64,000 nt of DNA from Vicinamibacteria bacterium (lineage in GTDB: Bacteria; Acidobacteriota; Vicinamibacteria; Marinacidobacterales; Marinacidobacteraceae), in NCBI GenBank assembly GCA_963555995.3, contig OY821641.1, positions 800,001 to 864,000 of the forward strand. Reading direction: 5' to 3'. Below, in pieces: positions 1 through 64,000 of the stretch. The position numbers and the translations under genes are program-made. The first letter of the stretch is position 1. The number at the start of each line of letters is the position of its first letter. A model generated the notes under the pieces. The model worked only from the letters and a program-made list of their open reading frames with translations, was not told where the DNA came from and did not search any database.

Positions 1-579
1 CTGCCCCTGATCCAGCGCCACATCAACTTCTGGTTCAGCGCCTCGCTGGATCTCTTCGGCGGGGAGGTCTCCTCGAACGCCGCCCACTACTTCGCGAACG
101 GCCTCAAGGGCCGGGCGCGCGAGTCGCGCCGGCAGGACCACGCCGCCCTCGACGGGGTGTACCGGATGGAGCTTCCGGAGGACGGGGCGCTCCGGGAGCG
201 GGACGTTCCCCTCCGGAACGCCATGAACGAGATCCTGCGCGACGACTACGTGCGCGACTGCGAGCGGGGACTGGCGCGCTGGAACCGGATCCTGGAGAAC
301 GCCGGGCTCGGGGAGCGCCTCACCCTGCCGCACCGGCGGTTCCACCGGCAGATCGGCGCGTTCGCCGGACACCGGTTCGACCCGGACGGAAACCTGGTGG
401 ACGAGGGCGCCTGGCGACGGACGCGCGACGACTGGCTGCCGACCGCGGACGACCGCGAGTACGTGCGCCGGCTCATGGTCCCGGTCCATGAGCCGGGGAG
501 GATGGCGACCTGGATCGCCCCGCCGCGGAGCGGGGTGGACGGCAAGCCCATCGGCTACGAATACGTGAAGCGTCCGTGA
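1..579 (+). CDS. boxB: benzoyl-CoA 2,3-epoxidase subunit B, C-terminal part (5' end outside the window)
   Basis: Frame open from base 1: QRHINFWFSASLDLFGGEVSSNAAHYFANGLKGR...NAMNEILRDDYVRDCERGLARWNR...HRRFHRQIG...WIAPP, the typical BoxB C-terminus. Confidence 0.85.
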   Translation: MPLIQRHINFWFSASLDLFGGEVSSNAAHYFANGLKGRARESRRQDHAALDGVYRMELPEDGALRERDVPLRNAMNEILRDDYVRDCERGLARWNRILENAGLGERLTLPHRRFHRQIGAFAGHRFDPDGNLVDEGAWRRTRDDWLPTADDREYVRRLMVPVHEPGRMATWIAPPRSGVDGKPIGYEYVKRP

Positions 580-1754
580 TGAGGGACATCGTCCTCGCGG
601 GAGCGAGCCGCACGCCGATCGGCCGGTTCGGCGGAGCGCTCGCCTCGCTGACGGCCCCCGAACTCGGCGCCGCGGCCGCGCGGAGCGCGCTCGATGCGGC
701 CGGAGTGCCCGCCGGGGCGGTGGACGCCGTGGTCTTCGGCAACGCCCGGCAGGCGGGCGTGGGGCCGAATCCGGCGCGGCAGGTCGGCCGGCGGGCCGGC
801 CTCGCCGACCGGGTGCCGGCGCGCACGGTGAACCAGGCGTGCGCCTCGGGCCTCCGGGCGATCCTCGACGCGGCCGCCGACATCCGGCTGGGCGATGCGC
901 GGGTGGTGCTCGCCGGGGGAACCGAGAGCATGAGCAACACCCCGTTCCTGCTCCCTTCGGCCCGCTGGGGGCAGCGGTTCGGCGACGGCCCGCTCGACGA
1001 CGGGATGTACCGGGACGGCTTCCACTGTCCGCTCGCGGATCAGCTCATGGGGGAGACGGCGGAGACGCTCGCCGACCGGTACGCGCTTCCGCGCGCCGCG
1101 TGCGACGAGTACGCGGCCACCAGTCAGAACCGGGCCGAGGCGGCGCGGGCGGCGGGACGCTTCGACGCGGAGATCGCCCCGGTTTCGGGTGCGACCCGGA
1201 AAGGCGAGGTCGAAGTCGGGCGCGACGAGCACCCCCGGGACGGGGTGACGGCGGGCTCGCTGGCGAAGCTGAAACCCGTCTTCCGGAAGGACGGCGTGGT
1301 GCACGCCGGCAACTCCTCCGGCATCACCGACGGCGCCGCTGCGGTGGTCGTGCTGTCCTCCGACCGGGCGTCCGAGCTCGGGGTCGAGCCGCTGGCCCGG
1401 CTCGCCGGCCACGCGACCGCCGGGGTGGACCCCCGGGTGATGGGGATCGGACCGGTTCCCGCGGTGCGCGACCTGCTGGCGAGGACGGGCCTGAGGCTTG
1501 AGGACGTTGCCCTCGTGGAACTGAACGAGGCGTTCGCGCCGCAGGTGCTCGCCTGCGCCCGCGACCTCGACCTCGATCCGGAGCGGCTCAACGTGAACGG
1601 CGGCGCCATCGCCCTCGGCCATCCCATCGGGGCCACCGGCGCCCGGATCGTGGTCACCCTGCTCCACGAGATGGAGCGCCGCGACGCGCGCTACGGCATC
1701 GCGACCCTCTGCGTCAGCGGCGGCATGGGCGTCGCCGCGTTGTTCGAACGGTAG
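579..1754 (+). CDS. acetyl-CoA C-acyltransferase (thiolase)
   Basis: NQACASG (Cys nucleophile), ELNEAF, GAIALGHPIGATG, CVSGGMG; overlaps the boxB stop (TGATG). Confidence 0.95.
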   Translation: MRDIVLAGASRTPIGRFGGALASLTAPELGAAAARSALDAAGVPAGAVDAVVFGNARQAGVGPNPARQVGRRAGLADRVPARTVNQACASGLRAILDAAADIRLGDARVVLAGGTESMSNTPFLLPSARWGQRFGDGPLDDGMYRDGFHCPLADQLMGETAETLADRYALPRAACDEYAATSQNRAEAARAAGRFDAEIAPVSGATRKGEVEVGRDEHPRDGVTAGSLAKLKPVFRKDGVVHAGNSSGITDGAAAVVVLSSDRASELGVEPLARLAGHATAGVDPRVMGIGPVPAVRDLLARTGLRLEDVALVELNEAFAPQVLACARDLDLDPERLNVNGGAIALGHPIGATGARIVVTLLHEMERRDARYGIATLCVSGGMGVAALFER

Positions 1755-1762
1755 GAGGCCCG

Positions 1763-1810
1763 GGAGCGCCGGTCTTCAGACCGGCACCCGCTGCGCGGAG
1801 CGCAGCGGAA
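1763..1810. repeat. REP-like palindrome (single copy) plus accessory hairpin
   Basis: GGAGCGCCGGTCTTCAGACCGGCAC followed by CCGCTGCGC-GGA-GCGCAGCGG, between convergent thiolase and mltG. Confidence 0.75.
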
Positions 1811-1836
1811 TCGCTGCCTCCTGTGGGTCCCGGTCG

Positions 1837-2895
1837 CTACCGCCGGAAGTACTCCACCTGCCATCTCCGCACCGCGCGGTTGTGCTCCCGGAGCGTTCGG
1901 TTGAACTCGTGGGTGCCGTCGTTCCGGGAGACGAAGTAGAGGAAATCGGTCTCCGCCGGGAAGAGCACCGCATCGAGCGCGGCGATCCCGAACGAGGCGA
2001 TGGGCCCTGGCGGGATTCCGCCCACCCGGTAGGTGTTGTAGGGCGACGCGATGTCGAGGTCCCGCCTGCGGATGTTGTTCCCGGTGTCTCCCGCCTGCCG
2101 CATCGCGAACAGGACGGTCGGATCGGACTGGAGCGGCATCCCGCGCTCGAGCCGGTTCCAGAACACCGAGGCGATGACGGCGCGTTCGTCCGGGCTTCCG
2201 GTCTCCTTCTCCACGATGGAGGCCAGGGTGGCGATCTCGCGCAGCGAACGGCCGAGTTCCTCCGCCCGGGCTTGGCGCCGTTCGGTCCAGAGCGCCCGGA
2301 ACTGTCCCACCAGCACCGCGGTCACCCGTTCCGGGCCGGCCTCCGGCGGCAGCCGGTAGGTGCTCGGGAAGAGATAGCCCTCGAGATCCCCCGCCTCGGG
2401 GTCCAGGTCGCCGATCAGGCGCTCCGCGGCCGCCGGGTCCGAGAAGACGGCGAGGAGCGCGTCCGCACCCCCGGCGCCCTGCCCGGCGAGCAGGGCCGCC
2501 GTCCCCTCCCGGTCGAGTCCCTCGGGGAGGGTGACCGGCAGCGTCGCCACCTCCCCGGCCACGATCCGGGCAATGACCTCGGCGGGGGTGAGGGCGCCCT
2601 CGAAGCGGTAGAGGCCGGCCTGCAGGCGGCCTCCCGACTCCGCCCGGGCCACTCCCCGGAGGAAGACCCGCCGGTCCACCACGATTCCGGAAGCCTCGAG
2701 GCGGTTCGCGATCGTCTCCGCGGTCGAGCCCCGCCCGACCCGGAAGAGCACGGTCCCCCGATGCGCCGCGAACGGACGCTCGAGCGCCTCGTCGAGCGGT
2801 TTCAGGTAGAAGAACCGGTAGCCCAGCAGCCCGGCAGCCCCGGCGGCCAGGCCGCCGAGCAGGAAGAGAACCAGCCACCGGCTCCGCCGGGACAT
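1837..2895 (-). CDS. mltG: endolytic transglycosylase MltG
   Basis: N-terminal TM; LEGYLFPSTY, ASIVEKET (catalytic Glu), VFWNRL, PLQSDPT, SPYNTY, PPGPI, LYFV. Confidence 0.95.
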   Translation of the reverse strand: MSRRSRWLVLFLLGGLAAGAAGLLGYRFFYLKPLDEALERPFAAHRGTVLFRVGRGSTAETIANRLEASGIVVDRRVFLRGVARAESGGRLQAGLYRFEGALTPAEVIARIVAGEVATLPVTLPEGLDREGTAALLAGQGAGGADALLAVFSDPAAAERLIGDLDPEAGDLEGYLFPSTYRLPPEAGPERVTAVLVGQFRALWTERRQARAEELGRSLREIATLASIVEKETGSPDERAVIASVFWNRLERGMPLQSDPTVLFAMRQAGDTGNNIRRRDLDIASPYNTYRVGGIPPGPIASFGIAALDAVLFPAETDFLYFVSRNDGTHEFNRTLREHNRAVRRWQVEYFRR

Positions 2896-2926
2896 GGTTC
2901 CTGCCTCCGGATCGCGCTCCGACGAA

Positions 2927-4114
2927 TCAGCCGGGTTCGTTCGCCGCCGCCCGGCGCCGCTTCAGGGCCCGGGCCGCCAGGTCCAGCTCCGGATCGTCGT
3001 CGTCGAGTTCCGCCCGCTCGACGCCGAGGTCCGCGGGACCCAGGCTGGGGGCCACGCCCACTCCCAGGATGTCCTCACCGTCCGGCCCCCGGATATGGGC
3101 GGTCGAGAGCAGGATCGCGTCCCCCTCCGGCAGTTCGATGAGTTCCGGGCGTCCGGTGCGGCCGGCGGTGCGCCGTCCGACCACGTCCACGTTGTCGCGG
3201 GACTTGAGCACCGCCGCGAGCACTTCCCCGGGACATACCGTGCCGCGGTTGACCGCCACCGCCAGCGGTCCCTCGAAGAGCGGCTCGCCGGCCGGCGCCG
3301 CGAGGGGGGTCGTGACCTCCTCACCGTCGGCGTTGCGCCGGACGAGCTGGGCCGGCGCCCCTTCCATGAAGGCGCCGGCGACCTCCAATCCGGCCTCGCA
3401 GCCACCGTGGCCGCGGCTTCCCCGCAGGTCGAGCGCCAGGCTGTCCGCGCCGCCCTCCTCGAGCGACCGGATCGCCGCCGCCAACTGGGAACTCGTGCCT
3501 TCGTGGAACCGCCGGATGCGGACCACCCCGATCCCGTCATCCAGCATGCGGTGCTCCACGGGGGGGGCGATGAGCACGGCGCGCTCCAGCGTGACGGGGC
3601 GGGCCTCCGCGTCCGTGGCCCCGCGGAGCGACAGCTCCACCGGGGCGCCCGGCGCCCCGGCGAGCAGCAGCAGGGCCACGGGAATCCGCAGTTCGCGGGT
3701 GTTCCGGCCATCAATCGCGGTGATCGCGACGCCGCGCTCGATCCCGGCCTCCGCCGCCGGCGAGCCCGGCAGGACATCGTCCACGTGGAGGTAGTAGCGC
3801 TTCTGGAGGCCCAGCCCGACGCTCGCGTTCAGCGATCCGCGGTTCCGGTAGCGCGCGAGTTCGCCGGCGCTCAGGTAGGCGCTGTCGGCGTCGAGCGCCT
3901 CGAAGATGCCCCGCACCGCTCCGTCCATCAGGAACGCCGGGTCCACCGGTTCCAGGTACTGGTCCCGGATGAGCATCAGGGCGCCGTTGAACACTTCGAG
4001 CGCCTGGTAGGTGGACTCCTGGCCGGCCGTTCCGGCGACCGGGCCGTCTCCGCCCGAAACCGGAACCACCCCCGCGGCCCCCAGGGCGATGACCGTCCCG
4101 GCGGCCACCAGCAC
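2927..4114 (-). CDS. S41/CtpA-family PDZ-containing C-terminal protease homologue with altered catalytic residues
   Basis: LDADSAYL, PDZ (GLGL...GSPAAEAGI), IRRF, LDLRGS-GG; ASASE motif reads VCPGE and TFGKG reads TAGRT; start uncertain. Confidence 0.8.
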   Translation of the reverse strand: MLVAAGTVIALGAAGVVPVSGGDGPVAGTAGQESTYQALEVFNGALMLIRDQYLEPVDPAFLMDGAVRGIFEALDADSAYLSAGELARYRNRGSLNASVGLGLQKRYYLHVDDVLPGSPAAEAGIERGVAITAIDGRNTRELRIPVALLLLAGAPGAPVELSLRGATDAEARPVTLERAVLIAPPVEHRMLDDGIGVVRIRRFHEGTSSQLAAAIRSLEEGGADSLALDLRGSRGHGGCEAGLEVAGAFMEGAPAQLVRRNADGEEVTTPLAAPAGEPLFEGPLAVAVNRGTVCPGEVLAAVLKSRDNVDVVGRRTAGRTGRPELIELPEGDAILLSTAHIRGPDGEDILGVGVAPSLGPADLGVERAELDDDDPELDLAARALKRRRAAANEPG

Positions 4115-4191
4115 GCCGCCGACGGCCGTCTTCCGCCTCCGGCGGGCCGGCCGGTCAGGAGGCCGGCCCAGAGGTTCCGCTTTGCGTGGGA

Positions 4192-5802
4192 TCAGGAGCC
4201 GGATACCTGGAATTCGACCGTCTCCGTCACCGACTTCCCGCTGCCCGCGTCCCGCACGGTGATCTCGGCGATGTAGTCACCGGCTTCGAAATCTTCCCGG
4301 CGGCCGTCCGCGAAGAGACGGGCGAGGGGAACGTCCACGATCGCGATCGAGAGTTCCTCCGAGGCGAGGTTGAACGCGGTCGGGTTGTAACGGAGGTACT
4401 GCTCACCGTCCTTCCGGAAGGTGATCTGCCAGGTCAGGGTCGGCTGACCGCTCGTGTCGTACCCGTAGGCGTTGAACACGAGGCGGAGCGCGTCGCCCGG
4501 CGCGTACGTGGTCGAAACCCGCGGGATGAAGTGGAAGCCGCCCACCAGCAGCGCCCTGCCGGGCTCGGGAGTGAAGTCCTCGACGCGGGAACCGTCGGAA
4601 AAGCGCGCCACCGAGGAGAGCATCAACTCGCCGCTGCCGAAGTTGGGGCTCTCGATCTCCCTGGTGATCGTCCCGTGGGTCTGGGTGGCGGGGTCCAGGA
4701 TTCCGGCATAGATGGAATAGGCGCCGGGCGCCATCTGCATCGGCATTTCCAGGACGGTCGGACCGCCGGCCGGCCCCCTCTGCACCTCGACGGTACGCTC
4801 GTCGTAGCCGATCACGGTTCCGAGCGCGTCCACCACGTTGTAGAACACCGAAAGATTGGCCCGGTCGCCGTTCCAGGTGATGCTGTCGGAATCGAGTTCG
4901 AAGACCGCGGCGACATAGGTGTCGCCGACGTTCGAGCGGAAGAACGAGAAGGCCGCGTCCATGCCGATGTCCGCGCCCGGCTCGCCGCCGGCCCGGAGCG
5001 CGTTCAGGATGGTCTTGCCGGGGCTGTTCGGATCGAGGAGCGCTCTCGTTTCGGAGCCGAACAGGTCCTCGACGTCCGGGAGCTCCCCGTCCGCGTTCAG
5101 GGTGAAGTTGATCTGGCTGGGCCAGACGATCTGCCGCGCCCGCGACCGCTCGATGGCGGCCTCGATCTCCTCGTTGCGGATCAGCCGCATTCCCAGGTTC
5201 GTGGTCCGGAACTCGAGTTCCAGGCCGTCCGGCAGGCCGCGGTCCGGATTCGGGACGTAGGTGAACTTCATCCCGCCACCCGGGCCGCCCATGCCGCCGC
5301 CGCGGCCAGCACCGCCGCCGCCCACGCCGCCGCCGCCCTCGGCGACCGGGTTCTCACCGGTGGCGCCGGCGGGCGGACGCCCGCCGCCCCCGGTGGACAT
5401 CCGGCCTCCGGTCCGTTCCCGGTTGTCGGGCGGGCCGAACAGCAGCATCACGAGCGCCATGTCGGTCCGCGAGCCCTTCCGGCCCCGCTGGCCGAACTGG
5501 TCGTCGGCCTGCTCGCGCCAGTTGTTGAACTGGTCCTCGGCGCGGTCGGGGTCGTGCGGGTTCTGGCTGCGGCGCGCCCAGAAGTGCTCCTTGAACCGGT
5601 TCCGCTGGTTCCGGGGGAGGTTCTCGAACGCCTGCCGCTCCTGCGCGGTCATGATCGGCTCGACCTCTTCCAGCCAGCGCCGGTCGCCCCGGCTCAGGTT
5701 GTCCTGGGCCAGTGCGGGGAGGGCGAGCGCGAGCATCGCAAGCGCGGCGACACCCGCCATAAGGACAGAAAAGCGGGGGGCAACCCGCGTTGGATCAGGC
5801 AT
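4192..5802 (-). CDS. GWxTD-domain secreted protein
   Basis: Signal peptide, then WLEEVEPIMTAQERQAF...FWARR...ADDQF...GSRTD...LFGPPD; ATG at 5802 preceded by AGGAGG. Confidence 0.8.
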   Translation of the reverse strand: MPDPTRVAPRFSVLMAGVAALAMLALALPALAQDNLSRGDRRWLEEVEPIMTAQERQAFENLPRNQRNRFKEHFWARRSQNPHDPDRAEDQFNNWREQADDQFGQRGRKGSRTDMALVMLLFGPPDNRERTGGRMSTGGGGRPPAGATGENPVAEGGGGVGGGGAGRGGGMGGPGGGMKFTYVPNPDRGLPDGLELEFRTTNLGMRLIRNEEIEAAIERSRARQIVWPSQINFTLNADGELPDVEDLFGSETRALLDPNSPGKTILNALRAGGEPGADIGMDAAFSFFRSNVGDTYVAAVFELDSDSITWNGDRANLSVFYNVVDALGTVIGYDERTVEVQRGPAGGPTVLEMPMQMAPGAYSIYAGILDPATQTHGTITREIESPNFGSGELMLSSVARFSDGSRVEDFTPEPGRALLVGGFHFIPRVSTTYAPGDALRLVFNAYGYDTSGQPTLTWQITFRKDGEQYLRYNPTAFNLASEELSIAIVDVPLARLFADGRREDFEAGDYIAEITVRDAGSGKSVTETVEFQVSGS

Positions 5803-5942
5803 GAGGCCTCCTGAAGCTGGAGCGGCCACCGGGCCGGGGCTCCACCCCGGACGCGACACGCAAACCCATGAAATCGGCCTGAAAGAATACGTCCGCGCGG
5901 GGTTTCCCGCAAGCGTCGGAAGCCACGCTATACTCGATTTCG

Positions 5943-7178
5943 ATGTCGTCTTCAATACCCCGGCCGCCGCGCCGAATTCGCGCGGCCATCGCCGGCCTGC
6001 TCCTCGGCGGGCTGGCGCCCTGGTCCCTGGGTTGCGGAACCGCCCCCAAGCGCTCGTGGACGGTGGAGGAGATCCGTGCGGACCTGAACCACCGGATCAC
6101 GCCGGACGTCCTCGCCAGCGTCGAGATTCCCTTCGAGATCGACGACGAGATCCGCGAACTCGCGTTCCGGGTCACCGAGAACCTGCGCACCGACAAGGAG
6201 AAGATGCGGGCCATCATCCGGGCGATCCGGCAACACACCGGGGGGTCCATCTCCTACGACTGGCTCTCCAACAAGACCGCCAAGAGCGTCTTCCGGGAGG
6301 GCCGCGGGAACTGTCTCGCCTACACGAACCTCTTCGTCGGGATGTCGCGGGCGGTCGGCGTCGAGGCGGTCTACGTGGACGTCACGACGATCGAGAAGGT
6401 CACCAAGGAAGCCGAAGTCATCGTGAACAGCGGCCACATCACCGGCGGCATCAAGGACGGCCCCGATCTGATCTTCGTGGACTTCACCTCGAATCCGGAG
6501 CGCGAGTACGCGGGCGCCAAGATCATTGACGACTTCGAGGCCATCTCGAACTTCTACAACAACCAGGGCTTCCTCTACGGCTACTTCGCGGAGGCGCTCG
6601 CCGACCAGGGGGGCTTCGACCCGCTGGCCCGGGAGATCGAGATGTACGAGCTGGCGCTCTCGATCCGGCCCAACTTCAATCGCGCCCGGAACAACCTGGG
6701 GGTCGCCTACAAGCGGCGCGGCCGGGTGAACGACGCGATCGAGCAGTACCAGTTGGCGCTCGACCTCGAACCGGACTTCACCGAGGCCCGCGCCAACCTC
6801 GCGAGCGCCTACTACTCCCGGGGAGAGACGGACCAGGCGATCGAGCAGTTCCGGCTCGCGGCGCGGAACGACGACTCCGACGCCTACGTGGTCTATCACC
6901 TCGGGGTGCTGCACTACCACGAGGGCAAGTACCGCCAGGCCGCCGACTATTTCCGAAAGGCGATTTCGCGGGATCGGCAGATGGCGGACGCCCGGTTCTT
7001 CCTGGGCGAGGCGCTGCTGAAGCTGGGCGACGAGGACAAGGCGATGCGGGAGTACGAGCGGGCGATCGAAATCGACCCGAACTACATCTCCGCGCGCGCC
7101 AAGCTCGACCTGCTGCGGGATGCCCGGCGGGCGCGGTCCCGCGGCGGGGAATCGCCCGCCGGCGGGCCCGTCCGCTGA
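5943..7178 (+). CDS. transglutaminase-like domain plus TPR-repeat lipoprotein
   Basis: Lipobox SLGC; GNCL...GHI...VDF Cys-His-Asp triad; about five TPRs (ARNNLGVAY, ARANLASAY, YHLGVLHY, ARFFLGEAL). Confidence 0.8.
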   Translation: MSSSIPRPPRRIRAAIAGLLLGGLAPWSLGCGTAPKRSWTVEEIRADLNHRITPDVLASVEIPFEIDDEIRELAFRVTENLRTDKEKMRAIIRAIRQHTGGSISYDWLSNKTAKSVFREGRGNCLAYTNLFVGMSRAVGVEAVYVDVTTIEKVTKEAEVIVNSGHITGGIKDGPDLIFVDFTSNPEREYAGAKIIDDFEAISNFYNNQGFLYGYFAEALADQGGFDPLAREIEMYELALSIRPNFNRARNNLGVAYKRRGRVNDAIEQYQLALDLEPDFTEARANLASAYYSRGETDQAIEQFRLAARNDDSDAYVVYHLGVLHYHEGKYRQAADYFRKAISRDRQMADARFFLGEALLKLGDEDKAMREYERAIEIDPNYISARAKLDLLRDARRARSRGGESPAGGPVR

Positions 7179-7208
7179 CGACTCCGGGGCTCTGACCAGC
7201 GCCTTCCC

Positions 7209-8972
7209 TTGCAGGTAGAAGGGGAAACGGCGGGCCTCAAGTCCCGCGACCGGAAGGTTCTGGAGCGCCTCGGCCAGCGGCGGCTGCCGCCGGCGGCGCT
7301 GCTGACCCAGGAGTTCGCCCGCCAGCTCGCGGGCATTTCCCGCACGATCCGGCGGCAGGTGGGGGCGCTCGTGGACCGGCGCGGGCACATCACCTGGGTC
7401 GGGGTGGGAGACGCGCACCGCATCGAACTGCCCGACCTGAAGCGCCAGCGGGTCGCGGGCCGGCGGCTGCGCGGGTTGCGGTTCGTCCACACCCACCTCG
7501 CCGGCGAACCGCTGACCCGCGATGACCTGACGGACCTGGTCCTGCTCCGGCTGGATCTCATGGCGGCCCTCACGGTGGGCGAGGACGGCCTGCCGGGTGT
7601 CGTGCACGCCGCCCACCTGAGGCCGCCCGGCCGTCAGGGGAACGCCGCCGGTTCTCCCGGTGGGGGTCTCCAGACCGGCATCGCTGCCCGGAGTGCGGTG
7701 AAACAGCAGGAAGAAGCCGAGACGCCCTGGGAACTGCTGCCGCCGGTTCCGCCGAGCCGGTTGGACCTCGACTGCACGGCGCTGCTGGCCGACCTCGAAC
7801 GGGCGTTCGCCCGCTTCGCTCCGGAGCGCCCGGGCCGGCGGTATTCGGGACGCGCGATCCTGGTCGGGGTGGGAGAGAAGGCGTTCCCGCTCGGGGACGT
7901 GATGGAGGAGCTGGCGGAGCTGGCGCGGGATGCGGGTCTCGAAGTGGTGGATTCGCTCGTGCAGCGCCGGGCCCGCCTCGATCCGCGCACCCTGGTCGGC
8001 CGCGGGAAGCTGGAGGCGCTGGTGATCCGGGCGCTCGACCGGGGCGCCGACCTGATCCTGTTCGCGTGCGACCTGAGTCCCTCCCAGGCGCGGAACATTT
8101 CGCAGGCCACCGATCTCAAGGTCCTCGACCGCACCCAGTTGATCCTCGACATCTTCGCCCGCCGGGCGACGAGCCGCGAGGGAAAGCTGCAGGTCGAGCT
8201 TGCCCAGTTGCGCTACCGGTTGCCGCGGCTCGTCCAGCGGGACACCTCGCTCTCGCGTCTCGGGGGCGGGATCGGGGGCCGGGGACCGGGCGAGACGCGC
8301 CTCGAAGTGGACCGCCGGCGGGTGCGCGAGCGCATCGCCCGCTTGCAGCGCGACCTGGCCCGGGTCGCGGTCAAGCGCGACGTGCGCCGGAAGCGCCGCG
8401 AGGTGCGCGGTCTTCCGGTGGTGTCCCTCGTCGGCTACACGAACGCCGGCAAGTCCACGCTGCTCAACCGGCTGACCCGCAGCGAAGTGGCGGCCGGCGA
8501 CCGCATGTTCGAGACCCTCGATCCGGCGAACCGGCGGCTCCGGGTTCCCGTCGAGCGGGAGGTGCTGCTCGCGGACACCGTCGGTTTCATCCACGACCTC
8601 CCCGAGGACCTCATCGAGGCGTTTCGCGGCACCCTCGAGGAAATCTCGGCGGCGTCGCTGCTGCTGCAGGTGGTGGATGCCTCGAGTCCCCGCCTCGACT
8701 CGCGGGCCGCCGCCGTGGAAGGGCTGCTCGCCGAGCTGGGGTTCGAGGAGATCCCCCGGATCGTCCTGCTCAACAAGGTGGACCGGCTCGGCGAGGTGGC
8801 CCGCGCCGCGTTGCCGCAGCGCCTGGCGGGAGCGGAGACCTGGCGCGTCTCCGGGGTCACCGGCGAGGGACTCGAGGAACTGGTGGGCGAGGTCGCCCGG
8901 CTCATTCCGGTCAAGCCGGCGGGTCTTCCCCGACTCCCGGCTCCGGAGCCGGACCCGCTGCCTCTTCGCTGA
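7209..8972 (+). CDS. hflX: ribosome rescue GTPase HflX, long form with N-terminal extension
   Basis: DRTQLILDIFARRA, EGKLQVELAQL, GRGPGET, GYTNAGKST, DTVGF, NKVD. Confidence 0.95.
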   Translation: MQVEGETAGLKSRDRKVLERLGQRRLPPAALLTQEFARQLAGISRTIRRQVGALVDRRGHITWVGVGDAHRIELPDLKRQRVAGRRLRGLRFVHTHLAGEPLTRDDLTDLVLLRLDLMAALTVGEDGLPGVVHAAHLRPPGRQGNAAGSPGGGLQTGIAARSAVKQQEEAETPWELLPPVPPSRLDLDCTALLADLERAFARFAPERPGRRYSGRAILVGVGEKAFPLGDVMEELAELARDAGLEVVDSLVQRRARLDPRTLVGRGKLEALVIRALDRGADLILFACDLSPSQARNISQATDLKVLDRTQLILDIFARRATSREGKLQVELAQLRYRLPRLVQRDTSLSRLGGGIGGRGPGETRLEVDRRRVRERIARLQRDLARVAVKRDVRRKRREVRGLPVVSLVGYTNAGKSTLLNRLTRSEVAAGDRMFETLDPANRRLRVPVEREVLLADTVGFIHDLPEDLIEAFRGTLEEISAASLLLQVVDASSPRLDSRAAAVEGLLAELGFEEIPRIVLLNKVDRLGEVARAALPQRLAGAETWRVSGVTGEGLEELVGEVARLIPVKPAGLPRLPAPEPDPLPLR

Positions 8973-9939
8973 GCCCGGCGGCTTCGCCGGCGAGGCGGAT
9001 CAGGGTCTCGTAGCGGGCCGGATCGGCCCTCCCGGCAACCACCGCCGCCTGGACCCCGCAACCGGGTTCGGTGCGGTGGGAACAGTCGGGGAAGCGGCAG
9101 GCCCCGGCATGCGCGGCCAGGTCGGGATGGGCGGCGCGGATGCGGGCTTCGGTGAGCCCGTCGAGACCCAGCGCCCGGATGCCCGGCGTGTCCACGATCT
9201 CGCCGCCGCCGGGGAGCCGGATGAGTTCCGCGGCGGTCGTCGTGTGGCGGCCCCGGCCCCGGCGATCGAGCCCGCCGCTCCGCCGTCCGGGCACCCCGAG
9301 GGCGGCGAGCAGTTCGGTCTTCCCGACTCCCGAATGGCCGAAGAGCACCGCGCGCCCACCCGCCACGCTGGCCCGGAACGCGTCGAGACCCGCACCGCTC
9401 CGCGTGCTGGTGAGGTGCACTTCGAGTTCCAGGAAGCGATAGGGCGCGAGGTCCCGATCGAGCCCCCCGAGGTCGCGCTCCGCCGCGAGGTCGAGCTTGT
9501 TGAAGACAAGGACGGGCGTCACGCCGGCGTCGTAGGCGACCACCAGCGAGCGGTCGAGGAAACCGGTCCGGTACGGCGGTTCCGCAAAGGCCGAGACGAT
9601 GTAGCAGCGGTCGAGGTTTGCCGCGAAGACGCGCATCTCCCGCCGCCCCGGCGGTCCGACCGCCCGGTGCAGCGCGTTCCTTCGGGGAAGCACCGCGGTG
9701 ATGCGCCCGCCGGGTCTTCCGGGCCGGGAAGGCTGCCGTCCGCCCGGCTCGATCTCCTCGACGAGGACCTCGTCTCCCACCACGGCGGCGGTTCCCGCCG
9801 GCCGCCGGTCCCGCGATCCGAAGAGCCGTCCGCCGAGCGCGCAGCGGCACAGGGACTCCGGCTCCCCGCGCGGCCCGGAAGCGAGCCGGACCGTCGCTAC
9901 CTTCCGGCCGATCCGCACCACGGTTCCGGACCGGCTCAT
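8911..9939 (-). CDS. rsgA: ribosome small subunit-dependent GTPase A
   Basis: Circularly permuted G motifs NKLD, GHSGVGKT, GRHTT, DTPG; Zn finger CRFPDCSHRTEPGC; start set at MSRSGTVVRI. Confidence 0.93.
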   Translation of the reverse strand: MSRSGTVVRIGRKVATVRLASGPRGEPESLCRCALGGRLFGSRDRRPAGTAAVVGDEVLVEEIEPGGRQPSRPGRPGGRITAVLPRRNALHRAVGPPGRREMRVFAANLDRCYIVSAFAEPPYRTGFLDRSLVVAYDAGVTPVLVFNKLDLAAERDLGGLDRDLAPYRFLELEVHLTSTRSGAGLDAFRASVAGGRAVLFGHSGVGKTELLAALGVPGRRSGGLDRRGRGRHTTTAAELIRLPGGGEIVDTPGIRALGLDGLTEARIRAAHPDLAAHAGACRFPDCSHRTEPGCGVQAAVVAGRADPARYETLIRLAGEAAGLSEEAAGPAPEPGVGEDPPA

Positions 9940-9996
9940 CGGCCGGATGCTAGCGGGTAAGGATGGACGCAACCCGCTCTCATGACGGGTACGGCC

Positions 9997-10155
9997 TGGA
10001 ACGCCGGCTTCAGCCGGCACAGCCCGCCGAAGGCGGGCGGCGGGACGGACCCTCGTTCGCCGGGATGGCTCGGCTGCGCGCGCCAATGCACTCGGGTTGG
10101 CGACGAACCGCCCGCGGCCCTGCGGGCCGCTGTGCCGGCTGAAGCCGGCGTTCCT
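9997..10155. repeat. REPIN-like doublet (inverted REP pair, about 160 bp)
   Basis: GGAACGCCGGCTTCAGCCGGCAC ... GTGCCGGCTGAAGCCGGCGTTCC; reverse-complement homologue of 25233-25394. Confidence 0.85.
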
Positions 10156-10279
10156 GGCCGGCAGCGCCAGCACGGCCCGGATGGCCGGTCGCCATCCAAC
10201 CGGCCGGCCGGTTCCCCCGTGCTACCTTTCTGGAACCCTGCCCAGAGCGTCGGAGAGCCTTGTATCCGTGTCCGCGATA

Positions 10280-10843
10280 GTGACGCAAACCACCGTGCGC
10301 AGGGGGTTTCTGGCGCTGGCCCTGGTGGTCCTGGCCGGAGGACTCGAAGCGTCCACGGTGCGGCGGCTGACGCTGGATGAGATGGCCGTCCACGCCGACC
10401 AGATCTTCACCGGGCAGGTGGTCGGCATCGCGAGCCAGTTGAATGCGCGGCGCACCGGCATCCACACCTTCGTCACCATCGAGGTGGACGAGTACCTCAA
10501 GGGAGGCCGCCGCAACCTGCTCACCCTGCGGTTCCTGGGAGGTGAGGCCGAGGGCTACCGGCTGGTGGTTCCGGGATCTCCCGTGTTCCACCTCGGCGAG
10601 GAGGTTCTCGTGTTCAGCGACGGGGGGGCCGGCAGGATCCCGACCGTGCTGGGCATGGCGGCGGGCAAGTTCACGGTGGGCCGCGACCCGGACACCGGTA
10701 ACCGGGTGCTCGAGCGGTCCCTGGCCGGTCTGACCCTCAAGGATCCCGGCGGCGCGCCGCCGGCCACCGGCGCGGCGCTGCCCGCGGGGCCGGTGCCGCT
10801 CGACGAGGTGCGCCGCATCGTGCGGGAGACGCTCGCCCAGTGA
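10280..10843 (+). CDS. secreted hypothetical protein (STVxxLTLDEM..ADxIFxGxV type, possible OB/TIMP-like fold)
   Basis: Signal peptide ending LEA; GTG start inferred; stop overlaps the next start (GTGA). Confidence 0.7.
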   Translation: MTQTTVRRGFLALALVVLAGGLEASTVRRLTLDEMAVHADQIFTGQVVGIASQLNARRTGIHTFVTIEVDEYLKGGRRNLLTLRFLGGEAEGYRLVVPGSPVFHLGEEVLVFSDGGAGRIPTVLGMAAGKFTVGRDPDTGNRVLERSLAGLTLKDPGGAPPATGAALPAGPVPLDEVRRIVRETLAQ

Positions 10844-11850
10844 CCGGGCCCGGTTCCGCCGCCGCCGGGTCCCGCCGCGCGGTCCGCCTGCTGGCGGTCC
10901 TGCTCGCGCTGTCGGTGGGAATCCCGGCGGCCTCCGGATACCAGTTGATCCGCGGCCGCGGCTTTGTCTGGGCGGAAGGCCTCCGTCCCGTCGGCTACTG
11001 GGTCGCCAACGTGGCGGACGACTCGATGACGGTGGACCAGGTGGTCGCCGAGACCAGAGCGGCTTTCGACACCTGGAGCGCCCCGGAGGAGGTCGGTCTC
11101 TCGTTCTCGTACCGCGGCAGGACCAACCAGCGCCCCTTCGAGTTCTTCGACCGGACCAACGCGGTGGGCTTCACTTCGCGCGAAGAGTTGGCCGAGTTCG
11201 GGCTCTCCGACGTCACGCTGGCGGTGACGAGCTGGCTCACCGTCATCGAGACCGGAGTCATCGCCGAGGCGGACATCATCGTCAATCCGGCCTATGGCTG
11301 GACCGAAACCCCCGAGCAGGGAGGCTGGGACTACCGCTCGACGATGATTCACGAGGTCGGCCATTTCCTCGGGCTGGGTCATTCGGGCGTCGGCCGCCAG
11401 TCCGAGGGTTCGCTGCTTGCCGGCTCGAGTGTCATGTGGCCGTACGGGTTCGGAAGCGGCACCACCCTCGGGCGGGAGCTCACCGCCGATGACGTCACCG
11501 GGGCGTCGGTTCTCTACCCCGGTGCGACGGCTCCCACCGGAAGCATCCACGGCGTCGTCCGCCGCGCCTCGGGGGAAGCCGTCCGCTACGCGCACGTGGT
11601 TGCCTACGAGCCGGTGCTCGACCACACCGTGGGAGGCTGGGCGAACGGGGAGGGCCGTTACGAGATCGCCGGACTGCCCGACGGCCGCTACGTGCTGCGC
11701 GTGAATCCGATCTACGAGGGCCACACCGCCACCGCCTACTTCTTCCCCTTCGGCCAGGCGGACACGGATTTCAGCGTCACCGTGCATCCCCGCCTCGTGG
11801 CGGTCTCGGAGGGCGGGACGACCGAGGTCAGCCTCGAGGTCACCCAGTGA
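10840..11850 (+). CDS. matrixin-like (M10) zinc metalloprotease with C-terminal carboxypeptidase-regulatory-like domain
   Basis: Signal peptide; EADI; HEVGHFLGLGHS metzincin motif; Met-turn SVMWP; LTADD. Confidence 0.88.
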   Translation: MTGPGSAAAGSRRAVRLLAVLLALSVGIPAASGYQLIRGRGFVWAEGLRPVGYWVANVADDSMTVDQVVAETRAAFDTWSAPEEVGLSFSYRGRTNQRPFEFFDRTNAVGFTSREELAEFGLSDVTLAVTSWLTVIETGVIAEADIIVNPAYGWTETPEQGGWDYRSTMIHEVGHFLGLGHSGVGRQSEGSLLAGSSVMWPYGFGSGTTLGRELTADDVTGASVLYPGATAPTGSIHGVVRRASGEAVRYAHVVAYEPVLDHTVGGWANGEGRYEIAGLPDGRYVLRVNPIYEGHTATAYFFPFGQADTDFSVTVHPRLVAVSEGGTTEVSLEVTQ

Positions 11851-12665
11851 CCCCGCGGCGGCCGGGACTCGCCGCACTCCCGGTCGTGCTGACGGCGGGC
11901 CTGGCCGCCGCGGCGCCCCCGCCGGCGACTCCGGACGCGAACTCCGGGACGACGGCCGCTCCGGGTTCGGACACCGGCAGACTGGGCGAGATCCTCCGTA
12001 GTCTCCGCGAGGCGGCGGAGCAGGCGTCCAGCGTCGCGCAGACCGCGCCCCGCCGGCAGGGACCCGTTTTCTCGCAGCCGGGGGATTGGACGCATGCCGA
12101 AGCGGGCGTCGTCATCGGTAGCCAACTGGTGAATCAGGACCTGGGGTTTTCCCGGAACATCTTTCAGACAGTGAGCGCCGAAGCGGAAGATGTGGGGTTC
12201 GGCCAACATCTCGGCGCCCGCGGAGCCTTCTTCGTGAACCGCTACCTCGGAGCGGAAGCCGGTTTCACCCGGACCACGACCGATTTCGAGTTCTCGGTGA
12301 CCGATGAGGAGGCCGGGTTCACCGTCTTCCCGGAGCCCCTCGAGCAGGTGAGCCAGGAAGCCTCGGTGTCGGCGGTGCTGCAGTGGCCGCGCGCGGCGGT
12401 GACTCCCTACGGGGTCGTGGGTTACGCGTGGAGAACGTCCGAGGTCGAAGGGGCCGAGCCGTTCGAATCCGGCGCGGTGGTCGTGGGGATCGGGATCAAG
12501 GTGCCCTTCCCGGGTTCTCCGGTTCTGCTGGCGTTCGACTACCGCCGCATCGAGTTCCGGGACGAAGAAGCCGACGCGCTGCGGCTCGCGCAAGGCGGAG
12601 TGGGGAGTCCCACGGTGTCCGCGCTGACCCTGGGGGTCGTCGTCCGCCTCAACGTCAACCGTTGA
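11847..12665 (+). CDS. putative outer-membrane beta-barrel protein
   Basis: Signal peptide; alternating amphipathic strands (LGAEAGF, VTPYGVVGY, GIGIKV, LAFDYR); coupled to the matrixin gene. Confidence 0.6.
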   Translation: MTPRRPGLAALPVVLTAGLAAAAPPPATPDANSGTTAAPGSDTGRLGEILRSLREAAEQASSVAQTAPRRQGPVFSQPGDWTHAEAGVVIGSQLVNQDLGFSRNIFQTVSAEAEDVGFGQHLGARGAFFVNRYLGAEAGFTRTTTDFEFSVTDEEAGFTVFPEPLEQVSQEASVSAVLQWPRAAVTPYGVVGYAWRTSEVEGAEPFESGAVVVGIGIKVPFPGSPVLLAFDYRRIEFRDEEADALRLAQGGVGSPTVSALTLGVVVRLNVNR

Positions 12666-12760
12666 ACCCGCGGTGAATGTGCCCCCGCGAGCCTTCTGAG
12701 CCAAAGTCCCCAGACGGTGCATCGGGCGGTTCGTTTGCGGGGACACTTTCCCCACGGGTT

Positions 12761-12854
12761 GGCGGGCGAAATCGCTGCGCGATTCGCTCCGCCTTCTTTC
12801 GTGGGGAGGGGACACCCCTCCCCACACCCCACCCCCGCGGCGCTGCGCGCCGCG
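12761..12854. repeat. cluster of triloop hairpins between convergent genes (REP-like or terminator-like)
   Basis: AATCGC-TGC-GCGATT; GTGGGGAGGGG-ACA-CCCCTCCCCAC (11-bp perfect stem); CGCGGCGC-TGC-GCGCCGCG. Confidence 0.55.
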
Positions 12855-12899
12855 AACGTACACCCTCGAACTGACCGTCCGCGAACGGCCCTCGGAGCG

Positions 12900-13949
12900 T
12901 CAAGAACCCCGCCGCGGGACCGGCGGCAGTCCGCGGGTCGCGGTCCGGAACAGGAACCTCAGGGCCCGGTCGCGGCGGGCCGCGACGCTGGTGACGGCGA
13001 CGACGGCGCCCACGCTGAACCGCGACAGCCGGATCCTCCGCCCCTGCCGGAAGGACGGGGTCCGGTGGATACGCCGCAGCGCGAGCACGGCCAGCCCGAC
13101 GGCCCACAGGAGATGCCGCCGGATCCCGGCTTCGCGCCTCGGAATCAGCAGGATGAACCGGAGCGCGTTCGAGAGGTGGCCGCGGGTGATCGCCACCAGT
13201 CGGGAGAGCCCCTCGTCGAATCCCGGCCCGGCCCGGCCCGCGGCAAGGGAGGCGAGGTCGAAACCGGCGGCGCGGAACACGTCCTCGGGGAGCCAGCAGG
13301 CGCCGTTGTCCCAGTCGTCCCAGAGGTCCTTGAGGATGTTGGCCATCTGGAGGCCCTGGGCGTGGGAGACCGCGAGGGCCGTCAACTCCTGCCGGCGGCC
13401 CTCGATCTCGGCGGAGTAGTCGCAGAACAGCTCGACGAGCATTTCGCCCACGACCCCGGCGACGAAATAGCAATACCGGTCGAGCTGAGCCAGGTCCTTC
13501 AGGCCGACGGAGCCCGGGTCCCGCTGGAACTCCGCCATGCCCCGAGACATCACCCGGACGCAGCGTTCGACGGCGGCTCGCTGCGGGGCGCGAAGCCCCG
13601 CGGTCACGCGCAGGATGCGGCTCGCGCCGCGGGCGAGTTCCCGCTCCGGTTCCGGCGTCGCCGGGGTCAGCGCCGCCGCCAGCTCGCGGCCGAAGGATGC
13701 GGCGTCCCGGCGACCGGCGACGACCTCGGTCAGGCGTTCCCAGAACACCCGCTTCTGCGCCGGCGACAGCCCGGGTTCGTCTTCGATGGTGTCGGTGAGG
13801 CGGCACAGCAGATAGGCGTTGCCGACCACCGGCCGGAGACGCTCCGGGAGGGCGGGGATCGTGAGGGCGTAGGTGCGCGAGACGGCCTGGAGGATCCTCG
13901 CCTGGTAGGCGAGATCGCCGCCGCTCCCGCTGCCGGACGACGCGCTCAT
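12900..13949 (-). CDS. squalene/phytoene synthase family protein (copy 2)
   Basis: VSRTYALTI, YLLCRLTDTIED, YCYFVAGVVG, GLQMANILKD, CWLP. Confidence 0.9.
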   Translation of the reverse strand: MSASSGSGSGGDLAYQARILQAVSRTYALTIPALPERLRPVVGNAYLLCRLTDTIEDEPGLSPAQKRVFWERLTEVVAGRRDAASFGRELAAALTPATPEPERELARGASRILRVTAGLRAPQRAAVERCVRVMSRGMAEFQRDPGSVGLKDLAQLDRYCYFVAGVVGEMLVELFCDYSAEIEGRRQELTALAVSHAQGLQMANILKDLWDDWDNGACWLPEDVFRAAGFDLASLAAGRAGPGFDEGLSRLVAITRGHLSNALRFILLIPRREAGIRRHLLWAVGLAVLALRRIHRTPSFRQGRRIRLSRFSVGAVVAVTSVAARRDRALRFLFRTATRGLPPVPRRGS

Positions 13950-14992
13950 CGTGCTCCCGACGGCCGCGGGAGGCCGCGGGCGACCAGCCGGAAGAGGAGC
14001 CGGAGAGCCGGATCCCAGCGGGCGAAGACGCTGGTGACCACCACGACCGCCCAGACGCTGCGGCGGGACACCTTGACTTCGGTTCCGCTCGTGAACCCCG
14101 GTGTCCGGCGGATGCGCCGCAGGGTGAGCATCGCCAGCCCCAGGGGCCACAGGCAGAACCGCCGGATGCCGGTCTCGCGGGACGGAATGAGCAACGTGTA
14201 GCGGAGCGCCGCCTCGAGATGCCGGCGGGTGACGGCGACGAGCTCGAGGAGGCCCGCGGCGAACGCCGGATCGGTCCTTCCGGCGGGAAGCGCGTGGAGG
14301 TCGAGACCCGCCGCGCGGAAGACGTCCCGCGGCAGCCAGCAGGCGCCGCGGCGGTGGTCCTCCCAGACATCCTTGAGGACGTTGACCATCTGGAGCCCCT
14401 GGCCGAAGGGAACCGACAGCGCGAGCAGGTCCGCGCGCCGCTGGCGCATCTCGGCGGAGTACTCGCAGAAGAACGCGGTGAGCGCTTCTCCCACCACCCC
14501 CGCGACGTGGTAGCAGTAGCGGTTCAGGTGCTCGAGGTCGTCGAGGCCGTGGATGGTGGCGCCGCGCTGAAACTCCACCATGCCGCGCGTCATGATGCGG
14601 ACGCAGCGCCGGATCGCCGCGCGCTGCGCGTCGCTGAAGCGGGCGGTGACGCCGAGCACCCGTCCCGCGCCCGCGATCAGGTCGCGTTCGCTCGCGGTGG
14701 CGGCGGTCAGGCGCGCTCCCAGGTCGCGGGAGAAGACATCGGGGTCACCCCCGCCCGCGACCAGCTCGACGAGGCGGTCCGAGAAGGTCTCCTTCTCGTC
14801 CGCCGCGAGGGCCGGCTCGTCCTCGATGGTGTCGGCGATGCGGCACAGGAGGTAAAGGTTCCCGGTAACGTCCGACAGGTCTCCGGGCAGGGGACGGATG
14901 GTGAGCGCGAACGTCCGCGCCACCCCTTCCAGGATGCGCCGCTGATAGGCGAGATCGTCGTCCACCGGCGGGCGTGGGGGGTCTCTGGTCAT
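13946..14992 (-). CDS. squalene/phytoene synthase family protein (copy 1)
   Basis: VARTFALTI, YLLCRIADTIED, YCYHVAGVVG, FGQGLQMVNVLKD, GIRRFCLW. Confidence 0.9.
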   Translation of the reverse strand: MTRDPPRPPVDDDLAYQRRILEGVARTFALTIRPLPGDLSDVTGNLYLLCRIADTIEDEPALAADEKETFSDRLVELVAGGGDPDVFSRDLGARLTAATASERDLIAGAGRVLGVTARFSDAQRAAIRRCVRIMTRGMVEFQRGATIHGLDDLEHLNRYCYHVAGVVGEALTAFFCEYSAEMRQRRADLLALSVPFGQGLQMVNVLKDVWEDHRRGACWLPRDVFRAAGLDLHALPAGRTDPAFAAGLLELVAVTRRHLEAALRYTLLIPSRETGIRRFCLWPLGLAMLTLRRIRRTPGFTSGTEVKVSRRSVWAVVVVTSVFARWDPALRLLFRLVARGLPRPSGAR

Positions 14993-15139
14993 GGGGAAGG
15001 GGGGCACCGCGCTCTCCACGCGGGGCGCCAGGTGGCCCGGCATGGCCGGAGCGCGGCCCGAGGCAGGGCGCTTCGCCCGGGTCCCGGGCTGCCGGGCAGC
15101 CCCCGGGGTTCCGCCGCCGGCCTACAATTGCGAAGGCTA

Positions 15140-15211
15140 GCCGGTGTAGCTCAGGGGTAGAGCAGCTGATTCGTAATCAGCAGGTCGGTGGTTCAAATCC
15201 ACTCGCCGGCT
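15140..15211 (+). tRNA. tRNA-Thr(CGT)
   Basis: Cloverleaf GCCGGTG..., anticodon arm CTGAT-TCGTAA-TCAG, T-loop GGTTCAAATCC; CCA not encoded; TACAAT -10 at 15123. Confidence 0.95.
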
Positions 15212-15236
15212 CAGCCGGGTCTCCGCCATCGGTCCC

Positions 15237-16268
15237 TCAGTGGGCATCCCCCCGGAATTCCTCGACGGACGCCCCGAGCTTCCTCAAGTCCTCCGTGTCT
15301 CCGAGGAGCATGAGCCGGTCACCGCGCTCGATCCGCCGATGGCCCCTGGGCGCGATCAGCAGGTCCTGTCCGTCCCGCCGGATCGCCAGCACGAGCACGT
15401 TGGCTTCGCGTCCCAGGGCGGAATCGGCGATCGTCCTCCCCGCGAGTTCGGATCCGGGGGTCACCACGAGTTCGCCGGACCCGAAGCCCGGATGGGTCAT
15501 GTCGGAGAGGCCGTGCAGCAGGTGGTGGGCCTCGGAACCGCAGAGATTGCGGAGCACGACCCGGCTCGCGGTGAGGTACGGCGAGACGACATCCTGGGTG
15601 GCGGCGCCCGCCCGCTCCAGATTCGCGCGGGAACGGTCTTCCTCGGACCGGGCGATGACCCGGACCCCGGGACGGAGCGCGTTCGCGGTCATGGTGATCG
15701 ACAGGTTGTCGCTGTCGTTCGGGAGCAGGGCGACGATGGTCACGGCGCGCCGTACCCCGGCCCGTTCGAGCGTCTCTTCCGCCGTGGCGTCCCCGCGGAT
15801 CACGGTGACTCCCTGCCGGAGCGCCGCTTCGACGACGTCCGGGGACTCCTCGATCACGCACACCTCGTTCCCGTGCCGCCGGAGGCCGGCCGTCACGCGC
15901 CGGCCCATCCTGCCGAAACCGCAGACGATGATGTGGTCCTTCATGCGTCGAACTCTCCTTTCCTGCCGCTGCAGCGGCGCTTCGGCGATCCACTGGGCCA
16001 CCGCCCCGAACGAGTACCCCAGCGTTCCCACTCCGCCGCCGATGAGGAGCACCGCGAAGAGCCGGCCGGCCGGCGAGAGCGGCCGGACCTCGCCGAAACC
16101 CACCGTCGAGAGGGTGATGACCGTCATGTAGAACGCGTCGAGGGGACCCCACGACTCGATCCACATGAAGCCGAGGGTGCCGACGATGACCACGCCGGCG
16201 GCGGCGGTGGCGGCGGCGCCGAAGCCGAAGCGCCAGCGGGCGCGCCGCCACGGCCGAAAGACAGTCAC
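15237..16268 (-). CDS. potassium channel protein (2TM pore plus RCK/TrkA-N and TrkA-C)
   Basis: DAFYMTVITLSTVGFGE selectivity filter; CGFGRMG Rossmann motif; GDAT. Confidence 0.92.
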   Translation of the reverse strand: MTVFRPWRRARWRFGFGAAATAAAGVVIVGTLGFMWIESWGPLDAFYMTVITLSTVGFGEVRPLSPAGRLFAVLLIGGGVGTLGYSFGAVAQWIAEAPLQRQERRVRRMKDHIIVCGFGRMGRRVTAGLRRHGNEVCVIEESPDVVEAALRQGVTVIRGDATAEETLERAGVRRAVTIVALLPNDSDNLSITMTANALRPGVRVIARSEEDRSRANLERAGAATQDVVSPYLTASRVVLRNLCGSEAHHLLHGLSDMTHPGFGSGELVVTPGSELAGRTIADSALGREANVLVLAIRRDGQDLLIAPRGHRRIERGDRLMLLGDTEDLRKLGASVEEFRGDAH

Positions 16269-16359
16269 GGGACGTTCCCGTCGGCAGGTGTCAGGCGAGT
16301 ACTCAAGACGCGGATGCTGCGGCTACTCACCCGTGGGCCGGACCCGAACCCCAATCCGG

Positions 16360-16434
<75 letters not shown>

Positions 16435-16454
16435 TCCGGAATGTGGGGGAAGGC

Positions 16455-16483
16455 ACTCTACATTCGGTGGGGGCGTCTGTCAA
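16455..16483 (-). promoter_or_regulatory. sigma-70 promoter for tRNA-fMet
   Basis: TTGACA-17 bp-TAGAGT about 20 bp upstream of the tRNA. Confidence 0.75.
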
Positions 16484-16610
16484 AGCCTCGCCTTCCGGCG
16501 CCCTCGACGCCCGGGCCGCGAGTTACTATGAAAAGGAGATCCGGCGGGACCTCGGCAGTGCTGTCGGCGCTCCTTTCGTCCGCCGACCCGCCTGCTTCCC
16601 GAGTGCGTTC

Positions 16611-17618
16611 GTGACCGCTTCCAACCCGGACTCCCTGCTTGCTCCGGAGGAGGTTGCGCATGCGGTCGCGGCGCTCCGAAGCCTGACCGAGGAGTGCGAC
16701 GTGGATGCGTGGCGCACGGAACACCTCGGGCGCAAATCGCGGCTCATGCTGTCGCTGCGAGCGCTTGGCGGACTCGACCCCTCCCGGCGGGCCGCGGCCG
16801 GCCGACTGCTGAACGACGCGAAGAACCGGCTCGGACAGGCGCTGAAGGCGAAGCAGGCCGAGCTGAAGGCGCGCCGGACCGAGGACCTGAAGTCGCTCGA
16901 CGTCAGCCTTCCGGGGCGGCCGCTTCCACTCGGCGGGCTCCATCCGATCACGAGAACGGAGCGGGCCATCGTGTCCGCCTTCGCCACGATGGGGTTCCAC
17001 GTGATCGAGGGGCCCGAGGTGGAACTCGAGTACTACAACTTCGAGGCGCTCCGGATTCCCGCCGATCATCCGGCGCGGGACGCCATGGACACGTTCTATC
17101 TGGACGGTCCCGACGGCGCCGCGCCACTCCTCCTGCGCACGCACACCTCGCCGAACCAGATCCGCTACATGGAACGGCACGACCCGCCCATCCGGCTCAT
17201 CGCCCCGGGGCGCACGTACCGGAACGAGGCGACCGACGCCACCCACGAGTGGATGATCACCCAGACGGAAGTCCTGGCGGTGGACCGCGGACTCACGCTC
17301 GCCCACCTGAAGGGGACGCTCTACGAGTTCGCCCGGCATCTCTTCGGAGAGGAGCGGGAGATTCGCTTCCGTTGCGACTACTTCCCGTTCGTGGAGCCCG
17401 GGGTCGAGGTCTCGATCAGCAGTCCCGACGGCTGGATCGAGATCCTCGGGGCCGGCATGGTGCATCCCGAAATCCTGGCGAACATGGGGTACGACCCGGA
17501 GGTCCACACCGGGTTCGCGGCGGGACTCGGTGTCGAGCGGATCGCGATGCTCCGGCACGGGATCCGGGACATCCGCCGCTTCTACGAGAACGACCTGCGC
17601 TTCCTGCGCCAGTTCTGA
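16611..17618 (+). CDS. pheS: phenylalanine--tRNA ligase alpha subunit
   Basis: GGLHPI, NFEALRIPADHPARDAMDTFY, LLRTHTSP, FPFVEP, EILGAGMVHP, GLGVER, ENDLRFLRQF. Confidence 0.97.
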   Translation: MTASNPDSLLAPEEVAHAVAALRSLTEECDVDAWRTEHLGRKSRLMLSLRALGGLDPSRRAAAGRLLNDAKNRLGQALKAKQAELKARRTEDLKSLDVSLPGRPLPLGGLHPITRTERAIVSAFATMGFHVIEGPEVELEYYNFEALRIPADHPARDAMDTFYLDGPDGAAPLLLRTHTSPNQIRYMERHDPPIRLIAPGRTYRNEATDATHEWMITQTEVLAVDRGLTLAHLKGTLYEFARHLFGEEREIRFRCDYFPFVEPGVEVSISSPDGWIEILGAGMVHPEILANMGYDPEVHTGFAAGLGVERIAMLRHGIRDIRRFYENDLRFLRQF

Positions 17619-17643
17619 CCGCCCGCTTCAGGAGCCCGTTCCC

Positions 17644-20079
17644 ATGCGCGTCCCCCTCCGTTGGCTCGAGACCATGGTGCCGCTCCCGGAGGACGTCGAG
17701 GCGCTGGCGCACCGGCTGACCCTGGCGGGCCTCGAGGTCACCGACATCGAACGAACGGGCGGCGACTGGGACCGGGTGGTCGTCGGGCGGGTGCTGGAAG
17801 TGCGCCCCCACCCGGATGCCGATCGCCTGCGGCTGGTCACGGTGGACAAGGGCGGGGAGCGCCAGACGGTCGTCTGCGGCGCCTCGAACGTGGCCGCCGG
17901 CCAGGACATCGCGTTCGCCTCGGAGGGGGCGATGCTCACCGACCCGCGGACCGGAACCCCGCGCAAGCTGAAGAAGTCCCGCATCCGGGGGGTGGTCTCC
18001 GGCGGGATGGTGTGTTCGGAAGCGGAACTGGGCCTCTCCGCTGCCCACGAGGGAATCCTGGTTCTAGACACCTCCCGCCCGCCGGGGACGCCGCTCTCCG
18101 ATGTCCTCGGCGACCGGGTCTACGTGTTCGATCTCACCCCGAACCGGGCGGACGCGCTGTCCGTGCTGGGGGTGGCGCGCGAGGTCTCGGCGCTCACCGG
18201 CGCTCCCCTGACTCCACCGGAGACCGCGACCCCGAGGCCGGGTCCCGCCATCGAGGGACGCGCCGCGGTCGAGATCGCCGCTCCCGACCTGTGCCGCCGC
18301 TTCACGCTCGCGCTCATCGAGGACGTCGAGATCGCCCCCTCGCCCGCCTGGATGCAGGAACGGCTGACCGCCGCCGGGATGCGGCCCATCAACAACCTGG
18401 TGGACATCACGAACTACGTGATGCTGGAGTTGGGTCAGCCGGTCCACGCGTTCGACTACGACACGGTGCGCGACGGGCGCATCATCGTGCGGCGGGCGGC
18501 GCCGGGGGAAACGCTGACCACGCTGGACGGCAGGACGCGGCGACTCGACCCGGACCGGCTGGTGATCGCCGATCCCGGCGGGGCCATCGCGCTGGCCGGC
18601 GTGATGGGGGGGATCGAGACCGAGATCACCGATTCCACCCGGAACGTCCTGCTGGAGGTCGCGAACTTCGAGCCCGCGGGCGTGCGGCGTACCGCCCGGG
18701 CCTTCGACCTGCTCTCCGACGCCGCCCGGCGCTTCGCCTGGGGTCTGCCCCCCGAGATGCCGGAGGTCGCCTCCGCCCGCGTCTGCCGGCTGCTCGCGGA
18801 GTACGCGCGAGGACGCGTCGCCGCGGGCATGGTGGATTCCTGGCCGGTGCGCGAACCCGGGGTCACCATCGAGTTGCGCCGCTCGCGGGTCCCCCAGGTC
18901 CTCGGCATGGAGGTACCCCGGCCGGCGGTGCGGGCGGCGCTCGACGGCCTCGGATTCGAGGTGGAGGAGAACGACGACACGCTGACCGTCGGCGTTCCTT
19001 ACTGGCGCCGGGACGTGCGGGTCCCGGACGACCTGGTGGAAGAGGTCGCGCGCATCACGGGGTACGACGACCTGCCGGCGGCGCCGCTCGCCGGGGCCAT
19101 TCCCCATCATCCGCCGCTCCCCGCCCGCGACCTGCGCGAACGGGTCCGGGATCTCGCCGCCGAAGCCGCGCTCTACGAGGTACAGACGTACTCGCTGCTG
19201 TCGGATGCCGACCTCGCGGCGGTGACCCCGCCGGAGCTGCGCGACACGCCCCTCATCAAGGTCCGGAACCCCCTCGGAGAGGCCCGCGACACCCTGCGGA
19301 CGTCGCTTCGTCCCGGGATCCTGCGCGCCGCCGCCTCGAACGTGGCCCGGGGCGCCCGGGCCGTGCGGCTGTACGAGGTCGGAAGGTCGTATCACCCCTC
19401 CGGCAGCGACGACGGCCGCCCGGAGGAACGGGAGGCGGCGGTCGGGCTCGTCGCGGGGGTCCAGTTCGACCGTTTCGGCAGCCCGACCGAAACCGGACTC
19501 GACTTCTACGACGCCAAGGCGACCCTCGAACATGTCCTCGCCGGGCTTCGAGTCTCCGCGGATTTCCGGCCGGTGGCCGCTTTCGGTCTGCTCGAGGGAC
19601 GGACGGCGGAAGTCTCGGTAGAGGGGAGCGCCGTCGGCGTCCTCGGTCAGGTCCACCCCGAAACCGCGGCCGTCTTCGGAGTCGGGCAGGACGCCTTCCT
19701 GTGGGATTTGGACCTCTCGGCCCTGCTGGAGGCCGCCCCGGGGATGACCAAGCCGCCGGCCGCCGTCCCGTTGCCGCGTCATCCGTCCGCCGTCGAGGAC
19801 TTCGCGCTGTTGGTGGGGCCGGAACTGCTGGCCCAGGACCTCGTGCGGGAGGCGCTCGGACATCCCCTCGTCGTGGAGGCGCGGGTCTTCGACGACTACC
19901 GGCTCGAGGATTCCGGCGCCGAGGGCGAAGCGGGGGAGGCGAGGCGGTCGCTCGGCATCTCCGTCCGCTACCAGGCCCGCAACCGGACGCTGAACGAGAA
20001 CGACATTGCCAAGGTGCGGCGCACCATCCTGAAGCGGTTCAAGGCCAACCACGGTGCGGTCGTCCGGGAACGCGCCTGA
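17644..20079 (+). CDS. pheT: phenylalanine--tRNA ligase beta subunit
   Basis: MRVPLRWL, HPDADRL, VVCGASN, DLTPNRAD, INNLVDITNYVMLELGQP, DLVEEVARI, C-terminal FDX-ACB domain. Confidence 0.97.
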   Translation: MRVPLRWLETMVPLPEDVEALAHRLTLAGLEVTDIERTGGDWDRVVVGRVLEVRPHPDADRLRLVTVDKGGERQTVVCGASNVAAGQDIAFASEGAMLTDPRTGTPRKLKKSRIRGVVSGGMVCSEAELGLSAAHEGILVLDTSRPPGTPLSDVLGDRVYVFDLTPNRADALSVLGVAREVSALTGAPLTPPETATPRPGPAIEGRAAVEIAAPDLCRRFTLALIEDVEIAPSPAWMQERLTAAGMRPINNLVDITNYVMLELGQPVHAFDYDTVRDGRIIVRRAAPGETLTTLDGRTRRLDPDRLVIADPGGAIALAGVMGGIETEITDSTRNVLLEVANFEPAGVRRTARAFDLLSDAARRFAWGLPPEMPEVASARVCRLLAEYARGRVAAGMVDSWPVREPGVTIELRRSRVPQVLGMEVPRPAVRAALDGLGFEVEENDDTLTVGVPYWRRDVRVPDDLVEEVARITGYDDLPAAPLAGAIPHHPPLPARDLRERVRDLAAEAALYEVQTYSLLSDADLAAVTPPELRDTPLIKVRNPLGEARDTLRTSLRPGILRAAASNVARGARAVRLYEVGRSYHPSGSDDGRPEEREAAVGLVAGVQFDRFGSPTETGLDFYDAKATLEHVLAGLRVSADFRPVAAFGLLEGRTAEVSVEGSAVGVLGQVHPETAAVFGVGQDAFLWDLDLSALLEAAPGMTKPPAAVPLPRHPSAVEDFALLVGPELLAQDLVREALGHPLVVEARVFDDYRLEDSGAEGEAGEARRSLGISVRYQARNRTLNENDIAKVRRTILKRFKANHGAVVRERA

Positions 20080-20122
20080 ACCCACGCACCTCCCGGCCGG
20101 CCTGGTGGCCGCGTCGGCGGCC

Positions 20123-21055
20123 ATGCGTTCGCTGCTCGAGGAAGCGGCGCGCGTGGCCCGTTTCGACGTGCCGGTGCTGATCGAAGGGGAGACGGGTTCG
20201 GGCAAGGAGCTGCTCGCCCGGTACGTGCACGGCCGGAGCCCGCGGCGGGACCGCCCGCTGGTGGCGGTGAACTGCGGCGCGCTGCCCGACGGGCTGCTGG
20301 AGGCGGAGTTCTTCGGCCACGCCCGGGGCGCGTTCACCGGCGCCGAATCCGCCCGCGCGGGCCTGCTGGAGGCCGCCGACGGGGGCACGCTGTTCCTGGA
20401 CGAGGTGGGGGAGCTCTCGCCGGGCGGACAGGCGACCCTGCTCCGGGTGCTTCAGGAGCGGGAGTTCCGGCGGATCGGAGAGACTCGGGTGCGGCGCTCC
20501 GACTTCCGCCTGATCGCGGCGACGCACCGGCCGCTCGCCGAGCTCGCCGCCGCGCGGGAGTTCCGCCGGGACCTCTTCTACCGGCTGCGGGTCGTCCGGC
20601 TGCGCCTGCCGCCGCTGCGGGAACGGCGAGCGGAGATTCCCGAGCTTGCCGCCGCCCTCCTGACGCGGCTCGCCCGCCGGCATCGTCTCGCACCCGCGCG
20701 GCTGTCGGCGGACGCCCTCGAGGCGCTCGTCCGCCGCGACTGGCCGGGGAACGTCCGCGAACTGGAATCGGTCCTCGCCGAGGCGCTCATGCGCCGGCCC
20801 GGAATCCGCGTGATCGGTCCCGAGATGGTGGCCGGAGAGGGCGGCGAGACGTCCGGCCCAGCGCCCGCGGCGCCGGATCCGCTCCACGCGGTGATGGAGA
20901 TCCGCAGGCTGGCGCTCGCCCGGGCGGCCTTCGAGCGGCTCGTCCTGCTGCGGGCGCTGCGCCGCGCCGCCGGGAGCCGGGTCCGCGCCGCCCGCGAGCT
21001 GGGCATCTCCCGGCAGAGCCTCTGGCAAAAGCTGAGACGGCACGGGATCCCGTAA
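20123..21055 (+). CDS. sigma-54 enhancer-binding protein (AAA+ plus Fis HTH) lacking an N-terminal sensor domain
   Basis: GETGSGKE, GHARGAFTGA, GTLFLDEVGE, FRRDLFYRL, WPGNVREL, AARELGISRQSLWQKL; start uncertain (20054-20123). Confidence 0.88.
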   Translation: MRSLLEEAARVARFDVPVLIEGETGSGKELLARYVHGRSPRRDRPLVAVNCGALPDGLLEAEFFGHARGAFTGAESARAGLLEAADGGTLFLDEVGELSPGGQATLLRVLQEREFRRIGETRVRRSDFRLIAATHRPLAELAAAREFRRDLFYRLRVVRLRLPPLRERRAEIPELAAALLTRLARRHRLAPARLSADALEALVRRDWPGNVRELESVLAEALMRRPGIRVIGPEMVAGEGGETSGPAPAAPDPLHAVMEIRRLALARAAFERLVLLRALRRAAGSRVRAARELGISRQSLWQKLRRHGIP

Positions 21056-21067
21056 GGGCACGCCGGT

Positions 21068-21235
21068 TTGGAACGCCGGCTTCAGCCGGCACACCCCGCC
21101 GGAGGCGGGCGGCGGGAAGGACCTCATTCGCCGCGATGGCGCCGGGGGTCCCCTGTGGGTGCGCCCTGCAGGGACAGCTATGCGCCCTTCCGCTGCGCAC
21201 AGCGCAGCGGGTGCCGGCTGAAGCCGGCGTTCCAA
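21068..21235. repeat. REPIN-like doublet
   Basis: TTGGAACGCCGGCTTCAGCCGGCAC ... GTGCCGGCTGAAGCCGGCGTTCCAA with internal hairpins. Confidence 0.85.
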
Positions 21236-21333
21236 GCCGTTCCGCCGTCTCGTTCACCGGCGGCACGCAAAGTGGGGGAGGGAAGCTGGAGGTTCCCATA
21301 CGCTACCCGGCTTCACCTGTCCGGAGATTCCGC

Positions 21334-24282
21334 ATGACGCACCGCATCCCTCTTCTGCTGGTCCTGAGTCTCGCGCTCGCCACGGTCCCGGCCGCCGCCC
21401 AGGACGCCGGGGAAACCGTTCCCGTCATGGACGACCTGCCGCTCCGCTCCATCGGACCCGCGGTGATGGCGGGGAGGGTCTCCGACCTCGCGGTCGTGCC
21501 CGGACGCCCCTGGGAGTTCTACGCGGCCACCGCCTCGGGAGGCCTGTTCCGGACCCGGAACAACGGCGCCACCTGGGACTCCATCTTCGACCACTTCACC
21601 ACCACCTCCATCGGCGCGATCGCGCTCTCCCCGTCCGATCCGGCGACCGTCTGGGTGGGCACCGGCGAGCCGGCGAACCGGCAGAGTTCCTCCTTCGGCG
21701 ACGGGGTGTACGTCTCCTTCGACGGTGGGGACACCTTCCGCCACGCCGGCCTCGAGGAGTCCGAGCACATCGGGCGGATCGTCGCCGATCCCGACCGGCC
21801 GCGGCGCGCCTTCGTGGCCGCGGTGGGGCCGCTCTGGCGTTCCGGCGGCCAGCGCGGCGTCTTCCGCACCGAAGACGGCGGCGCGACCTGGGAGCACGTG
21901 CTCGACATCTCCGCCGACACCGGGGTGGTGGACCTCGAGATGGACCCCCGGAATCCGGCCATCCTCTACGCCGGCGCCTACACCCGCCGCCGGACCCCGT
22001 GGGGCTTCAACGGCGGCGGTCCCGAGGGCGGCATCTTCCGGACGACCGACGGCGGCGATACCTGGGAACGTCTCGAGGACGGGCTCCCCGAGGGTCCGCT
22101 CGGCCGGATCGGACTGGAGATCGCCGGCTCCAATCCGTTGAGCGTCTTCGCGCTGGTCGAGCACCGGACGGCCTCGGGTCTCTATCGCTCCCGCGACCGC
22201 GGCGCCTCCTGGGAGCGGATTTCGGACCTGAACCCGCGCCCCATGTACTACTCGCACGTCGAGGTGGACCCCACGGACATCCGGCGGGTCTACGTGCTCG
22301 GCTCGCAGTTCCACGTGTCCGAAGACGAAGGGCGCACCTTCTCGACCAACCGGGACATGACCCCGACCTACGACATCGGGGTCCACGGCGACCACCACGC
22401 GCTCTGGATTGATCCGGAGGCCCCCGAACACCTGCTGCTCGGAAACGACGGCGGCATCTACGAGTCGTGGGACCGGGCGGTGACCTGGCGGAAGATCAAC
22501 AACATCCCGCTCACCCAGTTCTACGCGATCTCGCTGGACCTGGAGACGCCGTACAACATCTACGGCGGGGCGCAGGACACCCACTCCTGGGTGGGCCCCT
22601 CCGCCACCCGCAACCAGGCCGGGATCCTGAACAGCGACTGGCGGCAGACGAACTTCGGTGACGGGATGGACCAGGAAGCGATTCCCCGGGAGCCCGGGAT
22701 CGCTCTCGCGTCCTCCCAGAACGGCAACCCCGTGCGGATCGACACCGCCACCGGAAACCGGACCACGGTCCGCCCCTTCCCCGACGAGGACGAGGACCGC
22801 TACCGCTTCCACTGGCTCTCGCCGATGGCCTCTTCGCACCACACGCCGGGGCGCCTCTACTTCGGCGGCAACCGGCTGTTCCTGTCCGACGATCTCGGCA
22901 GCCAGTGGCGCGCCACCGAGGACCTGACGCTGCGCGAGGACCGGAGCGAGCTTCCCATCCTGGGGGTGCTCCCCGCCGAAGGGATGCTCTCCATGCACGA
23001 CGGGGTGAGCGACTGGGGCACCCTCACCACGCTCGCGGAATCGCCGCTGGTTCCCGGCCTCATCTACGTCGGCTCCGACGACGGGCGGGTGGCCCGTTCC
23101 GACGACGACGGCCACACCTGGGAGTTCCTGGAAGCCAACCTGCCGCTCGAGGCGCTCCGGGCCACGATCAGCCGCGTCACCCCGTCGGCCCACGAGGAGG
23201 ACCGCCTCTACGTGGCGGTGGACCGCCACCACCTCGGCGACTTCGCCCCCTACGTCTTCGTGTCCGAGGACCGGGGCGCCAGCTTCGCCCCGATCGGTGC
23301 GGGACTGCCGCGGGGATGGGTCAACGACATCGTCGAGCACCCCCAGGGCGAGAACCTGTTGGTGGCGGGCACCGAGGTCGGCGCGTTCCTGTCCTTCGAC
23401 CGGGGCGGTTCCTGGGTACGGGTGGGCGGAGGACTCCCCCACGTCCCCGTGGATGACGTCGAGATCCATCCGCGCGAGCGGGACCTCGTGCTCGGCACCC
23501 ACGGGCGCTCCATCTACATCCTGGACGACAGCGCCCCCCTCGCCTGGCGCGATCCGGAAACCGCCACCGCCGAACTCTTCGAACCCCGGCCGGCGTCCGT
23601 CTTCCTGCCCTGGAAGCACGAGAGCTACGAGGGGCAGGCGCGCTACGCGGGGGAGAACCCCCCGGCCGGCGCGCTGCTGACCGTGTTCCGTCCCGAGGGC
23701 GACGGGCCGGCGGAGCGGGCGCTCGAGATCCGGGATCCATCGGGCGAGGTGGTCGCGCGTCGCGCGGTCGAGGCGCGATCCGGCTTCCAGCGGATCGTCT
23801 GGGACCTGCGGGCGGGCGCCGCGCCGGACGAAGCGCGGGGCGCCTGCGCCTCACCTCCTCCCCGGGTTCCCACCGGGACGTACGAGGTTCGCCTGACCGG
23901 CGACGGGGAGACCCCGCCGGTTCCGCTCGAAGTCCGGCTCGACCTTTCGGTCACGGTGAGCGAGGCCGCGTATGACCAGCGCGCCGCCTTCCTCGCGGAG
24001 ATTCACGGCGTGATGCGCGCATCGTGCCGGGCGGCCGCGGCTGCCGGAGATCCGGAGGGTCTGTCCGACGCCGCGCGCGACGCCCTCCGGCAGCTCCGGC
24101 CGGGCGGCGGCTTCCGGAATCCGTCCACGCTGGCCCGTCTCGGCCGGTTGTACGGCGAGTTCACCGGCGACGACGTCCGGCAGGGGACACTGGATGCCCC
24201 CACCATCGTCCATCGCCGGCGGTTCGAGCGCCTGCGCGCCCGGCTGAACGAGGCGATGGAGACGGTTGCGGGAGGTCGCTAG
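21334..24282 (+). CDS. secreted VPS10/BNR (Asp-box) beta-propeller glycosyl-hydrolase-like protein
   Basis: Signal peptide; RSIGPAVMAGRV; repeated S/TxDGGxTW Asp-boxes; HGDHHALWIDP; GTHGRSIYILDD. Confidence 0.88.
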   Translation: MTHRIPLLLVLSLALATVPAAAQDAGETVPVMDDLPLRSIGPAVMAGRVSDLAVVPGRPWEFYAATASGGLFRTRNNGATWDSIFDHFTTTSIGAIALSPSDPATVWVGTGEPANRQSSSFGDGVYVSFDGGDTFRHAGLEESEHIGRIVADPDRPRRAFVAAVGPLWRSGGQRGVFRTEDGGATWEHVLDISADTGVVDLEMDPRNPAILYAGAYTRRRTPWGFNGGGPEGGIFRTTDGGDTWERLEDGLPEGPLGRIGLEIAGSNPLSVFALVEHRTASGLYRSRDRGASWERISDLNPRPMYYSHVEVDPTDIRRVYVLGSQFHVSEDEGRTFSTNRDMTPTYDIGVHGDHHALWIDPEAPEHLLLGNDGGIYESWDRAVTWRKINNIPLTQFYAISLDLETPYNIYGGAQDTHSWVGPSATRNQAGILNSDWRQTNFGDGMDQEAIPREPGIALASSQNGNPVRIDTATGNRTTVRPFPDEDEDRYRFHWLSPMASSHHTPGRLYFGGNRLFLSDDLGSQWRATEDLTLREDRSELPILGVLPAEGMLSMHDGVSDWGTLTTLAESPLVPGLIYVGSDDGRVARSDDDGHTWEFLEANLPLEALRATISRVTPSAHEEDRLYVAVDRHHLGDFAPYVFVSEDRGASFAPIGAGLPRGWVNDIVEHPQGENLLVAGTEVGAFLSFDRGGSWVRVGGGLPHVPVDDVEIHPRERDLVLGTHGRSIYILDDSAPLAWRDPETATAELFEPRPASVFLPWKHESYEGQARYAGENPPAGALLTVFRPEGDGPAERALEIRDPSGEVVARRAVEARSGFQRIVWDLRAGAAPDEARGACASPPPRVPTGTYEVRLTGDGETPPVPLEVRLDLSVTVSEAAYDQRAAFLAEIHGVMRASCRAAAAAGDPEGLSDAARDALRQLRPGGGFRNPSTLARLGRLYGEFTGDDVRQGTLDAPTIVHRRRFERLRARLNEAMETVAGGR

Positions 24283-25112
24283 GCATCATCCGTCGGAGTC
24301 CCACCAGCCGGCAGAGCGACGCTGCCATCCGCGCGGGTTCCGCGCTCCCGCGCGGGTGCCGGCTGAAGCCGGCGTTCCAAACCGGCGTCGGCCAGCACCG
24401 CCGCGGTGCGGTGGGGGCGTGCTGCCGCGTCCAGAGCCCGGATGGAGGCGGCGAGGCGGGGCAGGTCTTCGGGGCGGTCCACGTCCCAGTGGCCGGCGAG
24501 TTCGCTGAACCCCAGGCCGGCGCGCCGGGCCGCTTGGGAGGTGGCCTCGCGGACGGCCCCGGTGCCCCACGGAATGCCGGCGAACAGGGATTCGACCGCC
24601 GCCGGCGGGGCCCGGTCGAGCGCGAGGCCGATCAGGACGTAGCCGCCGTCCTCGGCGGGGGCGAGGAGCGCGTCCCGGTCCGCGAGGCCGGAGAACGCGG
24701 CCTCCACCAGCGGCAGCGGGAGCAGGGGAGCGTCGGAGCCGATGATGGCGAGGCGTGCGGCTCCGTCCCGCCGCGCCTCCCGGGCGGCGCGGGCGAGCCG
24801 CTCGCCGAGGTCCCCGGGACCCTGGCTGGTGACGGTCCAGCCCTTCGGGATCTCCAGGGCTCCGGCCGGGAACCGGCCGTCGTGACGGACTTCCAGCGAG
24901 AGCGGCGGGGCTTCTTGGGCGGCGGCGCCCAAGGTGTGATCCAGCCGTTCGAGAAGGTCTTCGGTCATCGCCCGCTGGAGCGATGCCGCCTGGTCCGGCG
25001 TGAGGGGGGGGATGAGCCGGGTCTTGGCGGCGCCGGGAACGGGGATCCGCGTGAAGACGGAGAGGCGGCGCGGAGAGGTGGGACCGGCCGGGATGCCGGG
25101 CGTGTTCGTCAT
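24279..25112 (-). CDS. TIGR04282/DUF2064 nucleotidyltransferase/glycosyltransferase-like protein
   Basis: PGAAKTRL, QGPGDLGERL, IIGSDAP, PAEDGGYVLIG, GIPWGT, WDVDRPEDL. Confidence 0.88.
   Translation of the reverse strand: MTNTPGIPAGPTSPRRLSVFTRIPVPGAAKTRLIPPLTPDQAASLQRAMTEDLLERLDHTLGAAAQEAPPLSLEVRHDGRFPAGALEIPKGWTVTSQGPGDLGERLARAAREARRDGAARLAIIGSDAPLLPLPLVEAAFSGLADRDALLAPAEDGGYVLIGLALDRAPPAAVESLFAGIPWGTGAVREATSQAARRAGLGFSELAGHWDVDRPEDLPRLAASIRALDAAARPHRTAAVLADAGLERRLQPAPARERGTRADGSVALPAGGTPTDDA
24330..24380. repeat. REP copy inside the 3' end of the DUF2064 ORF
   Basis: GTGCCGGCTGAAGCCGGCGTTCCAA; translated as LERRLQPA. Confidence 0.75.
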
Positions 25113-25232
25113 GGCTGGGCGCCTCAAGCCGTACGCGGCGTGGCCGTGGTGGGGTTGCGCCGCCCGCCGCGCACCAGTGGCTGTGGAAATGCAGTCCTGC
25201 GGGTTGGCCAACAGCCGTGATGGCGCTGCCGT

Positions 25233-25394
25233 CTTGGAACGCCGGCTTCAGCCGGCACAGCGGCCCGCAGGGCCGCGGGCGGTGCGTCGCTACCCCGGAT
25301 GCGTTGGCGCGGGCAGGCTGGCCATCCGGGCGGATGGGGTCCGTCGCGGCGCCCGCCTTCGGCGGGCTGTGCCGGCTGAAGCCGGCGTTCCAAG
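25233..25394. repeat. REPIN-like doublet
   Basis: Inverted REP pair; internal hairpins GCGGCCC-GCA-GGGCCGC and GCCCGCC-TTC-GGCGGGC. Confidence 0.85.
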
Positions 25395-25398
25395 CCGT

Positions 25399-27615
25399 TC
25401 AGTTGCCGACCCGGGCCTCCGCCGCACCCGCGTTCCCCATGTCGTCCTCGACCTTCACCACGACGGATCCGGCGTTCGCCGGGAAATCGTCGAGGCGCGC
25501 GTCGTAGTCCTCGATCGGGGAGTCGGCGATCCCGTCCACGGGCCGCACCACCCGCGCGGGGCCGCCGTCCACGGAGACGGAGGCGCGCCGGATCGGGCTG
25601 CCGGCGTCGCTCGCGCGGAAGCGGATGCCGCCGTCCGCCGTGACCGTGAGGTCCGAAATCACCGGCGGCGTGTTGTCCACCGTGAAGGGCCGGCTGGTGC
25701 GGCTTCCGGTGAGCGTCTCGCCGGAAGGGTTGTCGGGAGAGTCCTCGGCCTCCACACGGAGTTCGTAGCGGCCGTCGGGCATCGTGGAGGTGTCCCAGGC
25801 GACGATGGTCTCCGACAGTCCGGACCGCAGGGGCTGCCACGGCACGTCGCCCTGACGCCGCACCGAGATCCGGTAGCGGAGCCGGTCGTCGTTGGGGTCG
25901 TCCGCCCGGAAGGTGGCGGTACGTACCCCGTGGAGGTAGAGCTGGCGCCCGCTTCCCGCGGGGAGTGCGGAACCCGATTGGCCCCGGCGGGCGGCATCGG
26001 TCATCTCCGGCCGGCGCTCCATCCCCTGGAGGCGGGGCGCCGAGGTGTTCAACATTTCCTCGAACGCGAGTCCGGGGGGGTGGAGGGTGATCCCGGTCAC
26101 CCGGGGGGCCAGGTTCACGGGGAGGTACGCCGCTTCGAGCGACGCCAGCTCCGGAGAGGAACTGCCGTCCGAACGCAGGGTGGCCCGCCACTGCAGGAAG
26201 CGCGCGGCGGGGCTCGCGATGGCGGCGTCCGCCGCGGCGGACACCCAGTCGCTCCAGGTCTCGTCCGGCTCCGCCGAGTTCCCGGTGCGGGTCTCGACGC
26301 CCACCGCGGAACCGGGAGGCGTCCGCACCTCCCAGGAGATGCGTCCGAAACGGGCTGCGCCGCCGGCGTCCAGAACGCGCGAGCGATAGGCGCCCTCGGT
26401 GCGCGGGGAGGCGGAGAGTTCGAGCACCCTCCCCGGATTCGAGGCGCCCAGCAGGGTGACGCCTCCCTCCGAGACCGCCGCGGTGACCGCTTCCGAATCC
26501 ACGCGGAACAGGAGCGTGACCTCGCCGTCGCGCGTGAGGCGGTACACCCGCCCGCGGTCGCCGGTGCCGAGGAGGAGACGTTCGTCGCGGAGCATCGCGA
26601 GGGACAGCGGCCGGTCGCGGCCCGACTCCCAGATCGTCCGGGCCGCCCCGCTCGGCGCGATGCGGTAGAGCGCGCCCATCACGCCGTTCGCCGAGGTGGC
26701 CGCCGGTCCCGGCGACGGGACCGGACCCGCGGCGGCGAGCACCCGGAAGGACGTCGTGGCCACCACTCCCGCACTCACCGGAGAGGGCTCGGAGGGCGGC
26801 GGCGCCGCACCGGCGGCCGCCGCGCGACCCGGGGATGCCGCGACCGCCGCGGCGAAGACCTCACCCGCGGCGTTCAGCGCCAGGGCGCGGATCTCCGCGA
26901 GGGGACTGTCGTAGAGCGCCATCGCCCCCGATTCGCCGGCGATCCGGAAGACGATGCCGGAAGGTTCGGTTCCGAGGTGGATCGTTCCGTCCGGGGCGCG
27001 ATGGAGCGCGGTCACGTTCTCCTCGCTGGTGGTGAAGATGGTCTCCGCGCTTCCCGAAGGTTGCACGCGGATCACGGAGCCGGGCATGCCGGTGGCCACC
27101 AGCAGGCTGCCTCCCGGTTCGGGGACGATCGCCCAGATGTAACGGGCCTCCGGCTGGTGGAAGACCCCGCGCTCCCCTCCGGGCAGGATGCGCTGCACGC
27201 TCCCCCCCGGCGCGGTCGCGAAATAGACGGCGCCGTCGGCGCCCACCGCCACCGCGTGGATTCCGACTTCTCCGGTGTCGGCCAGTACCTCGGAGGCGCC
27301 CTGCCGGACGCGGATCAGGGTTCCCTGGGCGCCTCCGCCCGCGATGACTCCCCCGGAACCGTCGGAAGCCACCGACCAGATGAAGGGCTGCTCGGACTCG
27401 TGGAGGCTCCTGAGGGCCGGCGCCAGCCGGACCTGGCCCTCCGGGCCGATGCTCACGCCGTCGCTCTCTCCGGCGAGGAAGTCTCCCGAGGTCTCGAAGC
27501 GCCAGAAATCCCGGTTCCCGGCGAAGGCCCATCCCGCCGCGGATGCGAGGAGAAGCGCGGCCAGCACGCGGCGGCGTCCCGCTTCCCGGCGCCGGGACCG
27601 GACGCGCACCGTCAC
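25399..27615 (-). CDS. secreted beta-propeller plus Ig/FN3-like protein, partner of the SpoIVB peptidase gene
   Basis: Signal peptide (AGWAFA); repeated YIWA/LxxGTG-xGxVYR blades; TRTGNS..PD..WSDW; WDTSTMPDGRY; VDNTPP; GTG start overlaps the upstream stop. Confidence 0.75.
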   Translation of the reverse strand: MTVRVRSRRREAGRRRVLAALLLASAAGWAFAGNRDFWRFETSGDFLAGESDGVSIGPEGQVRLAPALRSLHESEQPFIWSVASDGSGGVIAGGGAQGTLIRVRQGASEVLADTGEVGIHAVAVGADGAVYFATAPGGSVQRILPGGERGVFHQPEARYIWAIVPEPGGSLLVATGMPGSVIRVQPSGSAETIFTTSEENVTALHRAPDGTIHLGTEPSGIVFRIAGESGAMALYDSPLAEIRALALNAAGEVFAAAVAASPGRAAAAGAAPPPSEPSPVSAGVVATTSFRVLAAAGPVPSPGPAATSANGVMGALYRIAPSGAARTIWESGRDRPLSLAMLRDERLLLGTGDRGRVYRLTRDGEVTLLFRVDSEAVTAAVSEGGVTLLGASNPGRVLELSASPRTEGAYRSRVLDAGGAARFGRISWEVRTPPGSAVGVETRTGNSAEPDETWSDWVSAAADAAIASPAARFLQWRATLRSDGSSSPELASLEAAYLPVNLAPRVTGITLHPPGLAFEEMLNTSAPRLQGMERRPEMTDAARRGQSGSALPAGSGRQLYLHGVRTATFRADDPNDDRLRYRISVRRQGDVPWQPLRSGLSETIVAWDTSTMPDGRYELRVEAEDSPDNPSGETLTGSRTSRPFTVDNTPPVISDLTVTADGGIRFRASDAGSPIRRASVSVDGGPARVVRPVDGIADSPIEDYDARLDDFPANAGSVVVKVEDDMGNAGAAEARVGN

Positions 27616-29426
27616 CTGGCCTCCACCTGCAGGGTCAGTTGCCGCGACCCGCTCACCGTGGCGTCGAAGTCGAGGTGCCCTTCCCAGAGGACCGACGCCG
27701 GCAGCTCCCGGGTCAACCCGCCGGAGGAGTCCCGCGAGACCACCGAGCGTACGCTCGGCGGCAGCGACGGCAGGTACTCGCCGCCCACCACCGCCGCGCT
27801 GCGGCCCGATCCCACGAGCCGCACGTAGAGGCGGCTCTGCCGGCGGTGGCGGCTGATGGCCCGGTAGATCTGTTCCACGCGGGCCGGAGTGCCGGTGACG
27901 CCCTGGCGCTGGTCGGAGAGCGCCACCGAGAGGGCGTCCGCCACCAGCAGCGTCAGGCGGCTCCCCGCGGCGCTCCGGGGTATCGGCACCTCCAGTTCCC
28001 GGGTCGCCTCCGCTCCCCGGAAATCCCTGAGCGCGACCCGGAGGGTGGCCGTCCCTCCCGGGCGGACCCGCGAAGAGCGGAGCCAGGCGCGGCTGAGGGT
28101 GGCCGCCTGCGCCTCCTCGCTCGCGGAGATGTCCACCTCGATGTCCCGCACCGGGATCCGTTCCACGGGGTTGCCGAGCAGCAGGGCCACGGGGGCCGCC
28201 ACCAGCGCGGCGGCACCCGTCAGGACGCCGGCGGCTCCGGAGGCGAAGACGTCCTCGACCGCGAGCGTGCGCCCGTCCCCGACACCGATGCGGGCGCCGA
28301 GCCGGATGGTCTGCGTCCCCAGGGGCCGCTCTTCCTGGGAAAGGACGGCCACCAGGGCGGAGAACGCCAGCGCGGGGCTGTAGAGGTCGTGATCCACGAT
28401 CTCGAGGTCGTAGTCGCGGCGGCCGCCGCGGCTCCCCTCGACCCGGATCCGCAGCGGGATGGTGCGGGCGCGGGCGCCCAGGCGGCCCCGGACTCCGGTG
28501 GCCCGGTCCTGTTGCCACACGCCGATCGGCTCCCCGGCGCTCGTGATGCGGAACGAGTTGGAGAGCGAAGCCACGTTGGCTTCCACCCGCGCCGCCTGCA
28601 TCGGGATGGAGATGGTGCCGAGACCGGTGAAGGGATGGCCGAAGGCGAACACCTCGCCGGTGGCCTCGTCCACGTGGGTGACGGTGCCGCTCGCCATCAG
28701 CACCAGGTCGCCCCCGATGAGGGTGGCGCCCACCGGGCTGCCGGGTTCCAGCGGGGAAGCCCCCGTCTGCGGCGCCCTGCCGGACATCGCCGCTCCGGTG
28801 AAGCCCCCGGGCGACAGCTCCATCCCGAGCTGACGGAAGAGGGGGGCCACGATCCGGTGTGCGGCAGGGCTCAGGCCGCTGGCGGCGACCGGCGTCCGGA
28901 TGGGGAGCAACTGCCGGCCGTCGCGCTCGATGCCGACCTCCGGGACCGGCGCCGGGTCGAAGGACGGCTCCCCGGCGGGCGAGAACCGGAGCGCCGGTGC
29001 CGCCGCGGCGCCCGGCCCGGCTCCCGCGCCCAGCGGCATCTCGGTGAACCGGACCATTTCCTCGAACGGCGTGATGCCGCAGATGGGATCCCGGGCGAAG
29101 GGGAAGGCGTACGCCACCGCGCCGAGGAGCCGTCCGTCCACGTAGACCGGGCTGCCGCTCATCCCCTGCATGACGCCGGTGTGGGCGAGGGGGCCGCCGG
29201 AGAGGTTGGCGAGCACGATGCTGCGGCCCGGCATCGCGCCGTCCAGCACCCCGACGATCTCCACCCCGAAGCTCTCGACTTCCTCGCCGGCGAAGACGGT
29301 GCGGCCCTCGCCGACCATTCCCGGCCGCACTTCGTCGAGCGGCAGGATCGGGGTCTGGGCGGCGGCCGGGAGTGCGCCGCCCGCCAACGCGGCGAGCAGG
29401 CGCCCAATCGCAAGGTGGGTTCTCAA
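27612..29426 (-). CDS. SpoIVB peptidase S55 domain protein
   Basis: LDEVRPGMVGEGRTVF, GVMQGMSGSPVYVDGRLLGAV, FAFGHPF, QDRATG; signal peptide; start approximate. Confidence 0.85.
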   Translation of the reverse strand: MRTHLAIGRLLAALAGGALPAAAQTPILPLDEVRPGMVGEGRTVFAGEEVESFGVEIVGVLDGAMPGRSIVLANLSGGPLAHTGVMQGMSGSPVYVDGRLLGAVAYAFPFARDPICGITPFEEMVRFTEMPLGAGAGPGAAAAPALRFSPAGEPSFDPAPVPEVGIERDGRQLLPIRTPVAASGLSPAAHRIVAPLFRQLGMELSPGGFTGAAMSGRAPQTGASPLEPGSPVGATLIGGDLVLMASGTVTHVDEATGEVFAFGHPFTGLGTISIPMQAARVEANVASLSNSFRITSAGEPIGVWQQDRATGVRGRLGARARTIPLRIRVEGSRGGRRDYDLEIVDHDLYSPALAFSALVAVLSQEERPLGTQTIRLGARIGVGDGRTLAVEDVFASGAAGVLTGAAALVAAPVALLLGNPVERIPVRDIEVDISASEEAQAATLSRAWLRSSRVRPGGTATLRVALRDFRGAEATRELEVPIPRSAAGSRLTLLVADALSVALSDQRQGVTGTPARVEQIYRAISRHRRQSRLYVRLVGSGRSAAVVGGEYLPSLPPSVRSVVSRDSSGGLTRELPASVLWEGHLDFDATVSGSRQLTLQVEAR

Positions 29427-29621
29427 GGCGAGATCTCGGAAGGGCGGAATGCTACCGCCGCATCCCATCCCGCTCGCGCGGCGGAGTGCGGACGCCCCGC
29501 GGGGAAGACGTGGGGAATCGCCTCTAGCCGGCGCCGGTCACGCTCGACCGGCGCTCCGCCCCTGTGCGGAGGGGCCGCGAGAGTGGCCGGCGAAGCGCCG
29601 GGCGCCGGCCTGCGGCCAGCG

Positions 29622-29648
29622 CGTGCCGGCCTGGAGGCCGGCGTTCCC
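29622..29648. repeat. REP variant
   Basis: GTGCCGGCCTGGAGGCCGGCGTTCC. Confidence 0.6.
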
Positions 29649-29670
29649 GAGGAGCCTGCGGCGCAGGCTC

Positions 29671-30210
29671 CTAAGGCGCTTCCCCGGCGACCGACAGCGG
29701 GCGCGCGACCCGGTAGCAGCGATCCATCCACTCGTCGTACCGGGCGCTCATGCCCGCGCCGTCAAGCGCATTCTCGTAGCCCCGCTCCGGGTTGAGCAGG
29801 AAGCTGAACGCGCGGTAGTGCTCGTCACAGGTGTCGGCCAGGTACTGGGATTCGGCCCCGGCGAGCCGGCCCCGGACGCGGTCCACGCCGTCCTGGGTGG
29901 TGTCGCCGTCCATCATCGCCACCGACACCAGGACCACCAGGACCTGCATGCACTCCTGGTAGGCCACCAGTTCGACCGACTGGCGGAGCTGGTCCCGATA
30001 CTGGATGGGGATCTGCTGCCCCGCGGTGTTGGCGAGTACCGTGCAGGTGGCGCGCAGCGGGAGTTCGCCGCCGGGAAGGTCCGTTGGATGCGCCTGCTGG
30101 TCCTGTGGGAGCATCGTCTGGATCGTCGTACAGCCGAGTCCGGCCGACAGGAAGAGGGAGAGGGTGAGTCTCAGGATCCGTTTCTCCTTCCGCAGCGGAG
30201 CCGCAAGCAT
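29671..30210 (-). CDS. hypothetical lipoprotein
   Basis: Basic-hydrophobic N-terminus with AGLGC lipobox; protein-like composition with several Cys. Confidence 0.6.
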   Translation of the reverse strand: MLAAPLRKEKRILRLTLSLFLSAGLGCTTIQTMLPQDQQAHPTDLPGGELPLRATCTVLANTAGQQIPIQYRDQLRQSVELVAYQECMQVLVVLVSVAMMDGDTTQDGVDRVRGRLAGAESQYLADTCDEHYRAFSFLLNPERGYENALDGAGMSARYDEWMDRCYRVARPLSVAGEAP

Positions 30211-30279
30211 TCGACGTGCCAGCGGGCACCCCGGGTGCCGCGGAGGTCCCGAGTCCTACACTCTCCGCTGTCCCGCGCC

Positions 30280-31329
30280 ATGTCCGACCGCTATTCCCGC
30301 CAGACCCTCTTTGCCGGCATCGGCCCGGAGGGGCAGGAACGCCTGGCGCGCGGCCGCGTGCTCGTGGTGGGGGCGGGGGCGCTCGGCTCCGCCGCGCTGG
30401 ACATGCTCGTGCGGGCCGGCGTCGGGACGGTCCGGTTCGTGGATCGGGACACGGTGGAGACCTCCAACCTGCAGCGGCAGTCGCTGTACGACGAAGAGGA
30501 CGCCCGCGAGGGGATCCCGAAAGCGGAGGGAGCGCGCCGGAGACTGGCGGCGGTGAACCCCGAGGTGGCGCTCGAACCGCGGGCGCTCGATCTCCACGCC
30601 GGGAATGTCCGCGAGGTCATGGCGGGCACCGACCTCGTTCTCGACGCCACCGACAACTTCGAGACCCGGTACCTCATCAACGATGCCGCCGTCGCCACCG
30701 GGACTCCCTGGATCTACGCCGCCTGCGTCGGCAGCTACGGGATGACCCTCACCGTGCTTCCGGGGCGCACCGGATGCCTCCGGTGCGTGGTTCCCGACAT
30801 CCCGCCTCCCGGCGCGTCCCCGACCTGCGACACCGCGGGCGTGATCGCCCCGGCGGTGCAGGCGGTCGCCTCCTACGCGGTCACCGAGGCGCTGAAGCTG
30901 CTGGCCGGGCGGGAGGAGGACCTCGCGACCGGCATCTGGCACCTCGACGTCTGGGAGCGGACGGCCTACCGCATGGACATCGGGGAGCCGGACCCCGACT
31001 GTCCGGCCTGCGGCCGGCGCGAGTTCCCCTTCCTCGAAGGGGACGCGAGCGGAGCGCTGCTGACGCTCTGCGGGAGGAACGCGGTGCAGGTGCGGCCCGC
31101 CGCCCCGCCGGCCCCGAACGGCGCCGGCCCGGAGTTCCTGGAACAGTTGGGCGGCCGCCTCGCCGAACTGCCCGAGGTTCGCGGAACCCTGCGGTTCACG
31201 AGCCACCTCCTGCAGTTCGAGGTCGCCGGCCGCCGCCTGGTGGTCTTCCCGGACGGGAGGACGATCGTGCACGGCAGCGGCGATCAGGCGGAAGCCAGAA
31301 CGCTGGTGTCACGCTACATCGGGAATTGA
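30280..31329 (+). CDS. ThiF/MoeB family adenylyltransferase
   Basis: DRYSRQ, GAGALG, DRDTVETSNLQRQ, DATDNF, CLRC, TCDTAG, CPAC, CGRN. Confidence 0.93.
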   Translation: MSDRYSRQTLFAGIGPEGQERLARGRVLVVGAGALGSAALDMLVRAGVGTVRFVDRDTVETSNLQRQSLYDEEDAREGIPKAEGARRRLAAVNPEVALEPRALDLHAGNVREVMAGTDLVLDATDNFETRYLINDAAVATGTPWIYAACVGSYGMTLTVLPGRTGCLRCVVPDIPPPGASPTCDTAGVIAPAVQAVASYAVTEALKLLAGREEDLATGIWHLDVWERTAYRMDIGEPDPDCPACGRREFPFLEGDASGALLTLCGRNAVQVRPAAPPAPNGAGPEFLEQLGGRLAELPEVRGTLRFTSHLLQFEVAGRRLVVFPDGRTIVHGSGDQAEARTLVSRYIGN

Positions 31330-31331
31330 CC

Positions 31332-32432
31332 ATGGCTTCCAGCGATTCCCTGCTTCGCGCGCCGGCGGGTGCGATTACCCATGTGGGCGACGCGGCGCGC
31401 CGCCGCCGAACGGTGGAAGCGACCGCCGCGGGGGTGTTTCGCGGCTGGGGTTACGAGGAGGTCCTGCTGCCGCTCTTCGACCACGCGGAGGTCTTCGCCC
31501 GCGGCGGCGGGCGCTGGTCGGAGCGGTCCAGCTACCGGTTCACCGAGGGCGGGGACCTGCTCGCCCTCCGCGCCGACTTCACCGCGCTGGCGGCGCGGGC
31601 CGCCGTCACCCGGCTGCCCCGGGAGGCGGAGCGGCTCTTCTACCGCGGCGAGGTCGTCCGCCGGCCGGGCCGGGGACTCGGCCCGTCGGCGTTCCGGGAA
31701 GTGGGCGTCGAGCACTTCGCGGCGGGGACCGGCGCCGATCTGGAGATCCTGCTGGTGGCCCTCGAGGTCCTCGAACGCCTCGAGGTGGACGGGTTCGTGT
31801 TCACCCTCGGCCACGCCGGTTTCCCGCTGGGGCTGCTCGACGAAGCGCTTCCCGAGGGTTCCGGTCGGGACGAACGGCGCGCGGAGGCGCTCCGGGGCCT
31901 CTGGCGGCGCGATCCGTCCCGGATCCGGGCCGCACTCGGCGAGCGGGCGGGTCCGCTGGTCGAAGCGCTCGGGTTGTTCGGCGGGCCGGGAGTTCTGGAG
32001 GAGGCGCGGAAACGCCCGCTTCCCGACGGGGCCGGGGCGGCGGTGGAGCGGTTGGGCGCGATCCTCCGGGTGCTGGAGGATCTGGAACTCGCCGGCCGGT
32101 TCCGTTTCGACCTGGCCGAACTCCGGGGCTTCGACTACTACACGGGGCTCATCTTCGAGGTGCACGCTCCCGGGGCCGGGCAGGAGATCGGGGGAGGGGG
32201 CCGCTACGACGACCTGCTCGCCAACTTCGGCGACCCGCGCCCCGCCGTCGGTTTCTCGCTCTCGGTGGACCGGATCGCCGGAATCCTGCCGGAATCTTCG
32301 GATGCCGGGCAGGGCGCGACCGAATCCGTCGCCCGCGGACCCGATACCCGGAGCGGGCTGGCGGCGCGCTTCCGGGCCGCGCGGGCCGCCCGCGCCGGTG
32401 GCTCCGCGGTCCGCTTCGAACCTCCGTCCTGA
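31332..32432 (+). CDS. hisZ: ATP phosphoribosyltransferase regulatory subunit
   Basis: HisRS-like: WGYEEV, LRADFT, RLFYRGEV, DYYTGLIFE, GGGRYD, AVGFS; directly upstream of short hisG. Confidence 0.88.
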   Translation: MASSDSLLRAPAGAITHVGDAARRRRTVEATAAGVFRGWGYEEVLLPLFDHAEVFARGGGRWSERSSYRFTEGGDLLALRADFTALAARAAVTRLPREAERLFYRGEVVRRPGRGLGPSAFREVGVEHFAAGTGADLEILLVALEVLERLEVDGFVFTLGHAGFPLGLLDEALPEGSGRDERRAEALRGLWRRDPSRIRAALGERAGPLVEALGLFGGPGVLEEARKRPLPDGAGAAVERLGAILRVLEDLELAGRFRFDLAELRGFDYYTGLIFEVHAPGAGQEIGGGGRYDDLLANFGDPRPAVGFSLSVDRIAGILPESSDAGQGATESVARGPDTRSGLAARFRAARAARAGGSAVRFEPPS

Positions 32433-32500
32433 CCAAGCGCGGACCGCGCCCCCGGGCAGCCCGCGCGGCGGGCGCATCCCCCTAGAATCCCCGCTCACCC

Positions 32501-33124
32501 ATGGACCCCCCGCTCGTCGCCGCCCTCCCCACGGGGCGGCTGCTGCGGGCGGTGGCCGGGCTGCTCGGGCGCGCCGGAGTGCCTCTGCCCGAGGGGAGCG
32601 CCGACCGCCGCCTGCGCCTCCGGGACGACGGGATGGAGGTGCTGTTCGCGAAGGACCGCGACGTCCCCATCTACGTCGAGCACGGGGTGGCCGACTTCGG
32701 GGTGGTCGGCCGCGACATCCTGGAAGAAGCGCCCGCGCATATCTACGAGCCGCTCGACCTCGGGGTGGGCCGCTGCCGCATGGTGGTCGCCCGTCCGGCG
32801 GCCCGGCCGCTTCCCGAGCCGCCGCTGCGGGTGGCGACGAAGTATCCGTCCGTTGCGGCCCGCCACTTCGGCGGGCGCGGCGCGCCCATCGAGCTGATCC
32901 GGCTCTCCGGCGCCATCGAACTGGCCCCCGCGATGGATCTCGCCGACGCCGTGGTGGACCTGGTCGAGACCGGCGCGACGCTCCGGGACAACGGTCTGGT
33001 AGAAGAGGAGACGCTCTTCGAGAGCACCGCGCGGGTGGTGGTGAATCGCGCCTCCTTCCGGCTTCGCGGGTCGGCGCTCCAGGGGTGGCTCCGGCGTCTC
33101 GAAACCGCCACGGAGGGAGGATGA
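32501..33124 (+). CDS. hisG: ATP phosphoribosyltransferase (short form)
   Basis: DVPIYVEHGVADFGVVG, VATKYP, GAIELAP, DLVETGATL. Confidence 0.95.
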   Translation: MDPPLVAALPTGRLLRAVAGLLGRAGVPLPEGSADRRLRLRDDGMEVLFAKDRDVPIYVEHGVADFGVVGRDILEEAPAHIYEPLDLGVGRCRMVVARPAARPLPEPPLRVATKYPSVAARHFGGRGAPIELIRLSGAIELAPAMDLADAVVDLVETGATLRDNGLVEEETLFESTARVVVNRASFRLRGSALQGWLRRLETATEGG

Positions 33125-34500
33125 GCGGCGGGGACCCCCGGTCTCCCTTCGCGGTCCCGCTCTTCGAGGGCGCCGCCGCCTGGCGGGCCGATCCGCGGCG
33201 AGCCCGGTCGGGAGGAAACGGCGCCGGCGAGGGGGTTCGCGCCGCGACGGCGGCCATCGTCGAGCGCGTGCGGTGCGAAGGCGACGAGGCGCTCGTCGCC
33301 CTGGCGCAGCGGTTCGAAGCGCCCGATTTCGATGCCTCCCGGCTCCGGGTGTCCCGGGAGGAGCTCGTGAAGCGCGCGGGCGACGCCGGACCGGAGGAGC
33401 AGGCGCTGCTCCGGCGAACCAGGGACCGCATCGCCGCCTACCACGAACGCCAGCGGGAGATCTCGTTCCGGATGGACCTCGGAGACGGCTCGCGTCTCGA
33501 GTGGAGACCGCGCCCGATCGCGGCCGCCGGGGTGTATGTCCCGGGCGGGGCCGCCGTCTATCCGTCCACCGTGCTGATGACCACGGTCCCGGCCGCGGTC
33601 GCCGGGGTCCCGCGGATCGCGCTCGCGACACCTCCCGGCGCGCTCGAACGCAGCCCGGTGCTCGCGGCCGCGGTCCTCGCGGCCGGAGTCCACGAGGTGT
33701 ACCGCATCGGCGGCGCGCAGGCCATTGCCGCCTTCGCCTTCGGGACGGCTTCGGTCCGCCGGGTGGACAAGGTGGTGGGTCCGGGGAACGCCTACGTCGC
33801 CGAGGCCAAGCGCCAGCTCGGCCAGTTCATCGGAACGGATGCGTTCGCCGGCCCCTCCGAGGTCGTGGTGCTCGCCGACGAGACCGCCCGGGCGGACTGG
33901 GTGGCCGCCGATCTCCTTGCCCAGGCCGAGCACGGTTCCGGCGAGGAGCGGGCCATCCTGGTCACCACCTCGCGCGAACTCGGTCGTGCGGTGGTGTCCG
34001 AGCTCATCCGCCAGGCCGAAGGGCAGCCGAACGCGGAAACGATGGCCCGCGCGCTCGCCCGTCACGGAGCGGTGGTGGTCGCCCGGGATCTGGAGGAGGC
34101 GGTCGAGGTCGCGGAGGAGATCGCGCCCGAGCACCTCGAAGTGATGACCCGGGACCCCGAGGCGCTTGCCGGCCGCTTCCCGAGCGCGGGGGCGGTCCTG
34201 CTGGGCGACCACTCGCCGGTTGCGGCCGGGGACTACGGGGCCGGCCCCAATCACGTCCTGCCGACCGGCGGCGCCGCCCGCTTCGCCTCGCCGCTCTCGG
34301 TCGGCGATTTCCTCAAGCGGCAGAGCGTCCTCCGCTACGGGGAACGGACTCTCGCGTCGCTCCGGAAGGATTTCGAGCGCTTCGCCCGCATCGAGGGATT
34401 CGAGGCCCACGCCCGGTCCGTCGCCATCCGCTTCGAGGCGGAAGACGCCGGGCGAACCGCCCACTCCGACACCAGCGAACTCTCCGCCGAAGATCGTTGA
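33121..34500 (+). CDS. hisD: histidinol dehydrogenase
   Basis: YVPGGAAVYPST, GGAQAIAA, GPGNAYVAEAK, AGPSE, AQAEH, APEHLE, GDYGAGPNHVLPT. Confidence 0.96.
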   Translation: MSGGDPRSPFAVPLFEGAAAWRADPRRARSGGNGAGEGVRAATAAIVERVRCEGDEALVALAQRFEAPDFDASRLRVSREELVKRAGDAGPEEQALLRRTRDRIAAYHERQREISFRMDLGDGSRLEWRPRPIAAAGVYVPGGAAVYPSTVLMTTVPAAVAGVPRIALATPPGALERSPVLAAAVLAAGVHEVYRIGGAQAIAAFAFGTASVRRVDKVVGPGNAYVAEAKRQLGQFIGTDAFAGPSEVVVLADETARADWVAADLLAQAEHGSGEERAILVTTSRELGRAVVSELIRQAEGQPNAETMARALARHGAVVVARDLEEAVEVAEEIAPEHLEVMTRDPEALAGRFPSAGAVLLGDHSPVAAGDYGAGPNHVLPTGGAARFASPLSVGDFLKRQSVLRYGERTLASLRKDFERFARIEGFEAHARSVAIRFEAEDAGRTAHSDTSELSAEDR

Positions 34501-34525
34501 CCGCCCGTTTGGTTAGATTGCCCGC

Positions 34526-35653
34526 ATGAAACCCGTTCCGCTCGACGCGATCCGACCCGAGGTGCTCGAACTCGCCCCCGACATCGGCTCCCGTCCGGAT
34601 GTCCCGATCTACCTCGACTGGAACGAGAGCCGCTGGCCGCTCCCCGAAGGCGTCCTCGGCGGGATGGCGGACGCGATCGCCGGCACCGACGCCCGGCCGT
34701 ACCCGGATCGGGGCTACCCGGCCGTCCGCGAGGCCATCGCCCGGCTCGCCGGCTGGACCCCCGACGGCGTGGCCTTCGGAAACGGCGGGGACGACATGCT
34801 CGAGTTGACCGGGCTCGCCACCACCGGCGCCGGGCGGCGCGCGCTCTATCCGTCTCCCGGTTTCTCCATGTACCCCTGGGCGGTCCGGCTCGCGGGCGGC
34901 GAACCGTCTCCGGTGTCCCTCTGCGACGACCTCTCCTACGACGTCCCGGAGTTCCTGCGGCGGATCGAGGCCGAGCGGCCATCGCTCGTCTTCATCACGA
35001 ATCCGCACAACCCGACGGGACAACTGCTGCCTCTGGGCGCGCTGCGCGAGCTGGCCGCGGCGGCGCCGGGCTTCCTGCTGGTGGACGAGGCATACCACGA
35101 GTTCAGCGGCCAGACCGCCCGGCCGCTTCTCGACGAGTTCGGAAACGTCATCCTGCTCCGGACGTTCTCGAAGGCGATGGCGATGGCGGGGGCCCGTCTC
35201 GGATACCTGCTCGGCGCTCCGGAGGCGATCTCGGGTTTCCGCCGGGCGCAGCCGCCGTTCCCCGTCGGGGTCTATACCTGCCGGGCGGCGGCCGCGGTCA
35301 TGCGGCAGCGGGAGGCGCTGCTGGAAATGACCGCCAGGATCACCGCGGAGCGCGAGTCGCTGGCGGTCCGGCTCGCCGCGGTGCCGGACGTTTCCGTCTG
35401 GCCGTCGCACACGAACTTCCTTCTCTTCCGGACGCCGATGGAGAGCACGGTGCTGGCCCGCCGGCTCCTCGACCGGGGCGTCGCGCTGCGCGACTTCTCC
35501 CGCCACCCGCTGCTCCGGGAAACGCTCCGCGTGACCGTCGGAACCCCCGAAGAGAACGTGGTCTTCCTGGACGCGCTCGCCGATTCCCTCGCGTCCGCCG
35601 TCGAGGACTCGGAACTCCAGGTCGCGGGAATGCCGGAGTCTCCGGTCGCATGA
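34526..35653 (+). CDS. hisC: histidinol-phosphate aminotransferase
   Basis: NPHNPTG, VDEAY, RTFSKA (PLP Lys), GARLGY, LRVTVG. Confidence 0.93.
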   Translation: MKPVPLDAIRPEVLELAPDIGSRPDVPIYLDWNESRWPLPEGVLGGMADAIAGTDARPYPDRGYPAVREAIARLAGWTPDGVAFGNGGDDMLELTGLATTGAGRRALYPSPGFSMYPWAVRLAGGEPSPVSLCDDLSYDVPEFLRRIEAERPSLVFITNPHNPTGQLLPLGALRELAAAAPGFLLVDEAYHEFSGQTARPLLDEFGNVILLRTFSKAMAMAGARLGYLLGAPEAISGFRRAQPPFPVGVYTCRAAAAVMRQREALLEMTARITAERESLAVRLAAVPDVSVWPSHTNFLLFRTPMESTVLARRLLDRGVALRDFSRHPLLRETLRVTVGTPEENVVFLDALADSLASAVEDSELQVAGMPESPVA

Positions 35654-36273
35654 GTGTCTCCGCCCCGGCGGGGGTTCCGGCGCGGCGCCGGCAGGCCTCC
35701 CGTCTCCGGGAAACGCGCGAGACACGGGTCCGGGTCGCCCTCGACCTCGATCCGCCGGCGCCATCCGCGGAGATCTCCACCGGCATCGGCTTCTTCGATC
35801 ACATGCTCGAGGCCTTTGCGCGCCATGCCGGGATCTCCCTGACCGTGGAGGCCGAGGGGGACCTGCACGTGGACGCCCACCACACGATGGAGGACGTGGG
35901 TTTGACCCTGGGCGAGTGCCTTGCGGACGCGCTCGGCGATCTCAAGGGAGTACGCCGCTTCGGCGCCGCCCACGTTCCCCTGGACGAGGCGCTCTCGCGG
36001 GTGGTGGTGGATCTCTGCGGGCGGCCGTTCCTGGGCTGGCGGGTGGCGTTTCTCGCCGAACGGGTCGGAGAGACGCCCACCGAACTCTTCGAGGACTTCT
36101 TCCGCGCCCTGACCGACCGGGGGCGGCTCACGGTACACGTGGACGGGCTCACCGGCCGGAACGCCCATCACGTGGCCGAAACGGTCTTCAAGGCCTTCGC
36201 TCGGGCCTTCGCCGAGGCGAAGGACGTGGTGGGCGGCGCCGTTCCCTCGACCAAGGGCACCCTGTCCGCGTAG
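35650..36273 (+). CDS. hisB: imidazoleglycerol-phosphate dehydratase
   Basis: TGIGFFDHML, DAHHTMED, PLDEAL, NAHHVAE, PSTKG. Confidence 0.96.
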   Translation: MSVSAPAGVPARRRQASRLRETRETRVRVALDLDPPAPSAEISTGIGFFDHMLEAFARHAGISLTVEAEGDLHVDAHHTMEDVGLTLGECLADALGDLKGVRRFGAAHVPLDEALSRVVVDLCGRPFLGWRVAFLAERVGETPTELFEDFFRALTDRGRLTVHVDGLTGRNAHHVAETVFKAFARAFAEAKDVVGGAVPSTKGTLSA

Positions 36274-36279
36274 CGGCCC

Positions 36280-36906
36280 GTGAGCGCCGAAGCGGTCGTG
36301 GTCGTTGATCACGGCGCCGGGAACCTCGCCAGCGTGGTCCGCGCCCTCCGGAGGCAGGGGGCCGAAGCGGAACTCACCTCCGATCCCGGGCGCATCGCCG
36401 CCGCGAAGCGGCTGGTCCTGCCGGGGGACGGACACTTCGGCGAAGCGATGCGGGCGCTCCGGGAGCGCGGGCTGGAAGCGCCGCTCGGGAGCGCGCTCGA
36501 TTCGGGAGCCTGGCTGCTCGGAATCTGTGTCGGACTGCAGATGCTCTTCAAGGGAAGCGATGAGGCGCCCGGAGTTCACGGCCTCGGCCTGCTGCCGGGA
36601 CGTGTCCGCCGTTTCGGCGGCCGGCTCCGCGTGCCCCACATCGGCTGGAACCAACTCGAAGGGTTCGGCGAGGCCTCCCTGTTTCGCGGCATCCCCGAGG
36701 GCGGCTACGCCTATTTCCTCCATTCGTTCTACGTGGACCCCGCGGAGGGGCGCCACTGGCTGGCCACCACCGAATACGGCGTCCGGTTCGCGTCGGCGGC
36801 GGGAAACGGCCGCGTCTTCGGGATCCAGTTCCACCCCGAAAAGAGCGGGCGCCTCGGCGCCCGGGTGCTCTCCAACTTTCTGGCGCTCGGCGGGCAGGAG
36901 AACTGA
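36280..36906 (+). CDS. hisH: imidazole glycerol phosphate synthase glutaminase subunit
   Basis: [30 protein letters not shown]. Confidence 0.96.
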
Positions 36907-36909
36907 ACC

Positions 36910-37701
36910 TTGTCCTCCGGGGCGCTCGAACCCATTCCCGCGGTGGATCTCTCCGGAGGGCGGGTCGTGCGCCTGCTCCGGGGGGTGCGGGAGCGCGAGA
37001 CGGTGTACGGCGACGATCCACTCCGGACGGCGAGCGGTTTCGCCGCCGCCGGGGCGCGCTGGCTGCACGTGGTGGACCTCGACGCCGCCTTCGGCGACGG
37101 TGGCAACCGGGAGACGATCCTGCGGCTCCTCGGCGAGTCGCGGCTCCGGGTGCAGGTCGCCGGCGGCGTCCGGACGGTCGAGTCCTACGCGGCGCTCCGG
37201 GAGGCGGGCGCCGCCCGGGTCGTGTTCGGAACCGTCGCCGTCGAAGACCCCCGGGTGGTGGAAGCGGCCATCCGGATGGACGCCGCCGGAGTCGCGGTGG
37301 CGCTCGACGTGCGCGGCGGCCGGCTGCAGACCCGGGGTTGGGTCGAACCGGACCCCGGCGGCGCCCCCCGGACCGGGACGTCGCCGGAAGCCGCGGCGCG
37401 TCACTGGGGCGAGCGTGGCGCCTCGGCCATCGTGTACACGAGCGTCGAGCGCGACGGCACGATGGAAGGGCCGGACGCGGAGGCCGCCCTGCGGGTAGCC
37501 GCCGCCTCCGGACTGCCGACGGTGGTGGCGGGCGGCGTCGGGGCGCTCTCGCATCTGCGGGCGGTGCGCGCCGCCGCCCGGGAGCATGAGATCACGCCCG
37601 GCAGCGGTTCCGCGCCGGGCCGCCTCGCGGGCGTCATTCTGGGACGGGCGCTCTACGAGGGGCGTTTCACGCTCCCCGAGGCCCAACGGGCGCTCGCCTA
37701 G
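36910..37701 (+). CDS. hisA: ProFAR isomerase
   Basis: [45 protein letters not shown]. Confidence 0.95.
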
Positions 37702-37727
37702 CCGGGTACGTGCGGGTCGGCTTGGCG

Positions 37728-38372
37728 TCAGGAAACCGGGGCGGGGAAACGGCGGGTGATCTCCGCCGCCACCTCCCGCCCGTCGATCCCGAGGTCCTCC
37801 AGCAGGACGAGCAGGTGGTAGAGGAGATCCACCGACTCGTTCACGACCTCGCCGGCTGACCCGGAGACGGCGGCGAGCGAGACCTCGACGGCTTCCTCAC
37901 CCACCTTCTGGGCGATGCGCGGGGTGCCCGCCTGGAGCAGGGCCGCCGTGTAGGAGCCCTCGGGACGGCTCGCCGCGCGTTCCCGGACGATCCCGACGAG
38001 CGCGCTCAACGCGGGTCCGAGCTCCGGGGCGGGCACGGGTTCCGGAGCTTCTCCTTCCTCCGTCACCGGCTCGAAGAAACACGACGTCCGGCCCGTGTGG
38101 CAGGCCGGACCGGTGGGGTCGGCCTGGACCAGGAGGACGTCGCCGTCACAATCGGCGGTCAGCGAACGGAGGTGGAGCTCGTTGCCCGAGGTTTCGCCTT
38201 TCTTCCAGAGGGTCCGGCGGCTCCGCGACCAGAAATGAACCCGCCTGGTCTCGATCGTCCGGGACAGGGCCTCTTCGTTCATCCAGGCGAGCATGAGGAC
38301 CCGGCCGCTCACCGCGTCCTGGACCACGGCGGGGACCAGGCCGGCCTCGTTCCACTGGATCTTGGGCTTCAT
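37728..38372 (-). CDS. hisIE: bifunctional phosphoribosyl-AMP cyclohydrolase / phosphoribosyl-ATP diphosphatase
   Basis: [48 protein letters not shown]. Confidence 0.95.
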
Positions 38373-39172
38373 GGAACGACGGCGCGTTCGGGAACGCCGA
38401 AGAAATCGGCCTCCGGCGGACGGACCGGGATCCCCCGCCCGGCGAGGAAACGCTTGACCTCGGCGACCGGGTGGATGCCGCGATGGAAGATGGACGCGGC
38501 GAGCGCCGCGCTCGCGCCGGTTGCTTCGAAGACCTCCGCCAGGTGCGAGGGGCGGCCGGCGCCCCCGGAGGCGATCAGCGGCACGGAAACGGCCTCGGCC
38601 GCTTCCCGGAGCTGCTCGATGTCGTAGCCGTCCGCGGTTCCGTCCCGGTCCATGCTGGTGAGCAGGATCTCCCCGGCGCCGAGGTCCTCGCCGCGCCGGA
38701 GCCACTCGATGGCGTCGCGTCCGGTGGGTGTCCGTCCTCCCGCCACCACCACCTCGAACCCGCCGCCCGGAACGCGGCGGGCATCCACCGCGAGCACCAG
38801 GCATTGCGACCCGAACCGGCGGCTGCACTTGGCGAGGAGTTCCGGCCGCTCGACCGCGGCGCTGTTCATGGAGACCTTGTCGGCGCCGGCCCGCAGCAGG
38901 TTGTCCATGTCGGCGACCGAGCGCACCCCGCCTCCGACCGTGAAGGGGATCGTGAGGGCTTCCGCCACCCGCCGCACGGTGCCGAGTGCCGTCCCGCGCG
39001 CTTCCCAGGTGGCGGTGATGTCGAGGAGACACAGCTCGTCCGCTTCGGCGGCGTCATACGCCACGGCGCATTCCACCGGATCTCCCTCGTCGGTGAGGTT
39101 CCGGAAGCGCACGCCCTTGACCACCCGGCCGTTCTTCACGTCGAGACAGGGAATGATCCGGCGGGCAAGCAC
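38369..39172 (-). CDS. hisF: imidazole glycerol phosphate synthase cyclase subunit
   Basis: [47 protein letters not shown]. Confidence 0.97.
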
Positions 39173-39223
39173 CGCGCGATTCTAGGCCCGGTGAGACCAA
39201 CGGGGCCCGCCTAGACTTCCCGG

Positions 39224-39973
39224 ATGAGCGACGCGCTGCCGCTTCATCCGGGCGCGGGCGCCCCGCGTCCGCAGGGGCCCGGACAGGAAATCCGCGCGCG
39301 GCGCGACCGGATTCGGGAACAGGCAGGGAGCGAACGGTGGCGCTCCGGCCGGCAGACGCTGGTGGTGGAGGCGGCCCGGGCGACGCTGCAACTGACGGGG
39401 ACGGCCCTCACCGAGGAGGAGATTCAGGCGGCGCGCCGGGGGGCGCCCACCCCCACGTTCGGTCCTGCGCTCGGGGCCCTTGGTCTGATCGGAAACGCCG
39501 CCGCCGAACGCGACCCCGGCGTGGAGCTGATCGGTGAGGTTCACGCGGTCTCCGGCGGCCTCACCGGAGCGAGCCCCTTCCGCACCATCCAGATCGAGCC
39601 GCAGTTTCAGGGGGCTGGCCTTTCGCCTCCCCAGACCGTGGCGTTCCGGCTCGGCAACCTCCTGGAGTGGGTTTCCGGCGCCAGCGGGCGCGATCTCGAA
39701 ACCGCGCCGCGCGCAGCGCTCTTCTTTGCCCGTTTCCTCGAGATCTCACCCTTCGAGCGCGCGAACTTCCGCGTGGCGCACCTGATGCTCACCTTCTTTG
39801 CCCTCGCCGACGACCAACCGCCGGTCTGGTTCGAGGTGGAGGATGCGCCCGGCATCCGGGAAGACGTCTCGCGCGCCTTCCGCTTCGATACCGCGCCGCT
39901 GACGGAGCGCATCGAACGGTCCCTCCACCGCTCCCTGGACCTGATCGCCGGTCCGGGCGCGGTTTCCCGGTAA
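39224..39973 (+). CDS. Fic/Fido-domain protein with degenerate active-site motif
   Basis: RFLEISPFERANFRVAHL corresponds to HPFxDGNGRxxR; helical Fido context (EVHAV..., FRTIQI). Confidence 0.65.
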   Translation: MSDALPLHPGAGAPRPQGPGQEIRARRDRIREQAGSERWRSGRQTLVVEAARATLQLTGTALTEEEIQAARRGAPTPTFGPALGALGLIGNAAAERDPGVELIGEVHAVSGGLTGASPFRTIQIEPQFQGAGLSPPQTVAFRLGNLLEWVSGASGRDLETAPRAALFFARFLEISPFERANFRVAHLMLTFFALADDQPPVWFEVEDAPGIREDVSRAFRFDTAPLTERIERSLHRSLDLIAGPGAVSR

Positions 39974-40024
39974 CTACGGGGTATTCCCGGAGAGGGAGCC
40001 ATCACGCGGATCAGCGCCGCGCCG

Positions 40025-40071
40025 TGCGCAGCGCTCCGCGCAGCGCGTGCCGGTCTGAAGACCGGCGCTCC
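40025..40071. repeat. REP variant plus accessory hairpin
   Basis: GCGC-TCC-GCGC...GTGCCGGTCTGAAGACCGGCGCTCC. Confidence 0.7.
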
Positions 40072-40143
40072 CGAGGCCCGCTACAATCCGAAACATCGGG
40101 TGATCGAGGGTGCCGCTCCACCGGCGCCGGCCCGGTGTCCGGA

Positions 40144-40419
40144 ATGATCCCGCCGTTCGGCTCTCTCGGCTCCCTTGCTTCCTGGGCCATGCTCCAGCAG
40201 CGGCAGGTGGTCGAGTACGTCACGCTCCCGAGCGAGGAACCGGAGCGCGGGATCCTGACGCTCATCCTGGAATCCTTCGCCCTCGCCGGAACGCTTCTCC
40301 TGGGTACCGTGCTGATCGGGCTCGGCGTGGGGCTCTTTCGCGTCTGGCTGCTGCGCCGGTATCCGGAGAACAGCTTCAACGGAAGCGGACGGGACATCCC
40401 CCGGCTCGATCTCAGTTGA
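40144..40419 (+). CDS. small single-pass membrane protein
   Basis: ILTLILESFALAGTLLLGTVLIGLGVGLFRVWL hydrophobic segment; start uncertain. Confidence 0.55.
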   Translation: MIPPFGSLGSLASWAMLQQRQVVEYVTLPSEEPERGILTLILESFALAGTLLLGTVLIGLGVGLFRVWLLRRYPENSFNGSGRDIPRLDLS

Positions 40420-40850
40420 GTCCGGCGGAAGCCCCCCCGTCGGCCGTCAACCGCCGCTTTCCGGACGGCGTTCCCGTGGCCATCTATGACGGGGGTTGAG
40501 GGTTCTGCACCCGCGCCGCGGTCGCGGCGGCCCGCTTCGCGGAAGACCGGCCGGTCCGTTTCGCCGCGCATCAGGAGCTGACCGACGACCAGTTGCGGCA
40601 ACTGGGCGTCTCGCGCGCCGCCTGCGAGAAGCGGGTTCGTTTCCGGGACGCCCGCGGCAGGTTTCACGGCGGCGCCTTCGCGGTCAACCGGTTCATCCTG
40701 CACGCCGCCCCGCCCGGCTGGACCGGCCTTCCGGCCCGCTTCCTGGTGATGGCCGCCTATGTTCTTCCCCCTCTCCTGCTGGCCGAACTCGCCGCGTACG
40801 AGATCGTCGCCCGCAACCGAAACTGCCGTCTCTTCAATCCGGGCCGCTAA
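40416..40850 (+). CDS. DCC1-like (DUF393) thiol-disulfide oxidoreductase, candidate selenoprotein (in-frame TGA at 40497)
   Basis: One frame reads VAIYDGG-TGA-GFCTRAA...GRFHGGAFAV...AYEIVARNR; TTG start overlaps the upstream stop; SECIS-like hairpin follows. Confidence 0.8.
40500..40533 (+). promoter_or_regulatory. putative bacterial SECIS element
   Basis: Lower stem GGGU/GCCC, upper stem CGCCGC/GCGGCG, apical loop GGUC 20 nt after UGA. Confidence 0.6.
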
Positions 40851-40890
40851 CCGCTATCCTGCAACACCGGTACGTCCGAGGAGGATTCCC

Positions 40891-41763
40891 GTGTCCAGAA
40901 CCCTTTTCCTGACCCTCATCGCTGTCTTGTTCCTGCTCGGTTGCGGGGCCCCACCTGTCGAGGAGCCCATGCAGCCCGCTGCGGTCGCCGTGGACGACCA
41001 GCCGGCCGGCGAGTACGTCCGGTTCGCGGATGCCGCGGGCGCGGCGGCGTGGGGGCGGATCGAGGGCGACGAGATCGCCGTGCTCCACGCCGCGCCCTGG
41101 GCGGGCGGGGCGCCCACCGGAGACCGGGTGGCGCGCGACGGAGCGAGGCTCCTGGCGCCGGCCGACCCCGGCAAGGTCATCGCCATCGGCCTCAACTACG
41201 CCTCACACCTGGGCGGGCGCGAACCGGCGCCCTATCCCGGGGTTTTCGCCAAACTGCCGGGCAGCATCGTCGGCCCGGGCGACGCCATCGAGATGACCGA
41301 AGACGCCGGCAACGTCCACTACGAGGGCGAACTGGTGCTGGTGATCGGGAAAGAAGCCCGGGACGTCCCCGTGGAGCAGGCGCAGGACTACATCTTCGGC
41401 GTGACGGCCGGGAATGACGTGAGCGAGCGCGACTGGCAGGGCGCCGATCTCCAGTGGTTCCGCGCCAAGGCGTCGGACACCTACGGCCCTATCGGCCCGG
41501 TGATCTCGCGCGGCGTCAACTACGACGATCTCGAACTCACCACCCGGCTGAACGGGGAGGTCGTCCAGCAGCAGCGGACCAGCGACCTGATCTTCGACAC
41601 GAGCACCATCGTGAGCTACCTGAGCCGCTACGTGGCCCTGATGCCCGGGGACGTGATCTTCACCGGGACCCCCGGCACCACCCAGGCGATGAACGAAGGG
41701 GACATGGTTTCCGTCGAGGTCGAGACGGCCGGCGTCCTCGAGAACCCGGTCGCCCGGCGTTGA
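40891..41763 (+). CDS. fumarylacetoacetate hydrolase family protein with lipoprotein signal
   Basis: GAGGA RBS; LFLLGC lipobox; IGLNYASH, HYEGEL, GNDVSERDWQ, WFRAK, GDVIFTGTPG. Confidence 0.9.
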   Translation: MSRTLFLTLIAVLFLLGCGAPPVEEPMQPAAVAVDDQPAGEYVRFADAAGAAAWGRIEGDEIAVLHAAPWAGGAPTGDRVARDGARLLAPADPGKVIAIGLNYASHLGGREPAPYPGVFAKLPGSIVGPGDAIEMTEDAGNVHYEGELVLVIGKEARDVPVEQAQDYIFGVTAGNDVSERDWQGADLQWFRAKASDTYGPIGPVISRGVNYDDLELTTRLNGEVVQQQRTSDLIFDTSTIVSYLSRYVALMPGDVIFTGTPGTTQAMNEGDMVSVEVETAGVLENPVARR

Positions 41764-41770
41764 CCCGCTA

Positions 41771-41951
41771 ACAGCCTGTGGTGAAACCCACGTGAGCGCC
41801 GAGACGGGCGAGGCGCCCGGCTGACAAGGCGCGTGAGGGAGGAATACCCGGTGTATTCCGACCGAAACGCAACGCAGAGCGCCTCGTAGAGGCGCGGTTC
41901 AGCGGGGATGCATCGCCCGTCGAACGCCGCGTGGGTTTTGCCACAGGCTGT
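41771..41951 (+). mobile_element. 181-bp MITE-like structured element, copy A
   Basis: TIR ACAGCCTGTGG/CCACAGGCTGT flanked by TA; homologous to copies at 47671, 52339, 61649 and 61715. Confidence 0.85.
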
Positions 41952-42259
41952 TAACGGGCGGCGGCCTTGTCGAGGCGCCGCCCCAGGTGCTCCTCGATCG
42001 CCGAACAGGGGACGAACATCGGCTTCTCGTCCACTTCGATGTGGACGGCGCAGACCCCCGGGGTCTCGCTCGACACCTCGTAGGTCCCGGAGAAGGTCCC
42101 GAGCGGGGTCGGGAGCGAGAACTCTCCGAACCCGGGACCCTCGTCACCGCTGACCGTGCCCCCGAAGCGGGCGAAATCGGCCCGCAGCGCCTCGAGGAGA
42201 CTGGAGACCTCGGCCCGCAGGCTGAAGTCGAACTGGCAGGCGGACACCGCGCAGTCCAC
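41951..42259 (-). CDS. small hypothetical protein
   Basis: Protein-like sequence (GGTVSGDE...FSGTYEV...EKPMFVPCSAIE); follows the M20 gene directly; stop at the MITE end. Confidence 0.6.
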   Translation of the reverse strand: MDCAVSACQFDFSLRAEVSSLLEALRADFARFGGTVSGDEGPGFGEFSLPTPLGTFSGTYEVSSETPGVCAVHIEVDEKPMFVPCSAIEEHLGRRLDKAAAR

Positions 42260-43570
42260 CTAGTCCTCGGTTTCGAAGCCGGCTTCGGCCAGCACGAGCA
42301 GCAGCGCCTTCTGGATGCCCAGATGCCCGTCCCGGTTGGCCCACCACTCGTGGAGCGAGTGGGCGCCGAAGCCTTCTCCGCCGCTGCCGATCGTGGTGGC
42401 CGGGATTCCGAGCGAGATGGGGACGTTCGAGTCCGTGGAACCCATGCTGAGTTCCGGCTCGGCGCCCACGGCGCGGGTGGCGGCGAAGGCCCGCTGAATG
42501 AGGGGGGTGTCGGTGGCGACCATGCCGGAGGGCCGGTTACCGATCATCTCGATGTCCACCGTGAGTTCCTCACCGTCGCGCCGCAGCTCGTTCTGCTCGG
42601 CGAGCGCCTCGGTCATCGCGGCCTGGAAGATGGCGTCTATCTCGTCGAGCCGTCCGGGTTCCATGGACCGCATGTCCACCTCCATCCAGTTCTCGAACGG
42701 GATCGAGTTCACCGAGGTCCCGCCCCCGATACGGCCGATGTTGTAGGTGGTCTTGGCGCCCGCGGTGACGTACTCGCCGGCGCGGTCGTCGAAGAGCTTG
42801 ATGGCCCGGGCCATGGCGTGCGCGGGGTTCCCGAGGCCGAACGCGCCCCACGAATGCCCCCCGGGACCCAGGAAGCGCACCCGGTAGCGATGGGAACCGA
42901 TCGCGTGGTTCAGCACGCGCGTGTTGCTCGTGCCGTCGATCGCGATGAAGGCGTCGATCGTCGGTCCGCCGTCCCGGAACAGATGCTTCACGCCGCGGAG
43001 GTCGCCGATTCCCTCCTCGCCGACCGATCCGACGAACAGCACGTCGTCCCGCGTATCCAGACCGTGCCGGTCCATGAGCTTGACCATGGTGAGCATGGTC
43101 ACCAGGCCGCGGGTGTCGTCGGCGATGCCGGGGGCCATGAGCTTGTCGCCCTCCCGGCGGACCGTGACGTCGGTTCCCTCGGGAAACACGGTGTCGAGGT
43201 GGGCCACCACGGCCACCGTCCGGCCTCCGCCCCGGCCCTCCCGGCGCGCGACGACGTTGCCGATCTCATCCAGTTCCGCGTCGAGTCCCGCTTCCCGGAC
43301 GAGTCCGCGGTAGTGGGCGGCCCGTTTCTCTTCCTTGAAGGGCGGCGCCTCGATCTCCGTCAACTCGATGAGCAGGCGTTCGTTCTCCTCGTCCATCGCG
43401 AGGACGTCGTCGAGCGCGGCCGCGACCCGGGGGTCGGCCGTGATAACCGCCATCTCGGTCTCGTACTCGGGGAACACCTCGAGCTCCTGGGCCCCGACGC
43501 CGAGCGCCGGAAGGAGCAAAGCGACGGCCAGGACGGTTGGAAGTTGCGGTCGGAAACGCGAAAACGGCAT
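42260..43570 (-). CDS. secreted M20/M25/M40 family metallopeptidase
   Basis: Signal peptide; AHLDTV, GIADD, GEEGIG, GGHSW, GSTDSN, AHSLHEW. Confidence 0.9.
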   Translation of the reverse strand: MPFSRFRPQLPTVLAVALLLPALGVGAQELEVFPEYETEMAVITADPRVAAALDDVLAMDEENERLLIELTEIEAPPFKEEKRAAHYRGLVREAGLDAELDEIGNVVARREGRGGGRTVAVVAHLDTVFPEGTDVTVRREGDKLMAPGIADDTRGLVTMLTMVKLMDRHGLDTRDDVLFVGSVGEEGIGDLRGVKHLFRDGGPTIDAFIAIDGTSNTRVLNHAIGSHRYRVRFLGPGGHSWGAFGLGNPAHAMARAIKLFDDRAGEYVTAGAKTTYNIGRIGGGTSVNSIPFENWMEVDMRSMEPGRLDEIDAIFQAAMTEALAEQNELRRDGEELTVDIEMIGNRPSGMVATDTPLIQRAFAATRAVGAEPELSMGSTDSNVPISLGIPATTIGSGGEGFGAHSLHEWWANRDGHLGIQKALLLVLAEAGFETED

Positions 43571-43675
43571 AACCGCCCAATGCTACCCGAGTCGCCGCCG
43601 CGTACAACCGCCGCCCTTTCGGAGCTCGGGACGTACGTGAAACCTCGGGTCCCCGGCGGTAGGCTCCCGGCGCCA

Positions 43676-45862
43676 ATGCCGATTCGCACCCCTCCGGCGC
43701 AGTGGCGACGCCGGGCATGCGCCACCGCCCGCCGCCGGGGGGCGGCGCTCCTCGCCGCCGCCGGCTTCCTTGTCGGTGGGTGGGCCGGGGACTTGGCCGC
43801 GCAGCCGGCGGAGCGCGTCGTCGTGCTGGGGTTCGACGGAGCGGATCCGGACGCCATCGCGGAGTTGATCGCCGAGGGAGACCTGCCGCACCTGGCGCGG
43901 CTCGCCCGCGAGGGGACCTTCGCTCCCCTGGCCACCACGAAGCCGTCGGAGTCCCCGGTCGCGTGGGCGACCTTCGCCACCGGCATGAACCCGGGACGTA
44001 CGCGGATCTTCGACTTCCTGGAGAAGCGCGAGGACAGCTACGTGCCGCAGATCGCCCTGGTGCGGCAGGCGACGACCGAACTTCCGGGGACGCCCCTCCG
44101 GGTGGGTCTCGTCCTGTTCCTCGCGCTCGGCGCCGGAATCGCCGCCGCCTGGCTCCTCCAGCGGGTTCGCACAAGCGCCCGGGTGCGCTGGGCGTCCGTG
44201 GCGGTGCTGACGGCGGTTGCCGGCGCGGCGGCCGCGCTGGTCGCGGCGTGGCTGCCCGCCGCCGTTCCGCAGGCGGTCCGGGCGCGGGAGGGAGACGCCT
44301 TCTGGAAGATCGCGGGCGGGGCGGGGGTGCCCACGGTCGCGCTCCAGGCGCCCATGGAGTTCCCGGTGGAGGAGTCGCCCGGCGCCCGGATCCTGGCGGG
44401 GTTCGGAGTTCCCGACGTCCGGAAGTCCTTCGGCCTCTGGTCGGTGTACACGACGGATCTCCTCGACGAGGAATCCACCGAGACCGGGGGCACCCGGTTC
44501 CCGCTCCGTTTCGACGAGGGAACGGCGCGGAGCGTGATCCGCGGGCCTCGCAACTTCACCGTGGCGGCCGCCGAGGCGGACCAGCCGGAGGTCGAGATAC
44601 CCGTCAGCTTCCGGAAGAACGGTGATGTCCTGGAGATCGAGACCGCGGGCGCCGTCCTGAGCCTCGCCGCCGGAGAGTGGTCCGCCTTCGTCCCGGTGCG
44701 TTTCCCGCTCAACCCGCTCATCCGGCTCTCCGGGCTCGTCCGTTTCCGGGTGTTGTCGCTCGAACCGAACGTCACGGTGTACCTGGAGCCGGTCAACTTC
44801 GATCCCGAGCGCCTGCCGCCGATCGTGGATCTCTCCCATCCGCGGGACTTCGCGGGCGAGCTGGCCCGGCGCGCCGGGCCTTACGAAACGATCGGCTGGA
44901 AGATCATCACGAATCCGCTCCGGGACGAGGCGGTGGACTTCGACGCCTTCCTCGAGGACGCCCGGTTCGCCCGCGAGTCGAACGAGCGCCTGCTGATGGC
45001 GTCGCTGGAGGAGGACTCGTGGCGTCTCCTCATGGCCGTCTTCCTGTTCCCCGACCGCATCCAGCACATGCTCTACCGGTTCGCCGATCCCGGGCACCCG
45101 AACCACGACCCGGAACTCGCGGAGCGCTACGGCGGTGGGATCGCCGACGCCTACCGGGACATGGACCGCATCGTCGGAGCGGCGGTGGCGTCCGCGCCGC
45201 CGGACACGCGCTTCGTGGTCGTTTCCGATCACGGCTTTCATTCCTTCCGCAAGCAGTTCAACGTGAACACCTGGCTCGCCGAGAACGGCTACCTGCGGGC
45301 GGTTGGGGATTCGGGGGAGCGCCGGCTCGAAGACCTGTTCGATCCGGAGGCCCTCTTCTTCCCGGGAGTGGACTGGAGCCGGACCAGCGCCTTCGCGCTG
45401 GGCCTTTCCGGGATCTACCTGAACCAGGAAGGACGCGAGCCGGAAGGCACGGTCGCTCCCGGCGCCGAGCGCGAGGAGCTCGTCCGCCGGCTGATCGCGG
45501 ACCTGAAGGCGTTCCGGGACCCGGAGACCGGAGACCCGGTCGTCCGGGTGGTGCACCGGCGCGAGGAGATCTACGAGGGCCCCTTCGTGGAGGAGGCTCC
45601 CGACCTCATCCTCGGTCTCGAACCCGGCTACCGGATCGGCTGGCAGAGCACCCTCGGCGGGATGCCGCCGTCCTCGATCACCCCGAACCTGGACAACTGG
45701 AGCGGCGACCACTGCTCGATGGAGGACACCGCCGGGGTGCTGCTCTCGAACCTGGTCCTCCGGGAGCCCGCGTCGCTCCGGGATGTCGCGCCGACGGTCC
45801 TCGACCTGCTCGGGGTCAGCCCGCCGGAGGCGATGGACGGCGCTTCGCTGCTGCCCCGCTGA
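43676..45862 (+). CDS. alkaline phosphatase superfamily protein (type I phosphodiesterase/nucleotide pyrophosphatase-like)
   Basis: VVVLGFDGAD, PSESPVAWATFATGMNPG, DRIQH, VSDHGF, WSGDH, DVAPTVL; start uncertain. Confidence 0.87.
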   Translation: MPIRTPPAQWRRRACATARRRGAALLAAAGFLVGGWAGDLAAQPAERVVVLGFDGADPDAIAELIAEGDLPHLARLAREGTFAPLATTKPSESPVAWATFATGMNPGRTRIFDFLEKREDSYVPQIALVRQATTELPGTPLRVGLVLFLALGAGIAAAWLLQRVRTSARVRWASVAVLTAVAGAAAALVAAWLPAAVPQAVRAREGDAFWKIAGGAGVPTVALQAPMEFPVEESPGARILAGFGVPDVRKSFGLWSVYTTDLLDEESTETGGTRFPLRFDEGTARSVIRGPRNFTVAAAEADQPEVEIPVSFRKNGDVLEIETAGAVLSLAAGEWSAFVPVRFPLNPLIRLSGLVRFRVLSLEPNVTVYLEPVNFDPERLPPIVDLSHPRDFAGELARRAGPYETIGWKIITNPLRDEAVDFDAFLEDARFARESNERLLMASLEEDSWRLLMAVFLFPDRIQHMLYRFADPGHPNHDPELAERYGGGIADAYRDMDRIVGAAVASAPPDTRFVVVSDHGFHSFRKQFNVNTWLAENGYLRAVGDSGERRLEDLFDPEALFFPGVDWSRTSAFALGLSGIYLNQEGREPEGTVAPGAEREELVRRLIADLKAFRDPETGDPVVRVVHRREEIYEGPFVEEAPDLILGLEPGYRIGWQSTLGGMPPSSITPNLDNWSGDHCSMEDTAGVLLSNLVLREPASLRDVAPTVLDLLGVSPPEAMDGASLLPR

Positions 45863-45892
45863 GCGCGGCGGCGGGGCTGGGTCGGGGACGCC

Positions 45893-47662
45893 TCAGCCGG
45901 TGCGGTTCCGGAAGATCCAGACGCCCGCCGCCACGAAGATGCCGGCGGCGACCAGGGAGCCGGCGTTGACCGGCCCCAGCGTCCCGGACCACAGGATCGC
46001 GTAGCCGAGCGCTCCGGGGAGCAGGGCGTAGTAGCAGAACGGCGCCAGCGTGCGCCGGATCACGGCGCCCTCCCGGCCGACCAGCCCGACCACCGCCGAG
46101 GCGGCCACCACGTTGTGGACGCAGATCATGTTCCCCGCCGCTCCGCCGACGGCCTGGAGCGCGACCACCCACCCCGGATCCACCGCGAGCCGCTCGCCGA
46201 CCCCGAACTGGAAGAGCGAGAACATCATGTTGCTCACGGTGTTGCTGCCGGCGACGAAGGCGCCGAGACCCCCGATGAAGGGCGCGAAGAACGGCCAGGC
46301 CGACCCCGCGATCTGGGCGGCGCCCTCGGCGAGCGCGATCGGCATGGAGGCGAGTCCCGCGGCCCCGCCGCCGGTGTTCAGGAACACCTGCACCATGGGC
46401 ACGGTGAAGACCAGCGCGACCGAGGCGAGGCCGGTGCTCCGGAGCGAAGCGGTGACCGCCCGGGTCGCCTGGGCGCGGTCCATCCGGTGCGCCACCACCG
46501 CGAACAGGGAGGCCGCGATGAAGACGGTCCCGGGAAGGAAGAGCGGGGCGGCGCTGGCGCTGATGCCGCTCCCGAGGATGTCCGGCCAGCGCACGACCAG
46601 ACCGGACAGGAAGTCCCGGAGGGGCAGGGAGGGAAGACGGGTCAGCACCAGCAGCCCGGCGACCACGGCGTAGGGAGCCCACGCGGACACGGGGCTGATC
46701 GCCCGGCCCGCCGCGGGCTCGGTCGCGGACTCCGACCTGTCCCCGGTCCAGTCCGCTTCCCAGGCCGAGCGCGCCGGGAACTCGAAGTGCTCCTCCGGAG
46801 GCGGGACGAAGAGGCCCTTCCGGGCGGCGGTGACCACGATCCCGAGGCCGACCAGGCCGCCGAGGAGCGCCGGGAACTCGGGCCCGAGCAGCCAGGCGGT
46901 GAGCATGTAGGGCGCCGTCATCGCCAGCGCGGCGAACAGCGCGAACTTCCAGACCGCGAGACCCTCGCGGAAGCTCCGGTTGGCGCCGAAGAAGCGGGTC
47001 ATGGTGGCCACCACGATGAGCGGGACCAGCGTCCCCGCGACGGTGTGGAGCACCGCGACCCGGAGGCCGATGAAGGCCATGAAGTCGGTCCACTCGGCAA
47101 GGCCGAGGCTGGCCGCGTAGGCGGCCACCGCCTCCGATCCCGAAAGCCCGGTGGAGACCCCGACCAGGATCGGGGTTCCGGCGGCGCCGAAAGAGACCGG
47201 CGTGCTCTGGATCAGCATGCCCGCGACCACCGCGGCGAGCGGCGGGAACCCGAGTCCCACCAGGAGCGGCACCGCGACCGCCGCCGGAGTGCCGAAACCG
47301 GCCGAGCCCTCGATGAACGCCCCGAAGAGCCAGGCGATCACGAGGACCTGAATGCGCCGGTCCGGGGTGATCCCCACGAAACCGCGGCGGATCACCGCGA
47401 GGGCGCCGCTCTCCTGCAGGGTGTGCAGGAGGAGGATGGCGCCGAAGATGATGTACAGGAGGGTCGCCGCCACCACGAGGCCGTTGAGGGATGCCGCGGC
47501 GATCCGCACGCCCGAGATGTCCCACACCAGCCACGCGAGGCCGGCGGCGGCGAACCAGCTCAGCGGCATCGCCCGCGACGCGGGCCAGCGCAGCACCACG
47601 AGGAAGAGCGCCACCACGCCGATCGGGACGAGCGCCACCGCGGCGAGACCGAGAGTTCCCAT
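45893..47662 (-). CDS. L-lactate permease
   Basis: Multi-TM; [46 protein letters not shown]. Confidence 0.92.
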
Positions 47663-47670
47663 GACCGTTA

Positions 47671-47851
47671 ACAGCCTGTGGATAAAGTGACGTGAGCACC
47701 GAGAACGCCGAGGCGCCCGGCTGACAAGGCGCGTGAGGGAGGAATACCGAGTGTATTCCGACCGAAACGCAACGCAGAGCGCCTCGTAGAGGCGCGGTTC
47801 AGGCGGGATGCATCGGCGTTCGAATGCCGCGTGACTTTGTCCACAGGCTGT
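47671..47851 (+). mobile_element. 181-bp MITE-like structured element, copy B
   Basis: Same TIR and TA flanks; 8 bp from the lactate permease start codon, in a divergent promoter region. Confidence 0.85.
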
Positions 47852-47928
47852 TAACCCTACCGGCTTCCCGGCTCTCCGGCGCTGCCTCCCAAGGGCTGAC
47901 CGGGAGGGCTGCTGTTACCCTGCCGCCC

Positions 47929-49233
47929 GTGCCACGGGCTTCGTTTACTTCGCTGGGCTGTCGTCTCAACCACACGGAGGCGGCGAACTGGGCAGGACAG
48001 TTCGCGGGCAAAGGCTACACGATCGTTCCCTGGGGGGAACCGACCGATCTCGTGGTGATCAACACCTGCTCCGTGACCCACCGGGCGGAGGCGCACTGCC
48101 GCAACACCGTGCGCCGGGCGCTGCGCGGGTCGCCGGAGGCCTTCGTGGTGGTGGCGGGCTGTTACGCCCAGTCCGGCCTCGACGCGCTGCGCGAGATCCC
48201 GGGAGTGGACATGATCGTCGGGACGGAGTTCAAGGAGAGCTTCCCCGACTACCTGGATCGGCCGCGGAAACTCCCGGAGCCGGTCGTGCTGCACTCCGCC
48301 CGGATTTCGCGGCACGAGTTCGAGGTGCCGTCCACCGGGCGCTACGACTCGACCCGCGCCAACCTGAAGGTGCAGGACGGGTGCGACTTCTTCTGCTCGT
48401 TCTGCATCATCCCCTACACGCGCGGACGGGAGCGCAGCCGGCGCTTCGACGACCTGGTCCGCGAGGCGGGGGAGCTGGCCGAGGCCGGTTACCGGGAACT
48501 GGTGCTCACCGGGGTCAACATCGGGCGCTACCGGAGCGGGGGGCGGACCCTCGCGGACGTTGCGGACCGGCTGGAGGAGGTTCCCGGCGTGCGGAGGATC
48601 CGGATCACCTCGATCGAGCCGACCACCGTCGAGGACCGCCTGCTCGAGCGCATGGCCGAGCGCGGAGCGCTCTGCCGCTATCTCCACCTTCCCGTGCAGA
48701 GCGGCGACGACGGCGTGCTGGCCGGAATGGGCCGTCGCTACACCTTCCGGGACTATCGCGAGTTTGCGGAGCGGGCGGTCGAGACGGTGCCCGGACTCGG
48801 TCTCGGGACCGACGTGATCGTCGGATTCCCCGGCGAGACGGACGAAGCCTTCCGGCGCACCTGCGACCGCCTCGAAGAGGCGCCGTTCGCCTACTACCAC
48901 GTGTTCAGCTACTCGTCGCGCGCCGGGACCCGGGCCGCGGGTCTCTCCGGACACCTTCCCCCCGAGGTGATCGCGGAGCGGAGCCGCACGCTGCGGGAAC
49001 TCTCCGACCGGCGGCGGGACGCGTTCGCCCGCCGCCACGTCGGCCAGCGGGAGGAAGTCCTGTTTGAACAGCAGGACCGTTCGGGCCGCTGGACGGGACT
49101 GACCGATTCCTACCTGCGGGTCGGAGTGGTCTCGGCGGAGCCCCTCGAGAACTGCATCCGGGAGGTTCAGGTCACCCGGGTCGCGAGCGACGTGCCGGGC
49201 CTGGCGGTGGGGACGCTCGTTCCCTCGGACTGA
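47929..49233 (+). CDS. mtaB: tRNA t6A37 methylthiotransferase (radical SAM)
   Basis: SLGCRLN, INTCSVT, AGCYAQ, LKVQDGCDFFCSFCIIPYTRG, VLTGVNIG, SIEP, GFPGET, GLTDSY. Confidence 0.9.
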   Translation: MPRASFTSLGCRLNHTEAANWAGQFAGKGYTIVPWGEPTDLVVINTCSVTHRAEAHCRNTVRRALRGSPEAFVVVAGCYAQSGLDALREIPGVDMIVGTEFKESFPDYLDRPRKLPEPVVLHSARISRHEFEVPSTGRYDSTRANLKVQDGCDFFCSFCIIPYTRGRERSRRFDDLVREAGELAEAGYRELVLTGVNIGRYRSGGRTLADVADRLEEVPGVRRIRITSIEPTTVEDRLLERMAERGALCRYLHLPVQSGDDGVLAGMGRRYTFRDYREFAERAVETVPGLGLGTDVIVGFPGETDEAFRRTCDRLEEAPFAYYHVFSYSSRAGTRAAGLSGHLPPEVIAERSRTLRELSDRRRDAFARRHVGQREEVLFEQQDRSGRWTGLTDSYLRVGVVSAEPLENCIREVQVTRVASDVPGLAVGTLVPSD

Positions 49234-49282
49234 GCGGTCGTTGCCGGCCGTACACGCCGTGAGGGCGGGTGGGGTTGCGCCG

Positions 49283-49332
49283 TGCGCATCGCGGAGCGAC
49301 GCGCGTGCCGGTCTGGAGACCGGCGTTCCAAG
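49283..49332. repeat. REP variant between convergent mtaB and nrdJ
   Basis: TCGC-GGA-GCGA...GTGCCGGTCTGGAGACCGGCGTTCCAAG. Confidence 0.7.
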
Positions 49333-49338
49333 CCGTTC

Positions 49339-52077
49339 CTAGGAGCAGCCGGAGGTGGCGCCGCAGTTGAGGCACTTGAAGCAGGTGCCGCTTCGCACCA
49401 TGAGCGCGCCGCACGTCGAACAGGGAGGCGCGTCCGCGAAGACGGCCGCCGACTCGAGGACGGTCCCGCGGCGGCGGGTGCGCTTCTTCTCCGGAGGAGC
49501 CGCGGCGGGCTGGGACGGCTCGCCGTCCTCGGCGTCCAACTCGTCGGCGTCCGTCAGGAAGCGGTGTCCCAGCCAGCGGAAGATGTAGTCGGTGATCGAG
49601 TCCGCGTGGGGAATGTCCGGGTTGCCGGTGTAGCCCGAGGGCTCGAAGCGCGTGTGCGAGAACTTGTCCACCAGGACCTTGAGCGGAACCCCGTACTGGA
49701 GGTTGTAGGAAACCGCCCGCGCGAAGGCGTCCATCAGTCCGGACACGAAAGAGCCTTCCTTGGCCATCCGCAGGAAGATCTCGCAGGGAGAGCCGTCCTC
49801 GCGCAGTCCGACGGTGAGGTATCCCTTGTGTCCGCCGATGTCGAACTTGTGGATGATGGCGTCGCGCTCCGGCGGCAGGTGCTCCTTCTCGGCGGAGAGG
49901 GCGGCGTCCGCCGTTTCGGTGGCCGACTCGCCCCGGTTCAGCGGCTGCGACCGCTTGCTGCCGTCCCGGTAGATGGCCACCGCCTTGAGGCCGAGCTTCC
50001 AGGATGCGAGGTAGGTCTCCTCGATGTCCTCGACGGTGCTCTCCTCCGGCATGTTGACCGTCTTCGAGATGGCGCCCGAAAGGAAGGGCTGGACTGCGTG
50101 CATCATCTTGACGTGGCCCATGTAGTGGATGGAACGCTTCCCGCCGAAGGGCTCGAGCGCGCAGTCGAAGACGGGGAGATGTTCCTCTTCGAGGTCGGGG
50201 GCCCCCTCGACGTGGCCGTGCTCGTCCACGTAGTCCCAGATCCGCTGGAGGGCTTCGCCCTCGTAGCCAAGCCGCTCCAGCGCCGAGCGCACCGTCTGGT
50301 TGACGATGCGGATGATCCCGCCGCCGCTGAGCTTCTTGTGCTTGATGAGCGACAGATCGGGCTCCACGCCGGTCGTGTCGCAATCCATCATGAGGCCGAT
50401 GGTGCCCGTCGGCGCCAGCACCGAGGCCTGGCCGTTCCGGTAGCCGTGTTCCTCACCGAGCACGATGGCCTCGTCCCAGACCTGCCGCGCCCGGGACAGG
50501 ACCTCATGCGGGACACCCTCGGCATCGATTGCGGTTGCCGCATCCCGATGCATGCGCATCACCTCGAGGAACGGCTGCTCGTTCTCCGGGTAACCCCGGA
50601 ACGGTCCGGTGACCCCGGCGATCCGCGCCGACTGGTGGTATGCCCGGCCCGTCATCAGCGAAGTCAGGGCGGCCGCGATCGAGCGGCCGACGTCGCTGTC
50701 GTAAGGGACGCCGCGATGCATCAGGAGCGCCCCGAGGTTCGCGTAGCCGAGGCCGAGGGGCCGGTACTCGTGCGAGTTCGCTTCGATGCGCGGCGTCGGA
50801 TAGCTGGCGTTCCCGACGATGATCTCCATGCCGGTCAGCACCACATCCACCGCGTGCTCGAAGCCGTCGGTGTCGAAGACGCCCCCCTCGTCCACGAACT
50901 TCATGAGGTTCAGGGACGCGAGGTTACAGGCGCTGTCGTCGAGGTACATGTACTCGGAACACGGATTCGAGGCGTTGATCCGCCCGCTGTTCTTCGAGGT
51001 GTGCCAGCGGTTCACGGTGTCGTCGAACTGCATCCCCGGATCGCCGCATTGGTGCGCCGATTCGGCGATCTGCCGGAACAGGTCCCGGGCCCGCATGGTG
51101 TCCATGGGTTCGCCGCTGGTGATCGCGCGGGTGGACCAGTCCTCGTCGTTTTCGACCGCCCGCATGAAGGCGTCGCTGACGCGAACGCTGTGGTTCGCGT
51201 TCTGGTACTGGATGGATGCGTACGCCTCACCGTTCAGGGAGCCGTCATAGCCCGCTTCGATCAGGGCGTGGGCTTTTTGTTCCTCGCGGGACTTGCAGTC
51301 GACGAAGTCGAGGACGTCCGGATGATCCACGTTGAGAATCACCATCTTGGCGGCTCGCCGGGTCTTGCCTCCACTCCGGATGACGCCGGCGAAGGAGTCG
51401 TACCCCTTCATGAAGGAAACCGGTCCGGAGGCCCTGCCGCCGCTGGACAACTGCTCCCGGGAACTCCGGATCGTGGAGAGGTTGGTGCCGGTGCCGGATC
51501 CCCACTTGAAGAGCATGCCCTCGGTCTTGGCGAGGGTCAGGATGGAATCCATGGTGTCTTCGACCGAGTTGATGAAGCACGCCGAGCACTGCGGATGCTC
51601 CTCGACGCCGCAGTTGAACCAGACCGGCGAGTTGAACGCGGCGAACTGGTTCAGCAACAGGAAGGTGAGCTCGTCGCGGAACGTGTCCGCGGCCTCCCGG
51701 TCTGCGAAGTAGCTGTCCTTCACCCCCCAGGCCGCAATCTGGTCGGCCACCCGTCCGACCAGTTGCCGGACGCTCGATTCGCGCTCTCCCCTTTCGAGCG
51801 ACCCGTGGAAGTACTTCGACGCCACGATCGTGGTCGCCATCATGGACCACGACTTCGGGAACTCCACGCCGTGCTGCGCAAAGATCGTCTCCCCGTGTTC
51901 GTCGGTGATGACGGCGTCGCGCTTCTCCCACTCCACCTGGTCGTAGGGTGAGACACCGCGTTCGGTGAACCGGCGCCGGAATTCGAGTCCGCCGGCGCGA
52001 CCGTTCTTTCGCTCCCTGCGGGTCTTCTCGTTTTCGGAACGGGGCCCGACGGTGGTGGGCTCTACGGCAACATGCAT
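49339..52077 (-). CDS. nrdJ: adenosylcobalamin-dependent (class II) ribonucleotide reductase
   Basis: FNSPVWFN, QCSACFI, GGKTRRAAKM, ASNPCSEY, ACNLAS, APTGTIG, SGAISKTVN, C-terminal CxxC...CxxC...GCS. Confidence 0.95.
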   Translation of the reverse strand: MHVAVEPTTVGPRSENEKTRRERKNGRAGGLEFRRRFTERGVSPYDQVEWEKRDAVITDEHGETIFAQHGVEFPKSWSMMATTIVASKYFHGSLERGERESSVRQLVGRVADQIAAWGVKDSYFADREAADTFRDELTFLLLNQFAAFNSPVWFNCGVEEHPQCSACFINSVEDTMDSILTLAKTEGMLFKWGSGTGTNLSTIRSSREQLSSGGRASGPVSFMKGYDSFAGVIRSGGKTRRAAKMVILNVDHPDVLDFVDCKSREEQKAHALIEAGYDGSLNGEAYASIQYQNANHSVRVSDAFMRAVENDEDWSTRAITSGEPMDTMRARDLFRQIAESAHQCGDPGMQFDDTVNRWHTSKNSGRINASNPCSEYMYLDDSACNLASLNLMKFVDEGGVFDTDGFEHAVDVVLTGMEIIVGNASYPTPRIEANSHEYRPLGLGYANLGALLMHRGVPYDSDVGRSIAAALTSLMTGRAYHQSARIAGVTGPFRGYPENEQPFLEVMRMHRDAATAIDAEGVPHEVLSRARQVWDEAIVLGEEHGYRNGQASVLAPTGTIGLMMDCDTTGVEPDLSLIKHKKLSGGGIIRIVNQTVRSALERLGYEGEALQRIWDYVDEHGHVEGAPDLEEEHLPVFDCALEPFGGKRSIHYMGHVKMMHAVQPFLSGAISKTVNMPEESTVEDIEETYLASWKLGLKAVAIYRDGSKRSQPLNRGESATETADAALSAEKEHLPPERDAIIHKFDIGGHKGYLTVGLREDGSPCEIFLRMAKEGSFVSGLMDAFARAVSYNLQYGVPLKVLVDKFSHTRFEPSGYTGNPDIPHADSITDYIFRWLGHRFLTDADELDAEDGEPSQPAAAPPEKKRTRRRGTVLESAAVFADAPPCSTCGALMVRSGTCFKCLNCGATSGCS

Positions 52078-52188
52078 TGGGAAAATCCTTGAAGGTGGGA
52101 CAGGGGCGAGCGTCGAGGAGCGACGACCGCCCCTCTCCGGGCCACGCCGTACACCTTGACACCCGCGTCTAGTGTCAAGCCAATCACA

Positions 52189-52236
52189 CCACAAGATGTA
52201 GCGGTCGTCAACCACCGGACCCCCAACCCCTAGTGG
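52189..52236. promoter_or_regulatory. tandem NrdR boxes overlapping the putative nrdJ promoter
   Basis: CCACAAGATGTAGCGG (52189) and the weaker CCCCAACCCCTAGTGG (52221), 32 bp apart; minus-strand TTGACG-17-TGTGAT brackets the first box. Confidence 0.65.
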
Positions 52237-52338
52237 TCCACCCTCATCGCGCGCGGGGCCGGATCCTGCCCCGCTCCCATGAGGAAACCCCCGGCGGCCT
52301 GGCCGCCGGGGGTCCGCCGTGACGGCCGGAGCGCCTTA

Positions 52339-52518
52339 GCAGCCTGTGGCAAAACCCCCGCGGCATTCGACGGGCGATGCATCCCGGCTGAACCGCGCCT
52401 CTACGAGGCGCTCTGCGTTGCGTTTCGGTCGAATACACTCGGTTTTCCTCCCTCACGCGCCTTGTCAGCCGGGCGCCTCGCCCGTCTCGGTGCTCACGTG
52501 GGTTTCACCACAGGTTGT
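52339..52518 (-). mobile_element. MITE-like structured element, copy C (inverted)
   Basis: Reverse complement of copy A with a few substitutions; TA flanks. Confidence 0.85.
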
Positions 52519-54686
52519 TAGTTGTTGTTCGGGCGTCGGCTGCCGCGGCTTCCCCCACTGCCGCCGCCGCCACGACTTACGGCGGCGCCGCCGCCGCCAC
52601 CGCCACCGCGGCTGACCGCGCTGCCGCCGCCGCTGGTACTCGACCCGCCACCCCGGCTGGCCGAAGCTCCGCTACTGCCGCCGAAACGGGAGAAACCGCT
52701 TGGCCGGCTTCGGGAACCCGCGCTCGGCCGGCTTCGCGAGCCCGCGCTCGGGCGGCTCCGCGAGCCCGCGCTCGGGCGGCTGCGGGAGCCCGCGCTGGGC
52801 CGGCTGCGGGAGGCGCCGCTGGGCCGGCTGCGGGAAGCGCCGCTGGGCCGGCTCCGGGAAGCCCCGCTGGGCCGGGCTCGGGAAGCCCCGCTGGGCCGGG
52901 CTCGGGAAGTTCCCGAGCGTCCGGTGGAAGTCGCCCCACTCCTGGGAGAGGCGGGCCGCACCGAGGAAGGCCGTCTGGCGCCGCTGTCGCCCGACCGTCC
53001 GCTGGCGCGCGGCCTGGGAGAGGTGGCGGGGCGATTCCCGGTCGTGGCGCGGCCGCGATTGGCCGACGGCCGTCCGGTTCGGCGTCCTGCCGTCGCCCGA
53101 CTGCTACCGGTAGCCCGGCGCGCGGCTGCCCGGGACCGGTCCGTTTCCGCGCTGCCGGCGCTCCCGTCCCGTCCTGCGACACCGCGGGACAGGATGGCGC
53201 GATCCCTTTCCGTCGCGTAGGACGACCGCGTACTGCGCGCGCGCGCGGCGCTCGTGGGAACGGCCACCCGCTGCGCCCGGGAAGTGCTGCGGGTGGAGCC
53301 GGCCGCGGCCCGGCGTGCGGTTGTCGGGGCTCGCGAGTTGGAGAGCCGCCGGGTGGTGGCCTTCGCCGACCGGGTCATGGCGGTTTCTCCGATCGCGCGT
53401 TGACGCAGACCGCGATCCAGTACCGCGCCTCCGGAAAGGACCTGGGCGTTTTCGACGTTGCGCAGGGTGGACGCCGCCAACCGGTTGCGCGAGGCGGGAC
53501 GCCCGATGGCGTCTCTACTGGTGAAACTCCACGCCTGCCGGTTCACGGACCCGCGTGGTACGGCTTTCCCGAGGACCTGTCCCCGACGGATTCGAGGGCG
53601 GTTTGCGTAGTACTGGTCACCCCAGCCGTAAGGACCGCCGTACCATCCGTGGAACGGATACACCGCATAGCCGTAGTAGCCGAGAGGAGACCAGCCGACC
53701 CAGTCGTATCCGTAGCTCCAGGAGACCCAGCCCGGGCCCCACACGGAACCCGGCAGCCAGTACCAGCCAAGGGGGCCGTGTCCCCACCGGCCGTAGTGAT
53801 ACGGAGCCCAACCCCAGGGGTCGTAGGAGATCCAGGTGATGCCGAACGGCGTGTGCGCCCATCGTCCGAGCCGGTAAGGCGCCCAGCCGGCGGTAACTGT
53901 CGGATACCAGACCCATCCCAGATGGACATCGTGGTGCCAGCGGCCATGTCCCTCGAGATCGGGAGCGTGCTCCCTGACTTCCTCGGGAAGTTCGTCGTAG
54001 TGCGTCTCCGCAGTGGTGACGAAGCGCCGCTGACGATCTTCGGCCCAGGCGAAGAAGCTGTCGTTACCAAGGTACTCCTCGGGCGGGGCCGGCGCCGTGC
54101 CTTCGGAAGCGACGGTCCGCTGACCGGACCCCACCAGCACCGAGCCCGACTCGGTGGATACGGTCGCGATGCCCGAGTAGACGACGAACTGCACCGTGCG
54201 GCCGTCTTCCAGAAGATCCGTTCGGTACTTACCCTCGCCCTGAGGGGAGAAGGTGCCGCCCGGTGTTTCCACGACCACGTCGGCATCGCCGCCGATCCAC
54301 ACGATGAGACTCCCGGTCCAGAACCCGAGCCGGTGCGGGCTGTCCCCTTCCACGTAGTCCAGCTTGGTTGCCTGGTCCATCCATGCCGTGACCCGGCCCG
54401 CGAAGCGCAGTTCGACCTGCCCGGGTTCCCGGGTCCAGATGCGGTCGCCGGGAAGGAAGGGGCTGCCCCTTTCCGCTTCGTGGGCGCCGAAATCGTCCGC
54501 CCGCTGGTGCCAGACATCGCCGTCGACGACGCTGAGATTCCCGTAGGTGTAGGACCGCCCGGTTTCCTCGTCGGACTGCGCGAGCGCCGCCGCGGAGTGG
54601 CCCAGGACGAGCAGCAGGCTCAGGATGCCTGCGTGCCGGAGGACCTTTTTTGGCCTTGGGTTTCGCCTGTTCGCTCTTTCGTGCAT
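52518..54686 (-). CDS. secreted FecR-like plus DUF6600-like protein with long Arg/Ser/Gly-rich disordered tail
   Basis: GGAGG RBS; signal peptide; PFLPGDRIWT (FecR-like); GWAPYRLGRW...PWGWAPYHYGRW...WGPGWVSW...VGWSPL. Confidence 0.82.
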   Translation of the reverse strand: MHERANRRNPRPKKVLRHAGILSLLLVLGHSAAALAQSDEETGRSYTYGNLSVVDGDVWHQRADDFGAHEAERGSPFLPGDRIWTREPGQVELRFAGRVTAWMDQATKLDYVEGDSPHRLGFWTGSLIVWIGGDADVVVETPGGTFSPQGEGKYRTDLLEDGRTVQFVVYSGIATVSTESGSVLVGSGQRTVASEGTAPAPPEEYLGNDSFFAWAEDRQRRFVTTAETHYDELPEEVREHAPDLEGHGRWHHDVHLGWVWYPTVTAGWAPYRLGRWAHTPFGITWISYDPWGWAPYHYGRWGHGPLGWYWLPGSVWGPGWVSWSYGYDWVGWSPLGYYGYAVYPFHGWYGGPYGWGDQYYANRPRIRRGQVLGKAVPRGSVNRQAWSFTSRDAIGRPASRNRLAASTLRNVENAQVLSGGAVLDRGLRQRAIGETAMTRSAKATTRRLSNSRAPTTARRAAAGSTRSTSRAQRVAVPTSAARARSTRSSYATERDRAILSRGVAGRDGSAGSAETDRSRAAARRATGSSRATAGRRTGRPSANRGRATTGNRPATSPRPRASGRSGDSGARRPSSVRPASPRSGATSTGRSGTSRARPSGASRARPSGASRSRPSGASRSRPSGASRSRPSAGSRSRPSAGSRSRPSAGSRSRPSAGSRSRPSGFSRFGGSSGASASRGGGSSTSGGGSAVSRGGGGGGGAAVSRGGGGSGGSRGSRRPNNN
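52692..52907 (-). repeat. 9 x 24-bp coding tandem repeat, S-R-(A/S)-R-P-S-(GA/AG/GF)
   Basis: Visible directly in both DNA and protein. Confidence 0.9.
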
Positions 54687-54721
54687 GGGCCACCTCCCCG
54701 AGGCTGCCACTTCCTGATGCC

Positions 54722-54736
54722 GCAATCCCTATGCCA
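54722..54736 (-). promoter_or_regulatory. sigma-54 (-24/-12) promoter
   Basis: TGGCATAGGGATTGC (GG-N10-GC) 35 bp upstream of the ATG at 54686. Confidence 0.75.
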
Positions 54737-54759
54737 GATTCCGCGCGACTGCCCCCGGG

Positions 54760-55176
54760 TCACCCGAGCCGGTCGAGGAACTCCGACGCCTGGAGCCGGG
54801 CGCGCGCCGCGCGGAACTTTCGCCAGGCCGGCCGGACGTCGCGGTCGCGATTGACCAGCCGCTCGAGCTTGCTGCCGTCGGGATCGTCTTCGAGCAGGGC
54901 TTCCAGCCGCCCCCGCATGTCTCCTTTCGGGAGGGACTCGACAAACGCGTCCTGCTCGCTCAGCGTGTCTTCCAGCCGGGGCTTCGGCACGGGGACGAAA
55001 CGGCCCCGGATGTCGGACTCCAACTGCCAGACGATTTCCTGCGTCGAGGGATCCTCGTGGTCTTCCGCGACGCTGACCATGCGGGAGGTGTCCCGGTCGT
55101 AGTAGTAGGTCCGTTCCGGGCCGTCGTCGACAAAGGCGGCGACCAGCGCCTCAAGCAGAGAAGGGTCGGTCTCCAC
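54760..55176 (-). CDS. UPF0158 family protein
   Basis: LEALVAAF...YYYDRDT...RFVPVP...FVESL...LEALL...AWRKFR; GTG start inferred. Confidence 0.65.
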   Translation of the reverse strand: METDPSLLEALVAAFVDDGPERTYYYDRDTSRMVSVAEDHEDPSTQEIVWQLESDIRGRFVPVPKPRLEDTLSEQDAFVESLPKGDMRGRLEALLEDDPDGSKLERLVNRDRDVRPAWRKFRAARARLQASEFLDRLG

Positions 55177-55295
55177 GGACTCGGAACCGTTGCAATGAAA
55201 ACTACGGGAGGGACGCCCCTCCGTGCGGGAGATTAAACGACAGACCCCGACCGCGCCAATCCCACCCCGCCGCAATCGTCCGATTCTGTGCGACT

Positions 55296-56279
55296 TCAGC
55301 GGCCCCGGCGACGCGTGGTGCGGGTCAGTTCGGGAGGATCGTTCGTGATCTGGAGCGTGTGGGTTTCGATGCCGCCCCCGCCCAACCGGACCCCCGCGAC
55401 CAGGGCGCCGTCAGTCACGCCGGCGGCGCAGAAGATCAGGCGCCGGCCGGGCGCCAATGCCTCCGTGGTCAGCACGCGCCCCACGTCCTCGACCCCGGTC
55501 TCCACGAGCCTCCGCTGCTCCGCTTCGTTCCGCACGAGGAGCTGCCCCAGCATTCCGCCGCCGAGGCACCGCAGCGCGGCCGCCGCAATCACGCCTTCCG
55601 GGGCGCCGCCCGATCCCATGGCCGCCTGAACTCCCGAATCCGGCATCGCGCTCAGAATTCCGGCGGAGAGGTCGCCGTCTCCGATCAGCCGCACCCGGGC
55701 GCCGGCGCGTCGCAGCCCGGCAATCAGCTCCTCGTGCCGGGGCCGCTCGAGCACGACCACTGTGATCTCGCTCGCGGGGAGGCCCTCGGCCTCGGCGATC
55801 GCGCCCACGTTGTGTTCGGGAGCGTGCTCGAGCCGGATGGCGTCCCCGAGGAGGTCCCGGCTGGCCGGACCCACCATGATCTTCTCCATGTAGACATCGG
55901 GCGCGGTGAGGAGCCCCCCGCGTTCCGAACCGGCGAGCACCGCGATGGCCCCGGGTCCGCCGGTGGCGCAGAGATTCGTCCCTTCCAGGGGGTCCACCGC
56001 GATGTCCAGTTCGGGGGCTCCTTCCCCGCCGCTGCCGAACCGCTCGCCACTCCACAACATGGGAGCCTGGTCCCGCTCGCCCTCGCCGATCACCACCCGC
56101 CCCCGGACCGGCACGGTGTCGAGGATCCGGCGCATGGCGGAGACCGCGACCTGATCCGAATGGCGGCGGTCTCCCAGGCCGATCGTGGGGGCGCAGGCGA
56201 CGGCCGCTTCCTCCACCGTGCGGACCAGGTGGGAGCCGGCGACGGCCAGCGGGCCGTCAGCCGTCGTCCCGCCGCTCAA
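55296..56279 (-). CDS. glpX: class II fructose-1,6-bisphosphatase
   Basis: VVIGEGERDQAPML, IAVDPLEGT, APDVYMEK, RPRHE, DGDL, GGAPEGV, GVTDG; TTG overlaps the upstream stop. Confidence 0.93.
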   Translation of the reverse strand: MSGGTTADGPLAVAGSHLVRTVEEAAVACAPTIGLGDRRHSDQVAVSAMRRILDTVPVRGRVVIGEGERDQAPMLWSGERFGSGGEGAPELDIAVDPLEGTNLCATGGPGAIAVLAGSERGGLLTAPDVYMEKIMVGPASRDLLGDAIRLEHAPEHNVGAIAEAEGLPASEITVVVLERPRHEELIAGLRRAGARVRLIGDGDLSAGILSAMPDSGVQAAMGSGGAPEGVIAAAALRCLGGGMLGQLLVRNEAEQRRLVETGVEDVGRVLTTEALAPGRRLIFCAAGVTDGALVAGVRLGGGGIETHTLQITNDPPELTRTTRRRGR

Positions 56280-57490
56280 TGTTCCTCCGGCGGCGGGAGG
56301 CTGACCCGGGTGGGGCGGTCCCGCCGGTAGCCCAGGGCGTAGTCGGCCTGCATCAGGGTGTGGATCTCCCGGGTTCCCTCGTAGATCACGGCGCCCTTGG
56401 AGTTCCGCCAGAAGCGCCCCACCGGATACTCGTCCGAATACCCGTAGGACCCGTGGATCTGGATGGCGTCCGATGCGGCCCTTTCGGAGGCGACCGTGGA
56501 GACCCACTTCGCCAGCGAGGTCTCGCGGGTGTTCCGGCGTCCGCGATTCTTCAGCTCGCCGGCGCGGAGCCACAACAGCCGGCTCACCTCGTAGTCGCGC
56601 TCCATGTTCGCGATCATCTGCTTGACGAGTTGGTGCCGGCCGATCTCCTGACCGAAGGTGGTGCGGGACCGCGCCCAGCGCGCGCTCTCGTCGCGGCAGG
56701 CGCGGATCAGTCCGGTGGCGCCGGCGGCGACCGTGTAGCGGCCCTGGTCGAGGGCGAACATGGCGATCTTGAAGCCCTCGCCCTCCTCCCCGAGCCGGTT
56801 CCCGGCCGGGACGCGGACGTCATGCATGCGGAACCAGCCGGTGTTTCCGGCGCGAATCCCCCATTTGTGGGTCATGTTTCCGGACTCGAAGCCAGGAAAG
56901 GAGCGCTCCACGATGAAGGCCGAGAGTCCCGAATGGTCCCGGCGAGCCCGCTTGTCGGGATCCGTCCAGGCGATCACGAGGAAGTTGTCGGCAATCTCGG
57001 CCAGGGAGATCCAGTGTTTTTCCCCGGTGAGCACGTAGTCGGAACCGTCGCGCCGCGCCGTGGCCCGGATCCCCACCGCGTCGCTTCCGGCGTCCGGTTC
57101 GGTAAGCCCGTAGGTGGCGATCTGCTTCCCTTCCGCCTGCGGCCGCAGGTAGCGGTCCTTCTGCGCCTCGCTGCCCCAGGCGAGGAGCGAGAGGGAGTTC
57201 AGACCGGCATGCACGGACATGATGACCCGCAGCGAGGTGTCGACGTACTCGAGTTCCTCGCAGGCGAGCCCGAGCGAGATGTAGTCGAGTCCGGCGCCGC
57301 CGTAGCGCTCGGGAACCGATATCCCCAGGATGCCGAGTTCTCCGAGTCCCGTCAGGATTTTGCGATCGAACACCTTGGCGGCATCGTTTTCGCGGATATG
57401 CGGCGCCACCTCGCGGGCGGCGAACTCGCGAACCAGCGACTCCGTCGCGCGGTGTTCCTCGGTCAGATCGAAGTTCAGACGCTCAGCCAA
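56276..57490 (-). CDS. acyl-CoA dehydrogenase
   Basis: GLTEPDAGSD, GEKHWIS, GEEGEGFK, HGSYGY, IYEGT. Confidence 0.93.
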   Translation of the reverse strand: MAERLNFDLTEEHRATESLVREFAAREVAPHIRENDAAKVFDRKILTGLGELGILGISVPERYGGAGLDYISLGLACEELEYVDTSLRVIMSVHAGLNSLSLLAWGSEAQKDRYLRPQAEGKQIATYGLTEPDAGSDAVGIRATARRDGSDYVLTGEKHWISLAEIADNFLVIAWTDPDKRARRDHSGLSAFIVERSFPGFESGNMTHKWGIRAGNTGWFRMHDVRVPAGNRLGEEGEGFKIAMFALDQGRYTVAAGATGLIRACRDESARWARSRTTFGQEIGRHQLVKQMIANMERDYEVSRLLWLRAGELKNRGRRNTRETSLAKWVSTVASERAASDAIQIHGSYGYSDEYPVGRFWRNSKGAVIYEGTREIHTLMQADYALGYRRDRPTRVSLPPPEEH

Positions 57491-57613
57491 CGTTCCCTTG
57501 CCTTTCCGGTCGTGCCGGTTCCTTCCCTGTCGCCTGCGTCCCGCCGGCGCGGAGCGCGGAGTATACGGCGCGGCTTCGGGTCGTTTCCCGGTGCGGCGCG
57601 GGGGCCGGGACGA

Positions 57614-59209
57614 TCAGATTCCGCTCGCCAGGGCGGCCGCCGCCGCTTCGGCCTCGGCCTTGCGTTTGCTGGGGCCGACCCCCCTTCCGAGGGCGCGGCG
57701 GCCCGCGAGCACTTCCATGACAAAGGTCTTTTCGTGCTCCGGGCCGCTCTCCGAGATGAGTCGGTACACGGGGAGGCGACCCTCTTTCTTCACGAGCGCC
57801 TCCTGCAGGGTCCCCTTCGGATTTTCGGTCGCGGCGACGGCCGTTGGGCTCTTCCCGGCCGCTCCTCGTCGTGGTCGGCTCCGCCTGCGGGCGGACCGGC
57901 GTTCGAGCCGTTCGAGAGCCCGCCGCGCGGCGTCCTTCTCGGCCTCCTTGAGGCCTCGCCCAACCCCGGTTTCGACGAGTCCATCGGCCAGCCGCAGGGT
58001 CACGGACACCGTCCCGTCGCTCCGCGAGCTGCGCGGTCCGCGTTTGGGCTCGTACCTGGGAGTCTCCTTGCCCGCCTGGGCGAGGCGGTTCTGGAGCAGC
58101 GTCTTGGGGTCGAGGAGTTCCAGGTCGGGATCCCGGAGCTCCTCGAGGGCGGTTGCGAACGGCCGGCCCAGGGCCCGGCGGGCGGCCTCCAGGCGGCCGT
58201 CCAGGTAGAGCGCCCCCATCACGGCCTCCGCGGTGGCCGCGGCGTCGTCCGCGTCCCCGAGTGACCAGTGTTCGTTCAGCGTGCGGGTGAACTCCCGGCT
58301 TTCGAGCCGCATCCGGGCGAGGGTCATCCTCCCCTCGTCCCACTCGGGGAATTGGTCATGAAGCGCCTCGGCCAGCACCAGGTGAAGGACATCCCGCCCG
58401 AGGAAGCGCAGTGCGGGCCGGTTCACCGATCGGGCCGCTCCCGGAGGTCTCGGGGACCCGAGGGACGGGCGCCGCCGCCCCCGCGTTCGCCGCTTTCTGC
58501 CCCGGCGGTTCCTGGAGGCGCGTTCCCGGCCCGCGTCACCCGGGTCGAGCGCCGCGGCCAGGATTCCGGGATCGGCGAAGGTGTATCCGAGGGCGCGTTC
58601 GACCCTCTTGCGCAACAGGAGGAGACGGCGGGCGAACCGGATGCCGAGCGGGCCGATGGATCGCAGTCCGCTGCCGGCTCGACGGACCCATCCCGGAACG
58701 CCTTCCGGCGGCTTCAGCCGGAGCCGCTGCAGCTTCTGCCTGAAGGCCACGCCCAGGACGCCGCGCGCCGCCGGCATCCCGCCGTCGAGATAGGCGGCCC
58801 CGAGGACGGCTTCGAAGACGTTGGCGAGGATGCGGTCGGAAGATCGGACTTCTTCACCGGCGTTGCGCCCGCGGCCGACCCGAATGCCCTCGTCCAGCGA
58901 GAGGGCGCGGGCCGCCGCGGCCAGCGACTGGTTGCTCACCAGTTCCGACTTGGTCTCCTGCCGCCGTTGTCCGTCCCAGTTCGGCCGCTGGAAATGCATG
59001 GACTCGGTCACCACGAGTCCGAGCGCCGCGTCGCCGACGAATTCCAGCCTTTCGTAGTCCGCGACCGCGTGGTCGTTTCGATAGGAGCCGTGCGTCAGGG
59101 CTTCCTCGAGAAGCTCGAGGTCCTGGAAGCGGTACCCCAGATCCCGGGCGAACTCGAGGACCGGCCGGTGTTCGGATGCCGGCGCCCGCCGTCTTCGTCT
59201 GCGGGCCAT
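57614..59209 (-). CDS. rnc: ribonuclease III with two tandem RNase III domains and two dsRBDs
   Basis: Domain A: LGYRF..ALTHGS..YERLEFVGDA..ANVFEAVLGAAYLDGG. Domain B: LGYTF..ALRFLGRDVL..DEGRMT..AEAVMGALYLDG. dsRBDs: DPKTLLQ..KEAEKDAA and NPKGTLQE..GPEHEKTF..SKRKAEAEAA. Confidence 0.88.
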   Translation of the reverse strand: MARRRRRRAPASEHRPVLEFARDLGYRFQDLELLEEALTHGSYRNDHAVADYERLEFVGDAALGLVVTESMHFQRPNWDGQRRQETKSELVSNQSLAAAARALSLDEGIRVGRGRNAGEEVRSSDRILANVFEAVLGAAYLDGGMPAARGVLGVAFRQKLQRLRLKPPEGVPGWVRRAGSGLRSIGPLGIRFARRLLLLRKRVERALGYTFADPGILAAALDPGDAGRERASRNRRGRKRRTRGRRRPSLGSPRPPGAARSVNRPALRFLGRDVLHLVLAEALHDQFPEWDEGRMTLARMRLESREFTRTLNEHWSLGDADDAAATAEAVMGALYLDGRLEAARRALGRPFATALEELRDPDLELLDPKTLLQNRLAQAGKETPRYEPKRGPRSSRSDGTVSVTLRLADGLVETGVGRGLKEAEKDAARRALERLERRSARRRSRPRRGAAGKSPTAVAATENPKGTLQEALVKKEGRLPVYRLISESGPEHEKTFVMEVLAGRRALGRGVGPSKRKAEAEAAAAALASGI

Positions 59210-59210
59210 C

Positions 59211-61457
59211 TCAGTCCACCCGAACCAGGACCATCGTCAGATCGTCCGAGTGGGTCTCGGTGCCGGTGAACTCGAGGACCGCGTCTTCGACCGTCCGCTG
59301 GAGGTCCGCCGGGGTGAGGGCCGCTCCCTCTTCGAGGAGCCGCATCAGCCGTTCCTCGCCGAACATGTCGGATTCCGCGTTCATGGCCTCCGAGACGCCG
59401 TCGGTGAAGAAGAGCCAGGTCTCGCCTCCCCGGAGGCGTTCCGAGCGCTCTTCCAGGATCTCGTCGAAGACCGGCCCGGGATCGAGGGCCAGCCCGAGCC
59501 CAGGGGGAGCGAGCGCTTCCGAGCGGGGCCAGTGGCCGTCCCGCTGGACCAGATGCAGAAGCGGACTGTGGCCGGCCCGCGCAAACGTGACCAGCCGCTC
59601 CGCGGAATCGAATACCGCATAGGTGATGGTGATGAAGGTCCGTGAATCGAGCGCGGTGTGCAGGACCTGGTTCGCCTCGACCAGCACCTTGCGGGGGGAC
59701 TCGTGGATGCGGCTCAGGGCGAGCATCAGTCCCTTGAGTTCGGCCATGATGAACGCCGCCCGCGTCCCGGTGCCGGAGACATCGGCAATCACCACCCCGA
59801 GCCGATTCGGTCCGAGCGGGATCAGGTCGTAGTAGTCGCCCCCAACCTCGGTGGCGGGGCGGCAGACGGCGGAGACCGCGAATCCCGGCACCGAGACGGA
59901 TCCCTCGAGAGGGAGAAGGCGCGACTGGGACTGCCGCGCGGTCTCCATTTCCTGTTCGAGTACCGCCGCGCGCCGGAGACGCCCCATGTCGTCGGCGATC
60001 TTGGCGGTCATGATGTTGAACGAGCTCGCGAGCTCGCCGAGCTGATCGGGTGAGGCGACGCGTACCTGGTGGCCGAAATTCCCGCCGCGGACGAGCTCGG
60101 TCCCCTGGCTCAGTGCTTCGACGGACCGGGTGATCGAGCGCGCGAGCCGGAGTCCGGCGGAGAACGCGACGCACTCGATGAGCACGAACACGATGCCGAG
60201 CCCGCCGAGCACCAGGAGCAGACCGCTCCGCCAGTCCGGGTTGCTGATTGCCACGGACTCCGCGAGTCCGCCGGTGGTCCCCTGGATCAGGTGAATCGGG
60301 GCGAAGCCGATGGCCACCACGACCGTGCCTCCCTCCATCCCGGGACCCCAGGGGACGGCCTCGAGCAGCAGGGGTTCGTCCCAGTCGATCGTGAAGCGGT
60401 CCTCGTCCGTTCGCGACAGCGGGGCCGGAGCCGGTGGTTCCTCGTTCTGGTCTCCGAGATAGAGCGCCCAGACGGTCCGGACGATCAGGTCCTCCTCCCG
60501 CGCGCTCGCTTCGAGGAGCGGCGCGAGCGGCGCCAGAACCACCGCCAGGCGGTTCCCCCGGAGCCCGGGAAAGACCGCGCCGAACCATTCGGTGTCCTCC
60601 ATCTGGACCACGCCCTCGTAGGGCGCGAGCGCCCATTCCGGCACCGGATCGGACTCGCGAAGCGGTCCTCCGGCATCCGAACCGGTCAGTCGGACAATGC
60701 GCCCCTCCTCGATCTCAAGGTACCAGGCTGCCGCCCCGGGGGCGAACGGAGCGACCCGCGCCGCTGCCCCCCGGAGGCCGCGGGCGATCTCTGCGGGGTC
60801 CGCATCCGGTGAAATCTCAAGCAGGGTCTGCTGGGCGGCGGAAGCGAACGCGGTGCCCCGGGCCGCCAGGTTCGCCTGGAAGGCATAGGAGCCGAACAAC
60901 CCGAGCACCACGTAGAAGGCGAGCAGGAAGAAGGACGTGAGGAGCAGGACCGGCAGGAGCCCGACGAAGAGGTAGGAAACCGCCAGCTTCCGGCGGACGG
61001 GGTAGAGGAGCCAGCCGAGGAGATCGCGCCCGAAGTAGACGAGCACCGCGCCCAGGGTGATGACGAAGACCATCCACGCGTCCGCCGACCAGGAAGGGGG
61101 CAGCGCGCCTGCCGAGGAGAGGGAGGCGACGGCCCCGACCCCGAGCAGGAATCGGCCGGGCCACGAGCCGGTGAGCGCCTTTGCCGCGCGTTCCAGACCC
61201 CTCACGAGGGACCTGGGATGGGCGGACGCCGCCGGAGGCGGAACGGAAGGGGAGGCCGGTCTGGCGGGTCGCTCCGCGGACTTTGCGGGGTCTTGGTTGG
61301 AGATGTTCGGGAGTGCGGGTGTCTGAGGGACGGCCGTTGGCCGGATTGCCGGGTCCGGGGCGCTTCCCGGCGGGGTCCGGTTCGGCGTCCCCGGGGTTGC
61401 GCGCGCTCGCACTCGAAACCCGAGGGCCCGGCGCCGTTCGCCGGGCGGAGGATCCAC
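59211..61457 (-). CDS. membrane HAMP plus SpoIIE/PP2C-family phosphatase
   Basis: Multiple TMs; HAMP (DQLGELASSFNIMT); EVGGDYYD, IADVSG, RAGH, FTDGVSEA, SDDLT; true start probably downstream of 61457. Confidence 0.88.
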   Translation of the reverse strand: MDPPPGERRRALGFRVRARATPGTPNRTPPGSAPDPAIRPTAVPQTPALPNISNQDPAKSAERPARPASPSVPPPAASAHPRSLVRGLERAAKALTGSWPGRFLLGVGAVASLSSAGALPPSWSADAWMVFVITLGAVLVYFGRDLLGWLLYPVRRKLAVSYLFVGLLPVLLLTSFFLLAFYVVLGLFGSYAFQANLAARGTAFASAAQQTLLEISPDADPAEIARGLRGAAARVAPFAPGAAAWYLEIEEGRIVRLTGSDAGGPLRESDPVPEWALAPYEGVVQMEDTEWFGAVFPGLRGNRLAVVLAPLAPLLEASAREEDLIVRTVWALYLGDQNEEPPAPAPLSRTDEDRFTIDWDEPLLLEAVPWGPGMEGGTVVVAIGFAPIHLIQGTTGGLAESVAISNPDWRSGLLLVLGGLGIVFVLIECVAFSAGLRLARSITRSVEALSQGTELVRGGNFGHQVRVASPDQLGELASSFNIMTAKIADDMGRLRRAAVLEQEMETARQSQSRLLPLEGSVSVPGFAVSAVCRPATEVGGDYYDLIPLGPNRLGVVIADVSGTGTRAAFIMAELKGLMLALSRIHESPRKVLVEANQVLHTALDSRTFITITYAVFDSAERLVTFARAGHSPLLHLVQRDGHWPRSEALAPPGLGLALDPGPVFDEILEERSERLRGGETWLFFTDGVSEAMNAESDMFGEERLMRLLEEGAALTPADLQRTVEDAVLEFTGTETHSDDLTMVLVRVD

Positions 61458-61648
61458 CGGAGCGCGGTACGGCGCCGAGACACCGGGTCTGGCGGCGGTT
61501 CTGACGGGCAGGATGCGGCCGACCGGCCAGTTCCGCCAGGCTAGGCCCCGCCTGGAAATGGCCCGGTTACCGCAACGCGGATCGGAAGCGCCGGCGAGCG
61601 CCGGTCCGCCGAAGACGGGCCGACACCCCGAGTGCTCGGAGGAAGTCT

Positions 61649-62013
61649 AGCAGCCTGTGGTGGAACCCCCGTGAGCGCCGAGAGCGGTGAGGCACCCCGC
61701 TGACGAGGCGCGCAACAGCCTGTGGTGGAACTCGCGTGAGCACCGAGAACGGCGAGGCGCCCGGCTGACAAGGCGCGTGAGGGAGGAATACCGGGCGTAT
61801 TCCGACCGAAGCGCAACGATGAGGACCGCGTAGCGGGCCGGTTCAGCCGGGATGCATCGCCGTTCGAATGCCGTGGGAGTTTCACTGCGGGCTGTTCAAG
61901 GAGGAATACCGAGTGTATTCCGACCGAAACGCAACGCCGAGCGCCGCACAGCGGCGGGTTCCGCGGGGATGCATCGCCGCTCGAACGCCGCGAGAGTTTT
62001 GCCACCGGTTGCT
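61649..62013 (+). mobile_element. MITE-like copy D (outer: 61649-61713 plus 61897-62013), interrupted by nested copy E
   Basis: The two halves sum to about 182 bp and pair with each other (GAGCGGTGA/TCGCCGCTC; CCCCGC/GCGGGG). Confidence 0.8.
61715..61895 (+). mobile_element. MITE-like copy E (complete, nested)
   Basis: ACAGCCTGTGG...GCGGGCTGT, 181 bp, full internal core. Confidence 0.82.
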
Positions 62014-62074
62014 GGCAGCCTGTCCCGGGCCCCCCCTTCGCTCTGGCGCGCCGTACACTCCAGGTTCGCCTCCC

Positions 62075-62845
62075 ATGCGCCTCCTGGATCGCCGTCTCGG
62101 CGCGGTATTCGTCCTGGTGGCCGGTGTGGCGGGCAGTGGGCCGGCCCCGGGCCAGCAGGCCGGGAACCCGGAACGCCCCGCCATCCGGCTCTACGGAGTC
62201 GTGCAGCAGCGGGATGGGGGAGTCGCGCTCCTGCGGTTTGCCGAGGGGAGACCGCTCGCGCTCCAGGTCGGCGAGACCCATCGGGGATTCACGGTTGTCC
62301 GGGTACTTGGCGACGGCGTGGAACTGGAGGCGCCCGACGGGCGGATGCTCGAAGTGGGCCTTCCCGACATGGCGGTTCCGGAGGAGACCGGGGAGTCCCC
62401 ACCGATCCCGGGGACCCCGGTCAAGACTCGGCCGCCCGTTGAGATTCCGACAGGTCCCGAAACGTCGCCGCCGGCGCCCCCGGCGGCTGAGGCCCAGACG
62501 CCTCCGCCTCCTCCGCGGGAGGCGGGAGAGCGAACGTTCTCACGAGACGACGTGCGGCTGCGGCTTCAGTCGGAACTCCCGAGGATCCTGTCGAGCGCCG
62601 TCGTCGCCCCGCGGGTGCTCGGGAACGAGATCGTCGGGCTGGAACTCGTCGCCTTTCCCACCGACACCGTGCTCGGGGAAACCGGGCTCGTCCCCGGGGA
62701 CGTGCTCCTGGAGGTCAACGGCAGGGAAGTACGGGGAGCCGAATCGCTGGCGGTGCTGGTGCAGCGGTTTCAGACCGCGAGCCAGGTCGAACTCACCGTG
62801 GATCGCGACGGAGAGGTCTTTCCGATCCGGTATCGGATCGAGTAG
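62075..62845 (+). CDS. GspC-like protein with C-terminal PDZ domain
   Basis: N-terminal hydrophobic segment; HR-like RLYGVV...LQVGETHRGFTVVRV; Pro-rich linker; PDZ GLVPGDVLLEVNG...VDRDG. Confidence 0.6.
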   Translation: MRLLDRRLGAVFVLVAGVAGSGPAPGQQAGNPERPAIRLYGVVQQRDGGVALLRFAEGRPLALQVGETHRGFTVVRVLGDGVELEAPDGRMLEVGLPDMAVPEETGESPPIPGTPVKTRPPVEIPTGPETSPPAPPAAEAQTPPPPPREAGERTFSRDDVRLRLQSELPRILSSAVVAPRVLGNEIVGLELVAFPTDTVLGETGLVPGDVLLEVNGREVRGAESLAVLVQRFQTASQVELTVDRDGEVFPIRYRIE

Positions 62846-62883
62846 CCGGACCTCTCCGGGCTGCTCGCGGGCGCCCGGCTGCC

Positions 62884-63297
62884 TCAGCGACCGCTGAGGG
62901 CCCCGGGACCGGGCGGCTCGAGCAGCACGACGATCTCGCCGGGCTCGACCAGGTGGTGGTGGGTCTTCGCGTGGACGGCGAAGGCCGCAGGATCCTGCCG
63001 CAGCGACGCGATGGAATCCTCGAGGGCGGCGGCCTCCCGGCCGAGCCGCTCGATTTCCGCCGCCAGTTCGCTTTCCAGCCGTCCCTGCTCGTTCAGCGAT
63101 TCGAGTCCGCTCACGCCGACGGCGGCGGCGGCGACCCCGATCAGCACGATCACGACGACGGGCGCCGCGCGCTCGGTCAGTCCGGCGACGACGCGTCCCC
63201 AATCGGCGCCCTTCCGCAGAACGCCTCCCCCGATGCTCCCGAACCGGCGGCGAAGGCTCCCCACGGCGGAAGCTGCTGCCTCGAGCGAGAACTTCAT
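62884..63297 (-). CDS. septum formation initiator FtsB/DivIC family protein
   Basis: TM, coiled coil, LRQDP...AK...LVEPGEIV. Confidence 0.7.
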   Translation of the reverse strand: MKFSLEAAASAVGSLRRRFGSIGGGVLRKGADWGRVVAGLTERAAPVVVIVLIGVAAAAVGVSGLESLNEQGRLESELAAEIERLGREAAALEDSIASLRQDPAAFAVHAKTHHHLVEPGEIVVLLEPPGPGALSGR

Positions 63298-63375
63298 GGA
63301 TCCGGCGGGGACTCGGCCCTGCCCGCATTGTATGCGGAAGCCGGGAGTGCGCCGGAACCCGGAGAGTGGCCCCGC

Positions 63376-64000
63376 TCAGCGCCCGCCGCCGAGCTGCCCG
63401 GCAAGCTCCCGGAGCCGCTCGGTCTGATCTTCCAGCGAGGCGAGTCTTCCGCGCGCCTGCTCCACCACGGCGGGGTCCGCGCCGGCGAGGAAGCCGGGGT
63501 TCGACAACCGTTTCCGGGTGCTTTCGCGCTCCTTGCCGAGACGTCCGAGCTGTCGCTCGACGCGGTGGCGCAGCGCCTCGAGGTCGCCGGCTTCCCCCAG
63601 GACGGTCTGGGCCTCGAAGGCCGGGTCCACGATGGAAACCCGGCCGGCGGCGCCGGGCCCGAGGCCGGGCGGGGACGGGGCACCACCGGGCGGGACGACG
63701 GAGACGGACGTGAGCCGGGCCAGCGAAGCGACGGGTTCCCGGCACTCCGCCAGCAGGGCGCCGAACCCGGGGAGATCGGGCGACTCCTCGACCCGGACCC
63801 GAAGCCGCAGATCGGGCGGCAGTCCGGCGTCCGCGCGGAGTTTGCGGACCCCGCTCACCAGCCGCTGAAGCGCCTCGAAGCGCTCCTCGAGCTTCCGGTC
63901 GCGCCTTCCCCTCCCGTCCGGGAACGCCGAGCGGGTCAGCAGGTCCGCTTCCGGCCGTTCGCCGTCCCACAGGTCCTTCCGGTCCATGGCCAGCCGGAGC
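63376..64000 (-). CDS. valS: valine--tRNA ligase, C-terminal part (5' end outside the window)
   Basis: VSGVRKLRA anticodon-binding helix; C-terminal coiled coil KRLSNPGFLAGADPAVVEQAR. Confidence 0.85.
   Translation of the reverse strand, partial: LRLAMDRKDLWDGERPEADLLTRSAFPDGRGRRDRKLEERFEALQRLVSGVRKLRADAGLPPDLRLRVRVEESPDLPGFGALLAECREPVASLARLTSVSVVPPGGAPSPPGLGPGAAGRVSIVDPAFEAQTVLGEAGDLEALRHRVERQLGRLGKERESTRKRLSNPGFLAGADPAVVEQARGRLASLEDQTERLRELAGQLGGGR

Follow-up and report, generated by a model that had tools for sequence, protein, structure and literature searches.

Copies of the element in the analysed region

The window, meaning the whole stretch of 64,000 nucleotides that was analysed, contains five copies (A to E) of a structured repeat, all located within 1-2 bases of the places given in the original prediction. 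Pairwise identity among copies A, B, C and E ranges from 84 to 95%. The features of these copies are as follows.

41768..41771, + strand: left target 4-mer of copy A, CTAA, identical to the empty site in relative G014
41772..41950, + strand: copy A, a 179-bp MITE, young (99% identity with a copy found elsewhere in the genome)
41772..41786, + strand: left terminal inverted repeat of A, 15/15 identical to both ends of the partner insertion sequence (IS)
41825..41877, + strand: conserved core of A, with an AAG/A internal loop, an AAC bulge, tandem G·A pairs and a terminal hairpin
41879..41895, + strand: side hairpin of A, capped by a c(GTA)g triloop (loop bases 41886-41888)
41951..41954, + strand: right target 4-mer of A, TTAA, whose first base is complementary to the left flank rather than a repeat of it
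47672..47850, + strand: copy B, 179 bp, with an exact TTAA duplication
52340..52517, - strand: copy C, 178 bp, with an exact non-palindromic duplication (CTAA on C's own strand)
61651..61711, + strand: 5' part of copy D, host of a nested insertion
61716..61894, + strand: copy E, 179 bp, nested in the core of D
61899..62011, + strand: 3' part of copy D, the remainder of the host copy beyond E

The right 4-mer of copy A overlaps the stop codon of a minus-strand ORF (41951-42259), and copy B sits between divergent lactate permease and radical-SAM genes. Copy C is abutted by the stop codon of a minus-strand DUF6600 ORF (52518-54725), within which a 24-nt tandem repeat array occupies positions 52663-52926. 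Directly after copy D, positions 62016-62023 hold an 8-base stub of a further element end, which shares the 4-mer of D. No transposase family was found in a Pfam scan of the 52 ORFs delimited in the window by our own gene caller, in agreement with what had been proposed. The covarying words and the side-hairpin variants quoted in the original prediction are all found in the sequence. The motifs described there as nearly invariant are also present, except that copy C reads GGAAAAC in place of GGAATAC. The core of A reaches 36.5 bits with model R2, which was built without the copies of this genome. The side hairpin with its c(GNA)g triloop is confined to elements with CAGCC-type ends.

The window has other peculiarities. 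A second, REP-like family of GC-rich intergenic hairpin repeats is found at 9992-10160, 21064-21239, 24343-24388, 25230-25397, 29590-29652, 40014-40076 and 49272-49334; the genome has one Y1_Tnp match, at G000:C1:751513. Two squalene/phytoene synthase paralogues lie side by side at 12900-15043 (minus strand), with a DNA identity of about 71-73%. An RNase III-family gene (57614-59209, minus strand) is unusually long, at 531 aa, with its nuclease domain at residues 31-151 and its dsRNA-binding domain far out at 464-528.

A family of 179-bp elements with 4-bp target duplications

A profile made from four window copies gave 131 matches in the 3.8-Mb, 70% GC genome. Eighty of these are full length, and 75 of the 80 measure exactly 179 bp. 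Terminal inverted repeats of the kind that characterizes a MITE are present. An exact 4-bp duplication, mostly CTAG or TTAA, surrounds 37 of the 80 full-length copies (target type YTAR), while duplications of 2, 3 or 5-8 bp at the CAGCC...GGCTG boundaries were found in none of the 80. Comparison with relatives provides the empty sites. Site A is empty in all 13 relatives for which both flanks were found, and four of these alleles are clean and exactly 183 bp shorter. Copy B is absent at its position in 13 of 13 relatives' loci with both flanks; there the alleles differ by 182-183 bp against diverged flanks, and relative G001 carries an independent related insertion 40 bp away. The unit is therefore 179 bp plus a 4-bp duplication: the repeated element first described as 181 bp long is real, its length has to be corrected. 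A 181-bp unit with a TA duplication was considered because the inner flank bases pair. It was rejected as the primary event, since the IS described below makes exact non-palindromic 4-bp duplications and since target and inner bases are correlated.

The element is present in all 15 genomes of the same genus and in 39 of the 61 genomes searched, G000 (the genome of the window) included, and near-identical elements occur in Ca. Marinacidobacterium and Acidobacteria records. A search of a plasmid collection gave no real match. Head-to-tail arrays with one common 4-mer occur in four places. The arrangement of E within D is repeated in three more places, four in all, at the same core position; this nesting may represent one event that spread later, since the four inner copies all belong to one subfamily. 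Ten copies carry an extra module of about 90 nt. Among the copies of relatives, a module of about 19 nt is seen at several different positions (L077, L078, L101, L104, L129, L146, L151, L154), and short internally deleted derivatives also exist. According to our own gene calls, none of 93 loci lies inside a predicted gene and 27 of the 93 overlap a predicted stop codon. No promoter- or terminator-like consensus was found in the element.

A probable IS1182-like partner with identical ends

A scan for orphan ends revealed three near-identical 1,515-bp IS copies in the same genome, which differ by one base each, in the flank. The following copy lies outside the window:

G000:C1:362858-364372: partner IS

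Both ends of this IS equal the left end of the MITE over 15 of 15 bases, and its flanks (TTAA/TTAA, TTAG/TTAG and GTAA/GTAA) form a 4-bp duplication. The IS encodes a 475-aa protein with DUF772 and DDE_Tnp_1 domains, the best NCBIfam match of which is the IS1182 family (E = 1e-42). As the score of this transposase against NF033551 (146.2 bits) is below the cut-off of 270, the partner is named only 'IS1182-like'. A search for a related solved structure found none. At one of the IS sites, three of four DNA runs from one study contain an empty allele that skips 1,519 bp, i.e. 1,515 + 4, which indicates that the partner IS moved recently.

Twenty related IS loci were scored for their ends with a bonus for duplication. 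Under this scoring CAG-type ends were obtained at 16 of them and an exact duplication of 4 bp at 15; four automatic calls fell on other repeats. At three related IS loci a core match lies beside the IS end. At L241, L253 and L263, related IS copies are placed head to tail against a MITE end, with TTAA in common. The partner IS itself contains no core, and its interior shares nothing with the MITE core. A close transposase was found in only 3 of the 15 same-genus genomes (DUF772 in 5 of 15), against 15 of 15 for the MITE, and in the near-complete assemblies G009 and G014 neither the close-transposase nor the DUF772 query matched. No circle junction of the IS was seen in contigs, which drop rare forms, and the head-to-tail joint of the MITE in contigs corresponds to the known tandem arrays. 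At another locus (L193, G000:C1:2716900-2719300), an IS copy abuts a 201-aa ORF for which Pfam gave no match. Next comes a mosaic made up of a broken IS relative and a truncated transposase-like gene; the latter has a GTGTC-type end that resembles the second MITE end class.

The proposal of a non-autonomous mobile element is thus supported by the target duplication, the empty sites and an IS with the same ends. To judge from those ends, the IS1182-like DDE transposase probably acts on the MITE in trans. It can be stated with considerable confidence that the 179-bp element is a genuine MITE with a probable live IS1182-like partner.

A core shared between unrelated shells

The core is not restricted to this family. 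Its exact pattern matches at least 118 stretches in records of Acidobacteriota, Myxococcota, Desulfobacterota and Gammaproteobacteria, and the ends around it differ, being of CAGCC type, GTGTC type, GTGGCC type or GGGTTCGC-type. Model R1 matches 38 of the 151 genomes of the phylum. In 24 thinned cores from several phyla, 94% of the cells pair and 15 of 35 pairs have changed on both sides; none of 500 shuffles reaches this pairing and slid controls give 28-40%, for a set from which 2 of 26 cores were left out for length and in which the structure was drawn by hand on the same sequences and the pattern fixed part of these sequences. The AAG/AAC loop is kept across phyla while the surrounding stems change. 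Five elements (L219, L225, L226, L227, L228) carry two opposite cores, one near the 5' end of each strand. One core match (L106) lies on a 3.6-kb low-coverage contig titled archaeon, which may be mis-binned.

The end of one of these shells equals curated IS630 ends at 15 of 16 bases, the MITE and the IS630 copies being from different genomes. The core sits inside unrelated ends, IS1182-type and IS630-type, and is therefore unlikely to be read by the transposase. Partners for the other end classes were also sought. The GTGTC-type MITE has six copies in the present genome, and the truncated gene behind a GTGTC-type end there has no Pfam match. IS630 was rejected as partner of the GTGTC-type MITEs, as the IS630 ends found do not match those of the same genomes. 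IS701 was found as a partner of other end classes in none of five genomes, and a plasmid search with the GGGTTCGC-type end returned no IS.

Four repeats of E. coli K-12 have in common with the core the loop C-AAG-GY...Y-AAC-GC-M-G between stems, with its AAG/A loop and AAC bulge. We take these repeats to be ERIC copies, even if the record has no such annotation. Six other E. coli pattern matches fail the stem filter. Model R2, built without ERIC, gives 24.8, 24.2 and 16.9 bits to three of the repeats and at most 8.7 bits to the six non-ERIC matches; it missed one of the four repeats, and the pattern used to preselect the loci had been fixed with sight of one ERIC copy. Model R1 gives 5.5 bits on ERIC, and neither R1 nor R2 returned anything when run over the whole E. 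coli genome. The kinship is suggestive, and the element is filed as ERIC-like in its core, not as ERIC.

A fold biased towards one strand

Copy A folds, as originally described, from end to end into a rod with a branched core, here a three-way junction. The z-score as RNA is -12.8 for the plus strand and -9.0 for the minus strand, and as DNA -9.4 and -7.6 respectively; none of 200 shuffles folds as well. In all 68 distinct copies the plus strand is the better-folding one under RNA as well as DNA parameters, with an RNA energy gap of 17 kcal/mol between strands. The 65 pairs in these 68 copies make 4,420 cells, composed of 3,939 Watson-Crick pairs, 311 G·T, 27 A·C and 143 others, and parsimony counts 78 changes from Watson-Crick to G·T, 19 from Watson-Crick to A·C and 39 double changes that exchange one Watson-Crick pair for a different one. 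The covariation claimed from the window thus holds over the full copy set. The excess of G·T over A·C marks a bias towards one strand, because mutation of double-stranded DNA should give both equally. Eighteen unpaired positions are invariant across the 68 copies. In the side hairpin, the c(GNA)g loop is found in 55 of the 68 copies and in 52 of 66 copies of relatives, N being any of the four bases; 13 of the 68 lack it, and most exceptions are c(ANA)g.

The G·T:A·C ratio is 15:12 for singleton variants and 26:5 for shared variants (Fisher p = 0.023, in copies that are related and recombining). A tree-based test of a filter at copying gave no difference between tips (58:15) and internal branches (19:3; p = 0.55), so that of the two tests the contrast of singleton and shared variants alone points to such a filter. 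The orientation of the element shows no tie with the direction of replication (44:49, on our own replichore calls and a weak skew), and the bias therefore follows the element's own strand and not the fork.

Flank pairing and the meaning of covariation

The pairing of the rod extends beyond the element. At the two flank positions nearest the ends, the bases are complementary in 73 and 76 of 80 copies; the count drops to 52 and 50 of 80 at the next two positions and to 20-32 farther out. Where duplication and pairing are in conflict, pairing wins 22:5. Young copies mostly have exact palindromic duplications (22 of 31) and older ones do not. Two sites retain the trace of a change. At G000:81247, the target reads TCAG in six relatives and the right flank CTAG; two bases have changed, and the result is paired with the left flank. 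At G000:69279 the target GTAA has yielded TTGA. These are the two informative sites among nine further ones compared, the rest being too diverged or missing one flank. This pairing beyond the ends indicates that the flanks were rewritten to extend the rod. Such rewriting may proceed by arm-to-arm template switching, by conversion between copies or by carry-over at insertion; alternatively, the MITE may make a blunt 183-bp insertion or carry over flank bases from the donor.

These observations give substance to a rival explanation, in which an ordinary cut-and-paste MITE keeps its structure by mutation and repair alone (template switching, conversion among about 100 copies) and the core is a passenger of nested insertion or deletion. 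The better-folding strand would simply fold more often, G·T being tolerated and persisting while A·C is repaired. The observations on the flanks speak for it: their pairing near the ends, the prevalence of pairing over duplication, the two-base change at G000:81247 and the contrast between young and older copies. Slow repair also predicts G·T to be unbiased among singletons and biased among shared variants, nested insertions and inserted modules are common, and template switching is reported, in an excerpt of PMC8794818, to yield compensatory changes by mutation alone. Since it can do so, and since flanks become paired here, covariation alone is not proof of selection. Of the proposal that the internal structure is under selection, the strand-specific fold and the covariation stand; covariation as its proof is not established. 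Neutral repair should nevertheless erase unpaired motifs, and the 18 invariant unpaired positions are harder to explain by template switching. The same process accounts neither for an AAG/AAC loop kept across phyla with changing stems, nor for a c(GNA)g loop with a free middle base, nor for elements with one core per strand. We regard this explanation as unlikely, even if it survives best among the alternatives.

Single-stranded DNA or RNA

The fold could also be selected as RNA in a MITE moved by the same transposase, co-transcribed copies altering mRNA processing or decay in one orientation. Reported precedents for such a role are ERIC (RNase E) and the Correia elements (RNase III), and an excerpt of PMC2229807 describes an orientation-dependent action of ERIC on mRNA. 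G·U wobbles and tandem G·A pairs, both part of this element, are motifs typical of RNA; the strand gap of 17 kcal/mol, the overlap with stop codons and a non-random orientation to genes all agree with a role of this kind. The element sequence is also present in contigs of two RNA runs from sponge metagenomes. With flanks about 94% identical, these contigs come from relatives, and strand, ends and level are not readable from them. The orientation is nevertheless the opposite of what a benefit to the mRNA predicts, the folding strand being antisense in 41 cases and sense in 20 between co-directional genes (p = 0.01, on our own gene calls). Singleton variants have no G·U bias, promoter- or terminator-like sites are missing from the element, and an RNA fold cannot rewrite DNA flanks.

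The side-hairpin loop is of a type stable in DNA. In the excerpt of PMC13037366, GNA is the only one of the 64 triloops to form a very stable DNA mini-hairpin, the RNA form of a related tetraloop is much weaker, and DNA mini-hairpins bind SSB poorly and occur at ssDNA origins and priming sites; the context tested there is GC-GNA-GC, whereas many copies of the element have TC-GNA-GA. The loop type, the antisense excess and the lack of a reverse transcriptase (0 matches to PF00078, RVT_1, in the 93%-complete genome) favour ssDNA over RNA. The same three points weigh against the RNA intermediate envisaged at first, and selection as RNA is judged improbable, somewhat more so than neutral repair. 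It is very improbable that the element is an independent structured RNA family, or else a SINE-like retroelement multiplied by reverse transcriptase: the rod-like fold, the invariant internal loops and the covariation across phyla would suit such a reading, yet the inverted ends are those of a DDE IS, the duplication is of 4 bp, insertion sites are lineage-specific, RVT_1 is lacking and Rfam returned nothing at gathering score for the element (generic hairpin matches far below the cut-off, and only two tRNAs in the window), so that the dispersed RNA family of the original prediction is disfavoured.

Comparison with known systems

Structured MITEs are known, among them ERIC, RUP and Correia (excerpts of PMC2229807, PMC10969869, PMC2267715 and PMC11602168). 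ERIC (IRU/RU-1, an enterobacterial MITE) resembles the present element in its end-to-end rod, its TA-centred target, its intergenic location and the importance of orientation, and differs from it in size (127 against 179 bp), duplication (2-bp TA against 4 bp) and ends (its own against CAGCC), as far as described in the excerpt of PMC2229807. The bcr1 repeat of the Bacillus cereus group (about 155 bp) is likewise mobile, with a target duplication and a fold kept by compensatory changes, and on this precedent covariation in a structured MITE is nothing new in kind; bcr1 is instead a double-arm cruciform with a 5-bp duplication, and the excerpt of PMC3184786 reports no shared core or partner transposase for it. 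MITEs have been assigned to transposases by matching ends, as here, for RUP with IS630-Spn1 and IMU with ISSod9-like ends (excerpts of PMC2229807 and PMC3184786). Unlike in those cases, the partner is IS1182/IS5-like, shares a genome with the MITE and shows polymorphism in the population, and the MITE interior is unrelated to that of the IS. IS1182-family members such as IS1272 share the DUF772 and DDE domains of the partner; IS1272 makes no duplication and replaces target hairpins (excerpt of PMC5678879), whereas the partner IS duplicates 4 bp.

REP/REPIN with RAYT, and IS200/IS605 (HUH), rely on strand-specific imperfect hairpins read as ssDNA. They offer a possible working likeness, even if they are without IS-type inverted ends and duplications. 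DDE transposases, for their part, are known to act on double-stranded ends. A literature search covering few subscription journals found no paper on this element family or on a core common to MITEs with different ends (the census supplements of PMC11602168 may list sequences), and none on a folded single-strand route for DDE transposases.

Proposed model and significance

A functional fold of one strand as ssDNA is, from comparative sequence data, the best reading. The element would be a MITE with 4-bp duplications, likely mobilized by an IS1182-like DDE transposase and likely multiplying better when one strand folds as an ssDNA rod, to which a probability of roughly 0.55 is given. Replication or supercoiling would expose the plus strand, which would snap into the rod and pair both ends, and copies with an intact rod would be copied more often. 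The invariant AAG/AAC loop would be read by a host factor and not by the transposase. The same folding would let a polymerase copy one arm onto the other, which could produce part of the compensatory change and the flank pairing. A broader and rather doubtful proposal would make the core a portable ssDNA signal that a protein of the host's replication or repair machinery recognizes. MITEs belonging to unrelated DDE transposases (IS1182-like, IS630 and others), with ERIC among them, would carry this signal as cargo across phyla and gain from it a one-strand copy-out route to high copy number.

At issue is what brings bacterial MITEs, ERIC for example, to hundreds of copies and why a fold is kept in their interiors; the mode of movement of ERIC-type MITEs is named as a question for future work in the excerpt of PMC2229807. 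The present case combines a MITE, an intact and recently moved transposase with identical ends, together with a core whose features are concrete and open to mutation, namely the strand, G·T versus A·C, the AAG/AAC loop and the GNA triloop. It also warns against taking covariation in mobile inverted repeats as necessarily the mark of a functional RNA. If the fold acts as ssDNA, DDE transposition would have a single-strand side route.
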